Part shown: piece by piece, positions 1-64,000 of the stretch
How positions within the stretch are numbered: the stretch's first letter is position 1
How the letters are laid out: each line of letters opens with the position of its first letter
Source of the DNA: Octopus sinensis
Lineage: Eukaryota
Assembly (NCBI RefSeq): GCF_006345805.1
Contig: NC_043003.1
Location: 53,320,001-53,384,000 of the forward strand
Length of the DNA stretch: 64,000 nucleotides
Direction: 5' to 3'
The notes under the pieces: generated by a model
The model's database searches: none
Told to the model about the DNA's origin: nothing
What the model saw: the letters and a program-made list of their open reading frames with translations, nothing else
Made by a program: the position numbers and the translations under genes

Positions 1-181
1 AGACAAACGGATTAAGTCGATAACATCGACCCCACTGCGTAACTGGTACTTAATTTATCGACCCCGAAAGGATGAAAGGCAAAGTCGACCTCGGCGGAAT
101 TTGAACTCAGAACGTAGCGACAGACGAAATATCGCTAAGCATTTCGCCCGGCCTGCTAACGTTTCTGCCAGCTCAGCGCCT
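1..181 (-). mobile_element. SINE family A (tRNA head plus Meta/MESC-like core), partial
   Basis: Minus strand carries the B-box GAGTTCAAATTCC and the core GCCTTTCATCCTTTCGGGGTCGATAAA, found many times in the window. Confidence 0.8.
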
Positions 182-1731
182 TTCGGTTAGCAAAGAGATG
201 TGAATTAATTTGGATGTCGGAAAAAGTTGGTTCACAAGACGAGCAAAGTCGCATGCCCACACGTGCTTTAAGAGAAACAACTATGAAACAATAACATTTT
301 CAGTCATATAAAAAGAAAATCGACAGGTCAAATACGAAGAAGTAGGGAAGATAGATGGAAGGTAAAAAGAAAAAAAAACGAAAATATCTTGGCTTCGATT
401 GAAATTTTTTTCTTCTTAATGTCTGGCTTGAGTGTAGAACGTAAACATGGTGACTTATACATCTTACTTCTAGAAAAATTCGATTGGAGAATAGTGAAAG
501 TTAATACGAAAATTATTAAATTAACAATTCTGAAAGAAATAAAGGAAAAGGAGAAAAAATACGGAAGGAAAAGAAAACTTAAAACACACACACATATCTT
601 CATATATGTAAATATATCTACATATATGTAAAGAAATATATAAAATACACACACATACTTATATATGAATATGTATATTCCTTGTTTTACATTCATTTTT
701 TTTTTATGCTAGCGTAAGTTGAACTGTTAATCATTTGAGGTGTTATTTTACAGTCGGATGCACTTCCTGTCGCCAATCTTTCCTGTATTACATGCGCGCG
801 CACACACACACATACATACACAGACCTTGTGTAATTTTGATTAAACTAACCAAGTTCAGTAAAGACAAGTATACTGTACATGCAGAATGTATATTTTTTA
901 ATTCGAAATGTTATTAGAAGTTCGGTATGTAAAAATCTTGCTTTGACCAGAAATATAGCTTTTAACTCGTCTTATACATTCTAATATATTTCAGTCGTGT
1001 GAGAAAACGGTGAGATGAAACTCAAAGTAAAACGTTTTGAGTAAAAGAATATACACTCTGCATATACAATGTATTTTGTCCTTTATTGAACTGGGTGGTT
1101 TCATTAAGAATTACATCATGTGTGTGCGTGCACGCATATATGCGTGCGCACACTTGGTATTTTACCGTTTCCTTTTCTTTTTTATTTTCAGCCGTCTCTT
1201 CTCAATTTCCTTTATTTTTCTTTGAATTATTAATTTATTGATTTACATGATGTCTAACTTTTCTTTTCTTCACTCGAATTTTTCTGATATTTTCTTTCTT
1301 ATTTTCTCCCGCCAACCCCATTTTTCTCTCTCCATATTTCCTTATTTTATAACAAATTGTCGATTTTTTTCTTTTTAATTTGGCCGAAAATGTAACTGTT
1401 TCAATTTTATTTAGCGACTCCAAAAAGATGAAAGGTAAATTTCACCTAAGTGAAATTTGAACTTTGAGCACAATAAGTTGAGACGATTACCACAAAGCAA
1501 TCTATCCAGCGCTCTAACGAGTATGCTAATTGGCCATCTAGACACACACCGATACACTAAAGTATATACAATTGAGGTTGTTCCTTCTCAAGTACAATTG
1601 AAGCCAACTAATGAATAATAACTCGAGTAAAGTAAAACTTCAACTTCAAATGACTAAAATAACTCGGATGAAATGGATCGTACTTTACTTTAACTTTCTA
1701 CCATATAAACTGTACTTTATTCGAAAGGACT

Positions 1732-1945
1732 TTAACCCCACATCTCAGGGCCAAATATTCTACTTGTTCTATACTCAAGCAGGTCAGATCTGGCCTCTTG
1801 CACCTGCGTTACAATATCATTCTAAAAAAATAAACAATAACATCTTTGAAATCTCGAAGCTACACGATAATTCATAATTGATTCAGAACAATGTGAATAA
1901 AGAAGTATAACATTTGACAGAATAATCTGAATGCTAAATGGTTAA
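1732..1945. mobile_element. piggyBac-like MITE remnant
   Basis: Begins TTAACCC and ends AATGCTAAATGGTTAA, i.e. TTAA-flanked CCC/GGG-type ends, degenerate. Confidence 0.4.
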
Positions 1946-2083
1946 ACCATTTATGGAATACGAAATATTTCTCAAGTAATTTAAAGCTTCTATGCTGTGA
2001 ACTGCGATGTGATGTGATGTACCGTGACGTGGCGTGATGTGATGTGACATATGATATGATATGATATGATATATTATATTATA

Positions 2084-2640
2084 CAGTAACAACTCGCCAT
2101 ATCGCGATTCACTTATCGCACTCTCAGTACATTGCAGATTTTTCTGGCTAGTATATGTAAATTTACATCGCAGACTCCTCGTATATCGCGTGTTTCTATG
2201 GCCGATAGGTATTTATATTTTAGATTTTAATTATTTCTACGGTAAGATTTTCACTACTAAAAATTCATTAAAAAAATACAGTAAAGTGCTGCACTGTATA
2301 ACACATTAAATAAAATATATGAAAAGAAAATAAGTAGTGTACCGCAAATGAGTAAACAAAGAATCGCACATACTGTATGGAAAACGAAACTCGGGAGGCG
2401 AGCGTGTGATGTTGTTTTGCATTTGTGTGTAAAATTGTGAATTTACAAGCCCTACGATGTCGTCCAAACGTTCAGCACCTTCTAAGGTTTCTGGCAGTGA
2501 ACCCACGCGCCAGAAGAAGATGCTTACAATAACAGAGAAGGTGAGACTCCTCGGCATAAGGAAGAGAGAAGGCATGCGGATGCCGTTACTGCATCAATGA
2601 ATCTACAATGAAATGTTGCCTAAGTGAGAAGAATCATATC
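2084..2640 (+). mobile_element. Tigger/pogo DNA transposon 5' fragment
   Basis: TA-CAGT terminus. From ATG 2457: MSSKRSAPSKVSGSEPTRQKKMLTITEKVRLL, then a frameshifted YCINESTMK, typical of the Tigger/CENP-B N-terminal HTH. Confidence 0.7.
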
Positions 2641-3624
2641 CTATGCAAGATATATCTCATTTACTTGCCACTGAAAATTAAGCACCATCGCAAAATAGTC
2701 TCTAGGACTTTAAAGTTATAGATTTAGAAAGTATAAGTGAAGTAATGAAAATACAACACTACATAGATGTTAACATCATCGTTGTCGTCTTAACGTTCAC
2801 TATTCTATGGCTTGCATTTGTAGAATATTGGAAATGAATGACATTCGTTTACAACAATCACGCAAGGTTTTGATTGGCCCAAAACTATACTAGAAGACAG
2901 TTGACCTTGCCCAAGGTACCCTGTTGTGGAACCGAATCCAAAACCATGTGGTTGGGAATCAGATTTCTTAGCCATACAGCCACACCTGTGCCTTTAGCGA
3001 CACGTGCGCCTATATTTTTTGAGAAATAGTATTTTGGATAGTACAGACTATATCTCTTATTAATCCACTATAATGTGCTATAGCACTCATTAAGATATTT
3101 GTAAAACAGTTTGTAGTTCATCAATTTACATTCTAAGCCCTTCGAGGAGTAATATGATTGTTGTTGTTAACTATTGCACGACATGACAAACGGAAAAATA
3201 TTAATCATTCCAATTGTCAGATTGCAATGTAATTATAAAACTGTCTATACAGCAAATTAATTTTCATTAGACAACAATAAATCATAGGACATAAAAACTA
3301 TATGTTGTCTATATAATCTTTTGTTTTGTTTTTCGTTGTGCTTTTTGTTTCATTTTGCGTTTTTTGTTGTTTTGGGTTGTTTTTTTCAATGATTCCATTA
3401 AAACAATGTAAGTGAACAAAGAAACCAATATCGAACTGAATGGCACCAAGCCAATATGTAGATTTGCCTCAAGACTTACCACGTCTCGCAACTCATTTAT
3501 ATACTAAGTCACAATAATTAAAATGAAAGTGCTCAATAGTCCATTTCGCCAAATAATCGAAACGTTAAAAAATTTGATAATGATTAATTATTCAAAGTGA
3601 AATAAATACAAGACTTTTTTTTAC

Positions 3625-3740
3625 CTTATATTTTTCTAAAGCATCAAGAGTGAGGAAATAACCTTCACGTGAGTACAAGCACAATGCTGACATCAGCTCA
3701 AAGATTTGCATCTTCACAATAGGGTTTCTGTTTTCCAATA
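3625..3740 (-). CDS. INF2-like: Second coding exon of the INF2-like formin (116 nt), absent from the ORF track
   Basis: Acceptor TGTTTTTCAG| and donor AAG|GTAAAA. Joined in phase 1 to the upstream exon it reads (V)LENRNPIVKMQIFELMSALCLYSREGYFLTLDALEKYK, matching INF2 [39 protein letters not shown]. Confidence 0.93.
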
Positions 3741-4559
3741 CTGAAAAACAAATTTTAAAATATTCTTCATTTTAGTTATCCATTTATTAATTCGTTTATT
3801 TTTATATATTTATTTTTTCAAACTAAGGTAAGTAATAGATATAATACAACATGACACAAAATTATAGGATTAAATAAAACAAAAATAACAAATTGCTAAC
3901 AAGAGCTTATACTCACACGTACACGCATGCATACATACATAGACAAAAAAAAGAAATAAACAAACAGATTCGATGTCTACCTAAAACCGAATTCTTGACA
4001 CAGCATGCTAACAAGCCGAGACGGTGTGCTGTCGACTGCAGTATTGTGTATAGGTAAACTTGAACTTCAGTCTAATAATAACCATATTGCTCCACATCAG
4101 TTTGTCGGCGATCTATACATGATAGAGTGAATGTATGCTTAGTGCATTGGGTGATTTGTTACAAGGTAAACAATGAAGGATTTGAAAGAATAACGTGCTT
4201 GTTTGAAACTATTTCATATTGGAAAAACGTTTTATGGAGAATTTTCTGATATTGCGATTGGCCTATGTGGAGGATTATTTTTGCCTGATACAGTGTTGCA
4301 AGTAGTATCAGCATTTCAAATAGGGAAAAACATACTCCGAAGACAATCCTGGATTCGGATGACCCTTTAAGCAGAGGGCAACAATCCAAAGTGATTCGAA
4401 AAAAATTGGTGCTTGACTGTCCTTGAAATTTCCTAAAAGATACGCATTTGTAAAAGTTCGTACCATCTGATTTTTCAAAGAAAAATTGGCGAGGCTTCGT
4501 GTTGCTATAAAATCTTTGCTTTATCTGCAGATAAAGGAGCTAAAATGGCAAACAAGTCA

Positions 4560-5130
4560 GCTGTTTGGTCATTTGAATGCTACTGAAAAATTTCTAGAAG
4601 ATAACATAGCAGGTGACGAAACATGGACATATGGTTACGATGACGACGAAACAAAAAAAATGCATTCATCACACTAGATTGGATCATCAGTACTACGAGT
4701 AAAAGCATTTTTTAAAAAGCACGCTAGAGTCAGTCAAATACCAAGATAATGTTGATTGTCTTTGATTGATTGTGGGGGGGGGATGTTGATCTCATGACAT
4801 TGTTCCACGTGATCAGACGATCAATAAACATTATAATACTTGGATGTGCTGGATCTTCTGAAAGAAGGGGTCTAAGGCGTATGTGAACAAAACTTGATAC
4901 TACACCACGACAACGCTTCTACTCACTCTCTATCTGTTGTTTTCTGGCAAACAATGAAATGATTCTCGTCTAGATTTTAACCTAAGAAGACTAATTTTTG
5001 TTCCCAAATTTGAAAAGCATTCTGGAATATCACGGAGTTCAGAAATAGAAGAAAATACAGAATAGGAAATTGTACATTAACTTTGAAGATGCTATCCAGA
5101 AAAAGATCCAAACTGATGGAGAGGATTAAG
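4560..5130 (+). pseudogene. Decayed mariner (DD34D) transposase
   Basis: Motifs IAGDETWTYGYD, KIMLIVF, VPRDQTINK, LILHHDNA and FLFPNLK across frameshifts and stops. Confidence 0.85.
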
Positions 5131-6142
5131 AACCTTCTATCAACAGTTATGACATCAGTATCTGTGTAGTTAATGCATGCGTATGCGTGTGTGTGGGGGG
5201 GGGTGCTTAGTTTGTGTGTGAATGCAAGTTTGTTTGTTAAGTAATGCTAGGATTTAGTACTGTGATTTTGAACTGTTGTCTATTTTGCCTCTAGTGCAGA
5301 CATATTGATGATGGTGGGATTGTTGTTAGTCCGTCCTTGTTTACTATTAAGCTCATTCTCAGCCTCTAATATTATATTACTTTTTTCTATTTGTCACAAG
5401 ACGGGGTTATATTGGTGCGTTGGTAAAAAGTTTTATTTCAGTGTTGTTTACCAAGCTATCATTCCTCAATTGCATATTGGTACAATAACGATATTGTTTT
5501 GTTTTCCTTGTAACTGCACCAGTTTCTCTCTATTTCTCTGCTCTGGTACGAGCCGTTCCTCTATAGCAATTGTGTTAATGTTTTTTTCTTCGACTTTCAA
5601 GCATCTCATGTGATGTATTACAATTCTAGTTTTACAACAGATACGTTTCCACCAACAACATCGCCACTGCAACTGCCGTCCACCACCAATCACGGTGCAC
5701 CTACCACACAGCCATAGCTAGTGTACCCACTGCATTGATGTTGCCAGGGTGTCCGTGATACTTTTAGGCAATACATTAAAAGCAGTGGTAATAGTGGGAG
5801 TGATATTAGAAGCATTTGTGGTGGTGGGGTATATTGACTGGTGAGGGTAGGATGCGAACGAGAGAGCAGTGGTGCAGGGAAGGTGCATGTTTGGACGTTT
5901 TTCTCGTTTCATGGCGTAATAGTGATGCCGGCAACAGTGGTCGCAATGGTGATTGTGGTAATCGAAAGAGAAAAACGAATATTGTGTAACTTGAATAGAA
6001 TTTTCTTGAATTTTTTTATAACAATGCCTATATAATGAGCGACTTGTTATAACAATTACCGTTTGATAAATAATTTGTTATTGCAATAAATGGCTTCCTC
6101 TGTGTGTATGTTTATACATACATACATGCATTCATACACACA

Positions 6143-7380
6143 CGAGGTGTATGTAACCTTTGGATGGGAGACGACATCACCCTTCCTGCGCATACGTAAA
6201 AAGTTTTGCGCCGGTTGGCCGCGTCAATTCTTGATTGTTACGCCTAGAGTTCACGTGAAGCGCGAGCTCTTCAGATTTTCGTTTTCACGCAAGATAACAG
6301 AACCCATCAATAAGAGACCATAAACCAATGTCTTATCACCATTGATGATGGTCTTCATGAAATCTGGGGCAGTAACTGACACAGTCCAGCATGCTCTGAA
6401 CGATTTCTTTGCGCAATTGCTACTGCTGCTGTTTGTTAGTTGAGCGAAGCGGTCTTCGTCCCAATGGGAGAAGTCCGAAACGTGGTCCTTTGCTATTCGT
6501 AAGACCCGCAGAGAGAAAGTAGGTCAACCCCCGACACCGAGAGCATCGACGGATGGATGAATGCGCATCAAGGCTCAGCGGTTGTGTAGGAAGTCGGGGA
6601 CAAGAAACAGGAAGAAAGAGTGAGAGAAAGTTGGAGCGAAAGAGTACAACAGGGGTCGCCACCACCCCCTGCCGGAGCCTCGTGGAGCTTTAGGAGTTTT
6701 CGCTCAATAAACACACATCGCCCGGTCTGGGAATCGAAACCGCGATCCTCCGACCGCGACGCTGCCCTAACCACTGGGCCATTGCGCCTCCACTTGCTGC
6801 TGCTGTTCCACCAGTACCTTGGGAACGAATTTCGCCGACACTCTCCACCTGTACAAACCCTCCATTAAAATGGAATGCACTTATCCTGTGCTTATTCCCA
6901 CTTTGTGAACAACTTCCTGGATTGTGCACGACAGTCTTTCATGACAATTTGCCGAACCTTCTCAATCGTCTCCTAGTTTCGGCTCGCAGATGACCTGCCT
7001 GAGAGTGCCTTGCTCTCTACTGAGGTGCAACCATATTTGAAGCGGTTGGTGTGAGTTTTGCCCATTACACGATCGTCAAAGGCCTGCTGAATCTTCTGGA
7101 TGCCTTCAACTTGAGTACCACCAAGCTTTTGGCAAAATAAATCTGGTGCAATATCTCTGCTCTTTGCATTCGGTGAAAACGAAAATCCGACAAGAGGGCA
7201 TTGCACGTCTATACTCTAAGCGCAACAGCCGGGTACTCACGCGGCCCACTGGCGAGAATATTTTTACGCATGTGCAGAAAGGGTGGCGTCACCTCACACC
7301 CAAATGATTTTGCCCACGTGGCATTAGCTTTGGCGGGAAAAAATAAAGTCGGATATTGCTTGAACGCGCTTTGTATACAC
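6143..7380 (-). mobile_element. Internally deleted mariner element with long inverted ends, split by a SINE
   Basis: KLGGTQVEGIQKIQQAF..RFKYGCTSVES..SGRSSASRN, RVSAKFVPKVL and PDFMKTIINGDKTLVYG. Segment 6167-6250 is the inverted counterpart of 7212-7294. Confidence 0.8.
6434..6792 (-). mobile_element. SINE family D (tRNA-derived) inserted in the mariner ORF
   Basis: Head GGAGGCGCAATGGCCCAGTGGTTAGGGCAGCG..GGTTTCGATTCC with A and B boxes. TSD-like TTGCT(A/G)CTGCTG on both sides. Confidence 0.8.
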
Positions 7381-7429
7381 ACACGCACGAGCGCAAAAAC
7401 GATCGATACACACACACACACATATATAT

Positions 7430-7639
7430 ATTTTTTTTTTTCTTTCCTTCTTTCTGTGTTTTTTCTCTGTGTATATTTATGTTGAAGAGCGTAGGCTCGA
7501 AACGTTAAAGACTTGTTTTATTTATATTTCCTGAGCGCCATACTAATACAATTGTTTGTTTGTATTCCACCTGCCTTCGTCTTTGTTTATTTCCGTAAAC
7601 CTGCCTTCGTCTTTTGTCTATTTTCATAAAGCTTCCCGT

Positions 7640-7640
<1 letters not shown>
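7430..7640 (+). mobile_element. Penelope-type terminal fragment with a decayed minimal hammerhead motif (7476-7510)
   Basis: TTT-ATGTTGA-AGAGCGTAGGCTC-GAAACGTT-AAAG, embedded in TA/CA microsatellites. Homologous to 15470-15680 and 62945-63146. Confidence 0.6.
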
Positions 7641-7708
<68 letters not shown>

Positions 7709-7770
7709 TAATATTTCGCTTAGGCATAGCAAAACCACTAACCTGCTGTCAGAACTCAATGTACATAAGC

Positions 7771-8012
7771 TTCAGAAAGAATTAAATAAATGACAAGGGA
7801 ACTAGAAATTATATAACGAAGTTCTTTAGCTTACATCTGTTTCTACGATAAGATGCAATGCACTCATACTCTGGGCGCTTGCGGATCACCTTGTAGCTTT
7901 CTTTTTGAAGCTCCGACGCTCAGATAAGAGTGCATCTATGGCAGAAACAGCTTTAAGCTAATGAAGGTCGTTACACAATTTCTCGCTCACTTGTCATTTA
8001 TTTAATATTTGA
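7771..8012. repeat. Imperfect inverted-repeat (foldback) element with a GAAACAGCT.TA motif
   Basis: ATTAAATAAATGACAAG...TAGCTTACATCTGTTTCT mirrors AGAAACAGCTTTAAGCTA...CTTGTCATTTATTTAAT. Confidence 0.7.
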
Positions 8013-8041
8013 ATATATGTTACATATCTTAATAGACACAT

Positions 8042-8330
8042 AGGAGGCGCAATGGCCCAGTGGTTAGGGCAGCAGACTCGCGGTCGGAGGATCGCGGTTT
8101 CGATTCCCAGACCGGGCGTTGTGTGTGTTTGTTGAGCGAAAACATCTAAAGCTCCACGCGGCTCCGGCAGGGGATGGTGACGACCCCTGTTGTAATCTTT
8201 CGCCCCAACTTTCTCTCACTCTCTCTTCCTGTTTTTTGAGTCCCGTCGAGCTGGGGGGAACACATACGCCACAGAAACCGGGAAACCGGGCCCATGAGCC
8301 TGACTAGGCTTGAAAAGGGCGCATATATAA
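8042..8330 (+). mobile_element. SINE family D copy
   Basis: Same tRNA-like head as 6434-6792 and 51989-52370. Confidence 0.8.
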
Positions 8331-8920
8331 ATTTTAAAAAATACACACATACAATATATATTTATATACACGCATTCATTGATACGTATATGCAATTATT
8401 GTATTTGCTGGCGTATAAGACGCACTCTCGCATGAAACACATTTCTGTTTGTTGGTTCATATTTTATGGGGAAAAAGAAATTTCAGTTCTATTATTTTAA
8501 TTATTAACTGTATAGTTGTTTATATTTCAGTCAACAAAATTGTCATACAAGATTTAAAATTTGTATTTTTTCCCACAGTGATGTTTTTTGCAGCGATAAA
8601 CCAAGACTGTTCTGTACCACCGCAATGGTTTTTATGCTATCCACTCACTGAAAGTAGCTGACAGGCAGATGAAAGTTTAACATTCCTTCCATCCTTCGAC
8701 GATAATTTTCGTTTAGATAATAAATTTTTTTTCTTAAAGGTAACACAGTTATTAAATAATATATGGTACATAACAGGTGTTGGTTATGTATGTTGAAGAA
8801 AGAGGTTTTAGTTATGTGACCGCCTCACATAACTACCTACGTTACTGTAAGCAATTTTTCGTAAGTTTGTGCTAACAGACGGTAATATTTTGGCGTGTTT
8901 TCAATATTTTATTATTAATA

Positions 8921-9350
8921 AGGGCGGTGAGTTGTCAGAATCGTTAGCATGCCGGGCAAAAATGCTTAGCGGCATTTCGTCCGTGTGTACGTTCTGAGTT
9001 CAAATTCCGCCGAGGTCGACTTTGCCTTTCATGCTTTCACGGTCGATAAAATAAGTACCAGTTAAGCACTGGAGTCGATGTAATTAAGTTACCCCTTCCC
9101 CCGAACTTACTGGCTTTGTGCCAAAATTTGAAACCAGCATTTTTTTTTTTTTAGTAACAATTAATGTGCTTAGTGGACTTATGCTCATCTGGTATTTGTT
9201 CCGAGTCATTACATTCCGAGTTCAAATCCAACCAAGGTCAACATTGCCTTTCGTCCTTCCTGGATTTTTAAAAATAAGGTCCCACTCAAGTACTGATGTT
9301 GATTTAATCAACGAATCCTTCCAACAAATATTAGGCTTTGTCCCTATATC
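8921..9350 (+). mobile_element. SINE family A copy plus an adjacent older copy
   Basis: GGCGGTGAGTTGTCAGAATCGTTAGC head, B-box and Meta-like core. Confidence 0.75.
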
Positions 9351-10077
9351 AGAAACATTTATGCACTTCGTTACTCGAAGCGTATATACATCTCTATGTA
9401 CGTAATACGTATATTTTCTAAGATGTATATCATTTAATATACTAGATATTATTTAACATATTAGGTAACGTAATTCTATATTAATCTATACATTACTATT
9501 AGCTTTAAATCTACTGCTTTTTCTTTTATTTTCTTTATTTTCTTTTGTACTATTTCCAGAAAATATTCATGTTTCAGCGCTGATTCGCTATCCGAATACA
9601 TTCATGCACTTTATTTTGGGTAATCTATATCCCAAGAGAAAATTTGGAATTTCATGGAGCTTACAACTTGGAGATTAAACCTGATGCTCTTACATCTTTA
9701 ACTATATATATATACATAGTTAGTTGAATTTCAATTTGTACCCAACTACTGATATGTATGCAAGTAATTATACACCTAGTTAAGAGAAACACATACTTGT
9801 CCCAGTAGATATAATATATTTTAACTTTAAGATACATACCACAATTTTTAGTTCAGTCATTCTTCTTGTGTGTGTGTGTGTGTGTGTGTGTGTACATAAT
9901 TTCATATTTGAAACCCAAACCTAACCGTTTGCTTAATTAACATAGATAAAAACATCATGAAACCGACCACATAATGTCATTGTGAACTAACAGTGATTTA
10001 ATGCTGCACTTGTATGAATTAAAATTGCACTTTCATATGCGTCGCTCTAGTTGATATATATATATATATATATATAT

Positions 10078-11960
10078 CGTCTCCCTCACACCGCCTCCAA
10101 TCTCATTGTCCGCACCCCCCCACACCCCGACCATTTACTTCCTCTCCAAAATCCACAAACCTAACAACCCTGGCCACCCCATCGTCTCCGCCTGTAACTG
10201 CCCCACCGAGCTTATCTCCAAATATCTTGACCGTGTCCTTGCCCCCCCCCCACTAGTGGCTTCTCTCCCTTTCTTACATCCATGACACCAACCACATACT
10301 TCGTCTGTTCAACACTTTATCCTTCTCTCCTGGCCCCTCTAAACTTCTCTTCACTCTCGACATCCAGAGCCTTTACACGGTGATCCCTCACCACGAGGGG
10401 CTGCGTGCACTCAAACATTTCCTTGACCTCCGACCCAACCCCCAACCCGACATCTCCACACTCGTTCGTCTGGCCGAACTTGTCCTCTCACTCAACTGCT
10501 TCTCGTTCGCGGGCGATTTCTACAAGCAAATCTCGGGAGTGGCCATGGGAACGAGAATGGGCCCCAACTATGCGAACCTGTTCGTTGGCTATATTGAGGC
10601 CCAAATATTCTCAAGTTTCGCTGGTCCCACTCCCGAACTATATGGCTGTAATATTGACGACTGTATCGGTGCAACCTCACTCTCCCGCGAACATCTAGAC
10701 TCCTTCCTCTCTTTTGTCAATCTTTCCATCCTGCCCTCCACTTCTCCTGACATTTCTGTCCCCTTTCTTGACATTTCGGTCAGCATTCATCACTCCACTC
10801 TTACTACCTCCATCCACTACAAATACACAGACTCACACTCATACCTCAACTTCTCCTCCTCCCACCCTAAACACACCAAGCTTTCCATCCCCTATTCCCA
10901 ATTCCTCCGTCTACGCAGGCTCTGTAGTGACAACCATAAATTTGAGACTCAGTCTCAACTCATAGCTCGCCACTTCATCCTACGTGGATATCCCTCCACC
11001 ACTATCCACACCGCCCTTGCCAGAGCACGTTCCCCTGCTCCCGCCCATGCTGACGCACTTGCCCCTACCTCTCCAACACCACCCTCCTCGCCAGCATCCA
11101 TCATCGACCCTATCACATCACCGACTCCTTCACCTGCACTTCTACCAATCTATTGCATCTACCATCTATTGCATCTCCTGCTCTCTCTGCCATTCTCTGT
11201 ACATCGGACAAACGGGACGCCACTTGGCTGACCTGTTCGCGGAACACCTCCGAGACATCTGCCTCGGTAATGACACCCCGGTCTCACGCCGTTTCCGCTC
11301 TACAGGTCACTCTTTGCAACACCTGTCCATGTTCGGATTGTTCTTGCACAGAGACCATCCGGACTCCCGTTTGCGCCGTGAACAGGGATTAATCTTTTCT
11401 CTTCGTTTCTTTATGCCACATGGGCTCAACTCTCCTCCCCTCTTCATTTAACTTCCTCTCCTTGCCTCTCTCCCCCTCCCTTCTACTTCCTCCCACCAAC
11501 CTGTCCTCTCTTGCTCCGACTCCTACTTCTCTTCATCCCTACTCTCTTTCTCTCTTCTCTCTTACTCTCTTCTCCCATACCCACCTTCCCCTTTCCCCTT
11601 CATCGTCAACCCTCCCCATAAGCCCACCCCACCCCTTCATACTCCTACCCCACCTTCTCTATCCTTCCCATTCCACCCCATTCCATCCGTTACACCCTCT
11701 CCCACATACCCCACCTCTACCCCCACCCTCTGCCTACCCACATACCCCAACCCTCAGCTTAACCCACACCCCACCCGTACTTTCCCCACTCTCGCCTCCC
11801 CCGCCTCCAAACACCATCACACCACACTACACTACACCATACCACACAACACATCACATCACATCAAAACACACCACCATGCACACACCAGCACTGACCA
11901 ATTCCCATCCCCACATTTTCACACCTACACATACACACACGCACACGTCAAGATCACCAG
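10078..11960 (+). mobile_element. 5'-truncated Penelope-like retroelement (Neptune-type RT plus GIY-YIG), inactive
   Basis: IYFLSKIHKPNNPGHPIVS, LFTLDIQSLYT, YKQISGVAMGTRMGPNYANLF, NIDD (mutated YIDD), PFLDI, IPYSQFLRLRRLCS. Endonuclease IYCISCSLCHSLYIGQTGR with CxxC; stop at 11451. Frameshifts present. Pyrimidine-rich 3' tail; the element starts within (TA)n. Confidence 0.93.
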
Positions 11961-12559
11961 CCCTCTTTCACATGTACATACGTACTCACTTACACACACG
12001 CACACCTTTGTTTTGGGATCACTACTATTTTGTTATCTCCTCTACTTCTCAGCTTTCCTGTGTTTTAGTTCTATAATTATGATGATAATCTGAACATGAT
12101 ATGACATTTTAAATTAAATATTGCATTTTTATTAATGCAAGTCTACACTTGGTACAACTAATGTAAGTAAATTAAAACTACTTTCCATTGAAAAAACTCA
12201 ACAAATATGAAATGACACTACAATCAACATAATTTGGATGATGCTGGATTAAACTTATAATTTAGAGAAATGCTTTTACTCATAAGCGTGTAGAAAGTCA
12301 TGTCATAAAGTGTGAGGGAAATAGAAAAGACAAAGAGAGAATGCTTTCTCACAGTAAATTAAAATTAGTTTTCTTTATTGAAATCTTTAGCTGAGGTCTT
12401 TGTCATACGCATACACTTAACAAATCCTTGATCAGTTTCTGTAGACTATTGTGTTTTGGCTGACTTTGATGCATGGTGTTTATTTTAAGGGATAAACAAA
12501 TAAAACCTTTATTGCAAATAATTTTCTACTTCTTGCAGCTGTCTGGACTGGAATTTTTC

Positions 12560-12890
12560 TAAGTTTTCCACTTTGTCTTACTCAGGCACTTAACAAATCC
12601 TTGCCTCGTAGATTACTTGTAGATCTGAGTGCTGTAGCTGACGTGAATAAGATTTGTTTACCCATAGGGATATATGCCAATGCCAATGCCAATGCCAATG
12701 AATGATTGAAATCTGATAAAAAACAGTTTTTTACAGACCTTTGTATTGTGCCGAACAGATATAAATCATTCTGAATATTCATGATAGCATCAAAACTATT
12801 GACCAACTCTGCATCCTTTATTGCACAAGATAGACAAATGGGGGCAATGCCTGGTGAGTGAGTTTCATTTTGACAGAACAAGAAGTGGTT
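12560..12890 (-). pseudogene. Possible MULE transposase remnant
   Basis: PGIAPICLSCAIKDAELVNSF and LALAYIP loosely resemble the MULE P..ISCDFE.A.INA and LALAFVP motifs. Highly decayed. Confidence 0.35.
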
Positions 12891-13799
12891 ATCAATTTAA
12901 TGATGTTTTTCTCCTCGTAAAGTGTGTAATTTTAATTAAAATTTTTTGTCTACATTGAATATGAGAGAGAGAGTGAGAGAGACAGACAGACAGAGCAACT
13001 GCGCTTACATAAGACATAGGTGCAGACAAGTTTGCAAGGTGAAGGACAATGTGGTCTTGGGTTCAGACCCACTCATGGACCTTGTGAATGGAATTGGCAT
13101 GCGTAAATCTTTACATATGTATGTATGTAAATATATTTGTGTGTGTGTGTGTGTGTGTGTGTGTGAAGCCTGTCATACATGTGTGTGTGTATATATACAG
13201 AGAGAGAGAGGTGGGGTGAGGAATAAATATAATAAAATGATAATGGGATGTGGCAGCTGTTTTTAATGCCTGCTTTATAAAATTAACTTGTGATGATCTT
13301 GATTGGAATTAAGTGAGTATAAATGTATCACTGTGGAATAAATTAGTCACAAGGTAGAATACAAGATTAAAGTCTCGGGCATAACCCTCTGTTATAGTGA
13401 TGTTTCCTGATAGTAATAAATAAAGTGAGAGTAACGAAAGAGAGATAAAAGAAAGAAAAAATAATGAGAGGTGAGAGAAAAATAATGAAGAACAAAGGAG
13501 AAAGGGAAGGCAAGATACCACATGTTGGACAATAGTCAAAGAGAGGAGATAATTAATGTCAGTGCTGGCAATTTTTCCTTTTCTTCAAGGCATGACCCTG
13601 TTTATTTCTGATTTAAATAATAGAATAAAACAATTCAGCACCAGGGTGGTAAGTGTTCTGTATAGATAGGTTATGATAATGATGATGATATGGAGAAAAT
13701 AAGGAAAAGAAAGCATGTTAAGTCTACTTTTCCAGAGTAAGCTCGATAAATCCCAAAATCCCAAAATACACACGATTAAAGAAGAACACAATCTTTTCT

Positions 13800-14005
13800 A
13801 CTCTAGACACAAGGCTCAAAATTTTGGGGGAGGGGGCCATTCGATTAGACTAACCCCAGTAAACAACTGTTAATTTATCGACCGACCCCAAAAGGATGAA
13901 AGGCAAAGTCGACCACAGCAGAATTTGAACTCAGAATGTAAAGACAGACGAAATACTGCTAAGCATTTCACCTGGCATGCTAACATTTCTGCCAGCTTGC
14001 TGCCT
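13800..14005 (-). mobile_element. SINE family A copy
   Basis: GGATGAAAGGCAAAGTCGAC..GAATTTGAACTCAGAA. Confidence 0.75.
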
Positions 14006-15106
14006 TAAGAAGAACCCAGTAATAACAGATTTCTTGTGCATGTTTGAACCAAGGAGGTAAACAAACTAAATTATGCAAGTGCCAAATGCATCAAACATAA
14101 GTTAGTATTTAATTATAATGAATGTTTATTAGCTTTTCTTTACTTTTACGATGCCTGATAAATACAGATATGGTTTAATGTCTTTTAGTCTACGATGAAT
14201 AAATTGAATACAATTTGAATTCTTATTTTCCTTCTGTAAACTATTACAAAATTGTTTTTACAACTGCAAATTATAACATACGAGTTAACAACAAAAATAT
14301 ACATGCTGTCTATGTAGAGAAAACTTAGAGAAATGTTGAAATTCTAAATTAGCCAAATCAGCATCTCTAACTATATTCATTGAGATTATTGGACCACTGC
14401 CAAAACTGAGTCTTTTTTTTTTCCTTTTTTATTTTCTTTGGCTTAATAATGTTCTTTCAAGATTTACAAGGTAAAGTATTTTCTGTCTCTGACAAACAAA
14501 GCAGGGAGATGTTGATACCTTCTTTGAAAAGCCTCTTGAGAATACCAGAGCAGAGTGTACCATTATCAAATTGTTCAACAGTACTTTTTAACCATCAAGA
14601 GTTAGACATTTCTGTTTCTGTGCCAGCAGTTGTAGGAAATGTGTAGATGAGTGAACTGATAACCATGCACAGTGAACAGACAATATGCAAATGGTGTGAC
14701 ATTCTACTTTACATCAAAGTTGTTTTAGATTTTTAAAAATGCTTCGCTCTTTTGAGACACCCAAAATTGCAGAGTTTCAGCGTAAAACCTTGTCACACAT
14801 TTTCCAACATCACTGACATCTAGCTTGTAAAACATAAGTCTCATGGATGTCAGATATATTTGGAGTGTTATTAATAATCAGAAAATGTTGGTACTTTTGC
14901 AGCAAGAAAAATCTGTTTGAGTGCTGCACATGAAATACAATCATTCTTAATTAGTATGTGTGTATTGAGGTTGTGTGTGTGTACTCACATAAACACACAC
15001 CATTGCCAAAGCTGTTGGTGTGATCTGATGAAGGGAGTGTCCCACAGAGCAAGCTGTATATAAATATGTACATATTAAATATATATGTGTGCACATATAT
15101 ATGTAG

Positions 15107-15137
<31 letters not shown>

Positions 15138-15469
15138 CATATATATATGTATATACATATATATATATATATATGTGTATATACATATATGCCATACTAA
15201 TACAATTGTTTGTTTGTATTCCACCTGCCTTCGTCTTTTGTTTATTTCCGTAAACCTGCCTTCATCTTTTGTCTATTTTCATAAAGCTTCCCGTTATATA
15301 CATATATATATGTATATACATATATATATATACATATATATATATGTGTATACATATATGTGTATACATATATGCATATACATATATATATATACACACA
15401 TATTTGTATACATGGATATACAAACACATACGCATGCACATTATGTGAATATATATTTAAAACAAAAGA

Positions 15470-15680
15470 CGAAGACGAGTGTGTAAACAACAAACAGATG
15501 TATTAGTTTAATGATTGGGAAACGAGAAAGTCTTTTACGTTTCAAGCCTACGCTCTTCAACAGAAAGGAACACAGAAATAAACGGGGAGAGAAAATAGAA
15601 AAGGTTGAGTGGCTAGCGATCTATCATGGTGAATGCCGGACAGAGGGGTCACACAGGAGAGCTAGGAAAAATGGGGAGAT
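15470..15680 (-). mobile_element. Penelope-type terminal fragment with a minimal hammerhead motif (15531-15567)
   Basis: Minus strand reads CTTT-CTGTTGA-AGAGCGTAGGCTT-GAAACGTA-AAAG. A related inverted piece lies at 15191-15295 within TA-rich microsatellite. Confidence 0.65.
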
Positions 15681-17381
15681 GTCAATTTAGGTTAAACTTC
15701 ATCAGTTGTAGTACTGTTCATCATGATATATCATAATAAATATACTAAGGAGTTTCTTTAGAGAGCTTTGGCTGCAATATTGAGCATATCAAATGACTGT
15801 GTAACAGATGTTTGAATCGCTTATATGATATTGATAGCTTCCATATAAGAAACAAGATTATTCCTAATAAACCAATTGAATACAAATGTTAGTTAAGCAA
15901 GAAAGTTTGACACTTAACAAATCTTTGTCAACACTTTTAGCTCTATAAAAACACTAAACACTAAATATTATATTCATTTATGTTATATTTCTAGTGATAC
16001 CATCTATTATGTTCCTCAAGGTCTTTGGTTATTTTTCAAAAGCCTTCCAGATCACTGCATGTTTATAGACCTCTGGTAATAGTGTAGTTGCCATGGAGTA
16101 TCACTGGCACACAGTGATAGAGACAGCTGCTGGATCTCTGCTGCCTTAAAGAAGACATTTATGGCAATGACTATACAAGATTCATATCCACATGTATTTA
16201 GTCATATTCATATGTACTTACTTTTTTGTATGAAATTATATCCCATGAGGGTCTTCTGGGGAGCTTTGGATCAATTCTCACTTCAAGCTGCCAAAATGAG
16301 TCTCGTGTGACCTAATTTCACAGCAAGTTTAAATACACATGGATATGACTCCATATGTTTATTTTTTCATAACCCACACTGTGTTAATATTGTAGTATTT
16401 ATCATAGCAGTGTTAACAGGGGCTTCACAGGATGTACACAAACACACACACACACTCACACACACACTAGACTAAGTTTCCACAATATCTTGAGCCACAC
16501 CTTCTTTAATAGCATTCTGCTATTGAAATAATATAGCTTTTTTATTTCATCTCTTAGCATTTCTTAGATATCTATATTATCAATCAAAGTAAACAAAATA
16601 TGATGAACAATCAAAGCAAAAATGATCAATAAATAATGGCTGCTCATTCATAAGTGAACAAGTTGATCATCATTCTAGATAGCAAGATTTTTATCTATAG
16701 TGCAGTGATTATAAGTAAGTAGAACACGACCAAATTATATCTGAACAGCACAAGCAGTCCAAAGGTTGAGCGATATGTAAAATGATACAATTAAATCAAT
16801 GACGCAAATTTTGAGAATATTCATTCAACTGACTGCAACTTTAGAGTTGGCAGCATTGAAATAAAGGTCATATTTAAAAGCAGTTCAATTTCTGACAACT
16901 GGCTGATGTAATACACTAAGTCAAACCAAACTGTTTGATGAAATATTTTATAATATGTAGTTAAGGAATTTAGTAACTTACAGAATTAAAGAAAATGAAT
17001 GATGGTTCCACTTAAAATAATTGTTTTGATTCATTGAAAAGAAATGATTTAGTTGTTATAACATTTTGATTAAACAGAGTTATTCTATGATATGGATCAG
17101 TTTACAAGTGTTGTAGTATGAACTTAGGCAGTGGTGTGGCAGAATTGTTAGAATATCTGACAAAGTAATTTGCAATATTTTATTTGAGCCTTTTACATTC
17201 TGAGTTCAAATCTCACTAAGGTCAACTTTGTTTTTCATTCTTTTATGGTTAATACAATAAATTACCAATCAAGTAGTGGTATTGAATTATATTTTTACAA
17301 ATGATTGAAACTAGAAAAGATTAAAAAAAACAACTAGGAAAGCTAATTTCATTTAGCTGATCAGGCTTATCATTGTTTTGT

Positions 17382-17616
17382 TTAACCCTTTCAACGAGGA
17401 ATTTTTTCTCAAGAATTTTTTCTCAAGTTGGTAATGGTGAGAGGGGATTGTACACATGCGAGCCTTTTGAGCTGTCATTATAGTGTAGTACACTCCAATC
17501 ATACATCTGGCACTACATACTTACCAGAAAAACTGGAACGGTACTATACTGCATCACATAGAATGGGAATTTTAAAGATTTGGGTTATAAAATTTTTGCC
17601 AGGTTGAAAGGGCTCA
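17382..17616. mobile_element. piggyBac-like MITE
   Basis: TTAACCCTTTCAAC at the left and GTTGAAAGGG at the right form terminal inverted repeats. Confidence 0.55.
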
Positions 17617-18149
17617 TATTTCATAATATCCATAATCTTTTACCAAAAAAGTAAAACTTGAAAAATTCAGGTTATGCCATTATACTATATTAAAAAAAAA
17701 AAATTTTAAGAGAATTTAAGCCTAACTTGAACTTCAAATCTTCAATTTTGAGAGGAGCAATGCTCACCTTGTTGTAGGCTCTGAAAGCAACCTAGTCCCC
17801 CTTTGTTTCTCATAGGCCCTGTCTGAATTTAATCTGTGCTAACATGGTGCTAAATAACAGCTATTACTTTCGACTCTAAATGTGGAACATGTCTGTCTAC
17901 TGCATAGGTTGTATCATTGACTCCATTATTGAGAATATAATATGTATAATGCCAGAGAATGTCATGTACTTGTTGCACAAAGATATATATTTCACCTGTG
18001 CTAAAGTGTACCATAGACATCCCATCCATCACTCATCATATTCCCATAAATTTGTCTACTGTATTATGAAGTACCAAAAACATACCAATGTCCATTTAGG
18101 GAGGTAATAGCTAAAAGTAATGCTGTGTCGATGACATTGAATATATTTT

Positions 18150-18620
18150 ATAACCATTGAAAGAAAGAGGACAGTGTGAGGTGGAGCAAGAGTAAAAGTA
18201 AGAGAGAAAAGAACAGTATGAGGCAGTGAAAAGTAGAGGTAGGAGGTCAGTAGAAAGAAAAACTGTAGGTGAAGTAGAATTAACCGTCTTTAAGATGAGG
18301 TGGGGGAAAGTGTATAAATCAACACGAAGAAAGGAGTGTTCGGTGATATAATGAAAGTGAATGCTAAGAAGGGTGAGAGTTGTAATATAAGGGTAATGAG
18401 AGAAGGAATTGTCTGAAGTAACAGTAAGGGAATTTATGCTGTGACAGACAAGATTGCATAGTAAAAACAGAAGAAATGTGCCGCAACAGGCAGCTACAGG
18501 ATGGCTATTTTGAGATAATGAATGAAAGGTGAGGATGTGCAGCAATGACTGAGATGGAGAAGGGAAGGGTAAAGTAAAAGATCTAAAGAGAGGTGATGAA
18601 AAAATATCAGAGAAATACAT
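18150..18620 (-). mobile_element. CR1/Jockey-like LINE 3' remnant
   Basis: Pyrimidine-rich minus strand with residual HSF..NS..P.VF-like ORF2 C-terminal sequence. Heavily decayed. Confidence 0.4.
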
Positions 18621-19406
18621 AATAGAAATAATAAAAAAAATATTCACTAGAAACTATTAAGATCTTGTGAAATTTGATCTTACAGAAACTGAAGGTAGGT
18701 CTGGCATGAAACTATTGTTTAGAGACACCCAACATTCCCTTCAACAGAAAACTTTTGATAGGTTAGCTATAACATTGGTAACACGCCAACAGTGCCTGTA
18801 TGTGGGTGTACTACTTGCTAGAACTAGTAATCAAATTTCCCTCAACACACACATGACCATCATCTTAAAAAGAAGTTAGAAGGATGCATTACAAAATAAA
18901 GTTCTTGATACTTTCACTTAACAGTTTGGCAAAAGAAACTGATAAAATAAATCCCAGGCTTGAAAATGATAAGTACTGGAATCAATTTGACTAAAATTCT
19001 TCAATGACTCAAACAACTAAAGGATTAAAGGGTACCTCTAAAAGGACCAAATGGTCACAAACAATGATTCTCCTCATAAGTCTGCTAGATCATAGCCAGG
19101 GGTTAAACAACACCAGCAACTGTACAGGTGTTAGAATATAATACATAGATCATGAAAAGGCTAACACACACACACACTTCACTGGTAACAGCCTGTGGGA
19201 GGTTTACTTTTTTTAATTTGTTTCTTTTTTTGTTATTGCCTTTTGTTTTTAATTGTCAGAGCATATATTGCCATCTCTAGCAATTTCTTGGAGAGTAATT
19301 TTTGTTATTGGACTACATACATACACACACATACACACAGATAAACACTAGTATATACAAATAGATTATATATGTGTGTGTGTGTGTGCGTGCGTGCGTA
19401 TGTATG

Positions 19407-19447
<41 letters not shown>

Positions 19448-19459
19448 TATATATTCATT

Positions 19460-19776
19460 TCTTTTACTTGTTCAGTTATTTGACTGCGGCCATGCTGGAG
19501 CACTGCCTATAGTCGAATCAAATCAACCCCGTCTCTTTTGCCGAACCACTAAATTACAGGGACCAAAACACACCAGCATCAGTTGTCAAGCGATGTTGGG
19601 GGGACAAACACAGATACACAACATATACACACATGCATATATACGATGGGCTTCTTTCAGTTTCCATCTACCAAATCCAATCACAAGGCTTTGGTCAGCC
19701 CGAGGCTATAGTAGAAGAATGAACCTGGAACCATGTGGTTGGTAAACAAGCTACTTACCACACAGCCACTCCTGTG

Positions 19777-19778
<2 letters not shown>
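19460..19778 (-). mobile_element. SINE family B copy (internally deleted)
   Basis: Head GAGTGGCTGTGTGGTAAGTAGCTTG and tail CAGCATGGCCGCAGTCAAAT. Confidence 0.8.
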
Positions 19779-19817
<39 letters not shown>

Positions 19818-19819
19818 CA

Positions 19820-20148
19820 TCATCATCATCATCATCATATAACGTCTGTTGTCCATGCTGGCATGGGTTGGACGGTTTGACCAGCGCTGGTAAGCTGAGG
19901 GGTTGCACCAAACTTTAGTCTGATTTGGCATAGTTTCTACAGCTGGATGCCCTTCCTAACATTAACCACTCTAAGAGCATAATAGGTGCTTTTATGTGCC
20001 ACTAGCAAGGATGCCAGTTTGCATGATACCCGTATCTGCCACAACTATGATTTCATTTGGCTTGATGGGCCTTCTTGTCAAGCATAGCATATTGCCAAAG
20101 ATCTTGGTCATTTGTCATTGCCTCTGTGAGGACCAATGCTCAAAAGGT

Positions 20149-20150
<2 letters not shown>
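19820..20150 (-). mobile_element. SINE family C copy with (GAT)n tail
   Basis: GTTAGGAAGGGCATCCAGC motif and CATCAT tail. Confidence 0.7.
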
Positions 20151-20187
<37 letters not shown>

Positions 20188-20191
<4 letters not shown>

Positions 20192-20460
20192 CAAAATGGG
20201 ACAAGAATGCAAAACATCCAAACAGTTAGGTGATACAAAAATGGGACAACAAAACATTCAGATAGATGATACAAAGAAAACAAGGACGAGTCATTCGAAG
20301 TTTTCTTTCTTCAGTCAAGTATCAGACTACCTTCGCAATTTCAGTTGATTATACTTGAGATTGCTCCAATCTGTCCAGCCCCAAGGAAAAACTAAGCTAA
20401 GAGCATTAGATTCCTTGGAAGAAAGCAGTGAATGTATACAAAAACAAGGATGGAAAAAAT
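20188..20460. repeat. TA-microsatellite-associated dispersed repeat; second copy at 63188-63460
   Basis: About 270 bp closely similar between the two copies, both starting at the end of a (TA)n run. Confidence 0.8.
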
Positions 20461-20591
20461 TTAATAAGAAGATATGTTAACTTCATGAAGGAATGGTTTT
20501 ATCCAAGGAAATACTAGTTCAATACCTAGTACTTTGGAGCAATTAATTTTCTTAAAATAACAGGTATATATAAAGCATGTAGTTTATATCC

Positions 20592-20964
20592 ATTTAAGAG
20601 AAGAAAAGAAAATGGAGATTAGGAAGTCAATAATTGTTTATTATTAACAATAAATTGGTCGTCCTCACTTCTTACAAGCATTTCATTTAATACTCAGTAA
20701 TTTAATTTTATTAAAATTTGTACATTAAATTTACATTTATGTGACATGAGTATAACTTCATCAGTGGAAAAAAGATATAACTTTGGATGGTGAAATTATA
20801 CTTGTGTCACATAAATGTAAATTTAATGTACAAATTTGTAATTAAATTAATTGAATTATTGAGAATTAATTGAAACAGCTGTAACAAGTGAAGATGATGA
20901 ATTTATTGTTAATTATAAACAATTATTAACTTCCTTATCCCCATTTTCTTTTCTCCTTTTAAAT
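20592..20964. repeat. AT-rich foldback with ~170 bp arms and split hammerhead-like motifs
   Basis: Arms 20592-20763 and 20787-20964. CTGATGA on the minus strand at 20764-20758; GAAACAGCTGTA on the plus strand at 20872-20883. Confidence 0.75.
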
Positions 20965-21019
20965 ATACATATATATCATTCAATACTAATAATCAACTTC
21001 TAATTGTTACATGTTGCTT

Positions 21020-21488
21020 AATGACTGGCATTCGTGCTAGTGGAGTGCTAGGAGTGCCATCTGAGCATGATTGTTGCCAGAGCAGCTAACTAGCTTCCAT
21101 GCTGGTGGCACGTAAAAGGCACCATTCGAGCGTGATTGTTACCAGTGTTGCTTTACTGGCACTTGTGCCGGTGGTATGTGAAAAATCATTCGAGCGAAGT
21201 CATTGCCAGTGCCACTGGACTGGCTTCTGTGCAGGTGGCACGTAAAAAGCACCACTAGAGAGTGGCTGTTGCCAGTGCCGCCTGACTGGCCCTCGTGCTG
21301 GTGGCATGTAAAAGCACCCACTACACTCTCAGAAAGGTTGGCATTAGGAAGGGCATCCAACTGTAGAAACTTTGCCAGATCAAGATTGGAACCTGGTGCA
21401 GCTATCTGGTTCGCCAGTCCTCAGTCAGATTGTCCAACCCATACTTGCATGGAAAGCCGACGTCAAACGATGATGATGATGATGATGT
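21020..21488 (+). mobile_element. SINE family C with internal ~65 bp tandem units
   Basis: Repeated GGTGGCACGTAAAAAGCACC units, then TTAGGAAGGGCATCCA and a (GAT)n tail. Related copies at 37040-37260, 37660-37930 and 43770-43960. Confidence 0.75.
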
Positions 21489-22074
21489 TGCTCTATTTCT
21501 TCTCTTATCTCATCTGAATATATTAAACCACAGTTTGCCCTTAAATTACCAACTACTGTTAAGCTTACAGCAAGGCCTATACATAGTTAGGTAATGCACC
21601 AGCAGTACCTATGGATAAATTTATCCCTTAGACGGTTGCATAACCTCTAACTCATAATTTATATATATATATATACATAACAATTTAGCTAGGTGTAAAA
21701 TACACCTAAAAGATATCAAATATCCGAAGAATTTACTGGTTTATATTACATATATCAATAATAATGTTATTCCAACTGGTAAATAAAAAATAAACATACA
21801 GTTTATTAATATATAGATTTAAATCAGAAATGGAAAACGAAACAATAAATTGAACAATTATAAATTCAATTCAATTTAAATATTTTATACAAACAAATGA
21901 TACATCTCATCTATATCATTAATAAAATGAAGTTTTTCAAGAATAATCAGATCTGTTTAAATATGTAATCATGCTTCATCAGATAGACAAATCTGCTTAA
22001 ATATTTGACAAAAAATATCAAACTAAAATATTTGTAATTCCTAAATCTTTATGAAAACGCTATATAAGAGTGAG

Positions 22075-22380
22075 TTTACATTATTTACATTTGACAGATA
22101 TTTGTCCTCATTTTGTTTGTTGTTAACACAATGTTTCGGCTGATATACCCTCCAGCCTTCTTCAGGTGTCTTGGGGAAATTTCGAACCTGGGTTCTCATT
22201 CCTAAGGTATTTTTTGATATTATTATAATTATTGTTATTCTTCAGGTCCCTGCTTGGAAACGAACTCTGAATCTTGGGATTAGTAGCCTGCACTCTTAAC
22301 CACTACACCATATGCCTGTGGGCATATGGCATAGTGGTTAATAATGTAAACAATGTACATAATTCCTCAAATCTTAAATA
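22075..22380 (-). mobile_element. tRNA-headed element carrying a minimal type I hammerhead (22125-22170), with a 5' inversion
   Basis: Minus strand: GGCATATGGTGTAGTGGTTAAGAGTGCAGGCTACTAATCCCAAGATTCAGAGTTCG (A/B boxes), then GACAC-CTGAAGA-AGGCTG GAGGGTATAT CAGCC-GAAAC-ATT-GTGTT. Confidence 0.75.
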
Positions 22381-22900
22381 TGAAGCAGAGTAAGCTTAAT
22401 CATAAATAAGTAAATTATCTAACTGAAATTTTGTAAATTCATAAATTTAAATCTATAACTATTCCGTTCTATAACCGATTTATTTGCACAATACACATAC
22501 TCATGCATACACATATTTATATATACTTATATATAACACATACACCTATTGTTTGTTTGTATAGAATATTTGAATTGAATTTATAATTGTTCAATTTATT
22601 GTTTTGTTTTCCATTTCTGATTTATATATAGATATATCTTTTATCTTTTACTGGTTTCAGCCCAGGGCTGAGGTCATGCTGGTACAAATTACTTATAAGG
22701 ATTCCTTAAGAATCAATGCACTGCAACATACAAGATGCCAGAAAATGGCTAGGTACAAAAGACACAGAGCTCCTTGTACAATAAAACAATATTGTAGGCT
22801 TCAAGTGGTTGCAGAATTCCATATATGTGCAAGTACCAAATCCAATTTGTAACCATCAATCCGACTCACTGGTGGATTCTCAGTGTGGCATAGATATAAA

Positions 22901-23119
22901 ATAGTAAATTTAAAATTTATGCCAGCTGTTTGGGTAGAATTTTATTTAATGTAGTCATAAAAGATTACATCATAATATACAATCCACCATCATCAGATAA
23001 AATCTTACCTGTTTAAAAGTTTACCTGATGATGGTGGTTTGTATATTAGGATGTAATCTTTTACAGCTAAATTAAATAAAATTCTACCCAAACAGCTGTC
23101 ATAAATTTCAAAAACTATT
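22901..23119. repeat. Foldback with ~100 bp arms, each with CTGATGA...AAACAGCTG(T/G)C
   Basis: Arms 22901-23001 and 23019-23119 are reverse complements with scattered mismatches. Confidence 0.75.
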
Positions 23120-25568
23120 CTTGTTTACTACTTGACATGCATGTATACACACATACAAGTTAATTAGCATGTCATTGAATTGGCTCCAGAAGAAGATCCA
23201 TCGCAGGAATTTCAGTTAACTCAGGGCACATAAGACCCTTCAGCTCTATAGTTGCTCATCTAAGAGAAAGCAATTCCATACAAATTCTGCATCCTGATGA
23301 CTACTGAATGCATGGCACTTTTTGCACCAGACCAATACTAGTTTGAAGAATGAGAGAGTGGGACTGGTCCTGCACAAACTGTACCCACTATAATATTTAT
23401 TGTGCAGGTTGTTCAGCAAACCAAGATGCCAGCATCTCACTTCCTTCACTTATCTAGTGACAACAGGGAAGAGGTAACAGGAACAGGTAGAGGATTCTAG
23501 TGGATGTCTTCAGTTATCATCCTGTACACAGACAAGCACAAGGTGATGGTCATTTTCCACAGTCCTACACTGTCCAATTGTGTCTTGCTGAACCCTCAAT
23601 TGTCAAAGCAACAAGAGAGTATTTCATGTTTTGCGGCAATACAATTTACCAGAAGTTTTCAACTCAGTATCCAGTTTCACAGTCCACTCCTATATTCTTG
23701 CTGTATTATAACCATATTCTCCAGAAAAGAACAGACTAGATAATGAAAATAATTTAGCATGTACATTTGAAGTAGTTATGTAAAATGACCATTATGTAAC
23801 ACTCTTATCAGTCAACATTTCAAAATATAAAGTTGTATAAAAATTTGCCATATAAATAGCAGCCCTCTGGACAGTGTAACAAAATCTGCTAAAAAGCAAA
23901 GAAGAGGGGATAAAAGAGAGAAAAAAGATAAGGAAAGAAAGAGGAAGGGAGAGAAAAAGGTTTTCCATTAAGGTATAACTTTAAACATACTAAGATGAGT
24001 AGAATAACAAGGCATGTTAACAGAGAATTAAAAATAATTTAAAGTAAATATAGATAAGAACTACAAAATATAAGATTAAATAAAATAAAATAATGTAATA
24101 TAAGATCAGATGAGGCAAAGGATAGAGATAAAAAGTATACTGTGGAATGATGTGAAATGAGATTTTGAAAGATATAATTTAGAAAATATTTATTTAGGAT
24201 ATAATATAGTGAAATCCACATTAATGTGTAAGCAACAAAGTTAAGAAGTAACTATTCAATGTATAAGTCTGAGAGAGTCTGATGAGGGAAAAAAAAGTAT
24301 TTTATACTAGGAATATTTAGTGTGAAAGATGTCTATGTGAGCAGTTGTACTTGGTAGAGGTAACCTAAATATGTTGAATTCACTGGCTCAAGAATGAAAC
24401 TTGCTTAGGAAGTTCAAACTCAGGTTCAAAATATTTTACAAAAAAGGTTTTGTTACTAAAAAAATTTTTTTTTGTTCTTTGTTTTTTGAGAAAAACCTAA
24501 CTTCAAGCTACCTTTTACAGATCAATCTTTACACAATGTTTTCTAAATCTGAGAAAGAAGGGGTGCAAATTTTGATTTTGCAACCTAAGAAGTTTTAGAC
24601 TGTGTACATGCACCTCCTGTTCTTGGGCCAATAGTTGTCAGAAACAAAGTAATTTGATCTTTAATCATGTTAATGTTTTGGGTTAGATGTCCAATGGATT
24701 AAATGTTGTGTAGGAGATGCTGTGAGTCTGAGAAAAACAATAGCCAGAAAAGCTTCTCAAAACATCAAATATACATTAAAGGACATAAATTTTAAAGTAT
24801 TAAATATAAAATATACAGGCATTAATAAGAGCATCTAGCCATAGAAACCATGCCAAAGCTGACACAGAGCACAATGCAGCCCAAGGCTTGCCACACCCTG
24901 CCATACCACCCAACCCATGTCTGCATGGAAAATAAATGTTAAATGGTGATGATGATGTCACCCTGACAATTCCATGCATGACAGTTCAGTGCTGACAATT
25001 AAGTGCACATGCCAATTAAATGCAAGGACAATTCAGCACATCTATTCCATTTCAAAGTTTTCTATCTAAATGATAGCAAAATCTATTTAATAAAATGTGC
25101 TCGTGCTCTTTCTCTGATAAAATCCACTCCATAGGGCTTGTTTTTTTTATTTTTAAATTAGTAAGATGTTTGAAACCAACTGGAATCCTAAAAAGGAAAA
25201 AAAATACCATCCTAGGTTTCCAAGATAACAGTAATGAAATGGTATATTTGTATAAATAGAAAAAGGGTTATGGAGGCTATCTAAAACATTACCACTTATT
25301 CATGAAGTTAAAAAGTTTTGAAAATTTCAAAATGAAATAAATCAAATTTCATATACACATAAATGCAATGCACTGAAGTGTCACATGTGGAATTGTCAGT
25401 GTTAAATTATCAGGCACAGAATTGTTAGTTCACTTTGATATATATGTTGTTGAGGTCATAAGAATTTCTTAACTTTCAACAGAACATGAAATAATTCTAT
25501 TTTTGGAATAGTGAGTCTCAAAGCAGATGATAAGTCTGATAAAGATGATAGTGTGTGTGTGTATGTAT

Positions 25569-25599
<31 letters not shown>

Positions 25600-25720
25600 A
25601 ATGGTTAAAAATCCCTTTGGACAGAAAAGTTTGAAAGCTTTGACTTTTTCTATCCACTTTCACACTACACACTATTATTTATAGTTTTATCTTCTGCTTC
25701 AAGATCCAAAAGATATATAT

Positions 25721-25970
25721 ATATATAAGTAGTTTTAGAGACAGAACCATCTTCAACTCAATCAAGACTGAAAGATTTTATACCCGACCACTCCATAAAA
25801 TGTTAAATATCAAATCTTATACTAACTATATCTATTATGAATCCCATATTCAGAATAGATATAGTTATAAGATTTAATATTTAACATTTTATTGAGTGGT
25901 CGGGTATAAAATCTTTCAGTGTTGATTGAGTTGAAGATGGTTCTGTCTCTAAAACTACTTTTATATATAT
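25721..25970. repeat. Near-perfect inverted repeat (~115 bp arms) between TA runs
   Basis: AAGTAGTTTTAGAGACAGAACCATCTTCAACTCAATCAA... mirrors ...TTGATTGAGTTGAAGATGGTTCTGTCTCTAAAACTACTT. Confidence 0.9.
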
Positions 25971-26079
25971 ACAAGTTAAACATTAAGAGATGTTCATTTT
26001 GGTACATCTAATTTGAATGTCTTTTTCCTGTATATTCGGAAGTAATATTCCCTAGTAATTATAATAATAGTAATAATAT

Positions 26080-26376
<297 letters not shown>

Positions 26377-26807
26377 ATGAATTGGCTGCAATATTTCATA
26401 AAAATATATGTAACTATTGATGTGTTCATTTTCAAAGGAATCGGGAGAAATGGTATTTTTCCGGGAAATAGGTGGAAGCTGGTGAAGAAAGAGCAACAAG
26501 TGATGGAAAGTTTGCCTTAAATTTTGGCTGACCCATTTAACCATGAAAAAGCACATATTGGGAAGATGATGGTGGTGGTGGTGGTTTACACTATTTAAGC
26601 TACCCACATAACAAATCAATGTACACAATATGAATATCATATGTAATGAACAGAGTCTGCAACATGACAACAGTATTTTTATCCAGTTGGACACTTTCAT
26701 CATGTTTTGATAATTGCTTTTTTGTCAAAGTTCTTATATTTATAAATAACCATTATGCTCTCTCTCACTATCTCTCTCTCTCTCTATATATATATATATC
26801 TGTTCTA

Positions 26808-26839
<32 letters not shown>

Positions 26840-27124
26840 AAGATGCATATATAGATATATCACTGATATCATAAGAATTTTTAAATTACAAAGGAACATA
26901 AAATAATGTTGCCTTCAACATTTTGTATCAAAAGGTTTTTACTCAATATTTACTTGCTATTATTTATAGCTTTATCTGCTTCATATATCATCATTCCCCC
27001 AAAAAATATATATACATATATATATAGTGTTAATCCAAACATGAAAGCACAAAAATAATACAACACGAGGATGTGGAACAAATATAGTATTATTGGACGC
27101 TCAGGAAAGAAGGAAAGAAGGAGG

Positions 27125-27159
27125 GTTTAACGTTTCGAGCAGAGCTCTTCGTCAGAAAC
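27125..27159 (-). ncRNA. Minimal type I hammerhead ribozyme motif within a Penelope-type terminal fragment (27027-27230)
   Basis: GUUU-CUGACGA-A-GAGC UCU GCUC-GAAAC-GUU-AAAC: canonical core, paired stems I and II, palindromic ACGU stem III. Confidence 0.75.
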
Positions 27160-27304
27160 ATAGGAGAAGGAAAAATCCAGAGAAGGGAAGACAGAGGAAA
27201 AAAATCGCCAACAGTACACACATGGTCACAAGTGTGTGTGTGTGTGTGTGTGTGTTTGCATGTATCTTCTTTTCGCTGTATATATATATATATATATACA
27301 TATG

Positions 27305-28975
27305 TCTTAGGTCCTCCTGTGCTGTGGTGTATTGGGCAACAAGTCTTCTCCAATGTGGTCAGTTGGCCTCAGTGATTTCAATGGTTTTGAGGTCATCGAT
27401 GAAGGTGCGGTACCAAGTCACTTTCGATCGCTCGTTTTCTCTTGCCATGTGGTCGCTTCTCTAGAATGGCGATTTTCACATGCCATGATGATAGTAATCA
27501 GAGGACATGGCCTGCAAATCACAAGCAGCGCTCAGTGACATCATGGAGTGGATGGGTATCAGTTTGGTGAGATATCTCATCGTTCATGATGTGGTCCTGG
27601 TATGATATTCACAGTATTTGCCGGAGGCATCTTGGTTGAAATACATTGAGCCTTCATGTGATCTTTGCCAATGTCTTCCTTGTTTCCGCCACATATATTG
27701 CTGATGGTATGACGATGCTCTTGGAGAGATGCACTTTGGTCTTGCTGGAGATCGCCCTGCATGTCCAGATGGGTCTGAGTCCTTAAAAGACAGCTGAGGC
27801 CTTTCCAATCCAGCAGGCAAGGACGCATTTGGGGTCACCATCATTGGCAACAATGCTGCCCAAATAGGTCAACTCATCAACTTCCTTGATTTGATGTTGT
27901 CCAATCTTCAAGGGGATGTCATTGTTGTTCCCACCGACATATCCAATCTTCAGGCTCTTCGTCTTGTTTGCACTTATGTGGAGTCCAATCTTTGCCACCT
28001 CTTGTTCCAATCTCTCTGTCATTGTGCAAATGACATTCTTCATCGCTTTGAGAAGTGCGATGTCATTGGTCAAGTCGAGGTCAGTCAGACAACGGAATCC
28101 CAAATCCACGTTGGCACATCACCCCACACATGATGAGGTCGATCACCATAAGAAATAGGAGAAGGGATATAATGGACCCTCGCTGTACACTGGTCTCAAT
28201 CACAAAGTAGTTGGTGTAGCCCATCTCCATTCAAACATAGCATCTGGACTCACGGTAAAGGCTGCAAAAGGCATCAATGAAACATTCAGGAATGCCAAAG
28301 TCATGAGCAATGTACCACAAATTCTGGTGTACGCTGTCAAATGCCTTCACAAAATCAATGAAAACGATTGATTGCCGTGCTGATATTCCAGGCTTTGTTC
28401 AATAATGTTGCACAATGTGAAGATTTGTTCATTGCATGACCATCCACATCAAAAACAAGCTTGTTCTTCTCAGAGCCTCTCATCCACCACCCATTGCAGC
28501 CATCTTAAGAGGACGATGCTGAAGACCTTTCTGGGGACAGATAGAAGTATAATCCCTCTCCAATTATTGCAATCGGTGAGGTTTCCTTTCTTTGCTGAGC
28601 TTGACGATTACCCCCCACCCGTTTCCAATTCTCTGGGACCCTGACTATCATCCAGCATGCATTTAGGAGGGCCATAGATGCTCAACAACAGAATGACCAT
28701 GTTTCAGCAATTCTGCCATTACCATATCCAGTCCCGGCACCTTATTGTTCTTCAGGAGCCGTATCACCACTACTGTCTCGGCCATCATGATCTCACCTGT
28801 GTTTAGGTCATTGCCAGATGATTGTCAGGGATCAGTGGGTTAAAGGCAAAGAGGTCCACAGGCGCTGGCTGATTGAGCATCTCCTTAAAGTGTTCAACCC
28901 ATCTTCTCACTTGATCTTCGACCGTCAGAAACACCTTCCTATTCTTGTCCTTGATGGGCACCCCTTGTCCACTTC
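27305..28975 (-). mobile_element. RTE-clade LINE RT region, decayed
   Basis: RRWVEHFKEMLNQPAP, KKGNLTDCNNWRGIILLS, LREEQACF, FIDFVKAFDSV, LTDLDLTNDIALL (degenerate YADD) and LTYLGSIV, with many stops and frameshifts. Confidence 0.9.
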
Positions 28976-29649
28976 TCATGTGGTTCGTAAGCAAGCTACT
29001 TACCATGTGCCTCAGAGGGTAACTTTCTAGGTGCAATCGCATGGTCATTCATGACCGAAGGTGGTCTCCTCCTCCTCATATGTATATATGTATATATATA
29101 TATAAAATATATATAAAACAATCTGTAAAAGCATTTATTAATTCGTTTTGCAAGTTTCCTCATGTAAAATCGTTTGTTGAAGCAGATATTGTTGTATCCT
29201 GGAATTGTCATTTTTTTTTTTTTTTGCCAAATAAACACACACACTATATATTTTTTTCTCCACTCGTTTATTACTATTCTTATCTTATTATTATAACTTA
29301 TGTCCATTGTCCAGAAATCTTTTGTCACACAGCTGTGACCTCTTCAGTGGCACGTTTCATTTTCATGTGTGGTCTTGCTCCACTTACTCCTTCCTGTTCA
29401 TCTAAGATATGTATCCTTATGTGCACATGTGTGTGTGTGTGCTTGTGTGTATCATAGTTTTTAGCTTAACAGTAAAAATATGCATGTTCTAAAATTTCAG
29501 AGGTTTTGTAAAGTTCAACATGTCAAACTCAGAATTTTTGTAGTCCAATTACCAGCAATGTTGCTTTTGTTTCTTTCACAGAAATTAATTCCTTCCTTGT
29601 AGGAAAAATTCAGATATTTCAAGTTATGCATAGTCATACAAAATATATT

Positions 29650-29875
29650 TTTTTCTTTTATTCTTTTAACTGTTTCAGTCATTTGACTGTGGCCATGCTG
29701 GAGCACCGCCTTGAAGGGTTTTAGTCAAAGAAATCAACTCCCAGGACTTATTCTTTGTAAGTCTAGTACTTGTTCTATCATTCTCTCTTGCCAAACCACT
29801 AAGTTATGGAAGCATAAACACACCAGCATCAGTTGTCAAGTGATGGCAGGGGGATAAACACAGACACACACACAC

Positions 29876-29919
<44 letters not shown>

Positions 29920-30080
29920 GCACGACAGGCTTCTTTTTCAGTTTCTGTCTACCACATCCACTCACTTTGTCATCCTTAGGCTATAGTAGGAGACACTTGC
30001 CCAAGGTGCCATGCAATGGGACTGAGCCTGGAACCATGTGGTTGGGAAGCAAGCTTCTTATCACACAACCATGCCTGTAC
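29650..30080 (-). mobile_element. SINE family B copy
   Basis: Full family B body with an internal CA/TA microsatellite. Confidence 0.8.
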
Positions 30081-30527
30081 CTATATATATATATATATAT
30101 CAAAAATTCCTTGTGTTATTTGTCCTGTACTCTATTTTTTTTGTTGTTTAAGAAAAATGTCCAGTTCCTCGGGTTTGTGTCTATATTTTCGCTTCTCATT
30201 GTGTTCGACATCTTTTTGGTGTCCTGTACTCATATATGCGTGTATATATACATGTAGAGGTAGGTACGTACATATATGTATATATATATATATGCATATG
30301 TTTTATTTATATATATATACATACAGACAGAGATAGAGAGGCACAATGGCCCAGTGGTTAGGGCAGTGGACTCACAGTCATAGGGTCATGGCTTTGATTC
30401 TCAGACTAGGCATTGTGAGTAGTTATAGGTGCCAGGTGCCATGCAGTGGAACTGAACCCGAAACCATGTACTTGAGAAGCAAGCTTCTGACTACACAGCC
30501 ACTCCTGTGCCTATGTGTGTGTGTGTG

Positions 30528-30566
<39 letters not shown>

Positions 30567-31054
30567 GAACACATTAATATATCTGCACACAAGCACACCC
30601 ACATACATTTATAATTAACATCATCATTGGCACCACCACTATCATCACAATTTATTCTAATGTTTGTTTGTTTGTTTTTTCCCATTTCATGACGGATTGG
30701 CTGAGTTTTCAATACAGTGTATCTTTTGTTATTTCTATGTTATCTAATCTATGAGACCAAACATTCTCAGATTCCACTCTATTTAAAACTTCCAAAATCT
30801 TCCTCGTTCCACACCTGCCTTGGATGAGAAATCTCTGATCTACATCTGCTCTTTCTTTTATATTACTTGACAATGCCTTTTCAAGTGAAAATTTGTTATC
30901 CATTCACATTACAGGGTCATATAAACATTGGAAACAATTGTCTCTCAACTACATACATCTCTTGACTACATATATTCTATATCATCTATTTGCACCCCAG
31001 TTTCAGGGGCCTTTTATCGTTTTATGTATTTCTTTGCTTCTAATAAATATTATT

Positions 31055-31256
31055 CTCTTTTACTTGTTTCAGTCATTTGACTGCAGCCAGGCTGGAGAAC
31101 TGCCTTTAGTCAAACAAATCAACCCCAGGACTTATTCTTTGTAAGCCTAGTACTTATTCCATCGATCTGTTTTGTCGAACTGCTAAGTTACAGTGACGTA
31201 AACACACCAGCATCAGTTGTCAAGGGATAGTGGGGGGTACAAACACAGACACAAAT

Positions 31257-31291
<35 letters not shown>

Positions 31292-31925
31292 CACATATGC
31301 GACAGGCTTCTTTCAGTTTCCATCTACCAAATCCACTCATAAGGCTTCGGTCGACCTAAGGCTATAGTAGAGGACACATGCCCAAGGTGCCATGTGGCTG
31401 GGAAGCAAGCTTCTTACCACACAGCCATACTGTGAATAATCTCTTGGTACTTTCATAATTGCAGGCAAGTTCAAGCATCCAATCATTAGCATTTTCTTGT
31501 TATCATAGTTATTAGGCATAGGAGTGGCTGCGTGGTAAGTAGCTTGCTTACCAACCACATGGTTCTGGTTTTGTGTCCCACTGTGTAGCACCTTGGGCAA
31601 GTTTCTTCTACTATAGCTTTGGGCTGACCAAAACCTTGTGAGTGGATTTGGTAGATGGAAACTGAAAGAAGCCTGTCGTATATATGTATGTATATATATG
31701 TATGTGTGTGTATATGTTTGTGTGTCTGTGTTTGTCCCCCCAACATCGCTTGACAACCGATGCTGGTGTGTTTACATACCCCAAAACTTAGCGGTTCGGC
31801 AAAAGAGACAGATAGAATAAGTACTAGGCTTACAAAGAATAAGTCCTGGGGTCAATTTGCTCGACTAAAAGGCAGTGCTCCAGCATGGCCACAGTCAAAT
31901 GATTGAAACAAGTAAAAGAGTAAAA
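31055..31925. mobile_element. Head-to-head inverted pair of SINE family B
   Basis: Minus copy 31055-31430 and plus copy 31513-31925. Confidence 0.85.
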
Positions 31926-31935
31926 GAGAGTATAG

Positions 31936-31967
<32 letters not shown>

Positions 31968-31969
<2 letters not shown>

Positions 31970-32655
31970 GGCAGTAAGCTAGTAGAATCGTTAGCATGTT
32001 CAGCAATATGCTTAGTAGCATTTCATCCATTTTTACATTCTGAGTTCAAATTCTGCCAAGGTCAGCTTTGCCTTTCATCCTTTTGGGGTCATTAAAATAA
32101 GTACCAGTTGAGTACTGGGGGTGGGGAGAGGGTCAATGTGGTTGACTTACCCCACTCACTCAAAATTGCTGGCCTTGTACCAAAATTTTATATTTTTATT
32201 ATTATAATTATTATCATTATTATTATCAAGGCAGCAAGCTAGCTGATCCATTAGCACACTGGATGAAATGTTTAGTGGCATTTCGTCCATCGCTCCTTTC
32301 TGATTCATATTCCAGTGAGGTCAACTTTGCCTTTCATCCTTTCAGGGTCGATAAAATAAGTACCTGCGAAACACTGGGGTTGATGTAATCGACTCATCCC
32401 CTCCCCCAAAATTGCTGCCCTTGTGGCAAAATTTGAAACCATTATTATTACTATTAAGGTGGTGAGCTGGCAGAATTGTTACCACGCCGGACAAAATACT
32501 TAACTGCATTTCATCCATCTTTACATTCTGGGTTCAAATACTGCCAAGTTCGACTTTACCTTTCATCCTTTCAAGATCAGTGAAACACTGGGGTTGATGA
32601 AATAAACTAGTCCCCTCCCCCAAAATTTCAGGCCTTGTGTCTTTATTAGAAAATA
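31968..32655 (+). mobile_element. Three tandem SINE family A copies separated by (TTA)n
   Basis: Heads at about 31968, 32228 and 32456, each with the GCCTTTCATCCTTT core. Confidence 0.8.
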
Positions 32656-34196
32656 TTATTATTGAGTGAGAGAGCAGTGCATTCCATCAAAGTGACACTG
32701 GGGTAAAATATACGGAGCCCAGTATACCCATCATGACTACCTGTCTGATAAGGGTACACTAGTCACATGCATCACAACCATATGTGGGCGACTATTATTA
32801 TTATTATTAACTCATGAGTTAGATTGTTTAGATCATGAGCCTGTTGGAAATTTTTGCTGGCAAACAACAATCTTAAATAATCAAAACCTTTGTTTTGATA
32901 ATTTGAGGAAAACTGAATAACTTGCTTACGGTTAAAATTTTATTTACTATTTAACATTTAACATAATTAAACAAATCGTTCTCAGTTTCAGCCAATTTTC
33001 TGCACTTACAGCTAATTAGACTCCTACACTTACAGCTAATTAGACTTCTACTTTTCATGCATATAGGTGCAGGCATGATTGTATAGTTAAGAAGCTTAAT
33101 TTGCAACCATGTAGTTTCAGGTTCAGTCCCACTTTGCTGCACCTGAGCTGACCTTTTGAATGAATTTGGTTAATGTAAACAGTGAGAAAGCCCATTGTTT
33201 GTGTGTGTATGTGTGTTTTTACCCCACCATTTGAGAACTGGAGTTGATTTGTTTGACTAAACTCTTCAAGCAGTGCCCCAGAATGGCCACACTCCAGTGA
33301 ATGAAACAAGTAAACGTTAAAAGTTAAGGACTTGCAAGAAGTGGCAAACAAGTCATATCCTACTGTAATGCAAAAGGGAAGGGCACATATGGACGTGTAT
33401 TCCCAGATATTCTTGAAAAGGCAGGATAGTCTTGGCTGGAATGTCTTTGATCCTCTCAATAAAAGCTGATCTGGGACTTAACAGTCACAACATCTGATTA
33501 GTTCAACAACTGACTTAAATAACAACTTATATTGGTACTTTCAACCTCTTAGCAAATATCTCTGGGGATCATACATATTCCTTTGTCTTATTCTTAATTA
33601 CTTTACTCCCTGTTTTCTATTTGATCTTCATAGCTGATCCTTCCTTTAGTTTCACTTAAGGTAACTCTTACAATTCTTCTATTATAGCCAAAGGTAAATG
33701 AAGTATATTATGACTGGCACATCTCCCAAATGACATACTGATTCATATTGAATTCAATCTCAACATTTGAAGCAGTTCATTCCCTCAATCTGGAAATATC
33801 TTCTGCATTCTTCACTTATCACAGTTTATTTAGTTTGGCTGGAACTTTGCTTGGTTAAGAAGTTTTCTTCCTGACTACACAGTTTCAAGTTCAGTCCTGC
33901 TGCATAGCACTTTAGGTGTCTTCTTTTATAGCCCTGGGCTGACCAAAGTCTTTTGAATGGATTTGGTAAATGGAAACTGAAAGAAACCCAACCACTTTAC
34001 AAGGTGTTGTGGGTGCTTTTTATGTAGGACCAGCTGCAATGGGAAACACCAAATAGTAATGAGGGGAAATTGTGAGTAATATAAGGGCAACATTTATTGA
34101 CATGTGTGAAACATGTAGATAACTGTTTCAAAGCCATTTCTTCTTTAAGACTTAAAATTCAAACTTAAATTACAAGATGTTTAAAATTCATATCTG

Positions 34197-34378
34197 GATG
34201 ACAACAAAAATGATGACAACAGCAATGATGATGACAACAACAACAATGACGACGACAATGATGACGAGGACAATAACGACAATGATGACAACAACGACGA
34301 TGACGACAATAACAACAATGATGACAACAACAATGACGACGACAATGATGACGACGACAACGATGACAACAACAACAG
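34197..34378. repeat. Mixed trinucleotide microsatellite (ACA/ACG/ATG)
   Basis: Direct read. Confidence 0.95.
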
Positions 34379-34379
34379 T

Positions 34380-35930
34380 AATTCATAATCTCATATCCTG
34401 TACAGCACCTGTTGATGAAATCTTTTAGGTTAAAAAACCAACAATAAATAAAGGTTAAAGTCCCATGGTGGGGACAAAATTTTGAGAACCAAATTGAACA
34501 TTTCCATAGAGACATTGGAAGAATGAATGCAACCATGGAAAAGATGGTGAGGGAACAAATTGCAAAGGCACTACATTTGACACAAAAGGATTACACATAA
34601 TTAAAGAAGACTTAAGGCAAAAATCAAAACAATGTCAAGTAAAACACACACACATATACCAATAGAGAACGAACTAGTACCAACAGAACTGGCTCTTCAA
34701 GAACAAGAGAAAATTCGACCAACAGCTGGAAAATGAAAACAAACATCATAGAAATGATAATCCAGATGCTGAATTTTGGTAAGAAATTTGGAGCAAAATC
34801 CACCATAATATAAAAGCAGACTGGATATGGAAATTTGGAAAAGAAATGGAAAATGGAGCAAAATAAGAAAATATAACTATCATTGATGTGAAAGAGATGA
34901 TATTTATATACTTTGCAATGGACAAAGGCTGAGCTACAGAAATTTGAGTAGAACAAAAAAGCTGCTCACAAAGCATGGAACACACCAACCTAAAAGTAAT
35001 ATCAACAAACTCAACCTACCAAAAAAAAAAAAAAAGGAAGGAGGCAGCAGACTGCTTCATTAGTACTGTGATATTGAGTTTGAAAGATTAATTATGTCGT
35101 ATATAGTAGTGAAGGAATACTATCAACAGCCACAGACATCCAGAAACTTACTGAAAAGAGTAGAATTCAAGTATAGAAAGAAGAACAACAGAGCAAGCAG
35201 ACATGGAATTATATAGCCAATTCAAGCAACAAACCAAGGATGTTGAAAATAAAGAATGCTTGTTATGGCTGATGGACAGAAACCTGGAACAAGAGACTGA
35301 AATGCTAATTATAGCCACTGAGATACAAGTCATTAAGACAGATTTAACAAAGACTAAGATCAACAAAACTCAGTTGGAGAGCAAATGCAGAATCTATGGG
35401 AAAGGAGATGAAAGTATCAATCATTTCTTGAGTGAATGCAGTAAGCTGCAACAATAAAGAATACAAGTGCAAACATAACTGAGAAGGTAAAAGAGTGCAG
35501 TTAGCTTAGAAATGACAGAAATGTGGTATGAACACTAACCAAAGGCTGTGATAGAAAAAATGACTTACAGGATTCTATGGGACTTCTCCATAAAGACCAA
35601 CCATACTATTGAATCAAGAAGACCAGATATGATTATAGAGAATAAAAATAAACAAACAGTGTAAGGTCATAGACTTGGTAATTCCTTATGATAACAAAGT
35701 TGATACAAAAGAAACTTTTAAAAAATCGAAATTCATCAGAATCTAACCAAAGAGCTGAAGTAACTGAGGTTCCTATGGTAATAAGTGCACTTTGCACAAC
35801 ACCCAAAATGCTACTTTAGAGACTGAATGGGGTTGAAATTGGAACTTACATTGTTCACCTGCAGAGAAGTACCATCTTATATTCTGCAAAAATCCTAAGG
35901 TTTCTTGGGATTTGGGGAGACTGGTCATCA
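34380..35930 (+). mobile_element. R4/Dong-like (RLE endonuclease) non-LTR retrotransposon remnant
   Basis: ETEMLIIATEIQVIKT, zinc knuckle CRIYGKGDESINHFLSECSKL, and RLE motif ILWDFSIKTNHTIESRRPDMII..VIDLVIPYD. Followed by a (TAA/TAT)n tail. Confidence 0.85.
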
Positions 35931-38900
35931 CACCTCAAGATAAAATTCCTGCTAATTAAATTAGCATGTAATAGCTTAATGAGAAGAAGAATAATTACTA
36001 CTACTATTATTAATATTATTATTATTGCAATTCTAATACATCAAAATTAAAAATACAAGGAAGAGGTATAATGTACTATAATGAGAGCAAGAAATACTCA
36101 AACAAAAGAGAGTGAAGAGAAATATCTTTTGCTTCTGTAATTGTTATGATGAGATGAGAGTAGATATTTGCTAAGGCAAGGTAACAGATGAAGAACAACC
36201 CACCTGTTGTAACCAAAGATCTGTGATATTTAATCACTAATGTATCAATCAATCTAACATTGTTCCCATTATGCAAACATTGGGAACAAAAATTATGTTT
36301 GTCTATTCAATAAAGAAAAATAATAACGTATGTGAATGATACAACACCCAACAACACTATAGCAGGATCAATTCAGCTTAATAGCCTATTCTCTTCTGAT
36401 GGCAGCGTAATTGGCAGCTTACTACTTATCCTGTTCAGTGAGCTAAACGATACTATAACTACAGCTAAAAGCCAACATGCTTTCAAATAAAAACCCATTA
36501 CTTTTAAATCCTGAATCTTTGAAAAACACAGCAACGATAAAAGAGTTTTTGACCTTTAATAGTAACACTAAAAGTGAGTTAATTGGGGCTCCTCTACAAC
36601 TAGTAGTTATTTATATTTGAAGTTAGTATTCTGGAAATAAAGGTTTAAATTAAGGCATTTATATCTGTTGAACTATTACAACAGTTTTAGACATTGTAGT
36701 TTTCCACAACCCCAACAATTCTTAAATACTTTTAACAATTCTATTTTTGTCCTAAAATTTTCAATGATTTCTAGTTCTAATCATTTTTTTTATGGTTGTT
36801 TCAGTCAATGGTTTGTGGCCATGCTGAAGCACTGAACTGAAGGGTCCTAGTCAAAGAAACCACCACCGGTACTTGTTCTTTTTTTAAGTCTAGTACTTAC
36901 TCTATCATTCTCTTTTGCTGAACTGCTAAGTTTTGTGAAGTTAAGCAAACCAACAGTAGATGGAGGTGATGGGTGACACATGCAGACAAACAAACACAAA
37001 CATACATATACATAATCCAAATAAAAAGACAAAGAATTTGCCATGTAAAACCACCCATGCTAGTACCACATAAAAGTACCTGTGTTGGTGCCACATAAAA
37101 AGCACCCAGTACACTTTGTAAAGTGGTCAGCATTAGGAAGGGCATCCAGCTGCAGAAATCATGCCAAAACAGACAAAATTGAACCCTGCTGGCCAGTTCC
37201 TGTCAAACTGTCCAGCTCATGCCAGCATGGATGTTAAATGAAGATATCAATGATGATAATGTTTAATTACCAGTTACAAATGCTCCAGTACCATTTCAAT
37301 TTTAATGCCATTACACACAAAATTTCACACATAATGTTGTGTAATATTTGTAACTTTGTACATTGGAGTTGCACTTCATTAGATGGGCATCGAAAGATGC
37401 ACTTCTTACACTGTGTCAGTGAAAGAGCATGCAATGGAATTAAAAACAAAATGGTACAGAAACAATTGTAAATGGTAATTAAAGGTGTGTTAAACTGTTT
37501 CTTTGTCTTCTTATTTGGAATATATAATACTGTCTGACTGCAAAGACCCAACAAATGAAGTGAGTTCATGGCTCACAGGATGGCCTGCTGTGCTTGAGGA
37601 GACCTATTGAGTCAAACATCAACATCAAAATAAAAATCAAATCGAAATTGTAGTTGTGATACCTGTGTCAGTGGCACATAAAAAGCACCATCCGAACGTG
37701 GCCGATACCAGCGCGGCCTTGACTGGCATCCATGCCGGTGGCACATAAAAAGCACCAACTGATTGTGGCCATTGCCAGCCTTATCTGGCCCCTGTGCCAG
37801 TGACACATAAAAAGCACCCACTATACTCACGGAGTGGTTGGCATTAGGAAGAGCATCCAGCTGTAGAAACACTGCCAGATCAGACTGGAGCCCGGTGCAG
37901 CCTCCAGGCTTCCCAGACCCCAGTCAAACAAGTAGTAAGATAGAAGTCTGAATTTTTTCACATGCACACATTAAAATTTCTGTCCTTGCTCTTTCCAAAT
38001 TCAAATGTAAATACTATAAAGTCCATTTTCCCCCATTTGATAAACCTTCTTTAAAATAAGCCTCAAGAAAAAACTCTGTACATCAAACCACAAGGTGAAA
38101 TATTATCACCTCCTCAAATCCAGAATGAAAAATAGACATTGTTATCATTAACTCCTGCCATTACAAATCCTCAGGCTAGCCAAAGCCTTGTGAGTGGATC
38201 TGGTGGACAGAAACTGAAAGAAGTCCTGTGTATGTATATGTATGTGTGTGTGTTCACTCTTGTCTATAAATCAAATGCTGGATGTAATCAAGAATCACCA
38301 TCACACATGTAAGATTGTTTATTTCCAGTCTTCTGTGAAAAACTTGTCTGGGTATGGAACTAGATGAGGGTTAGCAACAGGGATGGCATCCAGCCCTAAA
38401 AAATCTGCCTTAACAAATCCAGTTTGGCACATACAAGCATGGAAAAGTAGATGTTGAATTATGATGTTAATGAATGAAATCACCAAGAACTGATTCAATA
38501 ATCACCTGATTTCCTTTGGGAAATGTTCCAAGCATGTTGCAGTGAAACACCAATGAGATTTTTTTTGTTTTTAAAACTTTTTACCTTTTTGTGGTGCAAA
38601 AAATACAAAAGTAGTGTTGTTCTTATTGTCAACGAGTTAATTTGTCTCAAATTGTTAGTGTGTGCAAGTCTTTCCCGTTGACTAATGACATAGCTATGTG
38701 CAAGTCAACAAAAAAATAATTAAAACCATCAGATAAACAAATAACTGGAAATTACTTTTAATGTATCTTTGTTTATTATTTAGATTGGGCCAATTAGCTA
38801 ATTGAATTTCTGAGATAAATAAAAACAAAGTTAATTTAATCTGAGGCCTTTCCTAGAAAATTTCAGACACTTATTCAAGGAATCTAATCTGTTATTTGCT

Positions 38901-39269
38901 AGTCAATCCCAGGATATATTTTTAGATTTTAAAAAATGCTTAATTGAAATAACAAGGGTATAACTATGAAAGCAAATGTCAACATAAGAGCTGATTATCA
39001 CCATCATCATCATCATCATCTTAATTTCCACTTTTCCATGTTTATATGGATTAGATAGAATTTGTTGCGGGTAGGCTTTCAAGAACTGGAAGCCTTTTCT
39101 GCTGCCAGCCATCACCTGCTCCAAAACCAGTTATTGTTCACCTAATGGCCAGATATGTTTTCACAAAAGACTGGAAATAGATGACACTGCTTGTATGACA
39201 GTGGCACTCGTTTACAACTCGAGTGCAATAACAAGACAAGAGAATACAAATACATATTCTGTTATTCTT

Positions 39270-39833
39270 ATTCTTTCACTTGTTTCAGTCATTTGACTGT
39301 GTCCATGCTGTAGTACCACCTTCAGTCGAACAAATTGACCCTAGGATTTATTCTTTGTAAGCCTAGTACTTATTCTATCGATCTCTTTTGCCAAACTGCT
39401 AAGTTACAGGGACATAAACACACCTGCATCAGTTGTCAGGCAGTGATGGGGGAACAAACATAGACACACAAACATATACATATGACAGGCTTTTTTGAGT
39501 TTCTGTCTACCAAATCCACTCACAAGGCTTTGGTCAGCCTGAGGCTACAGTAGAAGACACTTGTCCAAAGTTGCATACAGTGGGACTGAACCCAGAAACA
39601 TGTGGTTGGGAAGCAAGCTTTTTATCACACAGTCATACCTGCCTGCGCACTTTATATATATATATATAATAGGTGCAGACATGGCTGTGTAGTAAGAAGC
39701 TTCCTTCCCAACCACATGGTTCTGAGTTCAGTCCTGCTGCGTGGTACCTTGAGCAAATGTCTTCTACTATAGCCTTGGGCCAACCAAAGAATTGTGAGTG
39801 ATTTGGTACATCGAAACTGAAAGAAGCCTGTTA

Positions 39834-39878
<45 letters not shown>

Positions 39879-40080
39879 CTGTTTGTCCCTACCACTATCG
39901 CTTCACAACCGATTTTGATGTGTTTATGTCTTTGTAACTTAGCAGTTCAGCAAAAGAGACCATTAGAATAAGCAACATGCTTGCAAAGAATAAGGTCAGT
40001 GGTCAATTTCTTTGAGTAAAAGTTGGTGCTCCAGCATGGCCTTAGTCAAATGACTGAAACAAGTAAAAGAATATAAGAAT
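39270..40080. mobile_element. Head-to-head inverted pair of SINE family B with a ~20 bp TA spacer
   Basis: Minus copy 39270-39650 and plus copy 39670-40080. Confidence 0.85.
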
Positions 40081-40382
40081 ACACACAAACACACACACAC
40101 ATACATACACATAAATAGTCATTGCTTCATCTTCACAAATGATTGGTGTCTCCTGCTTTCCTTGTTGCCAATGACATTTCTGACTCATTCACCATGATGT
40201 TTCAGATGACTAAGTTCTACTGTATATCTGCATGGTTTGAAGCATAGGTGACTGAGGATATTTGTAATTTACTGTATGCTTCCACCTTGGTAGGTCTGCA
40301 TATATTGCCACTTTTCCACTACTATAAGACATTCAGAAGATGGAATGAAAAATGAAGTCACCATAAAGAGACATCATTTATT

Positions 40383-40585
40383 CTTTTATTTGTTTCAGTC
40401 ATTTGACTGCAGCCATGCTGGAGCACCACCTTTAGTCAAGCAAATCGACCCCAGGACTTATCCTTTGTCAGCCTAGTACTTATTCTATCAGTCTCTTTTA
40501 ACGAACTGCTAAGTTACAAGGAGGTAAACACACCAACATCAGTTGTCAAGCGATGTTGGGGGGACAAACAGAGACACACAAACAC

Positions 40586-40628
<43 letters not shown>

Positions 40629-40790
40629 CATGACAGGCTTCTTTCAGTTTTCGTCTACCAAATCCACTCACATGGCTTTGGTTGGCCCAAGGCTGTAGTA
40701 GAAGATGCTTGCACAAGGTGCCACACAGTGGGACTGAACCCAGAACCATATGGTTGGTAAGCAAGCTACTTACCACACAGCCACTACATA
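40383..40790 (-). mobile_element. SINE family B copy
   Basis: Family B body, oriented tail-to-tail with the 39670-40080 copy. Confidence 0.85.
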
Positions 40791-41664
40791 ATTGGATTGC
40801 AGTGATAAATTATTGTACAACATGAGCACCACTCTCTGAATTTCTGTGATTAGTACCTAGTGTTTGGCTGAAGTGACATAACCGGTAATCATTTGAAACT
40901 GCAGGTTTTACATCAGAGTCTCACCCTTCTAGAAAGATGCAATGATAACTGCTAGGGTTTCCTCACTTCTAGTAATTTTATTGGAAGCCCTGACAACAAC
41001 CAAAGGTAGTTCTGCACTCCCATGTTTAGATGGTTTGTTATAACATGTGCTAGTTATTCCATAGCTGGGAGCCTGAAAGGTACAACCACTATGGGTCAGA
41101 GAAGACCTCAGAACAATAGTGGCTGAGGTAATTCCATACTCCTCAGAACCCAGGAACTCTATCCTGGGTATGACTTTAGATTGCATCCCATAGCAGAACA
41201 TACATAAATACACAGGCATGGCTATAGTCAAGAAGCATGCTTCTTGATCATGTAGTCTGAGGTCCACTGAGACTACATGATCTCAAGCTCCCACAGCACA
41301 GCACCTTGGGCAAGTATCTTCTACTACAGCCTTGGATTAATGAAAGCATTGTGAATGAATTCAACAGGTGGAAACTGAAAGAAGCTCATTATGTGTATTT
41401 GTGCATACCCTTGTCTTGACATCATGTGATGATTGTAAACAAACATCACCATCATACCAGCTGCATTAATTCATTTCCAAGTCTTCCATTCTTGGAGACA
41501 GGTGAGGGCTGACAATAGAAGCAGCATCTGGTCATAGAAAATCTTTCTCAAATAATTCTGACCCATGATGATGAATGAAATCATCAGGAAATAATTCAAT
41601 AATCAACTGAGTGAAACACCAAAGGAAAAGTGGATGTTAAACGGTGATGAGAATATACACAATA

Positions 41665-41879
41665 TACAACAGGGTGCTAACAGGTTCCTGGTTTTAAGGG
41701 TATTGCAAAAAGCCTAGTTGGAGACCCAACCTTCCAAGTTTTTACAAGGCTTAGAGAAACTGAAGGACTGCTACCATAAGTGTGTGAATCTGAGAGATGT
41801 TCAATAAAATCATAGGGAACTGATCCTCCTGTATTTTCTTTTTATCCAAAGCCAGGAACTTTTCAATGCCCCCTCGTAT
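41665..41879. mobile_element. Mariner-derived MITE
   Basis: Left ..AGGGTGCTAACAGGTTCCTGGTTTT versus right AAAGCCAGGAACTTTTCAATGCCCCCTCGTA, forming TA-flanked TIRs. Confidence 0.6.
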
Positions 41880-42047
41880 ATATTTCAGTTTTTGTTTACC
41901 AAATCCACTCAGGGCTAGAGTAGAAGACATTTGTCCAAGGTGGAATGCAGTGGGACTGAACCTAAAGCCAACATAGTCGAGAAACAGATTTCTCAGCCAC
42001 ACAGCCATTAAATGATTATCTGTGCCATTCTTCTGTTAATTACAATC

Positions 42048-43205
42048 ACTCTTTTATTTGTTTCAGTCATTTGACTGTGGCCATGCTGGAGCACTGGCTT
42101 TAGTCAAGAAAATCGACCTCAGGACTTATTCTTCGTAAGTCTAGTACTTATTCTATCGGTCTCTTATGCCGAAAAGCTAAGTTACGGGGACGTTAACACA
42201 CCACCATCAGTTGTCAAGCAACAAACAGAGACACGCAAACACACACACACATATATACGACAGGCTTCTTTCAGTTTCCATCAACCAAATCCACTCACAA
42301 GGCTTTAGTCAGCCCAAGGCTATAGCAGAAGACACTTACCCAAGGTACCACACATGGGGACTGAACTTGGAACCATGTGGTTTGTAAGCAAGCTACTTAC
42401 CACACAGCCACTCCTACACCTATACTTACCACACACCCACTCACTACTCATTATATGAACAAATTAAATTTTGCAATTTGTTTTTTGCAAAGTTGTTAAT
42501 CCTCATTGTTTCCAGTAAATTCTATCAGTCAATCACAACATCAGTTCTCTTTGCAAAAGCCTACCAAAAAGACCGTGAATAGGTGCATAGCAGAATCATT
42601 ATGATAAACATTTGAGATTTTACACCTCATCTTGTTCATGATACATTGGTTATTAGTAATACTTACCTTCTTGTGTGTTGCATATTGATTTTGCTCTATG
42701 AAAAATCTATAAATAAGTCACTATTTCAAAGTACTTAGTTATAACATGTCAATGGTCTCATTTTAAATAAAGACCTTCATTATGACTAATAAACTATACT
42801 TTTAGTGCATAATAGGCGTATGAGTGGCTGTGTGGTAAGTAACTTGCTTACCAACCACATGGTTCCATGTTCAGTCCCACTGCTTGACATCTTGGGCAAG
42901 TGTCTTCTACTATAGCCTCAGGCCAACCAAAGCCTTGTGAGTAGATTTGGTAGATGGAAACTGAAAGAAGCCTGTGGTTTATATGTATGTGTGTATGTAT
43001 ACATTTGTGTTTCTATGTTTGTCCCCCCAACTTCGCTTGACAACCGATGTTGGTGTGTTTACGTCCCCGTAACTTAGCAGTTCAGCAAAAGAGACCGATA
43101 GAATAAGTACAAGGTTTACAAAGAGTAAGTCATGGGGTTGATTTGCTCGACTAAAGGCGGTGCTTCAGCATGACCACAGTCAAATGACTAAAACAAGCAA
43201 AAGAA
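42048..43205. mobile_element. Head-to-head inverted SINE family B pair with a ~390 bp spacer
   Basis: Minus copy 42048-42422 and plus copy 42815-43205. Confidence 0.85.
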
Positions 43206-44169
43206 AGTAAAGATTAATAATAAACATGAAATTCTGTCTGTCTGTCTGTCCAGACCCCTGTATCTTAGTCTACATTTGTTCTACATAGATATATAACCTT
43301 TTGGAATCAGGATGATCCCTAGATTGGAAATCTTCCGTTCATTTGGTTCTTGAACATGCAGCATTGGGATCAGGTCTGGATGTATTTAGACATACAGACA
43401 GACAGATATATGTCTATGTGTGTGAGTGAGTGTATTTTGTGTCTGTGTTTATCGTCCCCCCACCCCACCTTACACCACTTGACTGCAGATGCTGGTTTTT
43501 TTACATCCCTGTAACTAAGTATTTTGGCAAATGAAATTAACAGAATATGTACCAGATTTTTAAAAAATAAGTACAGGGGTCAATCTGTTCAAGACTGTGC
43601 CCCAGCATGGCCACAGTCCAATGACTAAAGCAAGTACAAGATAAAGGAAATCAAGTTAGGTCTGCCGTGATTCATTGTTTAGCACCATGTCAGCCCTATG
43701 ACTAAGAGCATTCCAATCATGACCATTATGGACTGCAACATCCAACGAGATTTAAGGAAGATTTTGCTGCTAGTGGCACGTAAAAAGCACCCACTACACT
43801 CACGGAGTGGTTGGCGTTAGGAAGGGCATCAAGCTGTAGAAACATTGCCAGATAAGACCGGAGCCTGGTGCAGCCTTCTGGCTTCCCAGATCCCCAGTCG
43901 AACCGTCCAACCCATGCTAGCATGGAGAACGGACGTTAAATGATGATGATGATGATGATAGAGGCTGTCTTTTTGGTTCGTCCTATTAAGCTAGGATCAT
44001 ATCTCATTTAACTTTGATTAGGTGACATACAAATAACTGTGTAAATGTAAGGGGATTCACACACAGACAGGGTTTATCTAGTTTGTAGATACTTCACTTA
44101 TGATTCTAAATTCAAGCAGCATTTTAATTAAAACTGATACATCACCTAATTTAATATGGTATGTTATCA

Positions 44170-44435
44170 CAGGATGGTAGTGACAAAATTCTGTGAACCT
44201 ATTTCAGCAGCTGGACACTGCTAGTGAAATGGAGCTTCCAAGCAATGTTCTACTTTGGACACCTCTACATAGCCATAATCACACTCACCACCTGGTAAAA
44301 GCATTTGTCAATCTGTTGACTGATGGCATTAGATGTCTTCAAGAAGAACATGTTACATGCCATAAAAGATAGTGATGGATGACAGACCAGTGTCATGCAA
44401 TTTTGACCTAATAATGATGATGATGATGATGATTT
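44170..44435 (+). mobile_element. RTE-type LINE 3' end remnant
   Basis: ELPSNVLLWTPLH motif followed by a (GAT)n tail. Confidence 0.55.
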
Positions 44436-44464
44436 CTGCAGATTTGGTAATATGTTACTAAATA

Positions 44465-44680
44465 TCTGGCAGAAATGTTAGCATGCCAGGCGAAATGCTT
44501 AGCGGTATTTCGTCTGCCGCTACGTTCTGAGTTCAAATTCCGCCGAGGTCAACTTTGCCTTTCATCCTTTCGGGGTCGATAAATAAAGTACCAGATATAC
44601 ACTCAGTTCGATGTAATCGACTTAATCCCTTTGTCTGTCCTTGTTTGTCTCCTCTATGTTTAGCCCCTTGTGAACAAAAA
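44465..44680 (+). mobile_element. SINE family A copy
   Basis: Head, B-box, Meta-like core and A-rich end. Confidence 0.85.
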
Positions 44681-46559
44681 AAAAAATGAAATGTTCTTGA
44701 AAGAAGCCCATCATCATAACTGTAACTTAACATCCATGTTCTATGCTGGTATGGGTTGGACTATTTGACAGGATCCAATGGGTTCAGAGACTCCACCATA
44801 CTCCAGTATCTACTTGACATGGTTTTTACAGTTGGATGCTCTTCTTATTGCCAACCACTTTACTGTGATTACTGGGCACTTTATTCATGCCATCAGCATT
44901 AATGCGGTTACCAAGCACCTTACAAGACTACAAACTCCAAAAGAGAAGCTATATGCTAGATGATGATAAAAGTATGAGAGACAGAGTCAGAGCAGAACAG
45001 GTTTCTTGCTGTAGAGAAGCTACATGACTACTCATATTTAGAGGTGAGGGTGGGAGTGATCAAGTGGAGCTGGAAAGTGATAAAAGTAGTGATAAAAATA
45101 GTGATGATGAGGTGTCAGGATGGACCTTCAAGGTATGAGATGGGTATATAATGAGTGTAGCAGAGGGACCAGGAATATAGGCTAGTAGAGGCTGCAAGAG
45201 AGTATGGGGGTGAGAGATGGAGAATGGGTGAGGGGTGTGGTTTATTGCTAAACCATAATCAGTAAGATGGTAGTAAATGCTGAGTTAAAAATTGAACTTT
45301 TTAAATATGTTTGCTTTTGTACCGTTTAGGTTCCTCAGTAGGAGAAGATGATAACTGAAGTGTAAAAACAAACAGTATTCCATTTGTTATATTAAATAGA
45401 GTGGGAGATACTAAATGAATTGCTAAGCAAATTTCTTATATGGAATTAATGAATCACATATGGTTTCTAACCCAGCATGAAGGCTTAGATTTTAAAAGTT
45501 AAAATAGGAGATAAACAAGGTGGAGTTATGGTGGTAGTTGTTTGCAAGGTGGATGTGCTGCCAAGCCAAACTTACAACTGTGAGAGAGAAGTATTAGTCA
45601 AAAATAAACAGATACAAACTTTAGGCTATTTCTATGCACACTATGATTTCAGCCAGACTTAATGCTTATACCCAAGCTTGTATTAGTAGATTTGAAAACA
45701 AATTACATCCAGATGATATCATAGAAATTCAGCAAGAACAGTATTATTATAAAGAAAATTTATCATCTTTGGTGGGTGTGCAGTACTCATCTAACACACC
45801 CAGAAATGTACACCTGCTTAAATATCATTACTATCCTCATCATTAACAATAATGAGTATCTCATGTGTCTGTCTAACATATATCTATCCTTGTAATTCAA
45901 GGTGGAGTTTTCCTGTGACATATATTTCTTGTAGTAATCAATTCATTCCAAATATCAGTAGGTGTCCTGCCAATAGGATAATAGCTACTACAGATGATAT
46001 GTACTACCTTCGTTCTACAGTTTAACAGCTGGTCAACAAGCATGTGAATGGGAGGGAGGAAAAAATTCCCAGGGAGACCTTCTGCATGAAGAACATGTAT
46101 TTAAATGGTAGAGTAACATAATGTATTCGGCGGAGTATTCTTTTTAATTAATTAGAATTTCTAGTAAAAAGAAAAATCATTAGCTTTAATAATAGATTGG
46201 TGTCAGGACAAGGGAAACAACTTCACAACCCAAATTAAAAATATAGGAAGTGAGTTCATCAATGGCAATTACATTGAAAACATGTTTTGGTCTTATTATA
46301 CCTCCTCAGTAAAGTATATTTTAACCAATACTTGCAAGACCTAAGGGATTGAGAGTATGAATGTTTTGAAAAACACTCACTGTATAATAAGTAGCAAGTT
46401 TCTTTTATATTTTGACAAATCTTAGCCTTGATTAATTTAGCAAAAGTAATGTTGTAATCCTCACATCATCAAAACTTTCAACCATATCTAGCATGCAAAC
46501 CACTTGTCAAGACTACCCATCTATAGGCTCCATACATTTCTCATCTCTTAGATTTGCAG

Positions 46560-47000
46560 CTTCCTATCAAATCCTATCACCACATGTGCCAGCAGAGAAT
46601 TTTCTGTTCTTCATTTAATCAATTCCGGCATACCTTATAGTTCAGCTGGCCCCTTTCTTCAAGATCAGAAGATATTTCAGTTCCCAACAATTACTGTCAC
46701 TCTACAAAGCTCAGGTGAGTGCAACAATAGAATATTGCTCTAACATCTGGGATGGTGCTGCTGCACTCAAAGACATTCTTGACTACATTCAGAAAAGGGC
46801 CATCAGATTGATTGGCTTGAAGCCATTTGCAAGCACACTCCAGCCTCTGGTTCATTGATATGCTGTCTCTGTTATCTGCCTTTTCTTTTTTATTGTTACT
46901 ACCATAATGCATAATGGCCTCTGCTTTTGGTTCTAGCTGGGCTCAGGCCACTCCCACCCAGGCATTCCTAACCCACTTATCTTTTCTCTCATCACCACAA
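46560..47000 (+). mobile_element. CR1/Jockey-group LINE ORF2 C-terminal remnant
   Basis: LYKAQVSATIEYCSNIWDGAAALKDILDYIQKRAIRLIG. Confidence 0.75.
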
Positions 47001-47137
47001 CACCCCAGAAACTGCACTAGTTATAACTTGGGTTCTTCCTTCTCAGAATGTCAACTTTCAGTTCATTCCTGCTCACATCTTTCCTTAAGTGTTGATTTGT
47101 AAAAGCCATGACCACTGCTCTTCATCTGGATCCAGCA

Positions 47138-47178
<41 letters not shown>

Positions 47179-47189
47179 ACATACATATG

Positions 47190-47303
47190 AAAGGTGTGAT
47201 ACCTTAGGCAAGTGTCTTCAACTGTAGCCTCGGGCCGACCAAAGCCTTGTGAGTGGATTTGGTAGACGGAAACTGAAAGAAGCCCATCGTATATCTGTAT
47301 ATC

Positions 47304-47342
<39 letters not shown>

Positions 47343-47568
47343 TATGTATGAATGCATGTGTTTGTGTGTCTGTTTGTTCCCCCAACATCGCTTGACAACC
47401 GATGCTGATGTGTTTACGTCCCCATAACTTAGCGGTTCAGAAAATGAGACCGATAGAACAAGTACCAGGCTTACAAAGAATAAGTCCTGGGGTCGATTTG
47501 CTTGACTAAAGGTGGTGCTCCAGCATGGCCACTGTCAAATGACTGAAACCAGTAAAAGAGTAAAAGAG
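47190..47568 (+). mobile_element. SINE family B copy (5' truncated)
   Basis: Family B body. Confidence 0.85.
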
Positions 47569-48438
47569 TTGTAGAATGTAATGCTTATGTTTTGTTTGTT
47601 ATTTCTTTCTTTGACAACTACTATATTCCATACACATTTTAGGACTTCTTATAAACTTATTTGTAGAGATGTAAAGCTAATCATACAGCATGGTAGCTAA
47701 TTACCTAATTGCCTAATTGTATGTTAAACTCCAGAAAGGAAGCCAGTCGTTAATCCCAATAATGAAAATCCACGATACCCAGTCTGAGAATCTGCAACAG
47801 ATTAATTAATAGTGTGACAAATGAAGATGCAACAGAGGATAGGTTGTAGAATCAGCATGAAACTTTAGGTTTGGGTAATATTCATCAGACTGAAGGTGAC
47901 CCACGTCTCCTCCTTTTGTGTGCAGACAGCCCTTAGCGAAATGTTTATCATCAACGGACATATTAAGTAACTGTTCTTCCACATACAGTAAGTGAATCAT
48001 ACTGCGGGGGTGACTATAGTATGAATTTTTTCAAGATAACAGGTACATATATATATATATATATAATGTATAGGTATGTATAAAACTTAAAGATGTGCAG
48101 CACATTAGCTTATAAACAAGTACAAAAATGTGTGTATATGTGTTTATGTGTTTGTGCGCGTGTGGGTACGTTCAGATAGATGAAGAGAAAGACAAATAGT
48201 GGGAGGATAGAGAGACTGCTTATTTTACTCTCAAGTATCATAACAGAGGCATTAAAGGTTTTTTTTTTGGGTTTTTTTCTTGTTTTGTTTATAAAGGCTT
48301 CTTAAAAATGGGAATGAAAACTGGAGCAAATTACTGATTGGCTGTATACCGTAGTTATTTATGGTAAACTTTCTGAAAGGTGGTTCTGTGGGGGAAAAAA
48401 TGTTCAAATTGGAAATGACAAGTTTAGCATTTATCAAG

Positions 48439-48451
48439 GATGATGATGATG

Positions 48452-48492
<41 letters not shown>

Positions 48493-48539
48493 TAATAATA
48501 ATAATAATAATAATATAATAATAATAATGATAATAATAA
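48439..48539. repeat. (GAT)n/(TAA)n microsatellite just inside the intron donor
   Basis: Direct read; accounts for the poly-L/Y tail of ORF 48252..49073. Confidence 0.95.
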
Positions 48540-48547
48540 AAGCATAC

Positions 48548-49043
48548 CTGCGGCGAAACGGCGCCCAAAGATATTATCCCTGCGATGTTTACAACTCAGT
48601 AAACAGTTAAGTCCAATCTGAGAGTTGGCTACTTCTCGGATACACATAATGCATTCCATCCTTAATACCATGTCGCTTAGATGGGGACTGTGCACTTCGG
48701 TGAGATTACGTAAACACTGGAATAAAAGACCTAATCCATCAAATTCTAGAAATTCTTTCATCCAGTCCAAATCACTGCATTTAATTGCTCGGCACAACTT
48801 GCCCAGGTTTTGAACTGTCGGATTACGGATCCACCACAAAAATTCTGTCGCATCACTCTCTTCGCGTTTTTTGTAATGTTCATCACCAGTTCCATCCCCG
48901 GCAACATCTTCGTCGTCGGAGCCTGGACAAATCGCTTGGCCCAGAACAAATCCATCAGATCGAGCACGTTTCGATCGATCCTTTTTACGTTTGGCGAAGC
49001 GACTGGCCTTTCCGGGCCTCATAACGACAGCCTCTTCACTCAT
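48548..49043 (-). CDS. INF2-like: First coding exon of an INF2-like (or MWH-related) formin GBD/FH3-DID protein
   Basis: ATG at 49043. Translation ...SDATEFLWWIRNPTVQNLGKLCRAIKCSDLDWMKEFLEFDGLGLLFQCLRNL...SDMVLRMECIMCIREVANSQIGLNCLL...RRFAA aligns by eye to the INF2 DID ([49 protein letters not shown]...[27 protein letters not shown]). Ends at donor GCAG|GTATGC, phase 1. A possible acceptor TTACAG| before 49074 suggests an upstream 5' exon. Confidence 0.88.
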
Positions 49044-49099
49044 GATGAATAGTTTGTAGGTTTTTTCTTTCAATCTGTAATTCTATCAATACAAGTAAA

Positions 49100-49600
49100 A
49101 ATTTATGTGTGCGCTCGCGTGAAATTATTAGACTTATACTGCGAAAAACTTTTACATTTCTTCGTGTTTATAGAAACCCGAATGGTTGATATTTAAAATA
49201 AAAAAAAATTCTTCTTCTAACCACAGGAGGCTTTCCGAACCAAAATAGTTACAAGCTTTGGATGTTTTACTTATTATTCACATCATAAACAGTAACATTG
49301 ATAAGATAGAGCGTCCCGACAACTCTGATAGCTAAAAATTTGGTACCATGCGTCAAGTAACAAGTTTACTGACTTCTCTGCTAAAAGTCAGGTTAGAAAC
49401 AGCAGCAGCTTGACGTGGTGTGGTGAAGGAAGAAGGGAGAGTGGTGGCATTCGAAGTAGGAGAGAAGACATTCTTCAGCAACAAGCGCAGCAAGTGTAAT
49501 ATCTATCACAAGCCATATATCCATAGTAATGCGTCAGTCAGATACTGCTATTTAGCTACAGCGAATACCCACAACAAACGTTGGTGTGTGTAGTAAATAT
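49100..49600 (-). promoter_or_regulatory. Candidate promoter or 5' UTR region of the INF2-like gene
   Basis: Repeat-free, relatively CpG-retaining sequence directly upstream of the ATG, with CRE-like TGACGT/TGACGC half-sites near 49349, 49412 and 49530. No TSS evidence. Confidence 0.25.
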
Positions 49601-49756
49601 TAATGTTTTTCTTTATTTTAAGCAAGAGAACACATCTTTTTTTTAATACAAGTGCCGAGAATCAAAGTTATATACCTGCCTAAAGAAATGGTAAATTGAA
49701 TCATAATCTTAATAAAATACTAAATACACTTGTAATCATAGTTATATGCTAAATAT

Positions 49757-50160
49757 TTCTTTCTTTATTGCCCACAGGGGGCGAAACATAGAAGGGACAA
49801 ACAAGGACAGAGAAAGAGATTAATTCGATTACATCGACCTCAGTGCGTCACTGGTACTTATTTGATCGACCCCGAAAGGATGAAAGGCAAAGTCGACTTC
49901 GGCGGAATTTGAACTCAGAACGTAGCGGCAGACGAAATGCCTATTTCTTTACTACTCACAAGGGGCTAAACACAGAGACGACAAACAAGGGCAGACAAAC
50001 GGATTAAGTCGATTACATCGACCCCTGTGCGTAACTGGTACTTATTTAATCGACCCCGAAAGGATGAAAGGCAAAGTCGACCTCGGCGGAATTTGAACTC
50101 AGAACGTAGCGGCAGACGAAATACGGCTACGAATTTCGCCCGGCGTGCTAACGATTCTGC
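49757..50160 (-). mobile_element. Tandem dimer of SINE family A
   Basis: Two consecutive family A bodies with low divergence. Confidence 0.85.
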
Positions 50161-51110
50161 CCCTTTTACATGCTAAATATTGAATAAGAAAAATGTTAGC
50201 AACAACAAACAGACTAAAAATAACTGAAGAATGGGAAATCCCCTGAGAAAGTTTTTATGTGTATTACATGAAAGTATTTATTAATGAAAGTAAAGGGTAA
50301 ACGTAACATTGGGTTAATATAGAATAATTAATAATTAAAGTTGTATAAATCATTTTGATAGTAAGTGCTATATAGTCAAAAAAATTCAACCGGAGATAAA
50401 TGAGTTTTTGTTTTGTTTTGTTTTGTTTTTGCCTGAGACAAATGTCAGTTTGACAATAGGAGCGAGCAAATGCATGCACGCGCTTGTTTATATATTTTCA
50501 TTGACATAAGCAAACACTTGTACTCGTATATAAACAAACTCCTACACACATAAACCAAAGGAGTTTTAGTAGATTGAACCATCCAATAGATGAATGAATG
50601 AATAAGATAGATGGATAAGCTTGCGGAGGTGGGGAGTCAACAGGTGAATGGAGATAAGTAGATGCATAAATTATGTTAATGATTCGCACCACGTCAGCTC
50701 TGACCGCGCAGACTGATGATCAATGGAAAGCATTTTACCCACGACCAACTAGCCAGTCTTTTTTTCTTTTAATTTTTTTTTTCTTCAGACTCCTATTTCT
50801 TTCTTTAAAACAGTAAGGTGTGATTAAAAGAAGATTTAGTTGCTATTTTCATTCGGTTATTGGCTTGTAATTCTTATCAATTTTAATTAAATGTGACTCT
50901 AAGAAACATAAAAATTACAGTTATACAATATGTGTCAATCAACGAGGTTAGAGGTCAGACCAACAGTATAATCTGCAAGTGCAAGTTCATTGTTGCTGTA
51001 AGATCCAGAAATAGATTCAGATACGCTCATCATCCTTGTCATCATTGTTTAGCCCCGGGTGAACCCTGAAGGAATAAGCCTTTGATCAAGTACATTCCAT
51101 TTAAAAATAA

Positions 51111-51600
51111 AGGCGCAAGAGTGGATGTGTGGTAAGTAGCTTGCTTACCAACCACATGGTTCCTGGTTCAGTCCCACTGCGTGGCACCTTGGGCAAGTGT
51201 CTTCTACTATAGCCTAAGGCCGACCAAAGCCTTGTGAGTGGATTTGGTAGACGGAAACTGAAAGAAGCCCGTCGTATATATGTGTGTATGTATGTATGTA
51301 TGTATGTATGTATGTATGTATGTATGTATGTATGTATGTATGTATGTATGTATGTATGTGTGTGTATGTATGTGTGTGTGTGTGTGTATGTATGTGTGTG
51401 TGTGGTGTGTTCCCACAACATCGCTTGACAACCGATGCTGGTATGTTTACGTCCCCGTAACTTAGCAGTTCAGCAAAAATAAACCGATAGAATAAGTACT
51501 AGGCTTACGAAGAATAAGTCCTGGGATCGATTTGCTCGACTAAAGGCGGTGCTCAAGCATGGCCACAGTCAAATGACTGAAACAAGTAAAAGAGTAAAAT
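51111..51600 (+). mobile_element. Full-length SINE family B (tRNA head, CORE-like CCTTGGGCAAGT, internal TATG microsatellite)
   Basis: Near-consensus copy. Confidence 0.88.
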
Positions 51601-51988
51601 GAGTCAAAGTAGGGTACGACGGAGTACAACGTTCCTCTACTTATCAACCCACGAAAGGGGTGGCTTATAGTGTCTGGTCTTGTAGCGTAGTTGGGGTAAG
51701 GACGGTCAGTCCCGGGCGACACTTATATGGGCTGCACCTTTGGGTCTGATGTATATGCTTGAAGGCCCCGGGGTGGGGCAGCAAACTGAAAGGCTACCCC
51801 GGGCGATACTGGTATTCTCCCGCCTTCTCAATCTCAATCTTTTGGACCATAGCATACACTTGGTTTTTAATACCTGTTTCTATCACTGTGAAATCGTTAC
51901 CCTCCCATTAGAGGCCGTGAATATCTAGTACTTCATTAACTAATGTATCCTTTTCTTCTTTTTTTTTAAAGACTATAGGGAGAAATAG

Positions 51989-52370
51989 TGGAGATGCAAT
52001 GGCCCAGTGGTTAGGGCAGCGGACTCGCGGTCGTAGGATCGCGGTTTCGATTCCCAGACCGGGCGTTATGAGTGTTTATTGAGCGAAAACACCTAGAGTT
52101 CCACGAGGCTCCGGCAGGAGGTGGCGCCGAATCTTGCTGTACTCTTTCACCACAACTTTCTCTCACTCTTTCTTCCTGTTTCTGTTGAGCCTGTATATCA
52201 AAGGGCCAGCCTTGTCACACTCTGTGTCACTGAAATCTTCCCGAGAACTACGTTAAGGGTACACGTATCTGTGGAGTGCTCAACCACTTGCACGTTAATT
52301 TCATGAGCAGGTTGTTCCGCTGATCGGATCAACTGGAACGCTCGTCTTCGTAACGGACGGAGTGCCACGA
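51989..52370 (+). mobile_element. SINE family D copy
   Basis: tRNA-like head with A/B boxes. Confidence 0.8.
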
Positions 52371-53009
52371 TAGGGAGAAATAGCACTCAAACATCTGAAG
52401 ATTTAACTGCTATTTCAAGCAGTTCGAGTGATCAGGTAGAAGACCTTTCTTTAACACGACAACCAATCCGTTCAGCATCAGTCAGAAGGATGCATTGAGA
52501 AATCAAAGACACTGGTCACAGAATAAGAAAAATCTCTTCATGGAAATTAGCCAGAGACGCATTCTACATGAAAACCAAATTGTTAAATAATGGCTAACAT
52601 GATTAATTTCATTTTAAGAGGAGGATGAAAATTGAAAATCATTTCAGACAAGGTGATTAGAAGAGAATGTTCAATAATAAAAATAAAAAAAAGACGTATT
52701 TCATTATAGAGGTGGGGAAACCTTACCTCAGTAACATAGTTAGGTTGGGGGGGTCGATAAGAGTAGTTCGCCTCGGGCAATGCTTGTATGGAGCCGACAC
52801 TTTTAGATCTGTTGTATAAACATGTAAAGAGGGTGGCAAACACCCAGGTTTCACCACTGCATTACCTAAAGTTAAATAAAACTAATTAGTGGACAAGATC
52901 ACCATTTAAAAGTGGATTTATTCAGAAGTGAGTTTAGAGTTTACTGATTAGGATTTTCACCAAAATATTCTAAGTTACATGCAATCATTGTTGCAGCCAA
53001 ATTGATTCT

Positions 53010-53941
53010 TTCTGCTATAGGAACAAGGGCTGAAATTTTGGGAGGAAAGGGATGGTGAGTTATATCAATCCCAGCACTGAACTTATTTCATCGATCCCCC
53101 GAAAGGTCGACCTCAGCGGAATTCGAACTCAGAACGTAAAGCTCGAAGAAATGCTGCTAAGTATTTTGTACGGCATGCTAACGATTCTGTTCTACTCTAG
53201 GCACAAGGCCCGAAATTTGTGGGGAGGGGGTCCAGTCGATTAGATCGACCTCAGTACGCAACTGGTACTTAATTTATCGATCCCAGTGGAATTTAAACTC
53301 AGAACGTAAAGACGAAAAACCGCTAAGCATTTTGTACGGCGTGCTAACAATTCTGTCAGCTTGCCGCCTTTCTGCTAGTGCAGAATTAACAACTAATAAG
53401 GAATCATCTCTTTATATAAGTTTCTGTTTTATTTATTTATTCATTTATTGACAACAGATATCTCAAGGACTTGTATCCAACCGAATGGTTCTGAAGGAAT
53501 GTTAATATTCAATATATATAAAAAATAAAACGAGTGCGAAAATATGTTCATACGTATATTCAATACATTCCTACACCTTTCACTAACAAATAGATTAGTT
53601 ATGCAAGAAAGGTGTTGATGGATAACTACGACGGGGTATTTCGGAAAATAATTTCATTTTTCTAAATGAACTCAATCCTCTGAAATATAAAGGAACACAT
53701 GGACTTCTAAATATTTATTTCTTTATTGCCCACAATGGGCTAAACATAGAGGGGACAGACAAGGACAAAGGGATTAAGTCGATTATATCGACCCCAGTGC
53801 GTAACTGGTACTTATTTAATCGACCCTGAAAGGATGAAAGGCAAAGTCGACCTCGGCGGAATTTGAACTCAGAATGTAGCGGCAGACAAAATACCGCTAA
53901 GCATTTCGCCCGGCGTGCTAACGTTTCTGCCAGCTCGCCGC
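53010..53941 (-). mobile_element. Cluster of SINE family A copies
   Basis: Copies at 53010-53370 and 53716-53941. Confidence 0.8.
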
Positions 53942-54879
53942 TGAGCTCTATATACTGCACTACACAAGTATATATAAAATGTGTGTGAGATATGCATGTA
54001 TGTGCCCTGGGTATGAATTTAAACTGAATCCAGTTGTGGAACGATGGTACGGGACTTGCAAGGTTTTGAGGAGTGTGGGACTACCCTTAGCCACTATTGT
54101 TCTCAAGTCTGCTTTGACTCGGATGAGTAGCACCTATTAGAATACTCGCTATGGGATAATTAGCATGTGAACTAGTCGTTAGAACTTCCATCTCGTAGCA
54201 GGTAAACTGGTATAAAAAAAAAAACCTGAAGTGCAGCTGGTGTTTAGTCGTCTCAACCTATGTTGTGCCACTTGCTTTAGGGCTAATTGCGCTGGAAAGT
54301 GGGTTCACTGTTGTGCAATATTCTATTCACGCAAAACAAATTCAGGCACAGGAACTTCTTGGTCTCTCGGGACGTTTACACAGATTTACTAAGTTTAGGA
54401 AGTGTCTCACTCAGCCACGAGTTGACTGCCACCATGTGTGTGTGTCTGTTTAAATGCAATATATTCGCTTGAATTTCTGTAGTGAACCTCTGTGATTCAC
54501 TAGACTAAATTACCTGATATGTCTTCAAATCAATGAGATAAAAATTATCTGCAAGTATAAGATGCCAATTTATTTTTACTCAACTTTGCAAGCTTAAGAA
54601 ACTCTCGTCAGTTTTACAATACCGATGACGTATTCAACGGCGAACAGCTTGCTCGTATCCTACCTGACCTATTAACATTTTAAAGGAGTATTTGGGGTCA
54701 GAAGCTCTTAAACTGACAAACCGCGAATTGGCAGGAGCGTTAGAGCGTCGAATAAAATACTTTGCATATTCGTTCCAACTCACTGTATTTTAAGTTCGAA
54801 TTCCGTTGGGGCCAACTTTGCATTTTAACCCTACGAGATTTATTCAACTTCTTTCGCGTTTTCTTTGGAATAATATTTG

Positions 54880-55041
54880 GCAGGGCTCAAGGTACCGGCA
54901 ACTCAGACAGTCACCTGGAGCGCCATGTGCTAGGGGACGCCAAGGAGGGTGTGACAAAGACAAGTAAGTTTCCATGACCGTCAGTTTGCACACGCCGAAG
55001 TTCAGCTTGCCCAGGCTGCTAACAAACCTAGGGCCGGCCCT
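54880..55041. mobile_element. hAT-like MITE
   Basis: Starts CAGGGC and ends GGGCCGGCCCTG. Confidence 0.45.
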
Positions 55042-55734
55042 GGTGTTCAGATCGAGAGAGAGAGAGAGAGAGAGAGATGGTATCCAATAGGTTTCGATAT
55101 TTATGGCACGTCATATGTTATAATGTTAAAGAGATGAGGGGATAAGACAAACTGTCAAATACCTCTTCAAATCTCAAAAATATTGGTGAAGTTTTTTGCA
55201 CTCTCTCTTCTTTAATCCTATACTTCACAGCAACATTATCCCATCCATTTGTGAAGATGTCGACCAATTGAAGACTGGGAGATACTAGCAAAGATTTCTG
55301 GGCGATAAAAACATTAAAAAAATTAAACGAATAAAACACTAAATATTTTTTTAATCAACTAAGAAGTGTGAGCAGGAACTCATCTCACTTAAGGAGACCA
55401 CCCCCTATGAGAAGGAGTCCATCTCCTGTGAAGAGGAATTTACTTCCCGTGAAAAAGAATTCATCTTCTCTCGAATGGTATTAAGTTCACAACTTTCGAC
55501 GTAACCAACAGATGTAATAAGCATATGAAATTCACGAAATCTTACTATACAAAACATTAATTGGAGAGGAGAGAAGCTGGAGTTACACTAAAATAATTGA
55601 GTGAGGGGGAAAGAGAGGGGGGAGGATTCTGAACTCCTCAGTCTTGAAAATTTCATGAGAATAATGTGGAGGATGTGTATTGAGAACTGTAGGGTGATAT
55701 AATCAACCAAATTGGCATTTCTCACAATATTCTT

Positions 55735-56430
55735 TTCCACTCTAGGTACAAGGCCCGAAATTTTTTTGTGGTGGGTGGGGGTGGGTGAGCAGTCGATTAG
55801 ATAGACTCCAGTACGACCCCGAAAGAAAGAAAGAGAGAAAGGCAAAGTCGATCTCAGCGGAATTTGAACTCAGAAGTAAAGACAGACGAAATACCTATTT
55901 CTTTACTACCCATAAGGGGCTAAACACAGAGAGGACAAACAAGGACAGACAAACGGATTAAGTCGATTATATCGACCCCAATGTGGAACTGGTACTTATT
56001 TAATCGACCCCGAAAGGATGAAAAGCAAAGTTGACCTCGGCGGAATTTGAACTCAGAACGTAGCGGCAGACGAAACACTGCTAAGCATTTCGCCCGGCGT
56101 GCTAACGATTCTGCCAGCTCGCCGCACTCTTTTCTACTCTAAGTACAAGGCTCGAAATTTTTTAGCAGGGGCGGGGTCCAGTCGATTAGATCGACCCAGT
56201 ACGCAACTGGTACTTATTTTATCGACCCCGAAAGTAAGTTAGTACGCCGAAAAAAATGCTTAGCGGCATTTCGTCCGCCATTACGTTCTGTGTTCAAATT
56301 ACACCGAGGTCAACTTACCTATAATCCTTTCGGGCCCGATAAAATAAGTACCAGTCAAGTTCTGGGGTTGAAGTAATCGACTATCTCCTTCCCCAAAAAT
56401 TTCAGGCCTCGTGCCTAATGTAGAAAAGGT
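55735..56430. mobile_element. Cluster of SINE family A copies in both orientations
   Basis: Minus-strand tandem copies to about 56230, then a plus-strand copy 56238-56430. Confidence 0.8.
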
Positions 56431-56799
56431 TATTACAGGTAATTATTGCTGTTTTTTCATAAATCTTTAAACTTGTCTCTACATTTATACACTAGCATAG
56501 CTAGAGCGTGTGCTGTTCGGGGGCGGCCCTTCCGTTTGCCGTCCCCGGACCCCACAAAAAACACATTGCCTACAGCAAACCCAAAAGTACTACCCCTTTA
56601 AAAGTGCGGCCCCGGGTGGATCGCCCCTACTGCTACCTCCTAGCTACATCAGTGCATTTATAGTTTAACTTTCACTATCCAATTGTTTTTATATAATTTG
56701 TTTCTAACGTTATTTGTTCTTAAGTATAAGATCGTACGTATTAACCCTCAATGGGTTATTATTTTCATCATTATATTCGGACAAGTTGATGAATTTGCA

Positions 56800-57150
56800 G
56801 CTTGGCATCCAGATTGGCTTTTCTATGCCATCGAACAGCATTGAGGGTCGCTAGATAGACGATCTACAACATTCGGATCTGAGTGGGTTTGAACCTCCAA
56901 GTGGACAGGAATTGGAGCAAGATTATGAGCAGGGTGGCCAGCAACACTCAGAATACGGCCGAGAGAAAGTTATCTTTGAAAGGTCGAGCAGCGGCGGTGA
57001 ATGCCATCTTTGCTTCCCATAATAACTACCGCCTAACTGTCGCACCTTGCCCTAGTCCTCGTTTGGCCAGATTGGAGCACCTACTTTTCCACTTTCTTTA
57101 GAAGGTACGCGTTTCACTGGTCAAGATGTCCAACAGCTGCCAACGCCCTC
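56800..57150 (+). mobile_element. Tx1/L1-clade LINE RT C-terminal fragment
   Basis: LQVDRNWSKIMSRV...ERKLSLKGRAAAVNA...YRLTVAPCP..LARLEHLLFHFL. Confidence 0.8.
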
Positions 57151-57524
57151 TGGAAAGCGGGTCCAACATAGTGTCTGTTGAATCGTAACCTATTCGTAAA
57201 TAATATGATCACGTGATCGATCAGACTATCAGATGTTATATATCGCTGGTCACAATGCACTTTGCTTCGTTCTAGCTTTCGAATGAGGCCCCCACCCCCG
57301 TTGGCTAGGCGAGCAAGCCAACATTCGCCCTGAACGGAAGGCCAATCTGTCACAGGGTTACCCATTTACAGCTGGGTGGGCTGGACCAATGTGAAATGAA
57401 ATTAAATGATTTTTTTGCTCAAGAACACAATGCCCTGCTCGGTCGATAAATCGAACCCTCGTTCTAGCGATCGTGCCCACAACACTGATCACATGACTTC
57501 GCAAGCAATAATGCATTTAGTACT

Positions 57525-57909
57525 AACTAACAGTATCGCCCGGCGTTGCTCAGGTTTGTAAGGGAAATAACTATAAAGCATTTTTAGAGAGTTATAGCCA
57601 AAAAATAGCAAAAAAATGGAAAAAAAATGATGGTAAATTTTTTTTGAGTTAAAAAAGGTGGAGTTGCGTCCCCTAGACGGTCTGAGGTTTGGGTTTCTGA
57701 TTCTCGACCCCATGTCGAATTTATCGATTTTTTTCAGAACTGGGGGAACTTTTCAAAATTTTCGCTGCGTTAGTATTGAATTATGACATTGGGCTATGTG
57801 TGTGTCAAGTTTCATCAGAATCGGTTGAAAGCCGTGGTCAGAGTGAGGGTACGAGAAAACAGACACACAGAAAACGCACAGACAAACTGCCGTTTATATA
57901 GAGAGAGAT
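57525..57909 (+). mobile_element. Non-autonomous Helitron/Helentron-like (Lep1/HINE-type) element
   Basis: 5' ACTAACAGTATCGCCCGGCGTTGCTC, internal CAAGTTTCATCAGAATCGG, (CAGA)-like tract, 3' TTTATATAGAGAGAGAT. Confidence 0.6.
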
Positions 57910-59620
57910 TACTAAAATATTTAAGAAATTTAAAACGGGACCCACATTTCACATCTGGCTTGGACTTTGCCTGAAGTATTTATTATTATTTTTTTTTTAC
58001 GACACAGATCACTACTAAATTCATGGAAGACTAGATTTAATTTACTATAAATAGCTGTAGATGTATTTGACATCTTTCGAGGTTTGAAAGAAGTACACAC
58101 CAGTTTATAACAATGCAAACACCATTTGCACCTGCTTATTGTGTTTCATCTGTTGTTATAGAAGTGGTCTTTATCGCATTAAACAGATTTAATTGAATCC
58201 AAATGTAACCGATACCAGACAGTTAATTACATAGTTATGTTTAGACTTGCTAATTGAAAGTTTGTTTAATTCACTTCTCCTGGTCTTGGAATCATTAACA
58301 CTGGCCAGTATTATCCAGACATGAAGAATTTCATATGCTCCATCTCAAAGAACTTTGTGAACGCGCCAAAATAGTTTGGATATTGTCTTAAGAACTAATT
58401 CCAATGTAAACGAAGTCTGAGTGGAAGTACACTTGTATACAAAAGATGCAACTTCTCGCCTTTCTGAATAGTGCTTTGTTTGTCGAAATTAAACTACAGT
58501 GTGACATTTGAAACATTTCATGGAACATTGCGGAATAACAGATGCTTATTCTCAGATCTCTATTTATTTTTTTTTTGTTTTGTTTTTTGAATGACTTTTT
58601 GGTTGAGAGATTGGTATATTACCACTTTCTGCTACCTCTGCTAACTGGTCTTGCTGCCATGTAGTTATATACACACAAAAGAAACCTTTATTTTTGTATA
58701 TAACTACATTACCCAATGCGTTTTGGCTTAAGACGATTAATGTAATTTGAGGTCGAAAGAACATGTTGAAATTGTTTTGTTGACTCAAAAATCTGGAGTT
58801 TACATAACAAAGGGAAATCTGGATAGAGAGTAAGAATAGATTAATGTCAACTGACGCCCTAAACACACACCCACAATAATAGCTCTATGCTCCTTCCATT
58901 GTCTGTCTGACAAGTTCGTAACACGTAATTACTGAATCTGAAGCATACTCAGTTTTATTCTCGGGCAGGCCTCACATCTATATTGAATGTTAATGTTATT
59001 CATTTAACTTTAAATGGTAATAAGTAATATAAGCAAATTATTTACTCGTAGCTATGACGATAAGGAAAAATGTAGGTATTCAATATTGTTACAATTTACC
59101 ATCTACACGATATCAAATCCAGCACTAGAAAAATTATGCGGTGCCTCACTCAGTACCACCTGGAATATGTGCTGCCTAGGGCAGTGCTTTGAGTTTGTAC
59201 ACTTCTGGGTCCCTAAGAGTATACAGCAGATCCAAACATGCCGCCTTTATAAAAGCGTCGTCTGGGGCGGACCTCCCCCTCGTTCCCACCCATAGCTACC
59301 CCACCGGCTGCATTTCCCTTGGTGGCCTAAGCAGGTACTTATTTTATCTAATGGTTAAATCCGTTCCTGGTTGAAAATGGATTCAAACTTGAAGTTTTCG
59401 AGAGAAAGAATTTTGTATGAAAGGTTAGTATGTAATGGGATATCACAGTTATTTACTGCAGACTCAACAATCCACAAACAACTCTAGAGTCTCTCTCTTA
59501 TTTCATTTCCATCACGTGTTCACAATTCTCGATCAAGTTACTCCTTTATGAAACCCAACAATGAGAACAGACGCAGTGGTTTTAACCTTTTAGACTGGAA
59601 GGAAGGTAATACAATTATAC

Positions 59621-60057
59621 ATTTAAGAGATGAGGAATTATGTACATTATTTACAATTGACGGATATTTTTCCTCATCTTGTTTGTTGTTAACCCAGCGT
59701 TTCGGCTGATATACCTTCCAGCCTTCATCAGGTGTCTTGGGGAAATTTCGAACCTGGGTTCTCATTCCTGATGTATTTTTCGATGTTATTATTATTCGGG
59801 TCACTGCCTGGAATCGAACTCGGAATCTTGGGGTAAAGAGCGCGGGTTACTAACCCCAAGATTCCGAGTTCGATTCTTGGCAATGACCTGAATAATAATA
59901 CTAATAATAACAACAACATCGAAAGATACCTTAGAAATGAGAACCCAAGTTCAAAATTTCCTCAAGACACCTGATGAAGACTGGAGGGTATATCAACCGA
60001 ATTGTTGTGTTAACAACAAACAAGATGAGGACAAATATCCGTCAATTGTAAATAATG
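59621..60057. mobile_element. Palindromic head-to-head dimer of the tRNA-headed hammerhead element
   Basis: Arms ~59646-59833 and ~59846-60057 are reverse complements. HHR-like motifs at 59691-59736 (-) and 59966-60011 (+); tRNA-like heads fused at the centre. Confidence 0.8.
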
Positions 60058-60059
60058 GA

Positions 60060-60960
60060 AAGAAGGTGACGTCTACAACCCTTTTTACAGCCTCCGAGAC
60101 TGGAGGTTATCAACATTTCAAAAAAAAAAATTGTTTCCATGCCTGTTGATAATCCCTTTGCATCATTTTTCACTTCTTTATCAGAACTTTGATGTTCCTG
60201 AATATTTTCAAGAAGACTTCCTTTTATGTATATTCTACGTTAACAATTACAATCACTCGCGATGAATATTTCCATCGCTTTGGGAAGTATTTTCCTTCAA
60301 TTCATCGAGCAAAGAAGTTCCTATCATAGAGCTACTAAAAATGATAAAATATTTAATCTTGAGATTGAAAGAATGTATTTAATTCAGGAATGTGAGAACA
60401 TCTAGATTCTTTGGAACTGAATCCAAAAGAAGGGCTTCTTTCTGCTTTAACATCAGTAAATCCAAGAAATCTTTCGTAAATTTGTCCATTTCCATCATTG
60501 TAACGATCAACAGATGGAAAAGAGTACAAGCAATTTACGTCAGCATAAAGGCATTTTGGAATCTCCTTTTTAGTTTGGTCCTCAAGAAGACTGGTGGCTG
60601 AATGATTAGATAATTCTGAAATGTTGAAGAAAATCAAAAAGCAGTAGCAGTGTTTAAATGGTTTTGCATATTTTCATCAAAATCAACAACGCAAAAAGCT
60701 AACTCTATATTAATTACCATATTTACAGATAATTCACTATAATCGCGGTCACGAAAAATTAATACTTACCTTTTCAAAAAACGTGCTTTTCTAATTAGGC
60801 TTTTTAATATATATCTCTATTTTGCAAAACTTTTTTATTGTGTCTGCTCGTTGTAGATGATTTCTTCTTATCAAATATTAAATCGATTCAACCTACTTTC
60901 GCAAATTGCTTAAAATAAACATAGGCTTGTAATTGGATCACCGGCTTTTCGTAGCGAGCG
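60060..60960 (-). pseudogene. hAT (Tip100/ZMYM1-like) transposase remnant
   Basis: FRDRDYSELSVNM (cf. FRGHDES..N.GN) and RYNDGNGQIYERFLGFTDV. Confidence 0.7.
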
Positions 60961-61934
60961 ATTGCAGAATGCAAGTTATTTAAATAGTCATGTTTTTTTA
61001 TTTACAGAACCCAAAACTAAAATATCCAACAATACAAAACATTATCCTAAATATTTTTTACATAATCATTTGTAAGTTGCATAACGTTCAGTGTTACGTG
61101 TTCTCATATATCATTTGTTTGCTTTTGTCGAGTTTAATGTCAGAAGAGACCTTCCACTGTCGACTGTGTTTCTCTCATCAGAAGTTAACAAAATGATGTT
61201 TTATTCGACTCAGTGAAAACCCCACGGCCATCGCAGCGAAGAGGAATCCATGAAAAAAAAAGGGAGCAGGAAAAGTGTTGAATTTGCCTTGGCGTGATTT
61301 GAACTCTGAGAGCTGGAACAAATGCCACAAATCAGTTTTCTGTCTGTTATGCTTGGTTATAATGAATGTGTACTAAGTATCTGCCCCTCCCCTTCTTTAA
61401 TGTATGTTCAATGAAACAACAAGCCTGCAGTGTTGATGACTGGTACAAGGCAGCTATCGAGAGAAGACGTGAGTCGAAAAGAGAGTGGTCGCTCGACTTG
61501 CACGAAATAGTGGCTAAAACTTCTTCAAATCCCAACATACAGTCTTAAATAAAGACAGACACGATGAATTATGTAATCCTTGGTTGACAAAAGACATGCA
61601 CTTTTGAGACGCCTTTGCTCATAGGTCTGCTGGATCAGGGTTGACCAAGGGCTAAAAAACAAATCAACAAACAAACAAGCAGAGGACTCTATTTATAGTA
61701 TTCAACAGTGTGTGGCAGCCCTTCGGAAGAACCATTTTTATTTTGAGAAAACAGACTTAATCCGATACCTTGTTTGACATTACCATTTTTTCCTCAGGTA
61801 CCATCAGGGAAGTACTTTTGACTGTTAGAAACTTTCAGGCCAGATCTGCGGGTAACTTGATCCCTTCCTTGCACCAATCTTGGAGGCCTTAAAACGGTTC
61901 ATAGCCGATGCACTTCCCCCTCTTCTTTTATCTT

Positions 61935-62334
61935 CTTTTACTTGTTTCAGTCATTAGACTGCGGCCACGCTGGGGCACTATATTGAAGAATTTTTATTCG
62001 AATGAATCAACCCCAGTATATATTATTTAAGCCAGGTACTTATTCCATTGGGCTCTTTTGCTGAACTGCAAAATTACGATGGTGGGACACACACACCCAC
62101 ACGTTTATACAGGGTTGCCCAAATTTCATCCGAGAGTAAATTAAAATTCCATATCTACTATCTGTAATTCTGTATTGACTCGGATGGGGAAATATGTCTC
62201 TCAAGGACTTCAGTTGGAACAATTTTCATGATGTTTTTAAGGATGTTTTTATTAAATTCATTCAGAAGATAAAAGATATATAAATCTTGGAATTAAATGG
62301 TTTTGTTTTACTGTCAGGTGACTTTTGGTCAACC

Positions 62335-62388
<54 letters not shown>

Positions 62389-62535
62389 CGAGCTTCTTTC
62401 AGTTTCCGTCCACCAAATCCACTCTCAAAGCTTTGGCTGGCCCGAGGCTACAGTAGAAAACACTTGCCCAAGGTGTCACGCAATCGAACTAAACCTAGAA
62501 GCATGTGGTTGGAAAGCAAGCTCCTCACCACACAA
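61935..62535 (-). mobile_element. SINE family B copy interrupted by a Tc1/mariner-like MITE
   Basis: Family B halves flank 62108-62339. Confidence 0.7.
62108..62339. mobile_element. Tc1/mariner-like MITE
   Basis: TA-CAGGGTTGCCCAAA and TTTGGTCAACCCTG-TA terminal inverted repeats. Confidence 0.7.
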
Positions 62536-62865
62536 TGCTCTTTGAGGCGAAGTCTATATTATTCTCAATATAAATTTCGTCAGTATTATTCAGTCATGGG
62601 AGATATAGTTGCCTTAGTTATAGTTAGCCATGACGTGACCTGCTGTCAGCTGGAATCCGTTCAGTTAACAGTATTCTATCAAATGGTGAAAGGTTAAATA
62701 TAAACAATTGCGAACCTTTTCAATCAAAACTGTATGTCGTCATCGTATTTCACTCGGTCTCAGAACATGCTGCTCATTGGGAAACTATTTATTGCTTAAT
62801 ATTTTTAGAGCAGTTGATACCTTATGAGTGAATTTGGTTGACTGAAACAGTGAAGAAGCCTGTCG

Positions 62866-62944
<79 letters not shown>

Positions 62945-62948
<4 letters not shown>

Positions 62949-63145
62949 AAGGGAAAGTTTACGAAAATAAACAAAAGACGAAGGCAGGTAGAGTACAAAC
63001 AAATGTTTAATATAGCGCTCAGGAATAGAAAAAGTCTTTTACGTTTCGAGCCTACGCTCTTCGACAGAAAGATACACAGAAAAAAACAAGGAGAGAAACA
63101 AGGAGAGAAAAAAATGCGTGTAGGAGCTAACGATCTATCATGGCG

Positions 63146-63146
<1 letters not shown>
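62945..63146 (-). mobile_element. Penelope-type terminal fragment with a minimal hammerhead motif (63035-63072)
   Basis: UCUUU-CUGUCGA-A-GAGC GUAG GCUC-GAAAC-GUA-AAAGA, flanked on both sides by (TA)n. Confidence 0.7.
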
Positions 63147-63191
<45 letters not shown>

Positions 63192-63490
63192 CAAAGTGGG
63201 ACAAGAACGCAAAACATCCGGACAGCTAGGTGATACAAAAGGGCACAACAAAACATCCAGATAGATGATACAAAGAAAACAAGGACGGGTCATTCGAAGC
63301 CCTCTATCCTCAGTCAAGCACCAGATTATCCTCGCAATTTCGGCTGATTATTCTTGAGATTTCTTCAATCTGGCCAGCCCCAAGGAAAAACTAAGCTAAG
63401 AGCATTAGATCCCTTGGAAGAAAGCAGCGAATGTATGCAAAAACAAGGACGGAAAAAACGAATATAAATATAAATATATATATATATATA

Positions 63491-63920
63491 TCTGTTCGAA
63501 GGTTATATGGACACAGGTTCGTATGTAACATAGCTAGCTAGGGGCGATGGCCTCTTGGAGCTAATCAACGGCAGCATTCGTCTTATTTTTCTGGACTGCC
63601 ATGTTAGCTTGGCGATAATTATTAATATCCAGCATCACTTGGAAATATTAATATTTCTATTTTTGAAAACCAGTGGATGTATTCCACAGGATTTAGGTAA
63701 ATAATCCTTCGAACAGACGGTCAGCAACGACACCTTCCTGGTTCGGCTGCTCTACGTTGATAAGGGGCAAATACCCTGAAACTAGTCTGTAGATGCCAGA
63801 CCATCAAGGGGAAGCGGCTAACCTTCCCAATTCGAAGGTTATAATGGAGCTAATCAATGGCAGCATTCGTCCTATTTTTCTGGACTGCCATTTTAGCTTG
63901 GCGTAAACTATTAATATATA
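63491..63920 (+). mobile_element. Retrozyme-like partial tandem element within TA-rich flanks
   Basis: Direct repeat TTCGAAGGTTATA..TGGAGCTAATCAA.GGCAGCATTCGTC.TATTTTTCTGGACTGCCAT.TTAGCTTGGCG at about 63495/63556 and 63831/63845; HHR inside. Confidence 0.65.
63751..63793 (+). ncRNA. Minimal type I hammerhead ribozyme, U3:A8 core variant
   Basis: UCUACG-UUGAUAA-GGGG CAAAUA CCCU-GAAA-CUAG-UC-UGUAGA: 6 bp stem I, 4 bp stem II, palindromic ACUAGU stem III, GUC cleavage triplet. Confidence 0.75.
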
Positions 63921-64000
63921 TGTTCAGTTATAATAAAAACATATATACATATGTGTATACAAATGCACACTGACGCACATACATGCGCTCAAACAAACAA

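Follow-up and report, generated by a model that had tools for sequence, protein, structure and literature searches.

Near the downstream end of the window, the whole 64-kb stretch of Octopus sinensis DNA analyzed here, lies a degraded single-hammerhead copy of a dispersed, non-coding repeat family with a unit of ~360 bp. The features of this copy and its upstream flank are as follows.

63462-63491, no strand: (TA)n tract at the 5' junction, called by TRF; likely target sequence
63492-63917, plus strand: whole insertion, ~1.2 units of the ~360-bp family, one-armed, with its 3' end at site A
63491-63502, plus strand: 5' arm of a long-range helix, pairing with 63706-63717
63621-63628, plus strand: internal copy of site A, AT-rich, where most insertions end; putative reverse transcriptase (RT) start 1
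63636-63640, plus strand: position of a 24-bp deletion private to the window copy, placed by alignment to L006 and L104
63642-63657, plus strand: 16-bp AT palindrome just before site B; putative RT start 2, the "tail" end
63706-63717, plus strand: 3' arm of the long-range helix
63719-63823, plus strand: extended helix I rod around the hammerhead, in which 63719-63750 pairs with 63794-63823
63751-63756 and 63788-63793, plus strand: hammerhead helix I, 6 bp
63764-63767 and 63774-63777, plus strand: hammerhead helix II, 4 bp; loop 2 is 63768-63773 (6 nt)
63781-63786, plus strand: hammerhead helix III, palindromic; predicted cleavage after C63787
63825-63917, plus strand: incomplete second unit, which stops at site A (63917) and carries a 48-bp deletion at 63844/63845

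A preliminary description had reported a tandem period of ~290-340 bp between TA-rich tracts. The partial direct repeat is present (73 bp at 92% identity, spacing 289), but the true unit is ~360 bp, and the spacings of 289 and ~340 arise because the 24- and 48-bp deletions shorten it. The first of these deletions also takes out a hairpin between sites A and B. A TA tract borders the insertion on its 5' side, whereas the 3' side has only a few AT pairs. The reported 12-bp complementarity between 63491-63502 and 63706-63717 is exact. Overall, the copy differs by 6.3% from the column-majority letters of the family, for which the median is 6.9%. Directly upstream sits a different repeat (63187-63460), which recurs at 20188-20459 (89% alike), lies between TA tracts in both places, also flanks another family copy (L032), and has no clear hammerhead.

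The motif at 63751-63793 is a type I hammerhead with U3 at 63757, A8 at 63762, and C17 at 63787. It follows the core N3-U4G5A6-N7-N8-A9 / G12A13A14 / A15.1-U16.1 / H17, with positions 3 and 8 paired, and has three helices, the third of which forms only in a dimer. It was the sole match in a strict hammerhead scan of both strands of the window, and a similar strict scan found none in 10 of 10 shuffled windows; a relaxed scan gave five sites in the real window and none in five of five shuffles. The U3:A8 hammerhead named in the preliminary description is confirmed, but the terms "minimal" and "fully paired" do not suit it. It has a canonical 6-bp helix I, 4-bp helix II, and 6-nt loop 2, with an extended helix I. 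Its core and both stems still pair, with helices I and II ending in G·U wobbles, and helix III cannot close in the monomer: the folding model forbids a 2-bp form with a 2-nt loop and makes a 1-bp form 6.3 kcal/mol costlier than the open one. As a 6-nt palindrome, helix III is instead predicted to pair with a second copy at -6.2 kcal/mol. We take the 6-nt loop 2, together with a 3-nt bulge, to be reminiscent of the Schistosoma Sm-alpha ribozyme. The window copy also carries a private G2.1, seen in 1 of 59 copies. Rfam searches returned no hammerhead family for the window region at E<=1 or for a better-preserved family copy at E<=10, and folding of the isolated 76-nt hammerhead region does not surpass that of its shuffles (z -1.09). 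Dimer arrangements via a palindromic helix III have been described before (PMC4209133).

Four more minimal-hammerhead-like motifs occur in other repeat families of the window, all on the minus strand (63030-63073, 15526-15569, 27118-27161, and 22120-22171), two of them with U in place of A at core position 6. They likely mark where other Penelope-type repeats, lying within TA tracts, come to an end.

Searched at the DNA level, the 2.72-Gb genome yielded 2511 candidates, 40 of them scored; a single 34-mer of the family has at least 351 exact matches. Mapping of 150 loci, less 18 duplicates of the same place, left 132 elements. All of these consist only of a circularly permuted 359- to 362-bp unit, over lengths of 0.2-2.5 units. 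The unit has a GC content of 43%, contains short frames only with no RT or GIY-YIG frame, and gave no tblastx match to the open reading frames (ORFs) of Penelope-like elements (PLEs). Most copies are old, because nearest neighbors are 94% alike in the median. Core and stems are both intact in only 21 of 59 copies picked without selection on the core. In a younger subfamily (L262-L271 except L269), the units within one insertion are 92-99% alike. The family is also present in DNA runs under four organism labels, one of them with 4009 contigs. Contigs of three further runs, guessed to be RNA, cover the unit (73 in X2, 104 in X16, and 38 in X19), but the neighboring unrelated repeat is covered equally and the contigs show no ends or circles; they were set aside as evidence.

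The exchange of C3:G8 for U3:A8, which had been read as an argument for retained catalysis at this locus, is common to the whole family. It is present in 91 of 95 exact core matches (the rest being three C3:A8 and one U3:G8) and, among 59 copies gathered irrespective of their core, in 56, with no C3:G8 in either set. On the strength of these counts U3:A8 is inherited family-wide, and it reflects past selection on source elements, not activity of the window copy. The swap itself is rare but already published and not new: Schistosoma Cercyon PLEs carry U3-A8 hammerheads (~1,300 matches in S. mansoni, PMC4209133), and natural U3-A8 variants are given in Perreault 2011, where they are said to be active in vitro (PMC3088659). 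A parallel origin under AT-biased mutation is plausible. CpG decay as the sole cause of U11.1 is ruled out by a subfamily in which A10.1-U11.1 restores the pair.

Across 43 aligned copies, 88.9% of cells are paired, with 83-93% pairing per helix in the extended helix I. Helix I shows two-sided changes (in 9 and 13 of the 43 copies), as do helix II (6 of 43) and the helix III palindrome, where a TA-to-AT exchange or its reverse in 5 of 43 copies leaves the palindrome intact. The total of 38 two-sided-change cells compares with 14.5 in shuffled and 6-15 in slid controls, although the covarying cells mark a few subfamilies rather than independent events. Two of five whole-structure measures are no better than shuffles (pairs with a two-sided change, 333/500; extra pair types, 487/500). 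Together, the covariation of helices I and II and the palindromic helix III fit a type I hammerhead that would act as a dimer. The alignment covers five pairs of the long-range helix; pairing there is 95%, and two-sided changes are absent. In the predicted fold of the circular monomer, the 12-bp long-range helix seals the half without the ribozyme, stacking against the extended helix I. Circular monomers running from cleavage site to cleavage site in four of four natural dimers have predicted fold z-scores of -5.5 to -8.3; the L004 monomer folds weakly (z -2.4).

A genome search aimed at dimers returned 2732 candidates, from the 40 best of which, all scored, 23 distinct loci were picked as dimers. 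Direct two-hammerhead loci do exist, and both motifs are intact, by the criteria applied here, in three of the 23 (L256, L258, and L266). Tandem copies are found as direct dimers and not as long arrays, the longest run among the 40 best of the 2732 candidates being ~2.6 units. The working definition of a retrozyme in 10.64898/2026.07.22.740005 covers the family and leaves out the window copy. Successive units of one insertion have rare letters in common in 50 of 240 cases (21%; 15% without L004), against 1.4% at random, and inverted arms share 10%, against 1.4-1.6%. This fits one template copied round more than once, though local duplication or gene conversion could also be the source. One direct dimer (L256:1340-2000, minus strand) has two hammerheads from different subfamilies, 78% alike over 125 nt. 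Such a dimer is not obtainable from one turn on one circle; therefore, template switching or nested insertion also happens.

Insertions of the family have variable 5' ends but only two 3' end points, sites A and B, ~54 nt apart and located 178 and ~232 nt past the cleavage site. Head-to-head inverted arms are present in 70 of the 132 elements. In 22 of these, one end lies elsewhere than A or B; the 48 with both ends classifiable comprise 44 A+B, 3 A+A, and 1 B+B (P 7e-10). An A+B pairing means one short end and one end ~54 nt longer, corresponding to the PLE "tail." Target duplications of 9-18 bp flank 21 of the 132 elements, against a mean of 0.43 in shuffled pairings. At least three TA repeats adjoin 35 of 96 site-A ends and 28 of 77 site-B ends (~36%, background 5.7%), and TA repeats adjoin 21% of 5' ends. 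Inverted arms, a one-ended tail, and AT or microsatellite targets are PLE features (PMC8557442, PMC3846280), and the PLE tail lies between two internal RT starts, with both target strands extended (PMC11167929). Judged from these scars, the family was likely mobilized by Penelope enzymes.

Of the 95 arms anchored on the 3' region, 60 stop before the cleavage site and 33 cross it, while the starts of the other 2 lie no more than 8 nt away. Hence 33 of the 35 arms that reach the site continue through it, so the templates were circular or uncleaved. Arm starts are in excess 9-45 nt downstream of the cleavage site (23 arms; stop rate 1.3% per nt, against ~0.45% further 3'), which coincides with the point where an RT would enter the extended helix I. 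No insertion among the 132 elements carries a shared upstream host flank.

Candidate enzyme sources are resident in the same genome. ORFs of 780-781 amino acids encode RT and GIY-YIG domains (the RT just under the cut-off in one of two), with a Cys motif before the nuclease as in Neptune/Nematis, from which we infer their clade, and their elements have the same two-ended, (TA)n-targeted anatomy. A PDB search with one such ORF gave no match. Four young elements of this kind (L217 and L220-L222) carry U3:A8 hammerheads in the 3' pLTR, and three of them (L217, L220, and L221) have a separate upstream frame of 297-479 amino acids. The PLE pLTR hammerhead pattern has 1246 matches in the genome, with U3:A8 in 99 of the first 100 listed and in 13 of 13 motifs found at 30 GIY-YIG loci. 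In these hammerheads helix I is weak and rich in AT, helix II is longer, and the helix III palindrome is common to one subfamily of the retrozyme-like repeat. Pairing of a PLE hammerhead with one of the family via this palindrome was rejected by reasoning, since a dimer exchanges its helix I strands, and the helix I sequences of the PLE and of the family lack complementarity. As possible partners, the PLE whose GIY-YIG frame lies 1 kb from L043 is a member of a high-copy family, the 3' region of which is unrelated, and the PF01541 loci sampled have pLTR regions unrelated to the unit.

A sister family of ~294 bp (L213:170-420; L225-L249) gave 3352 candidates. Its hammerhead has C3:G8 in 8 of 11 motifs and a helix III formed by an 8-nt palindrome. 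Its insertions bear inverted arms and end 3' at two points ~24 nt apart, and a 44-nt segment is common to it and the ~360-bp family at 77% identity.

Taken together, we consider it fairly probable that the locus is a degraded insertion of a likely non-LTR retrozyme family, mobilized in trans by a Penelope-like RT/GIY-YIG protein, probably from circular RNA. By its testable features the family is of the non-LTR retrozyme or non-autonomous PLE kind, with cleavage and the circle as predictions. A two-hammerhead locus would be transcribed, and its hammerheads, paired with each other via their helix III palindromes, would excise a ~360-nt monomer. By analogy with PMC7229834, a host ligase may join this monomer into a highly paired circle. 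The PLE protein would then nick both strands of AT-rich DNA ~9-18 bp apart, and cDNA synthesis would start at internal positions of the RNA, with site A serving one strand and site B the other. Copying would cross the religated site and may exceed one turn, giving insertions of 0.2-2.6 units, often head-to-head. In its most specific form, put forward only tentatively, a Penelope RT/endonuclease copies an ORF-less RNA circle from two strictly paired internal starts, one per target strand (44/48), through the religated ribozyme site and for more than one turn, accompanied by the ~294-bp C3:G8 family of the same build. The earlier characterization as retrozyme-like and Penelope-mobilized is supported for the family, through its dimers, inverted arms, target duplications, and two 3' ends. 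The window copy is not supported as a source of circular RNA: having one hammerhead only, this copy cannot release a monomer in cis, and it carries two deletions and the private G2.1.

The same scars could be left by a non-autonomous PLE passenger spreading from linear, uncleaved read-through transcripts of short tandem loci, the hammerhead being weak or only trimming and no circle forming. We regard this as rather unlikely, though several lines of evidence suit it: the frequent passage of arms through the cleavage site and the rarity of starts near it (2/95), the mixed-subfamily dimer, the insertion of the PLE PAc from unprocessed RNA and the use in vitro of uncleaved RNA by a PLE that did not need its hammerhead (PMC11167929), and the failure of eight of nine Xenopus retrozyme dimers to cleave (10.64898/2026.07.22.740005). 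However, insertions made from a linear source transcript might have host sequence in common upstream, and none does; rare letters are common to successive units 11-15 times above random; and the strong predicted circular folding and subfamily-level hammerhead covariation also count against it. That the unit is the pLTR, as a solo or 5'-truncated end, of an autonomous Penelope family, an outcome the preliminary description had allowed for, seems quite improbable. All insertion signatures are PLE signatures, and the autonomous elements have the U3:A8 core in common with the family, as well as the helix III palindrome in the case of one subfamily. Nevertheless, a copy that exceeds one unit runs on into the unit again, and, simple or unrelated repeats aside, none of 132 passes in register into non-unit sequence that others share. 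Among 60 GIY-YIG loci and 14 longer PLE stretches, a small sample of the thousands of GIY-YIG loci, no pLTR resembles the unit, nested insertions of the ~360-bp or sister family aside, and the helix I and helix II of resident PLE hammerheads differ. Least probable is that the window copy itself is a functional, locus-specific circular RNA or ribozyme element with the swap marking selection at the site. Its core and stems do still pair, with wobbles, but it has a single hammerhead, no monomeric helix III, two deletions, an inherited swap, and a divergence typical of the family.

Returning to the preferred reading of a retrozyme family moved by Penelope enzymes, its value lies in a genomic insertion anatomy that ties a retrozyme to Penelope machinery, not in U3:A8. 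PLEs have been offered as "a strong candidate" for animal retrozyme mobilization (PMC7229834), and the vertebrate case was argued from co-occurrence and pLTR phylogeny (10.64898/2026.07.22.740005), in whose main text "tail" and "target site" do not occur. How animal retrozymes move is the question that the octopus insertions address: dispersed and partly dated, they keep PLE scars and point to two start sites and intact dimers. If the most specific form of this reading is borne out, which we think possible though short of probable, they would be a direct genomic footprint of retrozyme mobilization by a Penelope RT/endonuclease. In the literature searched on octopus or cephalopod hammerheads, Penelope, and retrozymes, no such family is described, and the only cephalopod count found is 235 hammerhead-1 matches in giant squid.

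Among known systems, Schistosoma Cercyon (PMC4209133) has the same U3-A8 covariation, but its motifs are minimal and lie in pLTRs of coding elements, whereas the octopus family has canonical helix sizes inside a non-coding unit. Chlamys MRC1 (PMC8557442) is likewise a non-coding PLE passenger with pLTR-like head-to-tail copies. Elements of its type, however, resemble their autonomous partner at the 3' end, a similarity absent from the octopus family among the PLE loci sampled, and belong to a clade without canonical hammerheads. With EN+ PLEs (PAc, PMC11167929; Adineta Pen, PMC3846280; Craig 2021, PMC8557442), which have TSDs of 8-10 bp and tails of 30-40 nt, the family shares partial tandems, an inverted 5'-truncated arm, a tail at one end only, AT or microsatellite targets, and a hammerhead upstream of two internal RT starts. 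It differs from them in lacking an ORF, in its ~54-nt tail, and in a unit that closes on itself at 360 bp. The closest counterparts are metazoan non-LTR retrozymes (Cervera and De la Pena 2020, PMC7229834), notably the 350- to 390-bp repeats of Mytilus. Non-LTR retrozymes are defined by a 150- to 450-bp non-coding unit with GC below 50% and no LTR, PBS, or PPT, and the octopus family resembles the metazoan ones in its non-coding unit within this size range, GC of 43%, type I hammerhead, direct dimers, and co-resident PLEs, in TSDs that exceed 4 bp, and in a circle predicted to pair extensively with itself. Known here from DNA alone, it is set apart from these retrozymes by its U3:A8 core, by a palindromic helix III like that of newt and axolotl, and by mostly dispersed partial copies with inverted arms in place of long arrays.
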